DNA of 64,000 nt, taken from assembly GCF_006345805.1 (NCBI RefSeq), contig NC_043002.1, forward strand, positions 107,384,001-107,448,000. The letters run 5' to 3'. A model generated the notes under the pieces. That model made no database searches, was not told where the DNA came from, and was given only the letters and a program-made list of their open reading frames with translations. Below, in pieces: positions 1 to 64,000 of this stretch. Each line of letters begins with the position of its first letter. Position 1 is the stretch's first letter. A program made the position numbers and the translations under genes. The stretch comes from Octopus sinensis (taxonomy: Eukaryota).

Positions 1-59
1 ATGAGGGGGATGCTCATTTACAACCATTACATGTTGCAAAGCACCCCCCTCCATATACA

Positions 60-103
<44 letters not shown>

Positions 104-278
104 TATTTATCTGACAAGCTTCATAAAATTTCTGTCAGTGAAATCCAGTCACAAGGCTTTGACTATAGAAAAAAAGGCACATGCTTAAGGTGCTGTGCAT
201 TAGGACTGAACCCAAAACCACATAGTAGGAAAGCAAGCTTCTTAACCTCTCAGCCACACACACACATGTTTATGTCGC

Positions 279-663
279 AGGCATGGCTGGGTGGTAGGAG
301 TTTTGCTTCTCAATCCCATGATTCTGAGTTCAGTCTCACTGCGTGACAACTTGGTCAAGTGTCTTCTACTATAACCATGGGGCAACCAAAGCCTTGTAAG
401 GAGATTTGGTGGACAGAAACTGAAAGAAGCCTATCATATATATATGTGTGTGTGTGTGTTTGTTCCCCACCACAACTTGATAACCAGTGTTGGTGTGTTT
501 ATGTCCCCATGACATGGCGGTTAGGTAAAAGAGACTGATGAAATAAGTATCAGGCTTAAAAGGGAAAAAAAAAATGGAAGTACTGGTGCTGGTTCATCTG
601 ACTAAAGATACTTTGAAGTGGTGCTCCAGTATGGCCACAGTCTAATGACTAAAGCAAGTAAGA
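279..663 (+). mobile_element. SINE family A (tRNA-headed, ~400 bp, internal TA/TG microsatellite), decayed copy
   Basis: Matches the repeat seen ~20 times in the window: A-box-like TGGCTGTGTGG, B-box-like GGTTCAGTCCC, body ending ...ccagcatggccgcagtcaaatgactgaaacaagtaaaagag. Probably one of the described octopus tRNA-derived SINEs; assignment not verifiable here. Confidence 0.8.
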
Positions 664-745
664 GATTGGTTGTAACATTGCCTATTGCAAGAAACTCTGA
701 GTACGACTATGGTGAACTTTATATGTACTCTTCTCTTGTACATGC

Positions 746-979
746 CTATTTCTTTACTACCCACAAGGGGCTAAACACAGAGGGGACAAACAAGGACAGA
801 CACACGGATTAAGTCTATTATATCGACCCCAGTACGTAACTGGTACTTAATTTATCGACCCCGAAAGGATGAAAGGCAAAGTTGACCTCGGCGGAATTTG
901 AACTCAGAACGTAACGGCAAACGAAATACGGCTACGCATTTCGCCCGGCATGCTAACGATTCTGCCAGCTCGCCGCCTT
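746..979 (-). mobile_element. SINE family B (tRNA-headed, ~230 bp)
   Basis: Reverse complement of aaggcggcgagctggcagaa...gagttcaaattccgccgaggtcgactttgcc...gtgggcaataaagaaata, present in >15 copies in the window. Confidence 0.85.
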
Positions 980-1384
980 TTCTTGTACATACCAGCCTTT
1001 CTATGTGTGTGTGTGTGTGTGTGTCAATGAAAGCAGCTGAAGATTCAACAGGGCGTGTCTGGTTACTGGTTCTGTTTGTGGTTGTTCTGGGGAAGTCACT
1101 GAGAATGAGTTGAATGTCAGGCCAGACTGGCTTGGTCATTTCACTTCGGCTTGCTATTGGATTATTAAGCCAGTTAGTGTCCTGGTGAGTTGTACTACAA
1201 GAGGTCAGCGGTGTTAAGCGCATCCTTTGTAGTCTGTGCCTACAAGGTGGGAGATTCCACAAGGTTGCTTCACATGTTGGAGACATCAGCCAAATTTCCG
1301 TCAGATTAACATCCTTGTGACTTAAAATCGGGTGGAGAAGCTCCGAAAATGGGGCAGTCATGGTTGGAACAACTTTGATGTCAA

Positions 1385-1575
1385 CTATGCCGGGCAAAAT
1401 GTGTAGCCGTATTTCGTCTGCCATTACGTTCTGAGTTCAAATTCCGCCGGGGTCAACTTTGCCTTTCATCCTTTCGGGGTCGATAAATTAAGTACCAGTT
1501 ACGTACTGGGGTCGATATAATAGACTTAATCCGTGTGTCTGTCCTTGTTTGTCCCCTCTGTGTTTAACCCATTGT
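1385..1575 (+). mobile_element. SINE family B, head-truncated, inverted relative to 746-979
   Basis: Same family; shares unusual variants with the 746-979 copy. Confidence 0.85.
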
Positions 1576-2164
1576 GTTGTAAAACAATAACAACAGCAAC
1601 AACTAGGTAAACATATTGTGTGGTCACCATAGATTACTTCACCCCTGTCTGTTGTATGTGTTTAAGTATTGGGGGCAGTACATGTCCCATTTTTTGTGTC
1701 TAGATTGGGAACTGTGTAGACAGTGGGTTACCTGCTTGGTTGGCAATCATAGGATTTCTCTTGTTTGAATGATTTGAGAAACAACAAAATGGTTTCGTAT
1801 TTTGACGCAAGGCCAGTAATTTCAGGTAGGGGCTAAGTTGATTACATCGACCCGTGTGTCTGACTGGTACTTATTTTATCAACTCCAAAAGTACAAAAGG
1901 TAAAGACAGCATTAATAGAATGCTGCCATGACTGAAGGTTAGAGGCTGACCCCATCACCACCACCATCACCACCACCACCCCACCTTACTACCCACTGCA
2001 GTCTCGGCCTGCAGGTTCCTCCCTAATCAGGTCTTGATGTCTTCTTTCAGACTTTGACTTTATCTCCAGCAAACCCGTTTTCTGTCCTTCCAGCCCCTGC
2101 GTTTGTGGCCACAATGGTTCTGATCCCTGATAACGTAGCCAAAATGTTGCAGTTTTATTTAATG

Positions 2165-2330
2165 AAATTTATTGTGCTATCATCATTCATCATGGTCGAG
2201 ACAATGGAATTTACCATGCTACGCCAGACCTCACGGTCCATCATGGCATTGCGGAGGTCCTGTTGCTGGATGCCTGTATCCCTGGAGATTACATCAGGGT
2301 ATTGTGCTAACTCTCTTATCTCACTTACAA
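2165..2330 (-). mobile_element. RTE-clade LINE 3' end fragment
   Basis: Minus frame reads YPDVISRDTGIQQQDLRNAMMDREVWRSMVNSIVST followed by a GAT-repeat tail, typical of RTE C-termini. Confidence 0.6.
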
Positions 2331-2519
2331 TTTTGCTTATGAGAAGCACCAGTATTGAGTACTACACCAGAGACATTGCACCAAGAGATTGCTTTAACAA
2401 CAGAAGTAAACTTCCAGGATCACCATTAAGAGTCCTGTTTGTTTTCTTATCTTGTTTTCTGTACTAATAACATCTTTGGAAAAATGATTATCTTGAATCA
2501 TTTAGTTCATCTTTATCCA

Positions 2520-2700
2520 ACTCTCAGCCACCATAAACATCACATATCCGCATCAACGGTTTTTTGATGCTTCTTATACCCTGATTTAAGGAAGAAAAAA
2601 GTCCTTTTCTCAACTCGTTTCTCAGTCTGACTTTACACATCCAGCGGAATGTGTTTGTCTCTCTTCTTTCAAACTTCCACACAACCTCCGCATTACTTCC
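2520..2700 (-). mobile_element. RTE-clade RT C-terminal fragment (decayed)
   Basis: Minus frame NAEVVWKFERRETNTFRWMCKVRLRNE...GIRSI resembles the RTE motif ER.E..MLRWMC...LGIRSI. Confidence 0.5.
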
Positions 2701-2784
2701 TGTATTTCTTTTCTACTCTAAGCACAAGGCCTGAAACTTTGGGGGAGGCGGGGGTAGTCAATATGATCGCCCCCCCCCCCCAGT

Positions 2785-3005
2785 ATACAACTGGTACTTA
2801 ATTTATCAACCCTGAAAAGATGAAAGGCAAAGTCGACCTTGGTGGAATTTGAACTCAGAACGTAAAGACAGACAAAATACTGCTAAGCATTTCATCTGAT
2901 GTTTTTTATTCATTTATTTTTTTTATTTATCTAGTTTCAGCTCACAAGCTGTGGCCATGCTGGGGCACTGCCATGTACTAACATTTCTGCTAGCTCGTTG
3001 CCTTT
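2785..3005 (-). mobile_element. SINE family B interrupted by a ~70-bp LINE-tail mini-insertion (~2902-2972)
   Basis: SINE B sequence is split by the reverse complement of ggcagtgccccagcatggccacagcttgtgagctgaaactaga(taaa)n, flanked by an atgt direct repeat. Confidence 0.75.
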
Positions 3006-4904
3006 AACTTCCTATATTTCACTGCCATGCAACATTACACTTTGTACACAAATCAATTACCAACATACCTTTGTTATACATAAACATGTATAATGCATAA
3101 ATAATGTGTAATATATTTAATTAATCTGTACACAAAAGTGATGTACGATATATTTAATAAACATAATCCGTTTAATCCTCTTGTGAAAAGAGAATCCATG
3201 GATAAGACCAAGAAACTCGAGCAGCTTCAAATGAACATGGACAACTTGTTTCGTTTCATATTAAAGATTTATCAGAAATCGGTTGCCTCACTTTGTATTG
3301 GCTGACGTTTGGTATCCAACAACTTTTTTATGACTAACGTAGATGAATTTTTTACAGGCGTAAAGAAATTTCCACGGTTGACAACTGGGAATAAATAATT
3401 AAAGTTTACTGACACTGCATGGTTCTGAATAAATTTGTATACAAAAGTCACATGAGATATGTTTATTGAACATATGTATAGGACTTCTATATGCAATATT
3501 TATATGCATGTATATACATAAGTATGTACACATGCAGACACATGCACTTCCATGGACATATGAGTGTGCATGTATATATAGGTAGTTGTGAAAATAGACA
3601 TACAAGTCTCTTTCTCTATGTAGTGTATGCATGTATGTATTTATGTATGTATGTATACAGTATATAGTATGAGCATCTGTTTTTGTTGTATTTTTCCATG
3701 CTGGCATGAGTCATTTTTCTGTTGTGTCTGCCAACAGCATCAACATTTGTTGAGTGGTGTTTCCTTCTTATTAGGGTGTTGAGGCATCCAAAACTCAACC
3801 TTCATTTCGACCAGGTGATCAGTAAAGTTTATCATGACTCTAACAACAACAGCAGATGCAAGTGGAGTGTGTCCATGTGTCCACAAATCTCCTTTTTAGT
3901 TTTATCCTTAATCTGTGGGATGTGCTGAGCCCTCATAAGCAGTCTGGTGTATGTACCATTAGAGCAATCTTGAAGTTCCTTCACAGTCCATATTCTGACT
4001 CCTTAGACAAGATGTTCTCTCCATATTCCCTGAACAAGGCCAATCGCATTGACATTAAAATAGTTGATTGTCATAAATTTGACATGAGAAATTCACAATG
4101 TCTTATTTAGAAGCATGGTGTATCTAGGTCTACCTTATCCAATGTGTCCTTCCTTTCTTAAGACAGTAAAGTGTGATATGAGAGATGTTTGACTGTTATT
4201 TGCATCAAACAAATAACATAGAGGCTTTGTTGTTGTTGTTGTTTACCACCCGGTCTTTTCCCAAGGTTCAAGCCGACACTCTTTTTTTGTAACAGTAGTA
4301 TTTGATTAGAGAGATATTAGGCTGCTATTTCTAGTAGGCTGGATTTGTCACTCCCAGAAGGATCAAAAACAAAGTAAACCTCAGAGTGAGATTGAACTTA
4401 AGTGTAAAAGGCTACAACATAGTCTGTTTAATGCTCTACATATTCTGCTCTCATATTTGGCCAATTTTAGAGCAGTGGCATGTGTCATTTATGAAAGATT
4501 TGGTTGCTCTTTTTAGCAGTTTAAACAAACCTGTAGAGACTTCCTCACCAGATTGGTGAAGATTAGGCTTATCCCTGAATCCAAGTGATGGAATCTCTAC
4601 ACTGCTTGAGTACAGCAGTCAAATCTCTCTTAAATCACTCCTTACTATCACACAAAAAGGTAGGGTACATTGAATAATGTAGTCCTAGACACACAATTCC
4701 TGCCATAAAAGATGAGATAGCCACCACATGACCATCCCAATCGAGTTTGAATTGAGGCTAAATAACTACAAATGCACAAGATTTTAGGTCTTTGCTAAGT
4801 TCTGATTAGGTAAGAAGTTAGAAATATCAACTGGAACAGTAATGTGGTGGCATTAAACCATTTCCTGGTCTCTTTCTTAATGAAAGACATATTTTAAAAT
4901 TAAT

Positions 4905-5275
4905 TTTGAAAATAATTGATGTGATAGGAAGCTTACTTCCCAACCACATGGTTCTGGGTTCAGTCCTACTGTGTGGCACCTTGGGTAAGTGTCTTCTTTA
5001 GGCTTGGGCCAACCAAAGCTTTGTGAGTGAATTTGGTAGATAGAAATTGAAAGAAGCAGATTGTGTATGTGTGTGTGACTTTGTGTTTGTCTAACCATCA
5101 CTTGACAACCAGTGTTGGTGTGTTTATGTCCCTATGACAGCAAAAGAGACTGATAGAATAAGTACTAGGCTTAAAAAATAAGTCCTGAGATCGATTTGTT
5201 TAACTAAAACCCCTCGAGGCAGTGCTCCAGCATGGCTGCAGTCAAATGGCTGAAACAAGTAGAAGAATAAAAGAA
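4905..5275 (+). mobile_element. SINE family A, decayed
   Basis: Family A body and tail. Confidence 0.75.
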
Positions 5276-5913
5276 TATATTGGTTGTTGTTGTTGTTGTT
5301 GTTGTTTCCCATTAGCTGTCATCCAACAGCTCAATGACTGTTCCAGACATGACTGTTCCATCATTCATTTTTTTTTTACACCATTCAGTGTATCCAGAAA
5401 TACAATTTCCAGTATAACCTTTTGAGGGAGATTTAGCTACTATTTATAGCACGTTGAGTGGCCATATAGAGGGTCTTCTTTCATTGGCTTGTGAAGTTGG
5501 TGTTTGAAGCATAAATTAACATTATTGTTCTGACATGAAATTACAAAGGATTGCTTGAGTTTAAACATGAGCAATTTAAAATGACCGGTTTTATATTGTA
5601 ATGGCAGTTTCGGGAGATCTGTGAATGATATCCTTTGATCAATATTGAACCAGTAGTAAAATTTTGGCTGGCAATCTTTGACATTCTCTGAAAGGATACA
5701 GCAAGCAGTGGGTGGTGTCATTTCCATTCATTGTCCTCCTCTTTGTACATCCAAATGTCATATCTAATGGAGGTAGTCTTGCAGACTCTTCGTACCTACT
5801 GTTTCTATGTAGGATTGTTGTTGGGCTGATAATTGCTTCTGCTCAGCAGTGACCATTCCATCATATTTTTATGTTGTATGTTGGTGTATTTAGGGTTATG
5901 TTATATGTTATCC

Positions 5914-6299
5914 GTGGAGGCGCAATGGCCCAGTGGTTAGGGCAGCAGACTCGCGGTCATAGGATCACGGTTTCGATTCCCAGACCGGGCGTTGTGAGTG
6001 TTTATTGAGCGAAAACACCTAAAAGCTCCACGAGGCTCTGGCAGGGGATGGTGGTGATCCCTGCTGTACTCTTTCACCACAACTTTCTCTCACTCTTACT
6101 TCCTGTTTCTGTTGTACCTGCATTTCAAAGGGCCGGCCTTGTCACTCTCTGTGTCACGCTGAATATCCCCGAGAACTACGTTAAGGGTACACGTGTCTGT
6201 GGAGTGCTCAGCCACTTACACGTTAATTTCACGAGCAGGCTGTTCCGTTGATTCGGATCAACCGGAACCCTCATCGTCGTAACCGACGGAGTGCTTCCA
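5914..6299 (+). mobile_element. SINE family C (tRNA-headed, ~385 bp), young copy
   Basis: gtggaggcgcaatggcccagtggttagggcagc...ggtttcgattccc head; near-identical copies at 48669-49053, 53986-54354 and 59097-59451. Confidence 0.9.
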
Positions 6300-6692
6300 A
6301 AAATGTTATATGTTATCCAGTGTGTCTTCACTGTATTTAAAACAGATTCATTTAAAGGAGATTTGGCTGCTGTTTCTAGCAGATCGATCAACCGTGTAAA
6401 GTTAGTGTCCTTGACATGAGTTGTTTGTTTAATGTTGTTGTTATTGGTTTGCTTCATGTCTACCCTGATTAAGCACTGTTACATAATATATTCCAGCTGT
6501 GACCATTGAGTTTTTCTGTGTGTGTGTGCATCAGACAGTATGATCCTTGGCAGCAATTCAGGGGCTGCTGTTTCTAGCAAATTAGACTTCCTTGTTGTGC
6601 CAGGGGATTTCCAAATGGGTTGTGATGGTGTTCTTTTGGAAATGTTGTCCCCATTTTTGACATATGTGAGTGTTTGTACTTGTTTGAAATAT

Positions 6693-6820
6693 AATGTGTG
6701 TGCGTGTGTGTGTGTGTATGTGTGCGTGTGTGCGTGTGTGTGTGTGTATGTGTGCGTGTGTGTATGTGTGCGTGTGTGTATGTGTGCGTGTGTGTATGTG
6801 TGCGTGTGTGTGTGTGTATT
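6693..6820. repeat. Compound (TG/CG/TA) microsatellite
   Basis: Direct inspection. Confidence 0.95.
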
Positions 6821-7584
6821 TACATATATATATTTGGGTGTGTGATTCAATTACATGTGCTTTCATTGCACCTTGTGTGTGGGCATGCTAGATTTATTGC
6901 AGTGTTGCTGTGTGTTGTAGGTGTGTCTCTGTGTGTTCTACTTTTTTTATGGAGTGTCACTATAGCGTGCGCGTGTGTGTGTGTTGCTCCAGGTCATCTC
7001 AGATCAAGCAGACGTGTGTGTGTGTGTGTGTGTATATGATAGCAGATGTGTGTTGTTATGTGTCTGCTGCATGTGTTTTTGTGCTCCGTGTATGCCGCCG
7101 GCAGCCGTTTGCTAGTAATAGTTGTTGGTAATGTCACTGCTGTGTTTGTGTTTTAGTTTGGTGGGGTGGGTGGGTGGGTGGGGCGGGAGTGGGGGGTGAG
7201 GGGGGGGGAAGAGACAGGGATAGCAAATCCTGTCTGTATATCTGTGGTTTTATCATGTGATTTTATGGTGTGTGTGTGTGTGTGTGTGTATCCCTGGTAG
7301 AGTGTTGAGTGTGTTTAGATATATAGTTGGCAGGTCTATTGTTCTGCAACAGCTATACATGTATATGTATACACACATGCATACTGAATGCAGATATAAC
7401 GTTGCACAAAAATACACACACATTCACTCACAACACTTACGCATAGATACATATACAACATGTATATACACACAATTTTGCTGTACTATACATTATTCTA
7501 ACACATTGCTAATGAAGTGTGCATAATTTGTGCATGTGCAATAATGAGGTGGGGCATTGCTTCATTCCAACATACTGACTACTG

Positions 7585-7602
7585 TGTGTGCGTGTATGTA
7601 TG

Positions 7603-7637
<35 letters not shown>

Positions 7638-7963
7638 ATGTATATATGTGTGTGTGTGTGTATGTATATGTGTGTGTGTGTATGTATATATATATATGTG
7701 TGTGTGTGTATGTATATATGTGTGTGTGTGTATGTATATATGTGTGTGTGTGTGTGTATGTATATATGTGTGTGTGTGTATGTATATATGTGTGTGTGTA
7801 TGTATGTGTGTGTGTGCGTATGTATATATGTGTGTGTGTGAATGTATATATGTGTGTGTGTGTGTGGTATGTATATATGTGTGTGTGTGTATGTATATAT
7901 ATGTGTGTGTGTGTGTATGTATATATATATGTGTGTGTGTGTGTGTATGTATATATATATATG

Positions 7964-8009
<46 letters not shown>

Positions 8010-8030
8010 CACATATACAATGTTGTATAT
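7585..8030. repeat. Compound (TG)n/(TA)n microsatellite with a ~20-24 bp super-period
   Basis: Repeated gtatgtatatatgtgtgtgtgt units ending in a long (TA)n. Confidence 0.95.
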
Positions 8031-8269
8031 CACTTAATACCAGTTCAGTGACCATTATATACGTGTGTGTATATGTATATATGTCTATATATGTATGTGT
8101 CTATATTCATACATATATATGCACATCTGTGTGTGTATTTATATACATGTGTATATATAGATATGTACACATGCATATATGCACACATGTGAATATATAC
8201 ACTCACTCACACACACACACACACCACACACACACACACTGATACAATTTAGCAAAAACAAAGTTTCAG

Positions 8270-9190
8270 CTGGTAATGGGAAAGGAAACGGGCCCCTACA
8301 GCTATCCAGGCAGTGTCCTTGTTCAATATGCTGGAAACAAATTGATAACACTTCCATGCAACATATCCAATATGAACTTTGGATTTATCATGGATGTAGT
8401 GGAATCAGAGACAGGCTGACTGAGAAGGGAGACTTCATATATGTTAGATACAGAGGAGAAATTAGTAGTAAGATGGCTCCCATTAAATCTCTCTCTATAT
8501 ATAAAGCTGAAGTTGTCTGTGTATGGCAGGTTTGGTAGCCTTCAACTAACACTATCTCCTCCAAGACCCTGCGACACAAGTTGACCAAAATTGAGAGTAT
8601 GATAGAAGAAGGCTTGCTCTTCCTTCCGTAGAAGAAAAAATTCAAATCGGACCATGTTAACACCAAAAATTATTTACATCAATAAGGTGCTTTTTTTCTA
8701 TGAAAATCCCTATTTTTTACGATTTTTTGACTGCTGTGTCGCCATTTTTCGGTGTATTTCAACCAGAAAAATGTTCATTTAAAGAGAATAACAAGCTACA
8801 TAATGCAAAATTTTTTACTTTTCAAAAATTCCAATTCTAAAGGGTCAAAACAAACCCGAGCAACGCCAGGCGATACTGCTAGTATATTTCTATAAATGCT
8901 CCAAAGGCTACATAAAAGTTAATAATTTCTGTTGCTTAGCTGACCTGAAGTACCCTAGAAGTGTGTGATGTGAAAGCATAGCAGCTAGATTCAGGACAGT
9001 GTGGAGAAAGTTCAGGGAGCTGTTACCCCTGTTGGCAATGAAGGAATTCTCTCTCACACTCTCTTCATGCAAAGGGTCGGCTGTATGATGTTTGTGTATG
9101 GAGTGTGATGCAGCTTTGTAGTGAAACATAACTACTGTATATGGAGGATGTGCAAAGACTGGAAAGAAGTGAAACGAGGAAGTTATAGGC
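8270..9190 (+). mobile_element. RTE-clade LINE RT fragment (decayed), interrupted by a Helitron end
   Basis: PCSICWKQ...LWIYHGCSGIRDRLTEKGDF (PHD-like insert of RTE RTs), then ESIAARFRTVWRKFRELLPLL...KGRLYDVCV...SET*...EDVQRLERSE. Confidence 0.8.
8657..8882 (+). mobile_element. Helitron-like 3' terminal fragment
   Basis: Ends aaacccgagcaacgccaggcgatactgCTAG|T (hairpin plus CTAG), the same terminus as 23300-23697. 5' boundary uncertain. Confidence 0.65.
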
Positions 9191-9397
9191 TGCTAGAAAT
9201 ATCAACTGCTGCAGCAATGTCGTCGTGACATTGTAACATTTCCTCACCATATATTTCCAGAGAAACACTATGGCTACGCTTTTGTTAATGAGTATTTCAT
9301 TGATGGAGAAAATGCTTAATAAATACCAAAAGAATTCTCAGGTCTTCAGTTTTATGATTGTGGAACTCATCACACACACACACATATATTCTTTTAC

Positions 9398-9797
9398 TCT
9401 TTTACTTGTTTCAGTCATTTGACTGCGGCCATGCTGGAGCACTGCCTTTAGTCGAGCAAATCGACCCCGGGACTTATTCTTTGTAAGCCCAGTACTTATT
9501 CTATCAGTCTCTTTTGCCGAACCGCTAAGTAACGGGTTTGTAAACACACCAGTATCGGTTGTCAAGCAATGCTAGGGGGGCAAACACAGACACACAAACA
9601 CACACACACATACATATGCATATATATATACATATATGACAGGCTTCTTTCAGTTTCCGTCTACCAAATCCACTCACAAGGCATTGGTCAGCCTGGGGCT
9701 ATAGCAGAAGACACTTGCCCAAGATGCCACGCAGTGGGACTGAACCCGGAACCAAGTGGTTGGTTAGCAAGCTACTTACCACACAGCCACTCCTGCA
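9398..9797 (-). mobile_element. SINE family A, full length
   Basis: Reverse complement of the family A consensus. Confidence 0.9.
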
Positions 9798-9816
9798 CAT
9801 ATATACATATATATAT

Positions 9817-9985
9817 AACGGGAAAGTTTACGAAAATAAACAAAAGACGAAGGCAGGTGGAGTACAAACAAACAAATGTATTAGTATAGCGCTCAGGAAT
9901 AGAAATAGAAAAAGTCTTTTACGTTTCGAGCCTATGCTCTTCGACAGAAAGATACGCAGAAAAAAACAAGGAGAGAAAAAAATCC
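9817..9985 (-). mobile_element. Hammerhead-bearing short repeat (retrozyme/Penelope-like family H1)
   Basis: Homologous to 39625-39830, 54720-54932 and 54980-55192; sits beside (TA)n. Confidence 0.75.
9915..9952 (-). ncRNA. Minimal type-I hammerhead-like fold, variant core
   Basis: tcttt CTGTCGA A GAGC atag GCTC GAAA C GTA aaaga: stems I and II pair, and stem III is the palindromic ACGT. Confidence 0.6.
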
Positions 9986-10034
9986 TTTTCCACTCTAGGC
10001 ACAAGACACTTTATTTGGGGGAAGTGGCCAGTTG

Positions 10035-10442
10035 ATTAGATCGACCCCTTTACGCAACTGGTACTTAATTTATCGACCCCGAAAGGATGAAAGGCAAAGT
10101 CGACCTCGGTGGAATTTGAACTCAAAACGTAAAGACAGACAAAATACCACTAAGTATTTCGCCTGGTGTGCTAACGCTTCTGCCAGCTCACTCCCTTTGA
10201 AGTGATAAATATTTATTTCTTTATTGCCCACATGGGGCTAAACATAGAGGTGACAGGCAAGGACAAAAGGATTAAGTCAATTACACTGACCCCAGTGCAT
10301 AACTGGTACTTAATTTATCGACCCTGAAAGGATGAAAAGCAAAGCCAACCTTGGCGGAATTTGAACTCAGAACATAAAGACAGACAAAATACCACTAAGC
10401 ATTTCGCCCGGCATGCTAACAGTTCTGCCAGCTTGCCACCTT
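10035..10442 (-). mobile_element. Two adjacent SINE family B copies
   Basis: Copies at ~10035-10195 and ~10210-10442. Confidence 0.8.
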
Positions 10443-10464
10443 AATATATATATATATATATATA

Positions 10465-10856
10465 CTAGCAGTATCGCCCGGCGTTGCTCGGGTTTGTAAG
10501 GGAAATAACTATAAAGCATTTTTAGAGAGTTATAGCCAAAAAATAGCAAAAAAATGGAAAAAAGATTATGGTAAATTTTTTTTGAGAGTTAAAACGGTCG
10601 AGTTGCGTCCCCTAGACAGTCTGTGGTTTGTGTTTCTGATTCTCGACCCCATGTCGAATTTATCGATTTTTTTAGAATTGGGGCAACTTTTCAAAATTTT
10701 CTCTGCGTTAGTTTTGAATTATGACTTTGGGCTATGTGTGTGTCAAATTTCATCAGAATCGGTTGAAAGCCGTGGTCAGGGTGAGGGTACAACCTAACAG
10801 ACACACAGAAACACACACAGACAAACTGCCGTTTATATATATATATATATATATAT
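10465..10856 (-). mobile_element. Non-autonomous Helitron (second body type)
   Basis: Shares the ~95-bp 3' end (hairpin, CTAG|T) with 23300-23697, but its 5' body differs (tataaacggcagtttgtctgtgtg...gatgaaatttgacac on the minus strand). Confidence 0.7.
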
Positions 10857-11134
10857 CATCAGCGTTTAACGTCCACTTTCCATGCTGGCATGGGTTGGAC
10901 AGTTTGACTCAGGACTGGCAAGCCAGGAGGCTGCACCAGACTCCAGTCTGATCTGGCAAGGTTTCTACAGCTGGATGCCCTTCCTAATGCCAACCACTCC
11001 GAGAGTGTAGTGGGTGCCAGTCAAGCAGCTCTGGATCAACCATGCTCGAACGGTGCTTTTTGATGTGCCGGTCAGGCTGCACTGGCATTGCCCACGGCTA
11101 TGATATCACTTGGCTTATATATATTCTTTTTTTT

Positions 11135-11763
11135 TATTCTTTTTGTTTGTTTCAGTCATTTGACTGTGGCCATGCTGGAGCACCGCCTTTAATCAAGCAA
11201 ATCGACCCCAGGATTTATTCTTTGTAAGCTTAGTACTTGTTCTGTTGATCTCTTTTTGCTGAACTGCTAACTTACGGGGACATAAACACACCAGCATTGG
11301 TTGTCAAGTGATGTTGCGGGGACAAACACAGATGTACAAACATACACACACACACATATAAACAACAGGCTTCTTTCAGTTTCTTATTTCTTTATTGCCC
11401 ACAAGGGGCTAAACATAGAGGGGACAAACAAGGACAGACAAACGGGTTAAGTCGATTACATCAACCCCAGTGTGTAACTGGTACTTATTTAATCGACCCC
11501 GAAAGGATGAAAGGCAAAATAAACCTCGGCAGAATTTGAACTCAGAACGTAATGGCAGATGAAATACCGCTAAGCATTTCGCCCGGCGTGGTAACGTTTC
11601 TGCCTGCTCGCCGCTTCTTTCAGTTTCTGTCTACCAAATCCACTCACAAGGCTTTGGTTGGTCCGTAATTTTAGTGGAAGACACTTGCCCAAGGTTCCAC
11701 GCAGTGGGACTGAACCAGGAACCGTGTGGTTGGTAAGCAAGCTACTTAGCACACAGCCACTCC
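11135..11763 (-). mobile_element. SINE family A with a nested SINE family B (11385-11613)
   Basis: 15-bp direct repeat cttctttcagtttct at 11370-11384 and 11614-11628 flanks the nested SINE B. Confidence 0.85.
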
Positions 11764-14556
11764 AATATATAAAAGCACAAGGTGGTGAACGTTAGCACAC
11801 CAGGCAAAGTGCATAGTAACATTTCATCCATCTTTTCACTCTGAGTTCAAATTCAGCCGAGGTCAGCTTTGCCTTTCATCCTTTTGGGGTTGAAAAAATA
11901 AGTACCAGTTGAGCAGAGGGGTTGATGTAAATGACTTAGCCCCACCCACTGAAGTTACTCGCTTTGTGCCAAAATTTTGAACAGTATACAAGAGCAGAAG
12001 CACAGGTGTGTGGTTAAGACATTTGCTTCACAACAGCATGATAGCATGGTTTGGGGTTCAGTCTAGCTGCATGGCACCTTGGTTAGGTGTCTTCTACTAC
12101 AGCCACAAGTCAACCAAAAACTTGTGAATGAATTTAGTTGATGGAAACTGAAAGAAATCTACTAAAACATTATCCTTGTTTACCATCTGCCTTCCATGCT
12201 GGCATGGGTGGGATAGTTTGACAAGAGCTGGCCAGGCAGAAGCCTGTATCAGACTTCTGTAACTGATTTGGCAGGATTTTACCGCTGGATGCCCTTCCTA
12301 ACACTAACCACTCAGCAGATATGTATGTGTGTATATATATATACACAGACATATAGTAAGAAAAGGGAGGAAGAGAATTTTGATTATCGCCTCATGGTGA
12401 GTTGTAATGCAAAAAAAATATATATATATAGTAAAAGGAAAATGCATGCAGTTTACATAGTTTTAATATATTTTAAATAAAAGAGTATTGTGGTTGTCGA
12501 CTGGTTTCACTTTTGCTAATCATAACATTGAAATTATTGTGATTTTGTATTTTTTAAGAAGTTTTTAGTCTATGTTCTTATATGAAAGTTTGAATGAATC
12601 AACGAATTATTATTATTATTATTATATATTATATATATATGTGTGTGTGTGTGTGAGTGAATGTGTTAATGCCTCCTTGTGTTTACTTCTTGTGATCGTT
12701 GTGAATGAGCATCATTGTCATACAAGCATTGTTGTTTGTTCTTTTATGAAAAAAAACCATATTTGGCCAAGGGGTATTATTTATCTTACTTGGAAATAGG
12801 TATGTATTGGCAGCAGGAAGGACATCAGCTGCAGAAAATCTATCTCGGCAAATTCCATCTGACCCATGCTTGCATGAAAAAAATGAATGTTAAAATGATG
12901 ATGATGAAGATGATGATGATGATGATGGGTGTGTGTGTGTAATGTCATTTTACATGATACCAATATTATTGCTCAATGTATTTGTGTGAATGAAATGTTA
13001 GCATGTTATTCATCATCTACCACCCTCATTTTGTCTCGCATATCACTATGTCCATTTATTATTACTTTGTCTCTTTCATCACGATGCCTGTGTAATGAAG
13101 TATGGCTTTGTTTCTGATCATATTCAATCTCCACTACTATCACTCTTCTCTATTATTAGCCATTTCGCAATCTCATCTTTTTTTCTCTCTATCACATTCT
13201 TGCTCTTTTCACTCTGGTTCTCCATTCTTACTTTCTCTTCTCTCGCACCTGCAACCTGGTTGTCTCTCTGTCATCATTTTCTCTTCTGTTGCCCCTGCCT
13301 CCCTTATGTTCCATTGAACAGAGACAACTGATGGCTGGGAGGACTCTATAGTCCAGGACAGAGCCACCACTCTGATGTTGGTGCCAAAATAAAATACCTC
13401 CTGTATACTCTGTAAAATTGGATGGTGTGAGGAAGGATATTCAGCCATAGAATCCATGCCACAAAGAAAGATGGCTGTAGGATATGGTCCCCCAATCCAT
13501 GTAGAGGATGAGAGCAATAATTCTAAATAAGTAGTATGGGGGCATGTGCTGACGTCGAGCCTAGGAAGAGGTGAGCTTTTGTAGCTGACGGGTAGGCTCA
13601 AATGCTTGTTTGGAACAGACTGTCTCACATGATTTATTTGCAGGTTGTGATTGGTTAGGTTGCATATTGGCACATGATAGAGTATGATTCAAGTTGCACC
13701 AATATGAACCAATCGGAGTGGTAGTCACAACAGGGTCCACAACAGCGCCCAAAGGCTAGTTGTTACCTGCTACATTCATATGTACTTAATATGAGAGAGG
13801 AAGCTCACTAGAGTTTGCTACACTGTCTACCAAATTCACTCACAAGGCTTTGGTCAGACTTCGGCTATAGTAGAAGACACTTGACCAAGGTGCCTCGCGG
13901 TGGGACTGAACCCAAAACCATGTGGTTGGTAAGCAAGCTTCTTACTACACAGCCGTGCCTGTGCCTTCCCTTGTAATGTTGACTTACAATTTAATTCCAA
14001 GATGTTACCCATTATACAAGTGTGGGTGTGTGTTACATAATTCGGATGCATCATAAAAGCTATACAATCCATATTAATGATTTCTTTTAAACTTTTTTTT
14101 TCAGTTGACAGTTGTGTTTGAAGATAAATACATAAATAAACAAACAAACTATTGATTGTTTAACTAAATACAAACTGTTTTTTTATTGAACCTATCCACA
14201 GTGGTTTGACAGCATCGGTTTCTTCTTTCCTCCCTCCCCCCTTCCCGCCTCCCACCACCCCTGTTTCGATATGAATTTATGAAGAAACATCTTCTTTCCT
14301 TAGAAGATATGTGACATCGTAAGATCAACCGAGGAAATATTTGAATTTGTAATATTACATACTTCTTAGCTTCCAACAAAAAGCATTCCAGCTAGAATCA
14401 CCTCATATCATCATTATCATCATCATCATTATCAGTTTACCATCCACTTTGCCATACTTGCATTTGTCAGACAGAATTTGTTGAGCCAAATTTTTCTATG
14501 GTCAGATGCCATTCCTGTCACCAACCTTCACCTGTTTCCAAACAAGGTAATGTTTC

Positions 14557-14750
14557 AGTTCTATATTTAAGAGATGAGGAATTATTTACATTATTTACAT
14601 TTGACAGATATTTGTCTTCATCTTGTTTGTTGTTAACACAACATTTCAACTGATATACCTGAAGAAGGCTGGAGGGTACATCAGCCGAAACATTGTGTTA
14701 ACAACAAACAAGATGAGGACAAATATTCATCAAATGTAAATAATGTAAAT
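14557..14750. mobile_element. Penelope-like inverted 3' end with hammerhead motif (family H2)
   Basis: ~80-bp imperfect inverted arms; 13-bp direct repeat aaggtaatgtttc at 14544-14556 and 14751-14763; CTGAAGA A GGCTG..CAGCC GAAAC starting at 14659. Confidence 0.7.
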
Positions 14751-15224
14751 AAGGTAATGTTTCTGCATGACCAAACATATTTTTTCAGGTTTACGAAAGG
14801 TTTTTTACTGGTATTTAACAGAAAATATGGCCTGATTGTATAGACCTGAGCTAAGGCAGTCCGGCTATGATCATCTCATCACTCCTTCCACTGACATAAG
14901 AGTACTTAGGGTTATATTTTCCATTTTAAAGTTACACTTTTTCATAAAAAAGAGAGGTTTGAGGAAGATTTGACAGTTATGTCTTGCAGGTCAAGTAACT
15001 TCATAAAGTCTCCTCTGTTGATTTGATATAGGGTACGTGATGGGATAATAAAATGGCTGGGATCAGGCCTTTTTAATTTCTGATTGAGAGAGACAGAGAG
15101 AGAGAGAGTGTGTGTGTGTGTGTATGTGTTACTGCTTTCAGAAGCATTTCATGAAATGTGATGGAAGAGAAGGTTTGCTAAGTGATGGTTTCAAAACTTT
15201 TAGTGTTCTACTTGTTGTTTCACT

Positions 15225-15712
15225 CCAGGTCAGTACTGACTGAGCAAGACTATGATCAACAGACATTTCAGCCATAACCATCCTGCCCTTTTTCACTTTT
15301 CAGATACAGTCTATCTTGGACTACATTATTCAATATACCCTTTTTTTTAAAAAAAAAATGGTGGTAAGGTGTGATTTCAGGAAAATTTGATTGCTTTTTC
15401 TAGCAGTTCAAACAACCACATAGAAACCCCTTTATTTTGCTGTTGTTATATTTGATGTTGCTTAGCCCCAGGTCAGCACTGACTGACCAAAATTATGACC
15501 AAAGGCATTCCAACCATGACTATTCCATCATTCTCTTGGACATTGTATATCTTGAATAGTCATGGTTGGAATGCCTTTGATCATAAGTTTGGTCTGTCAG
15601 TGCTGACCTGGGGCTCAGTATAATTCTTCTTTTATGAGTAGGGTATAATTTGAGGAAGATTTGGCTACTATTTCTAACAGTTCATATAGAGACCTCCTCA
15701 TTGGCTCAAAAA
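15225..15712 (+). mobile_element. Two copies of old repeat family F (ccccaggtcagccctgat...gagatttggctgctatttctagc)
   Basis: Diverged copies also at ~17320, 20285, 20700, 23715, 48120 and 62515; element class not determined. Confidence 0.6.
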
Positions 15713-16784
15713 CTTGTAGTTTTTCCAGTATTATATTGCGAAGTCTTTTGCCAAGTTGAAAGACTGCCAGAGATTCAAAGTATCTTCATCTGACTTGCAG
15801 CTCTGTCTCCTGTTTCTACAATTCTATTTATTTTGCTATTATTACATAAAATTCATGAAACAACACACTACCAACAGTAGAGCACCAGGCTAAATGATGT
15901 ACAGCAGTTGATAGGGTTCCATCTCTCTACATTGTGAGTTCAAATCTCACCAGGGTTAGACTTTTGTATTCCATCCTTAAGTACAAGCCAATTCAGTCAC
16001 TAGAAATAATAACTAAGCCTTTCTCATATCACCTCCTGTAGTCTCAAACATAGAAGGCCACATTGAATAATGTAGTCTGAGATAAACTGTGTCTGGAGAA
16101 AAATAACATGTTCACAGCTTCGATGCCTTTGAACATTGGGTCTACTTGATCAAAGGGAGCTGCCCTGGGGCTGGGGTAAACAGCAATAACAATGGCTGAG
16201 AGTCGTTGATGTTGGAGTCAGCAGAGTCACGGATCACCCAGCCACAGATGAAGTGTTGAAGATTCATATCTAGCTCCATGTGCTGTGAAGCAGCTACAGC
16301 CAAGATATTTCTCTCTCACTGTCTCAGTCTTTATAGCTCTAAATAAGTTCCATAAGGAGGTACAATTTACTTGTTTCAACAGTGAGAGTTCATTATGTGC
16401 TAAGGAATGGTTTCATTGTTTGGTGAACAAAATTTAACCCAGTCCCAGCTCGAAGCCCCCTGTCTGTAGTCTCCTAACAACTTGTGTTTCTATTCAAGTT
16501 TTGATTCTGTACATCAATAGCTTGTGGTGCCTTAAATTCACAAAATACTATTTCATGTTAAACTCATTGTCTTTCATACTTGAGAAATAACCAAGAAGAC
16601 GTGTGTGTGCGCGCGTATATGCATGTGTGTGTGTGTGGATGCAGTTGTCAGATCTATGACGAAAGGCATTTCAGCCATTGCTTCTCTGTTGTTTTAGAAT
16701 ACAACAATCCCTTGACTATCATGGGTGCTATGTTCCAAAACCCCTGCGTAGGTGAAAATCTGCAAAGTCAAAACAGTACTGTAT

Positions 16785-16921
16785 CATCATTGTTTAACGT
16801 CTGTTTTCCATGCTAGCATGGGTTGGACGGTTCGACCGGGGTCTGGGAAGCCAGGGGCTGCACCAGGTTCCAGTCTGATCTGGCAGTATTTCTACAGCTT
16901 GATGCCCTTCCTAACACCAAC
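16785..16921 (-). mobile_element. RTE-type 3' tail (SINE family D 3' part)
   Basis: gttggtgttaggaagggcatc...cccatgctagcatggaaaacagacgttaaac(aat/gat)n matches family D and the known RTE 3' motif ggaagggcatcc. Confidence 0.85.
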
Positions 16922-16932
16922 AAAATGTGTGA

Positions 16933-17051
16933 TGCTTACAGCACCTAGGTTTCCCAAGCGGTCACCCATCTAAGTACTGACTAGGCTCGATGTTGCTTAA
17001 CTTTGGTGATCGGACGAGAACCGGTGCTTTCAACGTGATATGGCCGTAAGC
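16933..17051 (-). rRNA. 5S rRNA: Full-length 5S rRNA sequence (119 nt), probably a retroposed copy
   Basis: GCTTACGGCCATATCACGTTGAAAGCACCGGTTCTCGTCCGATCACCAAAGTTAAGCAACATCGAGCCTAGTCAGTACTTAGATGGGTGACCGCTTGGGAAACCTAGGTGCTGTAAGCA; helix I pairs, box A and box C are recognisable, and a T4 lies 7 nt downstream. Two apparent CpG transitions suggest a pseudogene. Confidence 0.9.
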
Positions 17052-19204
17052 AATACTGTATATTTTATTATTATTACTTTTATAATTTGTATATATTTAT
17101 TTTATTTTAAATGCAAAACAACACCATGGAGGAATTGATGTAAGCTTAAATAATAATCTGGGATAGGTGAACCACGATATGGCTAGGGATTACTGTATGT
17201 CTGCCATTCCATTATCCAATCTGTCTTTTACCTTAAGATATTTTGAGGTAGATTTAGCTGCTAATTCTTGTTGGTCAAGCTACCAAACAGAGGTTTTTCC
17301 ATTGGATTATGTTTTTGTTTATGTTTAGTGTCACACCAGCTCTGATCCAGATGTTCTAGCCATGACCATCCTGTTGAGTTTTTTTTTCTTTTCTTCTTTT
17401 AGAACTCTTTTTTTAAGACAAAGTATATGATTTGAGGGAGATTTGCTTGCTATTTTCACCAAGAGACTTCATAGAGGTTTCGTCATTGTACGTTTGAGTG
17501 TGTGTGAAAAATTAGATAACCAAAAACAAAAGTATTGTCTGACATGTTTCTATATTTAACGGTGAATTTTGGGTGAAATAGCTTCCCAGTTTGGGAAGAA
17601 ATTCCTGGACCTCCCCCTTCATCCTTTCATCATGCCATTTATAAACATAATTACACTTTAATAGTAGGCATCATCCATCCGACAATGACTCAAAGATATA
17701 TGGCAGAAATATAGCCACAACTTGGAGCACAAACCAACAACTACAACATCAACAACAGCACCACAAGTAACAATTTATGTTTTTTTTAAGACCTTTTGTG
17801 GTGACATTATCAATTTTCATTCAGTTTGATTCCCAGGAAATGCTAGTTATTTGTCTGTAAAAATAGAGAATAAAAATAAATAGAAATGTTCTAAAGGCTT
17901 TTGTATTTAACATTTTGACACTAAATATGCTGCAGAGATATATCTTCGCATTACAATAGAGAGAGAGAGAGAGAGAAAGAAAACCAGGCTTGGCTTCTGC
18001 GGCCTCTCTTGCAGCTTCTCTTTTTTTTTCTATTTTTTTGTTTTCTTTTCTAATGGTTTCTTTGGAAAAGCTGAATATTTTCCATTACTATGTTTGTGGT
18101 GTGTGTGTGTGTGTGTGTGTGTGTATGAGGAGTAGATAGACAGCCGACAACTGATGAAGGGTCGTTCTTTATGTTACTCGTCCTGTTTTCGTGTTTTCAA
18201 TTTTCCCTCATTGTTTGTGTATTGAACTCATTTGTTTTCGTATTTCATGTTGTTTACTGTTGGTGACGTCCTGTATCCATATAAACTGGAGCCTGATGCA
18301 GCTGCTGACTCTCCAGACCTCAGTCAAACCATCCAACCCATGCCAGCATGGAAAACAGACGTTAAATGATGATGATAAGGATAATATATATATATTATTT
18401 ATATTATTATATATTATGTATATATATAAAATCATCATTTACCATTTGTCTGCCATACTGGCATGGGTTGAATGGTTCACTGTTTGCTTTAGCAAGGTTC
18501 CTATGGCTGGATGCCCTACCTAATCCCATCCAATCATTTTACAGAGTTTATTGGGTGCCTTTTTATTATGACACCAGCCCCACTGAGGTTGCCGGATAAT
18601 TTGCGAGACAAAGAACAAAAGTAAAGCTCCCTTGATTGAATAGGAGTGCATTAGAGAGGGAGGTGGCTTTAAGTCAGATAGTTGTGGGAAGCTAAACTAT
18701 GAGAGAGGGACAGGAACAGGTGGCCTACTGCAGAGAAAATAAATGGCTACTTCACTTGATATAGGATTGGAGAAAGTTGCTGGAAAGAAGATGGTGGTGA
18801 CTAGGTGTCAGAGCATACTCTCAAGCTACAAGAATGTGAATGTAAGGGACAATACAGACAGAGGATCAGGAGGAGTCTGAATAAGTTTATTGGTCTAAGA
18901 GGAGAGCGACAAGTGGTTAGAAATGAGGGCAGAGGTTAATGTAGTGAATATTGTACAAGGGTGGATGTGGAGTCAAAGGCAGAAATCAAAATATCAGCAA
19001 AGAGTGTGGAGTATGTAAAAGAAATACTCCAGGAGGAATTGAGTGATAAGTGACAATACAGGAAGGGAGTGTAGAGGGCAGCCATCTAATAAACCCAGTG
19101 AATCAGAAAATAAGGTGATAATGTGTGGGGCTGGGACAGTATGATGATTAGGGTGGGGAGACATGTACAAGGACAGATTTGTGTGTTGTGTAAAATATTA
19201 ACAA

Positions 19205-19375
19205 AAGGTGATGGAGTGGCTGTGTGGTAAGTAGCTTGCTTACCAACCACATAGTTCTGGGTTCAGTCCCACTGTGTGGCACCTTCTGCTATAGCCTCGG
19301 GCTGACCAAAGCCTTGTGAGTGGATTTGGTAGACGGAAACTGAAAGAAGTCCATTGTGTATATATACATACATAT

Positions 19376-19435
<60 letters not shown>

Positions 19436-19640
19436 ATGTGTCTATGTTTGTTCTCTTGACAACTGATGTTGGTGTGTCAATGTCCCCCCGTAACTTAGCA
19501 GTTTGGCAAAAGAGATCAATATAATAAGTATTAGGCTTTCAAAGAATAAGTTCAGGGGTCGATATATTCAACTAAAAGGCTGTACTCCAGCATGGCTACT
19601 GTCAAATGACTGAAACAAATAAAAGAGTAAAAGAGTAATC
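19205..19640 (+). mobile_element. SINE family A
   Basis: Family A consensus with an expanded (TA)n. Confidence 0.85.
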
Positions 19641-20920
19641 CGTATATCATGCTTAAGGCAGATATACTGTTGAAAGCCTGCTAAACTGTAATGTTTGTTT
19701 CAAGAGAGTGTCCTGTGGAGAGGTATAGTGTTAAAAAGTACAGAAATATATGAGAAGCAGATGAAAATCAACCAGCATCAGTGGTGACATTGCTAAACAT
19801 GTATTTCTACTTCTTTGGGCTTCATCAGCAGTAAATATTCACTAGCAACCACATGCTAAGAGAAATTTAGCCTCTACTGATGTAGAAAAACAGTGACTGA
19901 AAAACCTCTGATGTCACAATTAGCTCTCAGACTGAATGAAAATTTACTTGAAACAGAAGCAGTATTAGTTTAAAATAGCAACCTGTATATCATACTTAAA
20001 ACAGAAAAATCATTGAAAGCCTGAATGCCACCACCACCACCACCACCAGTCCTGCTGGACAATTTTCATCTACTACTGATAGATTTCTGTGTTTTTTTAA
20101 CTGTATACATGCATAACAGATGTTTTCTTGAGATATATGCCACAATTTAGCCACTGGTCAATGGCTGGTTGACAATGATATATTGTAAAGCTTGAACTTC
20201 CCTTAACTCTGTGGAACACCTGCTAGAATTATATGGATTTTACCAGAACTCCATTGTTTTATTTTCTTTGTAGCATGTAAATGTTGTTTAACCCCTGGTT
20301 AGTTCTGATCAAGTAAACCTATGATCAAAGACATTCCATTGATGACCATCACACCTTTTATTCAAACATAATGTATCTATGTTTACATTATCCAATAGGT
20401 GGTCTTCTTTTGTTAAGATGTTTGAATGTGATCTGATGGAGATTTAGCTTCTGTTTCTACCAGTAAATAGTCTTCCATCATTGACTTGTGAGAATATTTG
20501 TGTTGTTGTTGTTTATCAACCTTGTCACCTTTGATCAAATAAATCTATAATCTAGACTCAATACAATTATGACCATCCTGTCTGTATGTATATCAAGTCC
20601 CATAATGTTTTTAAAGCAGTAAAGTGTGAAATGAAAGAAATTTGGTTGCTATTTTTAACAGGTTGAGTGACAACAAAGAACCCCACCGTCATTGGTCCAT
20701 GAACCACCAGTTCATTCTGATCCAACAGACCTATGACCAAAGACATTCCAACCATGGCCATCCTATCTTTTTTCCCTCTATGTGCAAGGAATCTAGGAAC
20801 ATATTATCCAATGATTTTTCTTAATTTTTCCCTAAAACTGTAGGGTATGATTTGAGGAAGATTTGACTCTTGTTTCTAGTATGTAGAGGCTTTTTCATTG
20901 GCCTGTGTATGTGTTACATT

Positions 20921-20921
<1 letters not shown>

Positions 20922-20986
<65 letters not shown>
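20922..20986. repeat. (TG)n microsatellite
   Basis: Pure TG run. Confidence 0.95.
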
Positions 20987-20987
<1 letters not shown>

Positions 20988-21504
20988 AACTATCTTACAG
21001 ATTAGGTGACTGTATGGAAGCTCCCTCGTTAGTATGACTCGTTAGGGTGCAAGAATACATGTGGTCAAATGTGGCAATGTGGATCACCATCAGCAGCGAT
21101 TAATCGAGAGGAGAATTTGTAGAATGCCTGTAAGTTTAGTTATTTTGAGCAGTGGAAAGTGTGAGGTTTCAGGCTTATGCCCTTCAACTAAAACAGGATT
21201 GACATGGATGGCATGGATGGGTTTAAAATGTTCAAGCAAGTTTGACCAGAAGATGACTCTGAATAGAGAAGTATTTCATGAGTGTACATACTGGCACAAA
21301 GAAGTTACCACAGTGAAGATCTGTGTCCTATCCAAGGGGAACTTGGATAGGACACAGAATGAATAATTAACATAATAAATGTCCTCATGAATAATTAATA
21401 TACAATTTTGTAACATTAATTTCGTAAGTGAAGCAGAAATGAAAGGTAAATATTATTCTCCACATATATGAAGAATCATGATTTAGAAACACATTAACTT
21501 ACTT

Positions 21505-21856
21505 ATTAGATGCCAGCGCCGCCTCGACTGGCTTCCGTGTCGGTGGCACGTAAAAAGCACCATCCAAATCGTGGCCGAAGCCAGTGCCACCTCAACTGGC
21601 TTCCGTGCAGGTGGCACGTAAAATGCACCAATCCGACCGTGGCCAATGCCAGCCTCGCCTGGCACCAGTGCAGGTGGCACGTAAAAAGCACCCACTACAC
21701 TCATGGAGTGGTTGGCGTTAGGAAGGGCATCCAGCTGTAGAAACATTGCCAGATAAGACCGGAGCCTGGTGCAGCCTTCTGGCTTCCCAGATCCCCGGTC
21801 GAACTGTCCAACCCATGCTAGCATGGAGAATGGACGTTAAACGATGATGATGATGA
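21505..21856 (+). mobile_element. SINE family D (RTE-type tail, (GAT)n end) with diverged internal tandem units
   Basis: Three diverged ...ggtggcacgtaaaa... units, then the RTE tail and gatgatgat. Other copies at ~10857, 12165, 18270, 24590, 28432, 35575, 38550 and 41505. Confidence 0.8.
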
Positions 21857-22254
21857 TTAGAGTAAGGTGAAAGTGAAGATGTAAACATCCATGCTGGTGG
21901 TTTACGTTGTGTGACTTAGCATACTTGAATGTCACAAGATGAGTTTAAGGATATCCTAAAAATATGTAAATTACTTCATTATTTTTATCATGACTGTGTG
22001 AGATAATTAGGTTTATTTAGGTCTAAATAACCTAAATGGTAATACATCTATCAATGTTAAATCAAGCCAAACAACAAAGCATCGGTGTAGATGGTTTATT
22101 GTATTTAGTTCTTAGTATGGCAGTTGTGGTTTCCAATCCATCTAGGACCAGCTTTGGAGCTTCAGTAGTTTAAGATAATCTTTAATATAAGGAAATTAAT
22201 GTTTACCTGTTTAGTGTAGTGGGCATCAAAAATCTAATTAGATATAATTATAGG

Positions 22255-22420
22255 CACAAGCATGGCTGTGTGGTAAGAAAGTTACTTTTCAATCACATGG
22301 TTCCAGGTTCAGTCCTACTGTGTGGCACCTTGGACCTAGGGTAGACCTTGGTGTCTTCTACCAGAGCCTTGGGCAGACCTTGTGAGTGGATTTAGTAGAT
22401 GGAAACTAAAAGAAACCCAC

Positions 22421-22501
<81 letters not shown>

Positions 22502-22712
22502 CTTTGTTTCTATGTTTGTCCCCCACCACTGCTTGACAACTGGTATTGGTGTGTTTAGATTCCTGTAACTTAGCAGTTCAGCAAAGGAGACCAATGGAAT
22601 AAGTGCCAAGTTTAAACTGGGGTTGATTCATTTGACTAGAAGTTCTTCAAGGTGGTGCCCCAGTATGGCCACAATCTAATTAATGACTGAAACAAGTAAA
22701 AGATAAAAGATG
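22255..22712 (+). mobile_element. SINE family A, decayed
   Basis: Family A consensus. Confidence 0.8.
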
Positions 22713-23299
22713 TAGTGAAGAAGCAAGTCAATTACTAATGCCATTAGCATGCAAGGCAAATCTGGACATGTTTTGGTTTTATTAAACCTTTTCAGTGAAG
22801 CATGCACTTCTCCATAGCTACCAAAGTAGTGATGAGAGAATCGTTATATCGGTGTACCATGAGTCCTCATGAATAATTAACATACAAGCAAGTTGTCCAA
22901 AGTTGTCTGACTTATTTATCAAAGTACTTAAAATAACATTTAATCATTAACTTAATATTGTCTTTTCCTCTATACACAAGTATTTCTAATTAGATTTCTA
23001 TTGCTCACTGTATTAAATATGTTAACACTAACTTAACTATTGTTTTCTATGCAGATGGCATTTCTAAGCAATTAATATGTGTGATTTGCTTTTATTTATA
23101 TTTATTTTTTTCAGTGTTAAATTTTTTTCTTATCAACCAGTGTATATTATTGTATTTCTGCTCTGACATTTTCACATCATAATTTGATGTCTGTAATTGA
23201 ATGACGAGGTCTGCTAAGATTGAAATATGTCTAGTGTTATCTCCCTTACTTGCTGAAATTATCATAGTATTTTTAGTTATTGAGCTAATCAGTGTCTAA

Positions 23300-23697
23300 T
23301 CTTTATATATAAAAGTCAAGTTGTGTGTCTGTCTCCTACAATTTAGATTCCTAACTACTCCCACATTTTGCGGTGCAGTGTAACCAAAAGCGGATATCTT
23401 ATAGTCGTGATTCATATCGAGCCCTTCTGGGTATTAGCGCGCATCTACGATGAGTCTACGATTTAAAAAAAAATTTACCATCATTTTTTTCCATTTTAAT
23501 GCATTTTTTTCGCTATTATATAAGGGAAGTAACTCTCTAAAAATGTCTACGATGAGTCAACGATTTAAAAAAAAAATTACCATCATTTTTTTCCCATTTT
23601 TAATGCATTTTTTTGCTATTTTTTGGCTATAACTCTCTAAAAATGCTTTATAGTTATTTCCCTTACAAACCCGAGCAACGCCGGGCGATACTGCTAG
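23300..23697 (+). mobile_element. Non-autonomous Helitron (~400 bp)
   Basis: A|TC start, subterminal hairpin cccgagcaacgccggg, CTAG|T end, no TSD; near-identical copy at 45681-46080; internal ~85-bp tandem duplication. Confidence 0.85.
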
Positions 23698-25494
23698 TGT
23701 ATAATATAATGGTTGTTGTTATTTAGCCCCGGGTTACCCCTGTTTGAGTAGATCTATGATTAGTAACTTTCCAGCTGTGACCAACACAATCCATTTTTCT
23801 TTTCTATTTTATTGAGATATAACGTATCTAATTTATGTTTTATAAGTTATATTCTGCTACTTGTGCCCAGAACATTAGGAAGAAGATATAAGCAGATAGG
23901 AATGAGTTGTTAGGCTATAATGAGATAAGTAGAGTTGATCTTTATCCCAAGCAGCAAAGAAGGCCCTCATGGGGCTTAATATCAGAACAAGACTAAATCT
24001 ATGGATATGATCCACATTTATTTTTCATAATTCCCATTTTATTGTAAATAGTGTGTCTTAAAGGTTTCTTACCTTTTTGTTATGGAGTCACTTGATCTGC
24101 TAGATATAGCAAATGACTTCAATTTCTTCATATCACAACCTACCATCTTAAAGAGAAATCTCATTGGTTAATAATGTGTTTATAGTTTAAGATGGTTGGC
24201 AGTGATATGAGGGAGTTAGGATTGGTTGCTATCTCTAGCAGATTGAGTGACTCCATAAAGAAGTGGTAAGGAACCCCTCACCTGTTTTCAAGTTCTCTAG
24301 CAGATTGAGTGACTCCATAAAGAAGGGTAAGGAACCCCTTACCTGTGTTCGAGTTTCAAATCACCAGTTTATGAAGGGTCTAAAAATCCTCTGGGAAAGA
24401 ACAGTTTAAGCCTTGAGATCAAACAGCAATTTGATACAAGTTACATCACGTATGAATTAAAGAGCTTTTAGATTTCCCAGCACAGAAGCACTGCACCTTC
24501 AGATTTCTGTGTACTTGAAATTTATCTATGGGGCTAAAATGCTTCCCAACCCTTGCTGTTAAAGGTTTCTTTAACACTGTCACACTGTCATCATCATCAT
24601 CATCATCATCGTTTAACGTCCATTTTCCGTGCTAGCACGGGTTGGACAGTTCGACCGGGGTCTGGGAAGCCAGGGGCTGCACCAGGCTCCAGTCTGATCT
24701 GGTAGAGTTTCTACAGCTGGATGCCCTTCCTAACGCCAACCACTCCGCGAGTGTAGTGGGTGCTTTTTAAGTGCCACCATTCATAGAAAAAGAAGATGCA
24801 ACCAATTCTGTCTGTTTGTCTGCCAGCAATCATTACTCTTCAGCTGTATATGCAATAATTTTAATCTTTTGTGTGGGAGCCCAGGTAGAGGATAAAGTTA
24901 GACACAGGGGCCCAAGTCTGAGAGGTTTAATGGTGAAAAATAGTGGTAGAGCCCAAAGCTCTCTAAAGGGTTAAAATGCTGTCTGCTGAAAGAAGTATAT
25001 TTGAAGGAACATCATTATGTTTAGAATATATTTTTGTTGATTTAATTTTATTTAAAGCAGGGGTGGGGAAGCCTTTTAGTGGGGTGAGCAAAAATTTCCT
25101 AAAAAGAGGTCTACAGGTGGATCAAGAGTTCTAACTTTGATATCTGTGTAAATCTTGTATATATAGGCACATGGTTCCAGGTTCAGTCCCACTGCGTGGC
25201 ACTTTGGGCCTTGTGTGTGGATTTAGTAGATGGAAGCTGAAAGAGGCTTCCATTGTTGGTGTGTTTATGTCCCCGTAACTTAGCAGTTCGGCAAAAGAGA
25301 CGGAAAGAATAAGTACTAGGCTTACAAAGAATAAGTCCTGGGGTTGATTTGTTCAACTAAAGGTGGTGCTCCAGCATGGCCACTCTCAAATGACTGAAAC
25401 AAATAAAAGAATAAAAGAATACCTATGTATAATTTGATATACGTTAATAAAGATAAGTGTAACACATTAAATTAATGCCTAACATCTTCATTAA

Positions 25495-25918
25495 AATTAT
25501 TTACATTTGACGGATATTTGTCCTTGTCTTGTTTGTTGTTAACACAACATTTCGGGTGGTATACCCTCCAGCCTTCATCAGGTGTCTTGGGGAAATTTCA
25601 AACCTGAGTTCTCATTCCTAATCTATTTTTTGATGTTATTATTATTATTATTATTATTCTGTCGTTACGTTCTGAGTTCAAATACCGCCGAGGTCGACTT
25701 TGCCTTTCATCCTTTCGGGGTCGATAAATAAAAGTACCAGTTTCGCACTGGGGGTGATATAATCGACTCAATCCCTTCATCTGTCCTTGTTTGTCCCCTC
25801 TATGTTTAGCCCCTTCTGGGCAGTAAAGAAATATATTATTATTATTATTCAGGTCACTGCCTGGAATTGAACTTGGAATCTTGGGGTTAGTAGCCTGCAC
25901 AGTTAACCACTATGCCAT
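25495..25918 (-). mobile_element. tRNA-headed SINE ending in a hammerhead-bearing (family H2) tail
   Basis: Head tggcatagtggttaa...gttcaattcc, (AAT)n (holding a nested SINE B at ~25660-25834), then gacacCTGATGAAGGCTG...GAAATGTTgtgtt; attaa direct repeat at both ends. Confidence 0.7.
25541..25586 (-). ncRNA. Minimal type-I hammerhead motif (decayed)
   Basis: gacac CTGATGA A GGCTG-10nt-CACCC GAAA TGTT gtgtt; stem I gacac/gtgtt pairs. Confidence 0.65.
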
Positions 25919-26757
25919 ATTAACGCCGCCATTGAATTTAGGACATTTATATTACTTATGAGGTATTCTATATTTTTCAGCTAGAGTGTTGTTGGGTCTG
26001 AAGGGGGTGGTACAAACTTTGCAATATCTGTTTTATGGTGGAAACAAAATTTCCATTCAAATGGAAATTACCAGACGATTTTCTGTTCAAGTCCGACCAT
26101 TTTAAGTCATAGTGGAAACCCGGCCTATGTCGCAAATAGACATACGAATATTGTATAAATTTTATGATTGAAAAATTTACTATATTTGCGCATACGATTA
26201 CAGCAACCTGCAGGTGCAGTAAAATGGGCTCATGAGCACAATTGCGCCCATGGGCAGGGGTTTCTCCACCCTTGATTTAAAGTCTGTTTTAGAAACACTT
26301 TTTTTTTCTTTTCTTTTACTTGTTTCAGTCATTTGACTGTAGCCATGCTGGAGCACCACCTTTAGTCAAAGAAATCAACCCCAGTACTTATTCTTTGTAA
26401 GTCTAGTACTTATTCTATCGGTCTGTTTTGCCGAACTAAAGTTACATTGACATAAACACACCAACATTGGTTGTCAAGAAATGGTGGGGGGACAAACACA
26501 CACACGCACACAAATATATATGCACATATATAAACACGGTGGACTTCTTTCAGTTTCCGTCTACCAAATCCACTCACAAGGCTTTGGTTAGCCTGAGGCT
26601 ATAGCAGAAGACTTGCTTAAGGGGCCTCACAAAGGGACTGAACCCAGGACCATGTTGGGAAGCAAGCTTCTTACCACACAGCCACATCTGTGCCTATACA
26701 CAGTGACATCTGGGCCTATACACAGCCTCATCTGTGCTTATAAAACAGTATTAACAC

Positions 26758-26811
26758 CTCCCTAGTTGGGAATCGAACCCTGGTCTCCTGCGTGACAAAC
26801 AGGGATACTTA
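26758..26811 (-). pseudogene. 5'-truncated, CpG-decayed tRNA-Asp(GUC) fragment
   Basis: aagtatccctgtttGTCacgcaggagaccagggttcgattcccaactagggag aligns to the 3' two-thirds of eukaryotic tRNA-Asp. Confidence 0.7.
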
Positions 26812-27248
26812 GCACAGGTTTCTTTCAGTTTCCATCTTCCAAATCCACTCACAAGACCTTGGTTGCCCCTAGGCCATAGTTGAAGATACTTTCCCAAGGA
26901 GCCATCCTGTGAGATTGAACCCAGAACCACATGACTAGAAAGCGAACTTCTTACCACGCAGCCAAGCATATTTGTTTATATTTGTAATTACTTAATTAGA
27001 GTAATTACAATTATTGTTTAAAACATGGAAATCTGGAGAAATTGTTGAATAGATAAAAAGAAGAATAAAGTTATAAGGTTTTAGTGGGGCACTGCCCACA
27101 GCTGTGTAGTAAGAACCTTGCTTCTGAACCACATCGTTATGGGTTCAGTCCCACTGTATGGCACCTTGGGTAAGTGTCTTCTTTTATAACTCAGGCTGAT
27201 CAAAACCTTGTGAGTGGATTTGTTAGATGGAAACTGAAAGAAGCCCTT

Positions 27249-27295
<47 letters not shown>

Positions 27296-27764
27296 TGTGT
27301 GTGTTTGTACTCCACCACTGCTTGACAACCAGTGTTGGTGTGTTTACATCCCCATAACTTTGGTTCAGCAAAAGAGACCAATAGAATAATAACAGGCTTT
27401 AGAAAAGAAAAATAAATACTTCAGTCTGTACATTTGATTAAAATTTCTTCAAAGTGGTGCCCCAGCATGACCACAGTCTAATGACTGAAACAAGTAAAAG
27501 ATGAAATATAAAAGAAAGCTCCACCTCTTTGATATTTGTTTTTATATTTACTCTTTTATTTGTTTCAGTTATTTGACTGCAGCCATACTGGAGCACTGCC
27601 TTTAGTCAAACAAATTGAGCCCAGGGCTTATTCTTTGTAAGCCTAGTACTTATTCTATCGGGCTCTTTTGCTGAACTGCTAAGTTATGGGGATGTAAACA
27701 TGCCGACATCGGTTGTCACACGATGGTGGGGGGACAAACACAGACACACAAAACATATATGAAT

Positions 27765-28080
27765 GACCATGGGATTGCACCTAGACAGTTACCCTCTGAA
27801 GCACAAGTCTGGGCAAGGTTGTTTGTGGAAGGCCAGCAGTCTCCCATGCATACTGGCCTCCCCTCTCCACACCACTGATGTTATCCAAGGGAAAGGCAAA
27901 AGGGCCGATACAGCTTGGCACCTGTGATGTTGCAACTCATTTCTACAGCTGATTGGACTGGAGCAACGTGAAATAAAGTGTCTTGCTCAAGAACACAACA
28001 CGCAGCCCAGTCCGGGAATCGAACTCACAATCTCACAATCGTAAGCTCGACGCTCTAACCACTGAACCATGTGCCTTCAC
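27765..28080 (-). mobile_element. SINE family G (tRNA head plus CORE/Meta-like gtgttcttgagcaagacactt), nested in a SINE A
   Basis: Head ggttcagtggttagagcg...gagttcgattccc; partial copy at ~44960-45125. Confidence 0.7.
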
Positions 28081-28431
28081 ATATACACATACACACATAT
28101 ATATATATATATATGTGCAATGGGCTTCTTTCAGTTTCCATCTACCAAATCCACTTACAAGGCTTTGGTTGGCCCGAGGCTATAGTAGAAGACACTTGCA
28201 CAAAGTACCACACAATGGGACTGATCCTGGAACCATGTGGTCGGGAAGCAAGCTACTTACCACGCAACCACTCCTCTGCCTATTTTGTGTTAGCTTATTT
28301 TTCATAAATGTCTAAATTTTGTAAGATTTTTTTTCCTTTTTGTTTTAAATCCGTGCTTGTCAGATGGCTGTTAACTTCAATGTGGCCTTCCAACATAAAA
28401 ATGTTCACCTTCTCTGCCTTGAAGCGTTTGA

Positions 28432-28965
28432 ATCATCATCATCATCATCGTTTAACGTCCGCTTTTCATGCTAGCATGGGTTGGACGGTTCAACTGGGGT
28501 CTGGGGAGCCAGAAGGGTGCACCAGGCCAGTCAGATCTGGCAGTGTTTCTACAGCTGGATGCCCTTCCTAATGCCAACCACTCCGTGAGTGTAGTAGGTG
28601 CTTTTTATGTGCCACCGACACAGGTGCCAGACGAGGCTGGCGAACGGCCACGCTCGGATGGTGTTTTTTATGTGCCACCGACACAGGTGCCAGACGAGGT
28701 TGGCGAACGGCCACGCTCGGATGGTGTTTTTTTTATGTGCCACCGACACAGGTGCCAGACGAGGCTGGCGAACGGCCACGCTCGGATGGTGTTTTTTATG
28801 TGCCACCGACACAGGTGCCAGACGAGGTTGGCGAACGGCCACGCTCGGATGGTGTTTTTTTTATGTGCCACCGACACAGGTGCCAGACGAGGCTGGCGAA
28901 CGGCCACGCTCGGATGGTGTTTTTTATGTGCCACCGACCCAGGTGCCAGACGAGGCTGGCGACAC
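28432..28965 (-). mobile_element. SINE family D with an internal 63/65-bp tandem array (28607-28963)
   Basis: RTE-type tail plus five full units and one partial unit. Confidence 0.85.
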
Positions 28966-29577
28966 ACTAGATATTACTGTAACGATTAGTAGGACATTCC
29001 AGTCTTCATTACATTACTCAGTTGATGTTTGTTTAGTTCCAGGTCAGACCTGATCGAGAGAGCAGACCGATGGCTAAAAGCATTCAATTCAGTTGCAGCC
29101 ATCATCATCATCTTCATGATCACCATCATCTTTTGTACTAACCGTTCTTTCTTCCTCTCTCTCTCTCTCTCTCTTAAACAATACTGTTTTTCTTTGTGCA
29201 TTTCCCCTACCACTATTTACCACCCACACCTCTCTTGTCTTCCACTAAACCACCATAGCCCCACCCACCCACCACACCACCTCCTCCTCCTCCTCCACAA
29301 CCTGCATAACCCTCTTTTCTTATCCATCTCTCATTTCTCTTGAGATCAATAAACACACAGGCTTCCATCCAAAGTCCTAAAAGACCAATTTATCCAAGCT
29401 TTTACAAAGCCCCTCCCCTCTTTGTTTCATTTACTTAACAAGCATTTCATTCATGACAAACAGACAAACCCACCCACGCCAACCACCAATCACTTAGCAC
29501 AAACCCCTTATTTTATCTGCACAGATGCTTTCCATTTCCTGGGTTCTGTTTTGCCGTTGGCAGCTTTCAACCATTTA

Positions 29578-29880
29578 CACATCATCATCATCATCATCAT
29601 CACCACCATCATCATCACCATCATCATCATCATCACCAGCAACAGCAATGTTTAAATGATTGCCATTGCCATTGTTGCCATCATCATCTACACCATTACC
29701 ACTGCCACTCCTTGAATGACCACCACTATTGTCATTGCTGTTGTCATCATCATCATCACCAATGGAATTACCTAAGTCCCACAGCTACCCGCTACTACTA
29801 CTACTGCTGCTGTTACTACTACTACTACTCCAAGAATTGCCATCATTATCATCATTATAACCAATACTACTATCAAAAAC
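29578..29880. repeat. (CAT)n/(TAC)n low-complexity tract
   Basis: Direct inspection. Confidence 0.9.
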
Positions 29881-29981
29881 AAAATTATCAGTTTGTAAAA
29901 ATGAATGTCTGAATGCATATGTTGATAATTTGCTGCATGCATGTCTGTAGTAATATGTGCAGAAATATATGCATTCATATA

Positions 29982-30214
29982 TATTTCTTTACTGCCCACA
30001 AGGGGCTAAACACAGAGGGGACAAACAAGGACAGACATAGGTATTAAGTCGATTACATCGACCCCAGTGCGTAACTGGTACTTAATTTATCGACCCCGAA
30101 AAGATGAAAGGCAAAGTCGACCACGACGGAATTTGAACTCAGAGCGTAACGGCGGACGAAATACGGTTACGCATTTCGCCCGGCATGCTAACGTTTCTGC
30201 CAGCTTGCCGCCTT
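29982..30214 (-). mobile_element. SINE family B, young copy
   Basis: Near-consensus; others at 31725-31950 (-), 32320-32545 (+), 38290-38510 (+), 58557-58792 (+) and 61383-61685 (+). Confidence 0.9.
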
Positions 30215-30872
30215 AATATGCGTTCATATATCTGCATGTTTCTCTTTGAAGTGTTTATGTAAGTTCGATCATATTTTATCATATAACACACACACACACA
30301 CACACACATGCACCAGGGCTGTGGAGTCGGAGTCAGAAACAATTAAGGGATAAGTTAGAGTCGGTAAAACTATGCTGATTGCGACTCTGACTCATGATAT
30401 CTTTATTCTTTAATATAAACCAGTTATAACATAAACGCCTACTCAAAGTACAAACGTATGCATATACTTTATGAGATATGTAGACCACAATCAATTACAT
30501 AAAGAGGAGTCGGAATTGGATTTGGAGGTGCCAATAGTATAGGAGTCAGAGTCAGGGTCGAAGCTTTTTGTTTCAACTCCACAGCTCTCTCTCTCTCTCA
30601 CATACACACACACACACAATATCATCATCACCGTCATTTTATGCCTGCTTTCCTGGCTGGCATGGGTTGGACAGGCCGTCAGTTCTTATTTGAAGTTACC
30701 ACTCTCCTACATGGTTTAGGGACCACATCTTATGCATCGATGTCATTTATGGCTTGGTGTTGCTGCCTGATTGCCCTTCCTAATGTTAACCATTTTACAG
30801 ACTGTACTAGGTACATGTTGTTGTGTCACTAGTCCTGGTTGGATTGTCTTATCCCTGGCAAGACTACAGTGG

Positions 30873-30903
<31 letters not shown>

Positions 30904-32784
30904 ATATTATCTTTGTTCATTCATTCAGTAGCACTAGAGAGATTGTCTTGTCTCCAGTAAATGTAGAAAGAGCTCCTCCATCAAGCAGTATCTGTGTTCA
31001 TTTCTTCCTTTCATTCCCATGCAACTGCATGGGGATAAAAAAAAAAGGGTCCATAGTAAATGGGTAATAGAAGAAAGAGGAACCAGAGTGAGAAGAGGAG
31101 AGTCAGCTACATCAGAGTTGTTGGTAAGGAGATCGAGTAGAAACTACAGGATTGGGAGAGTGATGTGTGATGATGAGAGCAAGAAGTAACAGAGCAGAGG
31201 GAATGGTGATACAGCTCTATGATGGTTGATGGTAAGGAAATTAAACAGAAGCATCATGGACGATGAGTAGAAAGATTGACAGGAAGGCATAATGTGTGTG
31301 AGAAAGAGAGAGAGAGAGAGTAAACAAAGATGGTGGTTGAAAGAGAGGACTTATTAAGACTAGTGGTATGATGGGATTGAGGGTAATTAGTAGAGACTGC
31401 TCTCACCACTTCACTCATCAATTTGTCTGCTTTTCCGTGGTTTCCTGAGTTGTGTAGCCCTCCTCCTACACTGTGTTTTGCCACTTGTTGTGGTCCTATG
31501 TAAGGTTCAACCTCTTGCGATCAATCTTCTCTCTACTTCATCTGATATCTTCCTTGGTCTTCTTCTTCCACCTTTCATAAATACACCATATGCTTGCACC
31601 CTTGAAGCCTTCTCTCTTCTAAACTACATCCAATTCCTCTTTTATCGAAGTTTTCCTCTCAGCACATTCCACTGTTACACATTCTGCAGAACCTGATCAT
31701 CTCATTTCTTTCCTACCTATTTCTTTACTACCCACCAGGGGCTAAACATAGAGAGGACAAACAAGGACAGGCAAACGGATTAAGTCGATTATATCGAACC
31801 CAGTGCGTAACTGGTACTTATTTAATCGACCCCGAAAGGATGAAAGGCAAAGTTGACCTCGGCGGAATTTGAACTCAGAACGTAACGGCAGACGAAATAC
31901 GGCTCCGCATTTCGCCTGATGTGCTAACGTTTCCGCCAGCTCGCCGCCTTCATTTCTTTCCTACCATTTACAAATCCCCTCATCCAAGCCCCACATTTTA
32001 CTGCCATGCAGCATTACATTTTGTTCACAAGCACCCACCCTTTAATCCACCTCCACTTTGATAGAGAGCCCCTTCAACATCTTCCACATCTCCTTCTTAT
32101 GCTACTTGTTCAGAGCATCCCTCTCTATTGTTAATCAACTGTCAGTGTCCAACCAGTGAAGGGGATCTTTCAAGCACATGCAGGTTCACTTGAGGCTGTC
32201 ATGATATTTTAGGTTACATCTCAAAACTGATATCTGACATTTATAGCACAAGCCTACATGTTGCACAGAACTGTACAGTTGAGAGAGTCAATCGTGATAT
32301 ATGCCTCATAGCATATATGCGAGCTGGCAGAATCGTTAGCACGCCGGGCGAAATGCTTATCTGTATTTCGTCTGCCGCTACGTTCTGAGTTCAAATTCCG
32401 CCGAGGTCGACTTTGCCTTTCATCCTTTCGGGGTCGATTAAATAAGTACCAGTTATGTACTGGGGTCAATATAATCGACTTAATCTGTTTGTCTGTCATT
32501 GTTTGTCCTCTCTGTGTTGAGCCCCTTGTGGGTAGTAAAGAAAGAGATATATGCCTCATGTATATATCTTATTGATCTCAAAGACAGGAATTGCAAAATT
32601 TCAATATTTAGAATGATTGCTGGTATTGTCATGTAATAAGAAGTTTACTTAACAATCAAATGGCTCCAGGTTCAGTTCCACTGCACAGTACCTTGAGCAA
32701 CTGATTCAATGATAGCCTTAGCTGGATCTAAACCAGAACTCCATCAAATGGACTTTTTTTTTTCTTTTTGAGTGGTATACTCTC

Positions 32785-33195
32785 TTTTACTCTCTTTTAC
32801 TTGTTTCAGTCATTTGACTGCGGCCATGCTGGAGCACCACCTTTAGTTGAGCAAATCGACCCCGGAACTTATTCTTTGTAAGCCCAGTACTTATTCTATC
32901 GGTCTCTTTTGCCGAACCGCTAAGTGACGGGGACGTAAACACACACCAGCATCGGTTGTCAGGCAATGCTAGGGGGACAAACACAGACACACAAACACAC
33001 ACACACACATACATATATATATATACATATATACGACAGGCTTCTTTCAGTTTCCGTCTACCAAATCCACTCACAAGGCATTGGTCGGCCTGGGGCTATA
33101 GTAGAAGACACTTGCCCAAGATGCCACGCAGTGGGACTGAACCCAGAACCATGTGGTTGGTTAGCAAGCTACTACCACACAGCCACTCCTGCGCC
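32785..33195 (-). mobile_element. SINE family A, young copy
   Basis: Near-consensus; others at 36047-36495 (+), 40527-40945 (+), 44448-44855 (-), 51455-51885 (+), 55845-56250 (+), 62820-63140 (-) and 63345-63750 (+). Confidence 0.9.
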
Positions 33196-33599
33196 TATCC
33201 CTAAATTATGAATGTGCAAAGACTGCTCTTCTCTTTCTCATTAAGCCATGCGAAAGAATAAAAAGTGGGATTCAAACTGCGAGGGTGGGGTGGGAGCAGA
33301 GGGAAAGGGAAGAAGAGTCGGGGGAGTGGATACCATATCTTCCCTGCCATCATATTTTCCGTTTAAACCCCGAACAATATCCCACTTTCTGTGTCCATCT
33401 GCACAATTAAGACCTGCTCTGATAACATCAGGGGAATAGAACAACAACATATGGTAGATCTAGACAAACTCCATTGTCCATTTTCGGTACACTTGAACAC
33501 TGTAAAAAATACTTGGAGAATTCTTAATGTGCCTTGATGGGACAAGTAATTCATAGCACATGTTTGTTTTTTTTCTTTTTGAAAACTGTGGCTGTATGC

Positions 33600-33658
<59 letters not shown>

Positions 33659-33712
33659 TGTGTACAGGGATATATTTCTTGTTCTTACGTGAACTTGTTT
33701 GTGCGGTGTGTA

Positions 33713-33758
<46 letters not shown>

Positions 33759-33855
33759 TAAAATATACATATATAAAATATAGATATCATCATTATTATT
33801 ATTATTATTATTATTATTACTAATAAATAATTATAATATGAGTTTCCAGCTAGCA

Positions 33856-34022
33856 TAAAAGAGTAAATCCATAAATATTATATTTAATTAATAATTATAA
33901 TTGAGGGTACACGGTGGTTTATTAGAGTATCTTTTTACTCTTATTTACAGCAATGCTGGTGCCTCATGTACCCTCAACTATAATTATTAATTAAATATTA
34001 AACTTACGGATTTACCCTTTTA
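33856..34022. mobile_element. MITE with ~55-bp TIRs
   Basis: taaaagagtaaatcc...ttgagggtaca pairs with tgtaccctcaa...ggatttacccttta. Confidence 0.65.
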
Positions 34023-34383
34023 TTATATATGTATATATGTTTGTATGTATGTATGTATGTCAGTCATTGTTCAGTTTTATTTCAAGTTTCTTTCCAATAG
34101 AGAAAGAGCCGGTTTCTAACCTTGATCCAAGGCTCCTTCATTGAAATTTCAACATCAACAACAGGGTATTTTTGTTTGTATGTATGTATGTATGTTTGTA
34201 ATGTTTTGCTTTAAGTATGTATTCTCATGCATATAGTTGCATATCTAGACATGCTCATATATATTTAAATGGTAAACTTCTGGAAAGTTTTACAGATTTT
34301 TACAGTTCCAGTGATGGATTGGATCTGTAGACGTTGAATCAGATTAATTATGATGGTAATAATAATAATAATACATAAAATAC

Positions 34384-35056
34384 AGAAAAGACAACACAGC
34401 AGAAAGTGATGTGCAGAATCTGTGGACAAAACAGTGAAACCGTATGGCATATTACCAGCCAATGTATGCCACTAGCCCAGAAAGGATATAAGAGGTGCTA
34501 TGACAATACAGCAAGGATTGTCCATTGGACACTTTGCAACAAGTATGGACTTGACAGAGCAAAAAATTGGTACAACCACAAACCTGAAGACACCGTCGAA
34601 AATAGAAATGCAAAGATCCTATGGGATTTTATGATTCAGTGCGACCATGAGATAGAGAATAGGAAACCAGACATAGTTTCTTGAGAAAGAAAACAAACTA
34701 TGCTGGATCATAGATATAGCATGCCCAGCTGACAACAGGGTATGCGATAAGGAAGAAAGAAAAGTTGAGAGATATGACAGGTTAGCTTGGGAAGTTAAGC
34801 AGTTGTGGTCGAGGAAAAAAGTAGCAGTAGTACCAATAATTGTTGGAGCCCTGGGAACAGTGAGCAAAACTCTTGAGAAGTACATGGAAAAAATAGGGGC
34901 TGCAATAAGGGTGGAGCACTTGCAGAAAACAGCACTGCTTGGAACCGCTCGAATACTCTGGAAGGTGCTCGAAAAATAAGAGGTGTTACCTTAGTTCACT
35001 TGTAGTGAACAGCTGATACTGTAATACATCTCCTGTGTTAGGAGCTGTGCAAAGGC
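34384..35056 (+). mobile_element. R4/Dong-clade non-LTR retrotransposon, 5'-truncated (CCHC plus restriction-like endonuclease)
   Basis: CRICG...ETVWHITSQC...KILWDFMIQCDHEIENRKPDIV, one frameshift, then CWIIDIACP...KVERY...VPIIVGALGTV...LQKTALLGTARIL*; (TAA)n on both sides. Confidence 0.85.
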
Positions 35057-36219
35057 AATAATAATGATGATAATAATAATAATTTCTTTATTAGCCACAA
35101 GGCCATAGCTGAGGGGGTGGGCATCACAAGGACAGACAACATAAAGGGTAAGGAGAAAGCAATGGAAAAGATGGTGAAATGCGATAAAAATAGATATAAT
35201 ACACAAGGTGAATCCTAACGAAGAAATGTCTGAATGTTTGTAAAGCCCTCTCATGGAAGAAAGAAAACCAGGAAAGAAGGTTAAAATATAAAATTCCAAA
35301 AGTTGGCTGCATTGACAGTTGGAGCTTGTGAGAAAGAAATAATAATGAAAGAACACCATTGTCAGTTAAAGGGACAGATCTAAAGGCTTTCTTCCAGGTG
35401 TGGTTGTGTGGTTAAGATATTGGCTTCCCAATCACATAGTCTCAGGTTCAATCATACTGCATGGCACCTTGAGTAAGTGGCTTCTTCTCCTGTAGCCCCT
35501 GGTTGATCAAAGCCTGATCAAAGCCTTGTGAATGGATTTTGTAGACAAAGTCTGAAAACAGCCCTTTGTGTATATCATCATCATCATCATCATCTAATGT
35601 CCTCCGTCCATGCTGGCATGGGACACACAGTTTGACAGAAGCTGGTAATCCAGACAATTGTATTAAGCTCTACTCTCTGCTTTGTCACAGTTCCTATGGC
35701 AGGATGCCTTTGCAAACATGGACCACGTTACTGAGTGTACTGGGTGCTTTTTATGTGACACCAGCACCAACAGGGTCACCAAAACAAGACCCCTCTCAGT
35801 TATATATATATGTGCGGGTATGTGTGGTTGTGTGTGTATGTATCTATCTTCTTCTCTTGACATCACATGGCTGTTGTAAATGAGTGTCACTGTCATACAT
35901 GCAGTGTCAATCATTTCCAACCATTCTGTGTGAATGTGTCTGGTCATAGAAAACCTGCCTCAAAAAACTCAGTCTGACCCATGCAAAGATGGAAAAGTGG
36001 GCTTCAAAACAATGTCGATGGCAGATAACAATGATTATATACATATAGGCGCAGGAGTGGCTGTGTGGTAAGTAGCTTGTTAACCAACCACATGGTTCCG
36101 GGTTCAGTACCACTGCGTGGCATCTTGGGCGAGTGTCTTCTGCTATAGCCTTGGGCCGACCAAAGCCTTGTGAGTGGATTTGGTAGACGGAACTGAAAGA
36201 AGCCTGTTGTATATATGTA

Positions 36220-36286
<67 letters not shown>

Positions 36287-37075
36287 ATGTTTGTCTGTGT
36301 TTGTCTCTCTAGCATTGCTTGACAACCGATGCTGGTGTGTTTACGTCCCCGTCACTTAGCGGTTCGGCAAAAGAGACCGATAGAATAAATACTGGGCTTA
36401 CAAAGAATAAGTCCCGGGGTCGATTTGCTTGACTGAAGGCGGTGCTCCAGCATGGCCGCAGTCAAATGACTGAAACAAGTAAAAGAGTAAAGAGTATATC
36501 TACACACACACACACACATTGTGTTTCCGTCAAAGGTTTATGCTAAGACTGTATTTATTGAAGTTGCTCCTCCTAAGTTGTTCTTATTGTTGTTCTTTGT
36601 ATTTTCAGTATGTGAGTGACATACAGACAAAGAAATTGGCAATGTCTTTAGAACATTTGACAGAATGCCTCACACCATTTGTTCTTGGAGCTCAAATTCT
36701 GCTGAGGTCAACTTGACCTTCATCCTTTCAGCATTGGTAAAATAAAGCACTGAACCAGGCTGAAGGATTGACAGAAGTGGGAAAGTGTTGGGCGAGAACC
36801 TTACAGTATCTCTTCACACTGTTTGTGTTCTGGAAGCAATGTCTACAATAACACAGGGGCCAAGTTGTGTCAGCCTTAAACACAAACCATGCAGAACCTA
36901 TCATGTGTGTGTGCTCTCTCTGTAAGGCAGTGGTTCTCAACTGAGGTTCATATGACCCTTGGGGGACCACATAGGTTTTTTTCTGTTCAAACTTTTGTGC
37001 AGTTAAACTGTTTATACTTCTGCAATCCACAAAATAATTTCATTCTCTTTTTATACAATTCCTAAGAATATTTAA

Positions 37076-37300
37076 CCCTTTCAATACCAACCTGGCTGAA
37101 ACCACCTCTGGCTCTGTTGTACAAATGTCTTGTTTTCAAAAGTTCTGAATTAAAATCTTCCACCAAACCTTACTCACAATTTATGTTCCTAACACCAGCT
37201 TAATGATAACTAAGTTATTTTCCTAAATTCTTTGTTATATTTAAAATCAATAGAAAGAAACACCACAGAGCATCTCAACAGAAATATGGTAACAAAAGGG
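37076..37300 (+). mobile_element. piggyBac-type MITE
   Basis: TTAA|ccctt...aaggg|TTAA; partial tandem copy at 37328-37482 and an inverted relative at ~57309-57484. Confidence 0.7.
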
Positions 37301-39624
37301 TTAAAATATATAATAGAGAAACAATTCTTAACCCTTTTGATACCAACCCAGTTGAAACCACCTTTGGCTCTGTATTACAAATGTCATGTTTTCATAAGTT
37401 TTCAATTAAAATCTTCTACCAAACCTTAGTCACAATTTATGTTCCTAACTCTAGCTGAATGATAATTAAATTATTTTACTAAATCAAAGGAGTCAATGGG
37501 TAAAAACTATACATAAAATATTGCTAAATCGTTAATAATAATAGCATTGAATGTTGAAGACTATTGTCATTATGATGTGTGTATTAGGACATCTCACTTA
37601 TACACACTTATAGACAACTGTGCACACACATGAACACATACATAGAGAGTGTTGAATTGGCAAAGTCTTTGGAGCATCAGATTGAATGCTGTTGTGAAGG
37701 TAATTCCAGGTCTCTATTATCTGAGTTCAAATCCTACCCAGGTCGCCTTGGCCTTTCAACCTCTCAGGATAGATAGATAGATAAATAAAGTACCAGTCCT
37801 GTACTGGGATCAGTTCTTGTCCTTACCACCCTGCTCTGTCTGACTCTTTTCCTTGCTTTGTCTGCATCTCTCTTCATTCTGGAAGATATTAGCTGTGATC
37901 AGACCTGGAGAGCGATGGGCTCTGCCAGGTTTAAATGCCTAAGATGCACCATATGGTATGACAGTACCTGCCCCACAGCAACAACAACAGGCAAGGCATA
38001 CACAGTGATGTCTACCACTTGTAAATAGTGGTGTGGATAGCCAAGTGAGGTCCTTTTGTGTCATCATCATTTAACGCCCATGTTCCATGTTGTCGTGGAG
38101 TGAGCGCTGTCCATACTATGTGGGCATTTAAATCTGACAGAGACCATCACTCTCCAGTCTGATCAAAGGTGGTTTCTTTCAGAATGAAGAATGCAGACAA
38201 AGAAAGGAAGAGTCAGATAAAGCGGAGAGGTAAGGATAAGAATTGATACCAGTACAGGACCGGTCCTTTATTTATCTATCTTGAAAGATAGGCGGAAACG
38301 TTAGCGCGCCGGGCGAAATGCTTCGCGGTATTTCGTCTGTCGTTACGTTCTGAGTTCAAATTCTGCCGAGGTCAACTTTGCCTTTCATCCTTTCGGGGTC
38401 GATAAATAAAGTACCAGTTTCGCACTGGGGTCGATGTAATCGACTTAATCCATTTGTCTGTCCTTGTTTGTCCCTTCTATGTTTAGCTCCTTGTGGGTAG
38501 TAAAGAAATATATCTTGAAAGGAGTCCACAGGCAAAAAGTCTGACACATTAATGGGATCTAGTGGATGCGGAGACTGCATTGTGCCTCACTGTCTGTTTT
38601 GGCAGGATTTCTACAGCTGGATACTCTTCCTAACTCAAACCACTTTATGTACTCGGTGGGCCGGTGTGTTTTTCATGCCATCATCTCTGATGAGGTCACC
38701 ATGCAGCATGCAAGTCTATGGACCCACAAACCAGAAGACTTTGTGCCACATGTTTTTATAATTGTCATTTAGCCTTCAACTCACCTCGCATTGAGTTGGG
38801 GGATAAATGATCCCAAGAATGGCAGTCATGATCATCTTATCATTTTAAGAAGTGCACAGGTTATTTTTACTGGCTTCCATCACTGGACTGTACCCTTACT
38901 GGGGGACAGCCTTGAAACGTTTATCAAATTGATCCCAGTGCTTATTTCAAGTCTAATACTTATTCCATCAATCTTGTTTTGCTGAACTGCTAGGTTGCAG
39001 AGATGTGAGCAAATTAACACTGGTTGTCAAGCGGTGAGTGGCTAACACAAACAGCAATACACACAATCACATGCAGAAACACACACGCATATACATACGT
39101 ATGTGTGTGTGTGTGTGTGTGTCCCATTGCATGGCACATTGGGCTAGTGTCTTCTCCCATAGCCTTGGGTGAACCAAAGCCTTGTTATTGGATTTGGTAG
39201 ACAGGAACTGAAAGAAGCCTGTTGAATATATATGTCAGTTTAGTAAATAAATAAATAAGTTGACATAATATAATGTCTCTAAAAGTTGATGAACCACCTA
39301 TTGATCCCCTCCATTTTCTTATTGCTCTCTCTCTCTCTCTCACTATATATATATGTTTATGTGTGTGTGTTTGTCCCCACACTATCACTTGACAACCAAT
39401 GCTGGTGTGTTTACATCCCCGTAACTTAGTGGTTCAGCAAAAGAGACCGATAGAATAAGTACCAGGCTTACAAAAAATAAGTCCTGGGGTCAATTTCTTT
39501 GACTAAGAAGATGGTGCTCCAGCATGGCAACAGTTAAATACCTGAAACAAGTAAAAGAATACACACACACATACGCATATGCACATATATGTTTATATAT
39601 ATGTATATATATATATATATATAG

Positions 39625-39830
39625 GGAGAGTTTACAAAAAAACACAATAGATGAAGACTGGTGGTGTACAAAACAAACAGATGTATTAGTATAACGCTCA
39701 GGAATAGAAAAAGTCTTTTACGTTTCAAGCCTACGCTCTTCTACAGAAAGGGACACAGAAAAAACAAGGAGAGAAAAAAATTTGTGTAGTGGCTAACGAT
39801 CTATCATGGCGACTGACATGATAGATCGTT
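39625..39830 (-). mobile_element. Hammerhead-bearing family H1 copy
   Basis: cttt CTGTAGA A GAGC gtag GCTT GAAA C GTA aaag at 39714-39750; abuts (TA)n. Confidence 0.7.
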
Positions 39831-40495
39831 ATCATCATCATCATCATCATCGTTTATATATATATATATAACCCATGCCTGCGCAGAAAGTAGATGTTAA
39901 AGGATAATGATGATGATATGTATGCACACACACACATCCACACCCACCCACCCACACACACGTATACACGGAACCAACTTCCACCAACTTTCCATTTACC
40001 AAATTCATTCACAAGACATTGGTTGGCTGCGGGACTATAATGAGGGATGCTCATTGGTTATAAAGTCAACTTGTTAACCCCACAGCCACACTCACACGTG
40101 GGCATTTAGATCTATTTTATGTAATGTGGCAGTAGAGTGTAATTTGAGGCAGAATTGGCTGCTAATTTTAACAGGTCAAATGACACGTTAACCTTTTGGC
40201 ATTCAGATTATTCACAAATCCTTCAGTGTTCAGATTACTGTCAAATGTAATGCTTATTTATTTACAATCTTTTGAATTTATTCTCTGCATTTTCTTGTAG
40301 CCTTGAAATTTCAAAGATCTGATAGTTTATGCTTTAGGTTGACATAGGGTAGGTGTGTGAAGCCAGATCTGGTCAGTTTGGACATAAAACGGGGGCAGCT
40401 ATGACTGGTTTTAAATGCTATGGGATTCAAGATGCACTCATTAGTGGTCAAATATATATATATATATATGTACATATATATATAAATATATATAT

Positions 40496-40526
<31 letters not shown>

Positions 40527-41314
40527 GGTGCAGGAGTGGCTGTGTGGTAAGTAGCTTGCTAACCAACCACATGGTTCCGGGTTCAGTCCCACTGCGTGGC
40601 ATCTTGGGCAAGTGTCTTCTGCTATAGCCCCGGGCCGACCAATGCCTTGTGAGTGGATTTGGTAGACGGAAACTGAAAGAAGCCTGTCATATATGTGTAT
40701 ATATGTATGTATGTATGTGTGTGTGTTTGTGTGTCTGTGTTTGTCCCCCTAGCATTGCTTGACAACCGATGCTGGTGTGTTTACGTCCCCGTCACTTAGC
40801 GGTTCGGCAAAAGAGACTGATAGAATAAGTACTGGGCTCACAAAGAATAAGTCCCGGGGTCGATTTGCTCGACTAAAGGCGGTGCTCCAGCATGACCGCA
40901 GTCAAATGACTGAAACAAATAAACGAGTAAAGATAGTAAAGAGTATATGTATATATATATGTATATATATATATATATATATCTATCATGTTTGGTTGTC
41001 ACAAATGGTGGGGATTGAAAAGGAAATAGGGACCAGTGCAATTTAGGCTGCTTTCTGATTTATTTTCTGTTTGTTGTTTATCTATTTGTTATTGAATTTT
41101 ATTTATTTATTTATTTATTTATGTATTTTGCACCTGTTGTTAATTTGCAGTTCACTGATAGGAAAGAAATGGTGGGTGAGTGAGAAACAGGAAGTGAAGA
41201 ACTTCCTGGTCTTATCTGGTATAGTGGGGAAGAGAGGTCATGTAGGCCAAAAATATAAGGATTTAACTGCAGATATGCTCTCTCTCTTTCTCCGATTATG
41301 ATGATGATGATATC

Positions 41315-41350
<36 letters not shown>

Positions 41351-42029
41351 CATATATATATATATATATATACACTTTATTTAAAGGAGCAGAAAATTCA
41401 ACAAGCCGTTCATAAAGCATATTACTCTACCACTGGTATTTGAGTACTCTTTTTTTCCACCTTGTTTCACATTTATGTGTTTACTCCGGTATATATATAT
41501 ATATGCCCCGCCTGGCACCTGTGCAGGTGGCACGTAAAAAGCACCCACTACACTCACGGAGTGGTTGGCGTTAGGAAGGGCATCCAGCTGTAGAAACATT
41601 GCCAAATTAGACTGGAGCCTGGTGCAGCCTTCTGGCTTCCCAGAACCCCGGTCGAACCGTCCAACCCATGCTAGCATGGAGAACGGACGTTAAACGACGA
41701 TGATGATGATATAAAATGTGCAAAACAGCATTAGTCACAACTGAAATGTATGTATATATATTAAAAAGCTTTATTTATGCACACACACACACACACACAC
41801 ACATACACACACACATGATTAATCATCTATTTTTGTGGTGAATTTCATATAGTGCCAAGGTAAGAAAGTACTAGTGGTCCATACAGAAAACTTGAGGCTA
41901 AAATTCAAACCAAAACTAGTTGAGGAAAACTTCCTTTTTAAGATGTTAAAATATTAAAAAAAATCTCATATGACCTAAAGTTTTTGTGTTGTCAAGCGAT
42001 CCCCATACTCACATCAAAGGAACGCTTGT

Positions 42030-42223
42030 ATGTATGTATGTATGTATGTATGTATATTTATAAATGTATGTATGTACACATGTATATGCATGTGTGTGTA
42101 TGTATGTGTGTATATATGTGTGTGTGTGTGTGCGATGTACGTAAGTATATATATGTGGTATGTGTGTATGTATATATATATGTATATGCATGTGTATATA
42201 TATATATATAATATGTATATGCA

Positions 42224-42256
<33 letters not shown>

Positions 42257-42525
42257 GAATGTATATGCATGTGTGTGTGTATATATATATGTATGTGCAT
42301 GTGTGTGTATGTATATATATATATATGTATATGCATGTGTGTGTATATATATATATATACATACACACACACACATGCATATACATATATATATATACAT
42401 ACACACACATGCATATATATATATATTATATATACATACACACACACATGCATATACATATATATATACACACACATACATACATATACATATATATATA
42501 TACACACACACATGCATATACATTC

Positions 42526-42562
<37 letters not shown>

Positions 42563-42790
42563 CACACATGCATATACATTCATATATATACACACACATG
42601 CATATACATATATACATACACACATGCATATATATATATATATATATGTATATGCATGTATGTCTGTGTATATATATGTATATGCATGTGTGTGTATATG
42701 TATGTGTGTATGTATATGCATGTGTGTGTATATATATAGATATATATATATACATATATATATAATGGCTCATGCACATGCATACACACA
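42030..42790. repeat. Compound microsatellite with orientation switches
   Basis: tgtatatgcatgtgtgtg units switch to cacacacatgcatataca units and back. Confidence 0.9.
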
Positions 42791-43529
42791 CACACAGCCG
42801 CACACACATATATCTCGGCACTATGTCAACAGTGCTGCTTATTTTGGGAATCTGTGCTGAAACCCCCCTCCTCCCCTCCACAACCACTGGACCACCAAAA
42901 GAACAACAACACTTCATTGTTGTCACAGAAACATTGTAGAATTGTTCTTTCGAAATTTGTTTGTTATTATATTTGTCTTTTGTTTTTTGTGTGTGGTAGG
43001 ATGTTGTTGGTATTTCCCTGAAACAATGCCGTTACTGTTCTTGGCTCAGTCGCGTCGTCATCACCCCACCGCCCCGCCGCCCCTCCCCTAATTAATAAAA
43101 AGCTCATTTGACAGGTTAAGTATATCAAAAACCATTTCATTTCACCCATCCTGTTCGCCTGTTGCTGCCGCTGGCCACCTCTCATCACCAAAATTCATTT
43201 CCTTCATCCGGTCCTAGTTTGGAGTAAATGCTGTCATCGTCAGCCTTATTTATCATCGCCATCGTCACCATCATCGTTCGCATCATCATTATCGTCGTTA
43301 TCATCGTTGTCATCGTCGTCGTCCCAGCAAGGAAACCTGTATGTGGTCGTTGCATCTGCTAGAAATAGCTATCATATCTTCTTCAAAACCACATCCTACC
43401 GTCGAGTTTTGAACATCTGGTCTACAGACGAGGCCTACAGGAGGAATGACGAAGCTAGGAAAAGAATCGTAGAAGGTTGACGTTCTCAAGTAGCAGAGTT
43501 TGGCAGAGAAATGGTTCGCGCGGGGAATG

Positions 43530-43625
43530 GCGTGGGTGGTGGTGGTGGCGGCGGTGGTGGTGGTGGTGGTGGTGGTGGTCGTCGTCGTCGTCGTCTTTGT
43601 TGGCGGCGGCAGTAGTGGTGGTGTG
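43530..43625. repeat. (GGT/GGC/CGT)n trinucleotide tract in a CpG-rich region
   Basis: Direct inspection. Confidence 0.9.
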
Positions 43626-44594
43626 TAACTCTGTTTGGGTAACCAGATGAAGAGAAACGTGAGGGCTGAGTAGATGTGAGTGGAGATGGTGTGAGACTGT
43701 GTAATTCAAAGGAACGGAGTCCGTTGAAGTTCGATGACGATCGGAAGACTCCCTGACACATTTTCAGGGACTTCCATAACAGTTGGGAGCAAGTTTTCCT
43801 TGAACCAGGGACCGAGTCTGTAATTCTTACAATAATGGAGAATGTCTCCAGTCATAACACTCAAAAGTTCCAGATGATGACGTTATACTTGGGGATAGGA
43901 TTAAGTTAAGCCGACCCCCTTGCGGGCCAGAAGTAAGATGGCATCTGTGGGCCAAAGGAAACAGCATGTCTAGACTCTAATATTTGTGTAGAATACAAGA
44001 CACTGCAGGCCGAGAGACTCTTTGGAAACGGTTCTAAAAGCAGCACAAGTTATTTTGGGTGAATGATATTTGGATAACATAGACAATTAGTTGACACGCT
44101 TTTCTGAGAATTTTTCAGTTTAACATTTTTTAAACTAGTATACTCACAGTAGCAACGGAAGTTCTTTTATACAAAAAAACCCCCAAACTATTATGATTTC
44201 AGTCATATCAAGGATGTATAATAGGAATAGACCTCAATAGTTGACTTGTATTTCATTTTATCAATGTCAGAAGGATGGGAGACAATGTCGAACACGACCA
44301 GATTTGAGCAGAAGAGCACACATGACTATGGCGTATCGCAGGCATTTTGTCCAACGCTCCAGCTATTCCATTGTCAACCATTATAGAAAATTCGTCGAGT
44401 CCCAGACCATGGGAATGAGTTATGGTTGCTCAGCAATATAAATATATTCTTTTACTTGTTTCGGTCATTTGACTGCGGCTATGCTGGAGCACCGCCTTTA
44501 GTCGAACAAATCGACCCCAGGACCTCTTCTTTCTAAGCCTAGTACTTATTCTATCGGCCTCTTTTGCCGAATCGCTAATTTCGATAGTGGGGGA

Positions 44595-44712
<118 letters not shown>

Positions 44713-45680
44713 ACACACACACACACAGTTTCCGTCTACCAAATCCACTCACAAGGCTTTGGTCGGCTCGACGCTTTAGTAGCAGACACTTGCTCAAGGT
44801 GCCACGCTTGCTGAACTCGGTTGGAAAGCAAGCTTCTTACCACACAGCCACTTCTGCACATATATATATATATATATACCAACGCTGGTCACAGTGCACT
44901 TCCTCTTTTTTCTTTTTGCATCCGAATGACGCCACCTCGTGGCTAGGTGAGAAGGCCAACATTCCCCCTGATCGGAAGGCTATTCCACCACAGGGTTACC
45001 CATATGCAGATGAGTGAAATTAAGTGTTTTTGCTCAAGAACACAATGTGCTGCCTAGTCCGGGAATCGAACCTATGATCTTAGTGCTCGTGAGAGCAATA
45101 CTCTAACCACTGGGCCACATGCTCTCATACATACATACGTGTGTGTGTGTGTTACGGTTGTGTGTTTTCTTCCACTCTTTTTTGACCATGCTCAAAAGAA
45201 CCGCAACAGTTAAAAGGCAAAGACATTATATGGAGTTGTGGTGATCATTCTTGCCAGAAGGGCATTAGAGGCGAAATTTAAATGAGAAAATTTTACAGAA
45301 AAGATTTTTATTTGTTTGTTTGTTGTTCTTTGCTTGTTGTGTCCAGGGCAAATCAATGCCTTGGCAACCGCCACCGACACTTGCGATGTTAATCTGATGT
45401 CGCTAAACTATCGTTGATCGACAATTACAGGAAAGACATAAAGCAAAATGGAGATTATTCTTGAGAGGTCGATTGTTCAGGAGAGGAGATGACCTTGAAC
45501 ATAGTGACTGCTGATGGAGTTTGGAGTTAGAGAGATAACTGAGTGAAGAGTCCCTGAGTGGGGTCTGGGAATGTCATGAGATTAACCAACTCCAAGGAAA
45601 ACCAGAATAGCAAAACCAAGTTGTATACATATCTTGTTTAAGTCTACCCTTACATAATACTCATCAATCCAGTTTATACA

Positions 45681-46080
45681 TCTTTATATATAAAAGTGAA
45701 GTTGTGTGTCTGTCTCCTACGATTTAGATTCCTAACTACTCCCACATTTTGCAGTGCAGTGTAACCAAAAGCGAGTATCTTATAGTCGTGATTCATATCG
45801 AGCCCTTCTGGGTATTAGCGCGCGTCTACGATGAGTCTACGATTTTAAAAATAATTTACCATAATTTTTTTCCATTTTAATGCATTTTATTCGCTATTAT
45901 ATAAGGGAAGTAACTCTCTAAAAATGTCTACGATGAGTCAACGATTTAAAAATAAATTTACCATCATTTTTTCCCCATTTTTAATGCATTTTTTTTGCTA
46001 TTTTTTGGCTATAACTCTCTAAAAATGCTTATATAGTTATTTCCCTTACAAACCCGAGCAACGCCGGGCGATACTGCTAG
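45681..46080 (+). mobile_element. Non-autonomous Helitron, sister of 23300-23697
   Basis: A|TC...hairpin...CTAG|T. Confidence 0.85.
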
Positions 46081-47222
46081 TCTTCAATATAATAAATATG
46101 GCCGTAAAAAAAAAACTAGAAATTAACAGCACTTTTTTGTTTTTGTTTCATAACGCTGTCCACATTTGTTTATAATCTGTATTTCTTTATATTCTAAAGA
46201 TTTAGTTTAACTGATACAATTCCAAAGGGATTTGAAGGGCTGAAGAGAGTATAAAGTTTTTTTTTTTATTCTTTGTTGAAAGAATTTAATATGACAGTTA
46301 AGTCTGTAAATGTCTGCAGTGAAGTGCTAGAGATTGCCAGCCAAGGTATTTCGACACCATCAAAACACAGACGCCATACAAGATTATAGACATATGTGTT
46401 TGATGTTATTTTAACTGCAGATATATCAGCTGGTTTCATTTCTGTGTGTGTGTGTGTTGTGCTTGGTCTCATAACACAATCATATACAAACTGCACCAAT
46501 ATGCAGGATATTAAAAACAGCTGCACTTATAAAGAGGAAGAAAAATAAACAGAAAAGAAAAGAAAAGCAAAACAGCCTGCATCACTCAACGAATTAAGTA
46601 CTTCAGAGTAGCACCAAAAATACGCAAACATAAATGTATATATATATATATATATATATTATATTATATATATATAATATATATATATATATATGTACGT
46701 GTGCGTATATATATAAACAGTGATGCATGTGGATAGCTACATTAATACATGGAGCCATATTTACAGCCCTACATCAACATATGACAACAACACGTGGTTG
46801 TACGGAAGTGGAAGTTATTCTTTGACATGCTAGATATAACAACCTGCTACATCTCAACAGATTCTTTAGGGCTTTCGAATCGCAGAAAAGCACCACCACT
46901 CCCCGTATTTCACACCCTAAATTTTAGGACTATATTGCCTACGACACAAAATACAGATGAATATCTCTTAGGCCCTTGATAGTTTTTGAAGGGCCTCTGC
47001 TCAGCTAGTTTCCTGGTGTAGACGAGAGATGAATCTTCATCTGGGTGGTAAGATGTGAGTCACGTTTCCATTATTCTCAGAAATGAGGCTAATAGGATTG
47101 TGTGTACAACCCAAATGCACAAAAGAGTAGGTGTAGGGAAGTTGAACCTAGGACCTCTAAGTTAGTTGTCCAGTACTTCATTCTTCAACTTCTTCTCGTC
47201 GACTTGTGTTGGGGACGATGAC

Positions 47223-47353
47223 AGATTGATTGATTGATTGATTCTAGTTTCAGCTCACAAGCTGTGGCCATGCTGGGGCACCGCCATTAAATGTAGAATC
47301 TACCTCCGACGGGACTCGAACCCGCAATCCCCGGCTTAGGAGGCCGGTGCCTT
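47223..47353 (-). mobile_element. tRNA-Arg(CCU) fragment fused to a CR1-type 3' tail
   Basis: aaggcaccggcctCCTaagccggggattgcgggttcgagtcccgtcggaggt (47302-47353), a 16-nt linker, then ggcggtgccccagcatggccacagcttgtgagctgaaactaga(atca)n. Confidence 0.7.
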
Positions 47354-47727
47354 CACACATTTTGTTAATTATAGGATTTGTTTGATGTTGTCCCATCGTT
47401 ATGTCATTGAAGGCTTTTAATAAATATTTGGGAATCACAAGTTGTCCAAGATGCGGCAAAAATACCTCTCAGATTAACCATCTTGATAGCCATTGTTCAC
47501 TGGCCCAAACCATAATAGCGACTGAAACAAAACGATTAAACATTAGCTTCAAGAAGACACCTCTGCCACTCCACTAGTGACACACCAAGGCTAAGAAAAA
47601 TATCGGAGATTTTCTGCAACACTGTAATTTATCCACGTTTATCAGTTGTAGTCTTTTCATTGGAGAAACCTGGGAGAGACACAAATATTAAACAGTGAAA
47701 TCTACCCCAGTACTTGAGAAAGTTTAC

Positions 47728-47842
47728 CTCATCAGGATTTGGATTCTGTTTGGTTCTGGATTTGAATCCATAACCGAACTGTGTGTCCGATGCTGTAATA
47801 ATTCTGCCAATCCAATGCCGTTCACTCGGCCAATTTCTATTC
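47728..47842 (-). CDS. Candidate internal exon of an unidentified gene
   Basis: Branch point ttctaac, pyrimidine tract, ttag|G acceptor and AG|gtaaac donor; two open frames (IEIGRVNGIGLAELLQHR... or NRNWPSERHWIGRIITASD...). No homology recognised. Confidence 0.3.
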
Positions 47843-48668
47843 CTAATTCAAAGAGAAAGCAGTTAGAAACGGAAAGAGAGAGTTGCTACAAAAACCAGTT
47901 CCGCTGACAAAGTTTTAATTAATCTTGGTAATTGTCTTTTTCATCCAAGCTGCTGGACTAATCCATCGCTCAGACTAACTGTTCTTGTCTAACTTTTAAT
48001 GGATTAACCACCTTGTATGCCTTCAGTGGATTAACACCCGTGTGTGGATTTCCTGCAGTCGTTCACTCATAGATATCCAGATTGAAATCATCCACATAAT
48101 TCTTAATCTTTTGTTGCTGTTGTTTAGCCCCAGGTCAGCCCTGATGGAGCAGAGCTATGATTAAAGTTATTCCAACCGTGGTAACCCTTTCTTTTTAGGA
48201 GATATCTAGACTCACTGTGTCCTTCGTTTATTGAAGACGGTATGGTATGATTTGAATGAGATTTGGCTGCTATTCCTAGCATCATCGTTGGAACTGTTTA
48301 TCCTCCTCTGACTAACTTTTTTTTTTTCAGTTTAAAACATGCATTCATATTTTAAATGAAACCTCGTCTAGGGATCTTTTAATGCAATATTTCTATGTGT
48401 CAGGTAAACGAGTAACTGTATAAAAGTATAATTTAAGGGTTTGCGTTGAGAAATAGGAAAGGTTTAAGGTTTTGGGAGAACCCCATCAGTGACTGAGTTG
48501 GTTGTGTATTGAGTTGTGTATCAAAATGTTGATATTGTTGTTGAGTTTCAGATCAACATTGATTAAGAAGACTTGTGATCAAACATTTTCGACCCGAATT
48601 GACCGTATTCGGGTTCTAAAGACAGTAGGGTGTGATTTCAGAAAAATTCGACTGTTTTTTCTGGCAAG

Positions 48669-49053
48669 TGGAAGCACTCCGTCGGTTACGACGATGAGGG
48701 TTCCGGTTGATCCGAATCAACGGAACAGCCTGCTCGTGAAATTAACGTGTAAGTGGCTGAGCACTCCACAGACACGTGTACCCTTAACGTAGTTCTCGGG
48801 GATATTCAGCGTGACACAGAGAGTGACAAGGCCGGCCCTTTGAAATACAGGTACAACAGAAACAGGAAGTAAGAGTGAGAGAAAGTTGTGGTGAAAGAGT
48901 ACAGCAGGGATCACCACCATCCCCTGCCGGAGCCTCGTGGAGCTTTAGGTGTTTTCGCTCAATAAACACTCACAACGCCCGTTCTGGGAATCGAAACCAC
49001 GATCCTATGACCGCGTGTCCGCTGCCCTAACCACTAGGCCATTGCGCCTCCAC
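48669..49053 (-). mobile_element. SINE family C with TSD
   Basis: tttttctggcaag direct repeat at 48656-48668 and 49054-49066. Confidence 0.9.
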
Positions 49054-49602
49054 TTTTTCTGGCAAGTAGAGTGAGCGATTGGAGCGTCTTTCGTTAGGAG
49101 AGGGCTGTTAATTATATTGGTTTCAAATTTTGGCATAAGGCCAGTAAGTTCAAGGATCTATCTAAGTCGATTAGATAGACCCCAGTCATCAACTGGTCCT
49201 TGTTTTATTGACTCCGAAAGGATGAAAAGCAAAGTTGACTTCGGCGAAGTTTGAATTCAGAACGTAAAGAGATGTATCTATTTTGTATGGCCCTGCAGCG
49301 ATTCTGCTATTTATCGAATATATTGCTAGCATTGATAACAGATTATTTGTAATATTGCCCCCCACCAATCTATTTGGCCCCCAACATATTTAAGAAGCAA
49401 CAGGTGATAAATTCGACAGCCAAACTTCTTATAACTCGTAATAATGAAAAGCAAAGCCACCTTCAGTGGACTAGGAACACAGTTTTCTAACATTGTCCCA
49501 TGGTCAGATATGGAGGATAGGGTACAGTAGATGAAAATGAACTCAGAACTTATTTTATGAAATCCAAGATTTAATGGAGGTGGCGAAGGTTTGCATTTAA
49601 AG

Positions 49603-50114
49603 CAGGGGTGGGGGAACGTTTTAGTGCCGCGGGCAAAAATTTCCTAAGAAAAAGGTCCACGGGCGGATCACAAGTTCTAACTCTTATATCTGTGTAAATC
49701 TTGCATATATCTACGTATAATTCGATATACATAAATAAAGATAAGTTTAACACATTAAACTAATGCGTAACATCTTCATTAACGCCGCCACTGAATTTAG
49801 GACGTTGTTTATTACCTATGAGGTATTCTATATCATCCATCTAGAATGTAGTTGGGTCTCAAGGGCGTGGTACAAACCTAGCAATATGTGTTTTATAGTG
49901 AAAACAAAATTTCCATTCAAATGACAATTGTCGGACGATTTTCTGTTGAAGTCCGACCATTTTAAGTTGTAGTGGAAACGCGACCTATGTCGCAAATAGG
50001 CGTACGAATATTGTATAAATTTTGATCGAAAAGTTTACTATATTTTGTATATATGAGTATATCTTCATGTGGCTGTAATAAAACGGGCTCGCGGGGGTGA
50101 GGTCCCTATCACTG
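49603..50114 (+). mobile_element. hAT-type MITE, uninterrupted
   Basis: Colinear with 25058-26274 minus its inserts; flanked by atttaaag / atttaagt. Confidence 0.8.
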
Positions 50115-50129
50115 ATTTAAGTAAGAAAA

Positions 50130-50431
50130 CAGCACAGCTCCCATGACTTCAGGAAACATTTTTTCACGCTGAGAGTTGCTGAAGCATGGAACAAACTGCC
50201 GGCATCAGTTGTTAGTTGTCGGAGCACTGCATCCTTCAAAACTTCCATGCTTCCTGAGATTCGCCAACACTACACCTGATTTTCTCCCCTCCTTACACAC
50301 ACAAGCATGTATCTGACTCATACATTGTTCGCTTTCCAGACATTTCTGCATTACTGCATGTACTTTATATGCACTTTCTGACAAGTTGTGGTGCACCTGA
50401 GCACTGTATACAATAATTTCATTATTATTAT
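50130..50431 (+). mobile_element. CR1-clade LINE extreme 3' end
   Basis: RKHFFTLRVAEAWNKLPASVVSCRSTASFKTSML...*, a 3' UTR, and an (ATT)n tail. Confidence 0.75.
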
Positions 50432-50680
50432 AAATATGTTTTCTTATCGTTTTTGTATCTGGCTAGCATAATGACTTTCCTTAGACCCACCAAATTGTTT
50501 TTCTTCTCTTATGTGGAATGCCGCTCTATAAACTGTATTGTCATTGGATACAACTAATTTTTTTATACTGTATTTATTTGATTTAATTATTCGTGGAAAG
50601 CTGGTAGATCATGACAGACTGCAGAAAATCTCTTATATAAAAGGACAAAAGCAACACTAACAAGAAAAGAATGGAAGAAG

Positions 50681-50991
50681 GACAGATAACGGTTTCTGTT
50701 TTGGGGTCCTTGACAGATAACGGTTTCTGTTTTAGGGTCCTTGACAGATAACGGTTTCTGTATTGGGGTCCTTGACAGATAACTGTTTCTGTTTTGGGGT
50801 CCTTGACAGATAACGGTTTCTGTTTTGGGGTCCTTGACAGATAACTGTTTCTGTTTTGGGGTCCTTGACAGATAACTGTTTCTGTTTTGGGGGTCCTTGA
50901 CAGATAACTGTTTCTGTTTTGGGGTCCTTGACAGATAACTGTTTCTGTTTTGGGGTCCTTGACAGATAACTGTTTCTGTTTTGGGGTCCTT
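50681..50991. repeat. 31-bp minisatellite, 10 units
   Basis: gacagataac(g/t)gtttctgttttggggtcctt at 50681, 50712, 50743, 50774, 50805, 50836, 50867, 50899, 50930 and 50961. Confidence 0.95.
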
Positions 50992-51619
50992 TGTGTGGTC
51001 CCCATGTATTGGCAGGACTTTGAACTATGACCTCCCTTGGTTGTTGAACTATTATGAATTGGTCTCGCTTTGAGGCCCTCTTCCGCTTCATAACAAGCCC
51101 AGTATGTTTCGCTCAATGGTGAATAAACCCCGAGAAAGTAGACTAGTTTTAATTTATGCCAATTAATTCACAATTGAATCAGTGGGTGTAGTGTTAAATG
51201 GATTTTCTCTAAAAAGAATCGGCTTATATTTGACAACCGAATTCATATAAACTACGCCACCATTTCCCCTATTAAGTTTTCTTTTAGTACAACTCATTTG
51301 TCCTGCAGGATTGTTACGTGCATCACACACAGCGGTGTTGGCTATCATGCGTCGAGATGAAAGCTTCACAATTGCCTTTCCAATGGTGTTAGTTGTTGCG
51401 TTATACTATGTTGCAGCGGTGGACACTTCAGCTGTTATTTCAGAAAGGCTCCTAGGCGCAGGAGTGGCTGTGTGGTAAGTAGCTTGCTTACCAGCCACAT
51501 GGTTCCGGGTTCAGTCCCACTGCGTGGCACCTTGGACAAATGTCTTCTACTATAGCCTCGGGCCGACCAAAGCCTTGTGAGTGGATTTCGTAGACGGAAA
51601 CTGAAAGAAGCCCGTCGTA

Positions 51620-51661
<42 letters not shown>

Positions 51662-51914
51662 GCGTGCGTGTATGTTTGTGTGTCTGTATTTGTCCCCCTA
51701 GCATTGCTTGACAACCGATGCTGGTGTGTTTATGTCCCTGTCACTTAGCGGTTCGGCAAAAGAGACCGATAGAATAAGTACTGGGCTTACAAATAATAAG
51801 TCCCGGGGTCGAGTTGCTCGATTAAAGGTGGTGCTCCAGCATGGCCGCAGTCAAAGGACTGAAACAACTAAAAGAGTAAAGAGTATAACTAGGTACATGT
51901 TTTTATGAAATTAG

Positions 51915-52520
51915 GTGACCTCACTTCCGGCTCTATTTACTTTCACTTTTGACGACACTAAACTGCGTGTTAACTCCATAATGCGTATGATTTCTAAAAC
52001 TCAGTCTTTTTAAAAACAGTTTTTTTTTTCTAAATTTTTTTCCTTCTTACTTTTGATATTTTAACAAGGCGATTAAGCACCCAAAGTGGCCGGCTACAAA
52101 ATGACATGAAAGCAGTAATCTTTTATAATCGGTAATGAAATAAAAGTGAAAGGTGTTGATTTATCAGGAAAATTCAAATAATTTATATGGAATGTTTGTT
52201 GTTGTTACACAGAAGATAAAATAAAATGATTAAATAGAAATAGTAAGTTATGAATAATGCTTATTTGTAATTTTTAGTTTTTAATCCTTGAACTGAAATA
52301 AAAGGATTATAGCGGATTACCAATCGTTCCTTAATCTCTAAATTACTTGATGAATGAAAGTGTGTTTGAGAAAATAATACCAAGCAAACCTTTGTAAGAT
52401 TAGAAGAGACTGTCTCACGTTCCATACCTTTCACTTCCATTTTATACCCGAGTATCATTTTCTTTTGCTTTACGGTCGGCCATTTTGTGTGTCTACTTCG
52501 AAAGATCGCCCATTTTCACC
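51915..52520 (-). promoter_or_regulatory. Possible promoter / first-exon region
   Basis: ETS-like cacttccgg (~51921), three AAAATGG motifs including YY1-like aaaatggccg, and an AAG|gtatgg donor at 52428/52427. Motif-only inference. Confidence 0.2.
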
Positions 52521-52757
52521 TATACTTTTTTCATAGTTATTTGACTCCAGTGAGCCATCATTGAGCAAATCTATGAGTAATCGTCTTCCATCTGTAACAA
52601 CTCTTGTCTTTACGTGTGTGTGTCTATGTATGTATATATACATACTTACATATATTATATATATATATATATATATAAATTCGGGGTGAGTACTTGATAA
52701 TTATAAGCACCTGTGTATACCGTTTGGTGGTGTAGGTGGTGGGGTAAATTGATCAAA

Positions 52758-53053
52758 ATAAAATAAAAACATGATGCGAAGGATTCAGCGGTACATATGT
52801 TTCGGGCCTTTATTAGACAGATTTATAACAATGCATAATGTATGTCTGTGGCTTCTTCAGCCGCGCACAACAGCTTCCACAAGGACATGTGTTACATCAT
52901 GTGTTACATTTGATGTAACACATGTCCTTGCGGAAGCTGTTGTGCGCGGCTGAAGAAGGCCACAGACATACATTATGCATTGTTATAAATCTGTCTAATA
53001 AAGGCCCGAAACATATGTACCGCTGAATCCTTCGCATCATGTTTTTATTTTAT
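52758..53053. repeat. ~296-bp near-perfect palindrome (family H3) carrying hammerhead motifs
   Basis: Arms 52758-52899 and 52911-53053 differ by one substitution and one indel that I could see; 11-nt spacer. Confidence 0.9.
52946..53023 (+). ncRNA. Type-I hammerhead motif
   Basis: gcgg CTGAAGA A GGCC..41 nt..GGCC C GAAA C atat GTA ccgc: GUA triplet, palindromic stem III (ACATATGT), stem I gcgg/ccgc. Confidence 0.65.
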
Positions 53054-53084
53054 ATATATATATATATTATATATATATATATAT

Positions 53085-53919
53085 ATTGGCACACAAAGGT
53101 AAATGACGTGAAGACTGGATACACTGGCCCAGGAAGAATTGCAATCCCTGAGTCAAAATCAGTGCGTGACCTGGGCATTGACATGAGCAATGATGCATCT
53201 TTCCAAATGCATATTGCTAATCTGGTGATAAAAGCCAGACGGCTAGCTGGATGGATTCTCCGAACTTTCAGAACAAGAGAGAAGGAGACACTGATGGTCC
53301 TATGGAAAACATTTGTCCTCAGCCGCTTGGACTACTGCTCCCAATTTTGGTCACCACACAATATAAAACAAACAGCAGAACTCGAAGCAACTCAGAGAAG
53401 CTACACAAAGAAAATCGTCTCAATGCAAAATGTCAGCTACTGGGAAAGACTGAAGGTATTAACCTCTTCTCCCTGGAGCGGAGGCGGAGAGATATGCAGT
53501 GATATACATCTGGAAAATCCTGGAGGGTCTTGTCCCAAACTTTGGCATTCAAAGTTACTCCAACCGCAGAACGGGGCGCCGCTGCGTGGTGCCAAGGATT
53601 CCAACATCACCATCAAAATACAGGTCCAGATACTGCAACAGCTTGGGTTTCAGAGGACCACAGCTCTTAACATCCTCCCTAAATGCCTGAGAGACTTACA
53701 TGGTGTGGATGTGGGTTTCTTTAAAACTAAACTGGATCTCTTCTTGTTGGGAGTCCCAGATGAACCTACCTCACGACAGGAGACACGGATGCGGGCAGCA
53801 GCATCGAACTCCCTTGTTGATCAAGTGCCACGTATCAGAGGTGGATTCACAAACTAGTGTAGCTCATTCAGCGGTGGTGCCCCAGCATGGCCGCGGCCTT
53901 CGGGCTAAAACATTTTTAA

Positions 53920-53920
<1 letters not shown>
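53085..53920 (+). mobile_element. CR1-group LINE, 5'-truncated RT C-terminus with 3' tail
   Basis: VRDLGI..SND..F..HI...A.R..GWILRTF..R....L..LWKTFVLSRLDYCSQFWSP...LE..QR.YTK...SYWERLK (frameshifts) ...SNSLVDQ; tail ggtgccccagcatggccgcggccttcgggctaaaac. Confidence 0.9.
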
Positions 53921-53988
<68 letters not shown>

Positions 53989-54404
53989 GAGGCGCAATGG
54001 CCCAGTGGTTAGGGCAGCAGACTCCCGGTCGTAGGATCGCGGTTTCGATTCCCAGACTGGGCGTTGTGAGTGTTTATTGAGCGAAAACACCTAAAGCTCC
54101 ACAAGGCTCCGGCAGGGATGGTGGCGATCCCTGCTGTACTCTCACTCTTACTTCCTGTTTCTGTTGTACCTGTATTTCAAAGGGCCGGCCTTGTCACTCA
54201 CTCTCTGTGTCACGCTGAATATCCCCGAGAACTGCGTTAAGGGTACACGTGTTTGTGGAGTGCTCAGCCACTTACACGTTAATTTCACGAGTAGGCTGTT
54301 CCGTTGATCGGATCGACCGGAACCCTCGTCGTCGTAACCGACGGAGTGCTTCCATATATATATATATATTAGAAGGTTTGGAGATGATGTACAGGTATTA
54401 TATA

Positions 54405-54671
54405 TTAGAAGAAATAAGGTACTCAGAAATCTGGATGGTTTTATATTTACAGATTTTTATTAATGTCACGTTTTTATAAATCATATATTAGCGCTTGCGT
54501 CCTCTCTAGTAGAATCTGGAGATTTCAAATCTGGAGGTTCAAATCAAACATTCAAATCTGGAGATTCTACTAGAGTAGATGCAAGCGCTAATATATGAGT
54601 TATAAAAACATGTGACATATTAATAAAAATCTGTAAAGATTAACCATCCAGATTTCTGGGTACCTTACTTC

Positions 54672-54677
<6 letters not shown>
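54405..54677. mobile_element. Fold-back MITE with ~115-bp TIRs in (TA)n
   Basis: ttagaagaaataaggtac...ctagtagaatct / agattctactag...gtaccttacttcttctaa; the spacer carries ttcaaatctggag repeats. Confidence 0.75.
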
Positions 54678-54719
<42 letters not shown>

Positions 54720-54722
<3 letters not shown>

Positions 54723-54931
54723 CGGGAAGCTTTATGAAAATAGACAAAAGACGAAGGCAGGTGGAATACAACAAACAATTGTATTAGTATGGCGCTCAGG
54801 AATATAAATAAAACAAGTCTTTTACGTTTCGAGCCTAGGCTCTTCAACAGAAAGATACACAGAAAAGAAACACAGAAAGAAACAAGGAGAGAAAAAAAAA
54901 TGCGTGCAGAGGCTAGCGAATCAACATGGCG

Positions 54932-54963
<32 letters not shown>

Positions 54964-55192
54964 TAATATATATATAATATAACGGGAAGCTTTATGAAAA
55001 TAGACAAAAGACGAAGGCAGGTGGAATACAAACAAACAATTGTATTAGTATGGCGCTCAGGAATATAAATAAAACAAGTCTTTTACGTTCGAGCCTAGGC
55101 TCTTCAACAGAAAGATACACAGAAAAGAAACACAGAAAGAACAAGGAGAGAAAAAAAAAATGCGTGCAGAGGCTAGCGAATCAACATGGCGA
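54720..55192 (-). mobile_element. Tandem dimer of hammerhead-bearing family H1
   Basis: Two ~212-bp units (54720-54932 and 54980-55192) separated by TA-rich sequence; motif tcttt CTGTTGA A GAGCctagGCTC GAAA C GTA aaaga. Confidence 0.8.
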
Positions 55193-55193
55193 T

Positions 55194-55267
<74 letters not shown>

Positions 55268-56017
55268 GAGAGAGAGAGAGAGAGAGAGGCGCGTGACACG
55301 TTGCCAAACATTATGGGTACAGTAGATCACTTTCATACTGCATTCCTATCTCTGACGTGGTATGACAATTTCCATAACTCAAGATAAGTAAATGTGCGAA
55401 GGCTGCACTCTGCGTATAATAAAGGAACGCAGAAAACATAATCAGTGTCTATGCTTATATTATGTACACGTGTTTCAGGAGACCAGCAAAACAGCTTAAA
55501 TTTCCAGTCACGCAACAAAGAGAGCCGGCTGCATTTGTCGCGCAACAAGGCATTTAAGCTCTCGCAATCGATGTTTTACGGGTCATGTAAAACACGTGTG
55601 CATGTTATAAAGTATACATAGGGATTACGTATTCTGTGTTCCTTTTGTGTGTGTGTTCATACACGAGTGCATGTCTATTTTATGAGAAAAAAATACTAAT
55701 TTTTTTCGTTCAGCTACTTTGAGTTTCTCGATCTGTGTTGCGTACGTCTTAGTTACTGCGTCATTGTAAATGGGAGCAGTTTGTTTCAGAAGATTGTGTT
55801 TGGTCCTGATATTTGTTCATTATTAAATCATAAATATATTGTTATAGGCGCAGGAGTGGCTGTGTGGTAAGTAGCTTGCTAACCAACCATATGGTTCAGG
55901 GTTCAGTCCCACTGCGTGGCACCTTGGGTAAGTGTTTTCTGCTATAGCCCCGGGCCGACCAATGCCTTGTGAGTGGATTTGGTAGGCGGAAACTGAAAGA
56001 AGCCCGTCGTATATATG

Positions 56018-56056
<39 letters not shown>

Positions 56057-56569
56057 TTGTCCCCCTAGCATTGCTTGACAACCGATGCTGGCGTGTTTAC
56101 GTCCCCGTCACTTAGCGGTTCGGCAAAAGAGACCGATAGAATAAGTACTGGGCTTACAAAGAAGAAGTCCATGGGTCTAGTTGCTCGACTAAAGGCGGTG
56201 CTCCAGCATGGCCGCAGTCAAATGACTGAAACAAGTAAAAGAGAAAGAGAGTTGTGGCTATTTATTATTGTCATCGTCGTGAAGGGGGCGAACTGACAGA
56301 CTCGCTGGTGCGCCGGGCGAAATACTTAACGGCATTTCGTCCGTCTTTGGGTTGTGAGTTCAAATGCCGTCGATGTGGACTTTGCCTTTCATCCTTTCGG
56401 AGTCGATAAAATAAATACCAGTTGAAGACTGAGGTCGATGTAATTGACTAACATCCTCCCCCAAAATTTCAGGCCCTGCGCCTACAGCAGGAAGGATTGT
56501 TATTAAGGCGATGAACTGGCAGAACCGTGAGCAAGCCTGGGAAAAGCCTTGAGTCTATAGAAGAATGAA

Positions 56570-56990
56570 CCATTATTTTACTCGTGCACGGTCGGACAGG
56601 GCTGGCCAGTCTCGCTTCTTTTGTACGTATTGGCTCTCGAGTCACTGCTGCGGAAGATGGAATAATTGGAGAGGGGCGGGGTCCTCTCGTACATGAACTC
56701 GTGAAGGCCAGGTCGACGTGCGCGGACGGGGTCACCGTCGTGGTGTTGGACGCCACCGAAGTGGCGACGGTTGATACTATTCTAAGCGAATATGAAACGG
56801 TGGCAAGGGCCAAGATCAATGCGAACAACTCGCTCTGCATAGCGGCTTAGGTATACCGTGGCTGCTGATCCGTAGACACGCGCTGAGGCTTTGCCACTTG
56901 CAAAGATACCTAGACGGTTACCAATACAGAAAGAGATGTTGGCATCTGTCACCGCTGCCCTTATGAGCTTTCATGCCTGGTTTCCATTTT
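56570..56990 (+). mobile_element. Decayed Tx1/L1-clade RT fragment
   Basis: GRGPLVHELVKA...VTVVVL...TILSEY, frameshift, (W>stop)NGG...SGLGIPWLLIRRHALRLCHLQRYLDG follows the Tx1 pattern GR.LV.N.LV...FLW.G...GG.G....RL..IQRYL; high GC3 on the plus strand. Confidence 0.6.
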
Positions 56991-57779
56991 GAAGATACCT
57001 TCCTCCCATTAGTCTCGGAGGTCCTGTAATAGATCATGAATCCCGCCTTCCCTCCTGACTAAAAGATTTTTTTTAAAAAACAGTAACAGCAGTGGCATTA
57101 CTGTAAAATTGGTAAGCGTTGGTTTGTTGACGAAAAAATTCAGTTCATTTTGTAGGTCTGCAGATGGTAATAGGAAACCCCTCTAGTGTATATTTTCTCC
57201 TAGAATCATCATTGTCTTTAATTAAAGAATTCTTATGATGACTAAGTTGATAGAAAAAATAATAATTAAAAAGCAAAAGAAACCCGTCTTTAAACTCGCG
57301 AAGTTCTTTAACCTTTTTGTTACCATATTCCTACTAAAATACAGCCCCTTTGTTTCGATAAAACTTGAAAGCGATGAAAAATTGATATCTAGATCGAATT
57401 AACAGAATTTTAACGGAAGGTTAACAAGGAATTTGTATCATAGAAGTAGGATCGGTCTCAGGCGGATTGGTATCAAAAGGGTGACCTCGTGCCAGATGTT
57501 CTTCGGTTTCTATGCAGCCAACTAATTTAAACTACTTCCTGAACGGTTTCTAGTTATTATTGTTTGCTGACGCACACCAATCTCTTTGGATTCCATTGTT
57601 TCACTGGGAAAAGTATGGAGGGAGATTCTAGGAACCCTAAACCCGAATTGGAAATTGGAAACAAGGGCATAAAAGTCTTTGAAAATATTCTGAATCCAAC
57701 CATTAACATCAATGATTTCATCAATACACAAATACAATTCACACATACACACTTACATGTGAGTATTTCAAACATACGT

Positions 57780-57810
<31 letters not shown>

Positions 57811-57866
57811 AACTGTCTGTCTATCTATCTATCTATCTATGTATATATATATATATATTTATCGAT

Positions 57867-57913
<47 letters not shown>

Positions 57914-58004
57914 AACTGTCTGTCTATCTATCTATCTATGTATATATATATATATATATTTATCTATCTATCTATCTATCTATGTATATATCTATCTATC
58001 TATA

Positions 58005-58035
<31 letters not shown>

Positions 58036-58151
58036 ATATATATATTTATCTATCTATCTATCTATCTGTCTGTCTGTCTGTCTGTCTATCATCTATCTAT
58101 CTGTCTATCTGTTTATCTATCTATCTATCATCTATCTATCTGTCTATCTGT

Positions 58152-58185
<34 letters not shown>

Positions 58186-58246
58186 GTCTATCTATCTATC
58201 TATCTATCATCTATCTATCTGTCTGTCTGTCTATCTATCTCTACGT

Positions 58247-58308
<62 letters not shown>
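57780..58308. repeat. (ATCT)n compound microsatellite followed by (GA)n
   Basis: Direct inspection. Confidence 0.95.
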
Positions 58309-58310
<2 letters not shown>

Positions 58311-59939
58311 ATTTGATTATTTTCTTGTTCTTTTTCATGAAAATTATATAATAAACATTTTGTTGAGTCTGAAAACCAAAATGAATCTGGACAGAAGAAC
58401 GATAACGAAATTTAACAAACTAATTGAAATCTGACTCCGACCCGTGTAAACAAAACGATAACAATAACACGAATACTCCTTTCTACTCTTGACACAATGC
58501 CTGAAATTTTGCGGTCACATCGACCCCCAGCGCTCGTTTGGTATTTATTCTAAGTTGAAGGCGGCGAGCTGGCAGAAACGTTAGCACACCTGGCGAAATG
58601 CTTAACGTTATTTCGTCTGCCGTTACGTTCTGAATTCAAATTCCGCCGAGGTCGACTTTGCCTTTCATCCTTTCGGGGTCGATAAATTAAGTACCAGTTA
58701 CGCACTGGGGTCGATGTAATCGACTTAATCCGTTTGTCTGTCCTTGTTCGTCCCCTCTGTGTTTAGCCCCTTGTGGTCAATAAAGAAATAGGTATTTATT
58801 CTATCGATCCCGAGAGGATGAAAGGTAAAGTCGACCTCGGCAGAATTTGAACTCAGAACGTAAAGAGCCGAAAGAATGCCGCTAAATATTTTGTTTGGTG
58901 CTCTACCGATTCTGCGGATTTCGTTGTATTAAAAAACTGGTCCCTCCCAGCAAATTTTCGTTCCTTGTGCCTAGAGTAGAAATTACTATAGGCACAAGGC
59001 ACAAAATTTTGCTGGGAATGGCCAGTGCTTGACTGGTACTTTATTTTATCGACCCGAAAATTGATAACTTATTAATTTGGGTGTTAATTACAAACTGTGG
59101 AGGCGCAATGGCCCAGTGGTTAGGGCAGCGGACTCGCGGTCATAGGATCGCGGTTTCGATTCCCAGACATCTAAAAGCTCCACGAGGCTCCGGCAGGGGA
59201 TGGTGGTGATCCCTGCTGTATTCTTTCACCACAACTTTCTCTCACTCTTACTTCCTGTTTCTGTTGTACTTGTATTTCAAAGGGCCGGCCTTGTCACTCT
59301 CTCTGTCACGCTGAATATCCCCGAGAACTACGTTAAGGGTACACGTGTCTGTGGAGTGCTCAGCCACTTACACGTTAATTTCACGAGCAGGCTGTTCCGT
59401 TGATTCGGATCAACCGGAACCCTCGTCGTCGTAACCGACGGAGTGCTTCCATCAATTACATACTATGTAAGACAGTGGTCCTGTATTGCTTATTACATAT
59501 CATTTACTAATTTATTATGACTGTTGACATTGAATATTTACAGTACTGTAGCGAAGTTGTAAAAGTCAAAAACAATTATTTTTTTTTACTATTTCCTATT
59601 CAAAGGTAAGAAATCAGTAAATAAACGTCCTCAATATTATGATTGATTTGACTCAAGTTCCTCCATATTCCTGGTAGAATTTATGTGGGTAGCGGGTTAC
59701 TACCCATAACCTTAAGCATCCACAAGCTTTCAATAGTCTTTCAAGTGTTTAAAACAACCCTCCAGGTAATCTTTCCTGTCCCTTAGAAGCAAATTTTCTG
59801 TCGAAGCTTCATAGGGTATTCTATTCCAGTCTCCTTCAACCATTTGTCTGTATCTTTGCTTTTAGTTCCTTTACAATTGTCGTATTCCAAATTCTTGCAA
59901 ATTTCGAATTTTAAGGGATTAGATCATTATATTATTATT

Positions 59940-60743
59940 ATTATTATATTATTATTATTATTATTATTGGAGTGGCTGTGTGGTAAGTAGCTTGCTTACC
60001 AACCACATGGTTCCGGGTTCAGTCCCACTGCGTGGCACCTTGGGCAAGTGTCTTCTACTATAGCCTCGGGCCGACCAATGCCTTGTGAGTGGATTTGGTA
60101 GATGGAAACTGAAAGAAGCCCGTCGTATATATGTATATATATATATATATGCGTGTGTGTGTTTGTGTGTCTGTGTTTGTCCCCCTAGCATTGCTTGACA
60201 ACCGATGCTGGTGTGTTTATGTCCCCGTTACTTAGCAGTTCGGCGGCAAAAGAGACCGATAGAATAAGTACTGGGCTTACAAAAGAATAAGTCCCGGGGT
60301 CGAGTTGCAAGTAAAAGAGAGTAAAATAGTATTATTATTATTATATTATTATTATTATTATATATTATTATTATTATTATTATTGGAGTGGCTGTGTGGT
60401 AAGTAGCTTGCTTACCAACCACATGGTTCCGGGTTCAGTCCCACTGCGTGGCACCTTGGGCAAGTGTCTTCTACTATAGCCTCGGGCCGACCAATGCCTT
60501 GTGAGTGGATTTGGTAGATGGAAACTGAAAGAAGCCCGTCGTATATATGTATATATATATATATATGCGTGTGTGTGTTTGTGTGTCTGTGTTTGTCCCC
60601 CTAGCATTGCTTGACAACCGATGCTGGTGTGTTTATGTCCCCGTTACTTAGCAGTTCGGCGGCAAAAGAGACCGATAGAATAAGTACTGGGCTTACAAAA
60701 GAATAAGTCCCGGGGTCGAGTTGCAAGTAAAAGAGAGTAAAAT

Positions 60744-60793
<50 letters not shown>
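59940..60793 (+). repeat. Tandem duplication (416-bp period) of a tail-deleted SINE A, bounded by (TAT)n
   Basis: Identical minus-strand ORFs at 59964 and 60380; both units share the ttcggcggcaaa insertion and the tail deletion. Confidence 0.9.
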
Positions 60794-60794
<1 letters not shown>

Positions 60795-61160
60795 TTCTTT
60801 TTATCACAAGTTTTGTTGGAACTCCTGGAGTCTTGCATGCATAGCGGGCTTGCTGCCTGCACCCTACGGTACCATCCTATACGTTCTTTTCAGCTATCTA
60901 ATACTTTCCTGATTATTCTGGCCGTGCCAAGGAGGCAGACCTTTTGTAACAGTTCTCCCTGGGCACTCTATTCCAATTTCGGAATTTCCTCCTACTGGGT
61001 TCACTTCTGATCCAGCATTCAATTACCGTTCCGTTTGCCCCCTTATCCCACCTTCTTCTCTGTTTGTGGTTTTGTCTACAAGCGGTCTCTGGATGACGAC
61101 CGAGCCTGCGCTGCTCAACCACAGGGCACCTGCCGGGCGAAAGGCTTTCACCTTTTGTTT
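60794..61160 (-). mobile_element. Second R4/Dong-clade 3' end
   Basis: IGIECP.ELLQKVCLLGTARIIRKVLDS*, then a 3' UTR ending in (TAA)n; 5' extent uncertain. Confidence 0.7.
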
Positions 61161-62075
61161 CAGCCTCTTTAACATCATTATTTTATACATTTGTATTAGA
61201 CATTTCTACTCAACATTGAGGTCTGTGTTTTAAGGTTAGCCTCCAACCGGTATTTCTATCGAGACACCATCTGTAGTAAAATTGTCAACCAAGACTCGCA
61301 AAGTATATACAACCCATAAGCTGAGCCTATTCCCTTCGCATTTCTGTGTGTTGGGGACCATATTGTTGTTGTTGTTATTATTAAGGCAGCGAGCTGGCCG
61401 AATCGTTAGCACACCGGGGGCGAAAAGCTAAGCGGTATTTCGTCTGCCGCTACGTTCTGAGTTCAAATTCTGCCGAGGTCAACTTTGCCTTTCATCCTTT
61501 CAGGGTCGATTAAATAAGTACCAGTTACGCACTGGGGTCGATATAATCGACTTAATCCGTTTGTCTGCCCTTGTTTGTCCTCTCTTTGTTTAGCCCCTTA
61601 TGGGTAGTAAAGAAATAGGTATTTCGTCTGCCGCTACGTTCTGAGTTCAAATTCCGCCGAGGCGACTTTGCCTTTTATCCTTTCGACTTAAACCCCCCCC
61701 CCCCCCAGTATTGCTACCCTTGTGGCGAAATTTGAAACTATTATTATTGTTGTTGTTGGTATTATTATATAAAATGTAATTAGTGATTAAATATAATTTG
61801 TAATTAGCTGATGACCACCTAAAATACAACTGGTCACAAATGGTTTCTTCTGAACAACATCCATCGTATCTCTACGTTACTTGAAGAATTATTGTCTGTC
61901 AACAATCAGAAATCTTGGTTATTGTGAATACAATAGAATTTATACCAAAATGTCGTTATGATCACGTTTTTGTCAATGTTTTTTATTGCAATATTTAAAT
62001 ATTTACTTTCGCTCAGATATGAGTATTTTCGGCAATACACGGCAACCCACGAATTGTGGATTCTTCTTCCTCTCC

Positions 62076-62129
<54 letters not shown>

Positions 62130-63776
62130 TACACACACACCCACATACACACACACACACATAGAAAAGTTGTCGGCCCCAAAAAATCAAATTTTCGGTT
62201 TCGTTCAAGGTGTGCCGACAGGATGAATTGAACCCAACATTGCAAGTCAATAAAACATTTATTAGCGTTTTTTTTTTTTTTTAATCACCGAAGGGCAACA
62301 CCGATGGCCCTTTTTCAGGGCCGTTGAGACCTGTGAGGGGTGGGAAACAGCAAGTCATCCTCTGAGAGGATCCCTGATGTGAATGTTGACAATAAAAAGG
62401 CCCTCATTCAAGACGCCCCAGAACCATTCAGTGCTATTTAACCGAACCAACACCAGTTTTCCATTTATCACAAATACGAAAGTTTTGTTTAGCCCTAATA
62501 TTTGTGTTGTTGTTATTGCTTAACCCCCAGGAGGGCTGTGAATGAACAGACCTATATACAAAACTCTTCCAGCTTCTTAGACATTCCGATATTCTTCGTG
62601 TGTTGTTAAGACGGTAACATTATTTGAGGGAGATTTCATTGTTATGCCCTTTATTTATTATTTTTTATTATCAAAGATCGGATGCGGTCATAATAGGAGT
62701 TGTGAACCTAGCTAAGACAATCGGTGAACTTTCGTTGAGTGCGTTAAACAGCATTCTAGAAAGGAAGTTTTGTAGATGTGTTCAAATTCCCCCGAGTGAT
62801 ATATATATATATATATATTACTCTTTTACTTGTTTCAGTCATTTGACTGCGGCCATGCTGGAGCAACTCGACCCCTTATTCTTTGTAAGCCCAGTACTTA
62901 TTCTATCGATAAACACGCCAGCATCGGTTGTCAAGCACAGGCACACAAACACACACGCACATATATATACATATATACGACGGGCTTCTTTCAGTTTCCG
63001 TCTACCAAATCCACTCACAAGGCTTTGGTCGGCCCGAGGCTATAGTAGAAGACACTTGCCCAAGGTGCCACGCAGTGGGACTGAACCCGGAACCATGTGG
63101 TTGGTAAAGCAAGCTACTTACCACACAGCCACTCCTGCACCTATATAATATATATATATGTGTGTGTGTGTGTGACAGAGAGGGGAGGTGGAGGAGGTTC
63201 TCGCATATGACATGAACCAGGGCCAGATTTAAGGATAAACTAAACAAACAGCAGCTTAGGGCCTCACAATCCCGTGGGGGATCGGATTAATTAAATGACA
63301 AATATTTCTTATTGAACGGCATAACGCGCAAACTATTTGGAAAATGAGTGACTGTGTGGTAAGTAGCTTGCTTACAAACCACATGGTACCGGGTTCAGTC
63401 CCACTGCGTGGCATCTTGGGCAAGTGTCTTCTGCTATAACCTCGGGCCGACCAAAGCCCTTGTGAGTGGATTTGGTAGACGGAAACTGAAAGAAGTCCGT
63501 CATATATATATATATATATATACGTGTGTATATATATATATATGTATGTGTGTCTGTGTTTGTCCCCCCCCCCAACATTGCTTGACAACCGATGCTGGTG
63601 TGTTTACGTCCCCGTTACTTAGCAGTTCGGCAAAAAGAGACCGATAGAATAAGCACTAGGCTTACAAAGTCCTGGGATCGATTTGCTCGACTAAAGGCGG
63701 TGCTCCAGCATAGCCACTGCCAAATGACTGAAACAAGTAGAGTAAAAGAGTATCCATTGCATTGTAGTTTATATAC

Positions 63777-63837
<61 letters not shown>

Positions 63838-64000
63838 CATATATATAGGTGTATTAGTGGTAATAAAACATAGGGCCAATTTAATTCATGGGATAATAAT
63901 TGTCTGCGGTGATATTTTTTAAATTTCACGTTTAAAAAAGAAAGTATGATGCATTTTAGAAAATTTCAGAACTTTAGTCACAGAAAAAGTCCCAGTTTTG

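What the first reader, a model, noticed from the sequence alone, without database searches (positions are those of the whole stretch)
16775..17061. 5S rRNA fused to an RTE 3' tail inside one TSD: a 5S-headed (SINE3-like) chimeric retroposon
Seen: on the minus strand a complete 119-nt 5S, then tcacacatttt, then ~135 nt of RTE-type tail with its (GAT)-type end. A 10-bp direct repeat (agtactgtat 16775-16784, aatactgtat 17052-17061; 9/10) flanks the whole unit. Established: 5S-derived SINE3s and U6-L1 template-switch chimeras exist in vertebrates. Inference: this is either a one-off RT template switch onto 5S RNA or a member of an RTE-mobilised 5S-SINE family, which I do not know from cephalopods.
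Basis: partly seen in the sequence, partly recalled or inferred. Interest (0 to 1): 0.8.

Follow-up and report, generated by a model that had tools for sequence, protein, structure and literature searches.

The report
5S rRNA–SINE chimeric retrocopy in octopus
A complete copy of 5S ribosomal RNA was reverse-transcribed together with the back half of a common octopus SINE and pasted into the genome in one event; this kind of chimera is already known from other animals, and it is now a decaying pseudogene.

Summary
On the minus strand there is a full-length 5S rRNA (17051..16933; Rfam 108 bits). It is followed by an 11-nt spacer TCACACATTTT (16932..16922), then the last ~137 nt of an abundant octopus SINE (16921..16785) ending in a short (GAT)n. 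The whole unit is flanked by a 9/10 direct repeat. A match that good at those boundaries has a chance of about 0.002 in this window. The tail alone has no flanking repeat.

The 5S part ends in a T4 run, which is a Pol III terminator. That is what an unprocessed 5S primary transcript joined at the RNA/cDNA level would look like, as in U6/L1 chimeras. Both halves show comparable CpG decay, so this is an old, non-functional retrocopy and not a 5S gene.

I could not search an octopus genome, so one-off chimera versus amplified 5S-headed SINE family stays open. The internal terminator and an ordinary tail favour a dead-on-arrival or founder-type chimera (about 0.5). A published automated annotation lists roughly 1,000 "SINE/5S" copies per octopus genome, so a family stays plausible (about 0.35). 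The "RTE" label for the tail is plausible but untested.

5S heads on tails shared with tRNA-SINEs are already described (HaSE3, CoeSINE5). This is a new member of a known kind, of modest interest.

The parts
17052..17061 (-). 5' copy of the target-site duplication (minus strand ATACAGTATT). It abuts nucleotide 1 of the 5S directly.
   Evidence: 9/10 match to 16775-16784. Chance is about 3e-4 at the exact offset and about 2e-3 with +/-3 nt slack.
16933..17051 (-). Complete 5S rRNA copy (119 nt), now a pseudogene. 32 of 34 model base pairs are canonical. The two broken pairs (C17.A61 and C29.A48) are both CpG-to-CpA changes.
   Evidence: Rfam RF00001, 108 bits, model 1-120, not truncated. (pair-by-pair count).
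16922..16932 (-). Spacer TCACACA plus TTTT. I read it as the 3' trailer of a 5S primary transcript ending in the Pol III terminator T-run (16925..16922). It does not derive from the SINE.
   Evidence: sequence; other SINE copies read ...CACTACACTCACGGAGTG at this place and show no similarity to the spacer. That a T4 run is a Pol III terminator is established knowledge. That this is the native octopus 5S trailer is inference.
16785..16921 (-). 3' ~137 nt of a common octopus SINE (GTTGGTGTTAGGAAGGGCATC ... CATGCTAGCATGGAAAACAGACGTTAAACAATGATGAT), 5'-truncated relative to ordinary copies, with a short (GAT)n end.
   Evidence: It differs from a 9-copy consensus at 8 of 141 columns, 3 of them CpG transitions. 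Ordinary copies differ at 6-10.
16775..16784 (-). 3' copy of the target-site duplication (minus strand ATACAGTACT). Its first two bases, AT, continue the (GAT)n register, giving 1-2 nt of microhomology between target and template 3' end.
   Evidence: Microhomology of 1-2 nt and the link between the first TSD base and the 3' microsatellite are described for RTE-related retroposons in PMC6007223.

Best explanation
This is a single retroposition event that inserted a chimeric cDNA.

Proposed sequence of events:
1. A LINE reverse transcriptase, probably of the RTE clade (inferred), started target-primed reverse transcription on the 3' end of a SINE RNA at an AT-rich target.
2. It copied about 137 nt of the SINE.
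3. It then continued on a 5S rRNA molecule, either by template switching or because the two RNAs had been ligated.
4. It ran to nucleotide 1 of the 5S.

The 5S template was an unprocessed Pol III primary transcript. It carries a 7-nt trailer and ends in the terminator U-run, which is why TTTT sits exactly at the junction.

The insertion made an 8-10 bp target-site duplication. Since then both halves have decayed at CpGs, so the copy is a pseudogene.

The T4 terminator lies between the 5S promoter and the SINE tail. Pol III transcripts started in this copy would therefore mostly stop before reaching the tail that the LINE machinery needs. I therefore think it is most likely a dead-on-arrival one-off or founder-type chimera, comparable to U6/L1 chimeras, and not a copy from a successful SINE family.

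Shown: the anatomy, the TSD, the decay, and the lack of SINE homology in the spacer. Inferred: the RNA-level joining, the primary-transcript origin of the spacer, RTE as the enzyme, and one-off status.
For: - The 5S is full length, in the same orientation as the SINE part, and begins directly after the TSD.
- A 9/10 TSD flanks the whole unit, and none flanks the tail alone.
- The junction lies inside the SINE. All 10 other copies examined continue upstream with ...CACTACACTCACGGAGTG|GTTGG and then 63-68-nt tandem units, never with 5S.
- The spacer has no SINE homology and ends in T4 exactly at the junction. This is the architecture of U6/L1 chimeras: small RNA full-length, 5' of and in sense to the retroelement 3' end, flanked by TSDs, and not self-propagating (PMC11838501).
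- The tail is 5.7% from the consensus, within the range of ordinary copies. It shares the CC-CCTGG one-base-deletion variant with the ordinary copy at 24740, so it shows no sign of a separate lineage.
- The decay is equal in kind in both halves: two CpG-to-CpA changes that break 5S helices, and three CpG transitions in the tail.
- There is only one 5S in 64 kb, so this is not a 5S array.
Against: - No octopus genome could be searched, so uniqueness of the junction is not shown.
- A published automated annotation counts about 1,095 SINE/5S and about 778 SINE/5S-Core-RTE copies in O. bimaculoides and about 996 SINE/5S in O. vulgaris (computed from PMC8967140 Tables S2/S3). 5S-headed repeat families may therefore exist, and this could be one of their copies.
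- T4 is a leaky terminator, so an element with it could still be mobilised.
- I could not verify that TCACACATTTT is the native flank of octopus 5S genes.
- The partner LINE was not identified.
Confidence: 0.5

Rival explanations
1. This is an ordinary, aged copy of an amplified 5S-headed SINE family of octopods (5S head, SINE body and tail). The family would have been founded by the same kind of template switch and then propagated from one or more master copies.
For: - Automated annotation reports about 1,000 SINE/5S copies in each of two Octopus genomes, plus a 5S-Core-RTE class in O. bimaculoides (PMC8967140 Table S2/S3).
- Exact precedents exist. HaSE3 shares body and tail with the tRNA-SINE HaSE1 and is RTE-tailed (PMC3272025). 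CoeSINE5 and SINE-1_Pmo are 5S heads on RTE-derived sequence (PMC5786205).
- One of 8 tails in this window is 5S-headed.
- The copy is about as diverged as other SINE copies, as expected for a family member from the same burst.
Against: - A TTTT terminator lies between head and tail. It would truncate most Pol III transcripts before the tail.
- 0 of 10 other tails in 84 kb carry 5S.
- The tail has no private diagnostic changes and shares a variant with an ordinary copy.
- The annotated SINE/5S classes are machine labels with unknown sequence. They may have other tails or may be plain 5S pseudogenes.
Confidence: 0.35
2. Two separate events: a pre-existing dispersed 5S gene or pseudogene with its own terminator, next to which a 5'-truncated SINE later inserted, or a DNA-level rearrangement that joined them.
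For: The spacer looks like a normal gene trailer plus terminator. A TATA-like TATAAAAG lies at -33..-26 upstream of the 5S (17084..17077), as upstream of many invertebrate 5S genes (recalled from general knowledge).
Against: - No TSD flanks the tail alone; the best is 4 of 5. A 9/10 repeat brackets the whole unit exactly at 5S nucleotide 1 and at the SINE 3' end.
- The TATA-like motif lies outside the TSD in generally AT-rich DNA.
- 5S alone lacks the 3' tail that stringent LINEs require.
Confidence: 0.08
3. It is a functional, dispersed 5S rRNA gene, and the neighbouring SINE is irrelevant.
For: Full-length 5S at 108 bits, helix I and helices IV/V intact, and a terminator present.
Against: - Two helix-breaking C.A mismatches, both CpG decay.
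- A single copy with no array.
- The TSD starts exactly at nucleotide 1, so any upstream control region was not co-inserted.
Confidence: 0.03

Closest known systems
U6/L1 and 5S/L1 chimeric retrocopies of mammals (template-switch or RNA-ligation chimeras; Buzdin-type; census in PMC11838501)
   Same: A small Pol III RNA sits 5' of, and in sense to, the 3' part of a retroelement. One TSD flanks the pair. The small RNA is full-length and ends in its U-run at the junction. The chimeras are not self-propagating.
   Different: Here the 3' partner is a SINE and not the LINE itself. The enzyme is presumably a stringent microsatellite-tailed LINE (RTE-like) and not L1, and the host is a mollusc. Human 5S/L1 chimeras are mostly antisense and truncated, whereas this one is sense and complete, so it is more like U6/L1.
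HaSE3 of Helicoverpa armigera (5S-derived SINE that shares body and 3' tail with the tRNA-SINE HaSE1; the tail matches the LINE HaRTE1.1; PMC3272025)
   Same: A 5S head is joined to the body and tail of a resident non-5S SINE. The proposed origin is template switching from SINE RNA to 5S rRNA. TSDs of 8-19 bp are reported.
   Different: HaSE3 is a family seen in several loci and species. Here only one locus is known. This copy keeps a T4 terminator between head and body, and no partner LINE has been identified.
SINE3 / 5S-Deu-L2 SINEs (zebrafish SINE3, AmnSINE1) and other 5S-RTE SINEs (CoeSINE5, SINE-1_Pmo; PMC5786205)
   Same: A 5S head with an internal type-1 promoter, followed by a SINE body. 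From memory, the start of the octopus tail (GTTAGGAAGGGCATCC...) resembles the Deu/Nin-DC conserved domain that follows the 5S head in SINE3. This is a lead that I could not test.
   Different: Those are established multi-copy families whose 5S parts have diverged. Here the 5S is a near-intact octopus-type 5S with its terminator, which points to a recent and independent fusion.

Membership tests
Small-RNA/retroelement chimeric retrocopy (U6/L1-type) | Two unrelated RNA-derived parts in the same orientation, with the small RNA 5' and the retroelement 3' end 3' | tested here: met
   5S at 17051..16933 and SINE 3' part at 16921..16785, both on the minus strand.
Small-RNA/retroelement chimeric retrocopy (U6/L1-type) | One target-site duplication flanks the whole chimera, and none flanks a part | tested here: met
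   (9/10, chance about 2e-3). (tail alone, best 4/5).
Small-RNA/retroelement chimeric retrocopy (U6/L1-type) | The small RNA is complete and ends at its native transcript 3' end (U-run) at the junction | tested here: inconclusive
   The 5S is complete and T4 sits at the junction. Whether TCACACA-T4 is the native trailer of octopus 5S genes could not be checked, because no octopus 5S rDNA was obtainable.
Small-RNA/retroelement chimeric retrocopy (U6/L1-type) | The junction is unique in the genome (not propagated) | not testable with these tools
   No octopus genome is searchable. Pattern scans of the metagenome, prokaryote and viral collections found nothing, but those collections do not hold octopus DNA.
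5S-derived SINE family (SINE3 sensu Kapitonov & Jurka) | 5S-derived head that covers the internal control region | tested here: met
   full model match 1-120, so the box A/IE/C region (about 50-97) is present.
5S-derived SINE family (SINE3 sensu Kapitonov & Jurka) | Many dispersed copies with the same head-body junction and different TSDs | tested here: inconclusive
   0 of 10 other tails in 84 kb carry 5S, which has too little power. The literature lists about 1,000 machine-labelled SINE/5S copies per octopus genome, with no sequence available.
5S-derived SINE family (SINE3 sensu Kapitonov & Jurka) | Pol III can transcribe from the head through to the tail (no internal terminator) | tested here: not met
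   TTTT at 16925..16922 lies between head and tail. T4 can be leaky, so this lowers the family reading but does not exclude it.
5S-derived SINE family (SINE3 sensu Kapitonov & Jurka) | The 3' tail is shared with a partner LINE (claimed here: RTE) | not tested
   No LINE with this 3' end is present in the window or in L001. RTE-BovB is the most abundant octopus LINE, and microsatellite ends are typical of RTE relatives. These are circumstantial only.
Functional 5S rRNA gene | All helices intact, and member of an array or multi-copy set | tested here: not met
   Two C.A mismatches from CpG decay. A single 5S in 64 kb.
Deu / Nin-DC SINE superfamily (for the tail's source SINE) | Carries the conserved Deu/Nin-DC central domain | not testable with these tools
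   The resemblance of GTTAGGAAGGGCATCC... is recalled only. No reference sequence is held. Indirect support: tRNA-Deu makes up 15% of O. bimaculoides repeats.

The most novel reading that the evidence does not exclude
The locus is a copy of, or the founder-type state of, a 5S-headed SINE lineage that is or was active in octopods. It would have arisen independently of vertebrate SINE3 by fusing a complete 5S primary transcript to the conserved (Deu/Nin-DC-like) body and microsatellite tail of the resident SINE. It would propagate despite an internal T4 terminator, through Pol III read-through or Pol II co-transcription. That would be a convergent re-creation of the 5S-Deu architecture in a protostome, caught close to its birth.
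Probability: 0.3. Interest if true: 0.5.

Novelty: new member of a known kind. Interest (0 to 1): 0.3.

Why it matters
New SINE families are thought to arise when a reverse transcriptase switches from a SINE or LINE template to a small Pol III RNA, but the first product of that switch is seldom seen. This locus shows that state clearly: a complete 5S with its trailer and terminator, a mid-SINE junction and one TSD.

If the junction turns out to be multi-copy, it would give molluscs a described 5S-headed SINE. It would also put a sequence to the unexamined "SINE/5S" labels in octopus repeat annotations.

If the junction is unique, it documents template-switch chimeras made by a non-L1 (probably RTE-type) machinery in a cephalopod. 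Either way it is a small addition to an established picture. For annotation, this 5S should be flagged as a retropseudogene and not as an rRNA gene.

Tried and rejected
- Spurious-ORF search. I searched a 73-aa ORF that spans tail, junction and 5S against 5.8 billion proteins, hoping to catch other copies. The only hit was one O. vulgaris hypothetical protein covering the tail alone. The protein collection does not hold raw octopus ORFs, so the method has no power here.
- Pattern scans. I scanned for the junction and for the octopus-type 5S 3' end in the metagenome, prokaryote-genome and viral collections. All returned 0. This is uninformative, because those collections hold no octopus DNA.
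- Orthologous empty site through a neighbouring gene. 145 non-repeat ORFs from the window had no Pfam hit. Two long window ORFs are not on record. The route is closed.
- Paralogous empty site. Both flanks are unique in the window.
- Harvesting more octopus loci with the RT fragment at 53027-53854. The hits were mostly short ENA contigs plus Argonauta, with no Octopus loci. One O. vulgaris locus, L001, was obtained through P0001. It added 3 tails, and none carried 5S.
- Spacer as diverged SINE sequence. Rejected: there is no alignment to ...CACTCACGGAGTG.
- tRNA head for the source SINE. None was detected by ARAGORN or by Rfam at E<=1.
- Published octopus 5S rRNA sequence. The paper (PMC326244) is not held.
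- Text searches for the tail motif in papers found nothing.

Full report
**What is there**

Read on the minus strand, window 17061..16775 has five parts:
- ATACAGTATT (17061..17052).
- A 119-nt 5S rRNA (17051..16933).
- TCACACATTTT (16932..16922).
- 137 nt beginning GTTGGTGTTAGGAAGGGCATC and ending ...GACGTTAAACAATGATGAT (16921..16785).
- ATACAGTACT (16784..16775).

Rfam's 5S model matches end to end, positions 1-120, at 108 bits against a gathering score of 38. It is the only family above threshold in the 64 kb. This is therefore a solitary 5S and not part of an array.

**The 3' part is a piece of a common SINE**

Two motifs from the 3' part recur 5 and 8 times in the window, where none is expected by chance. 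BLAST finds seven further copies at 75-91% identity. Three more lie in a 20-kb Octopus vulgaris locus that I fetched through a SINE-derived hypothetical protein.

In every other copy the sequence upstream of GTTGG continues as ...GGTGGCACGTAAAAAGCACCCACTACACTCACGGAGTG. Upstream of that come 63-68-nt tandem units. The 5S is therefore joined inside the SINE, 18 nt downstream of the start of its unique 3' region.

The 11-nt spacer shows no similarity to the SINE sequence it replaces. I found no tRNA-like head for this SINE. Calling it tRNA-derived, or calling its tail RTE-derived, is not supported by anything I could run.

**One insertion event**

The 10-mers that abut 5S nucleotide 1 and the SINE 3' end match at 9 of 10. 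In this window, non-low-complexity 10-mers at that spacing match that well at a rate of about 3e-4 per position, or about 2e-3 with +/-3 nt of slack. No repeat flanks the tail alone; the best is 4 of 5.

The 3' TSD copy begins with AT, in register with the (GAT)n end. This is the 1-2 nt target/template microhomology described for RTE-related retroposons (PMC6007223). Both flanks are unique in the window.

**Pseudogene of ordinary age**

32 of the 34 base pairs of the 5S model are canonical. The two exceptions, C17.A61 and C29.A48, are both CpG-to-CpA changes. The source 5S was therefore structurally sound, and the copy has since decayed.

The tail differs from a nine-copy consensus at 8 of 141 columns, three of them CpG transitions. 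Ordinary copies differ at 6-10 columns. The tail also shares a one-base deletion variant with the ordinary copy at 24740. Both halves look equally old, and the tail shows no lineage of its own.

**Mechanism**

The spacer ends in TTTT exactly at the junction. A run of four or more T is the Pol III terminator (established knowledge). Some protostome 5S genes, Drosophila for example, make a precursor with a 3' trailer of about 15 nt (recalled).

The simplest reading is that the 5S template was an unprocessed primary transcript, joined by its U-run to the SINE sequence at the RNA/cDNA level. That could happen by a reverse transcriptase switching templates during target-primed reverse transcription, or by prior RNA ligation. 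This is the architecture of mammalian U6/L1 chimeras: small RNA full-length, sense, 5' of the retroelement 3' end, TSD-flanked and not self-propagating (PMC11838501).

A DNA-level join would have no reason to fall at the end of the T-run.

**One-off or family**

I could not search an octopus genome. Pattern scans of the collections on hand returned nothing, but they contain no octopus DNA. The protein-space trick had no power. No conserved gene in the window gave a route to orthologous loci.

For a one-off:
- The T4 between the 5S promoter and the tail would end most Pol III transcripts before the part the LINE machinery recognises.
- The tail is an ordinary subfamily member.
- 0 of 10 other tails carry 5S.

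For a family:
- Table S2 of PMC8967140 lists SINE/5S at 0.0301% of 3,637,615 elements in O. bimaculoides, about 1,095 copies.
- The same table lists SINE/5S-Core-RTE at 0.0214%, about 778 copies.
- It lists SINE/5S at 0.0387% in O. vulgaris, about 996 copies.

These are machine labels without sequences, but they raise the prior that 5S-headed repeats exist in octopus. I put one-off or founder-type at about 0.5, family member at about 0.35, two-step origin at about 0.08 and functional gene at about 0.03.

**Comparison with known elements**

5S heads on the body and tail of a resident SINE, mobilised by RTE-type LINEs, are already described:
- HaSE3 shares body and tail with the tRNA-SINE HaSE1 in Helicoverpa. 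Its authors attribute it to a template switch from SINE RNA to 5S rRNA (PMC3272025).
- CoeSINE5 and SINE-1_Pmo are 5S heads on RTE-derived sequence (PMC5786205).

From memory, the start of the octopus tail resembles the Deu/Nin-DC conserved domain, which follows the 5S head in zebrafish SINE3. I could not test this. It would be consistent with tRNA-Deu SINEs making up 15% of O. bimaculoides repeats.

Whichever reading is right, this is a new member of a known kind.

**Verdict**

The RTE label and family status are open. Interest is modest. For annotation, this 5S should be treated as a retropseudogene.

Noticed in passing
window 28597-28962 (-) and 21512-21692 (+): The SINE that donated the tail carries a variable number of 63-68-nt tandem units in its 5' part. 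There are 5.7 units at 95% identity in one copy and 2.7 units in another. No tRNA-like head was detectable by ARAGORN or by Rfam at E<=1. This is an unusual build for a SINE.
   Followed up: partly
window 17077-17084 (-): TATAAAAG lies at -33..-26 upstream of the 5S start, outside the TSD, so it belongs to the target DNA. It could by accident supply the upstream element that many invertebrate 5S genes use. It is probably chance in AT-rich sequence.
   Followed up: no
window 18285-18377 (+) and 18431-18478 (-): Two partial tails of the same SINE lie in inverted orientation and form a long hairpin. Rfam scores it weakly as miRNA-precursor-like (mir-2513, 41.6 bits against a gathering score of 89). 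It is a repeat-derived hairpin and not a supported miRNA.
   Followed up: no
window 53027-53854 (+): A 276-codon open frame encodes the C-terminal part of a LINE reverse transcriptase. The best hits carry PF00078. The closest named relative is from Argonauta hians at 46% identity, and no Octopus protein appeared among the hits. Its 3' end does not match the SINE tail, so it is not the partner LINE.
   Followed up: partly
window 34379-34976 (+): Two adjacent frameshifted ORFs (NTEKTTQQKVMCRICG... and FLEKENKLCWIIDIACPADN...) look like the conserved C-terminal region of another non-LTR retrotransposon protein. They had no Pfam hit.
   Followed up: no
window 59923-60794: A tandem duplication with a period of about 415 bp and 98.9% identity. 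It contains a copy of the other abundant SINE in the window and an A/T-rich run.
   Followed up: no
whole window: At least 37% of the window matches another part of itself. A second, more abundant SINE, whose translations recur as ...PRSGTEPGTMW..., has well over ten copies and matches L001 13541-13789 at 90-94%. No conserved protein-coding exon was detected.
   Followed up: partly
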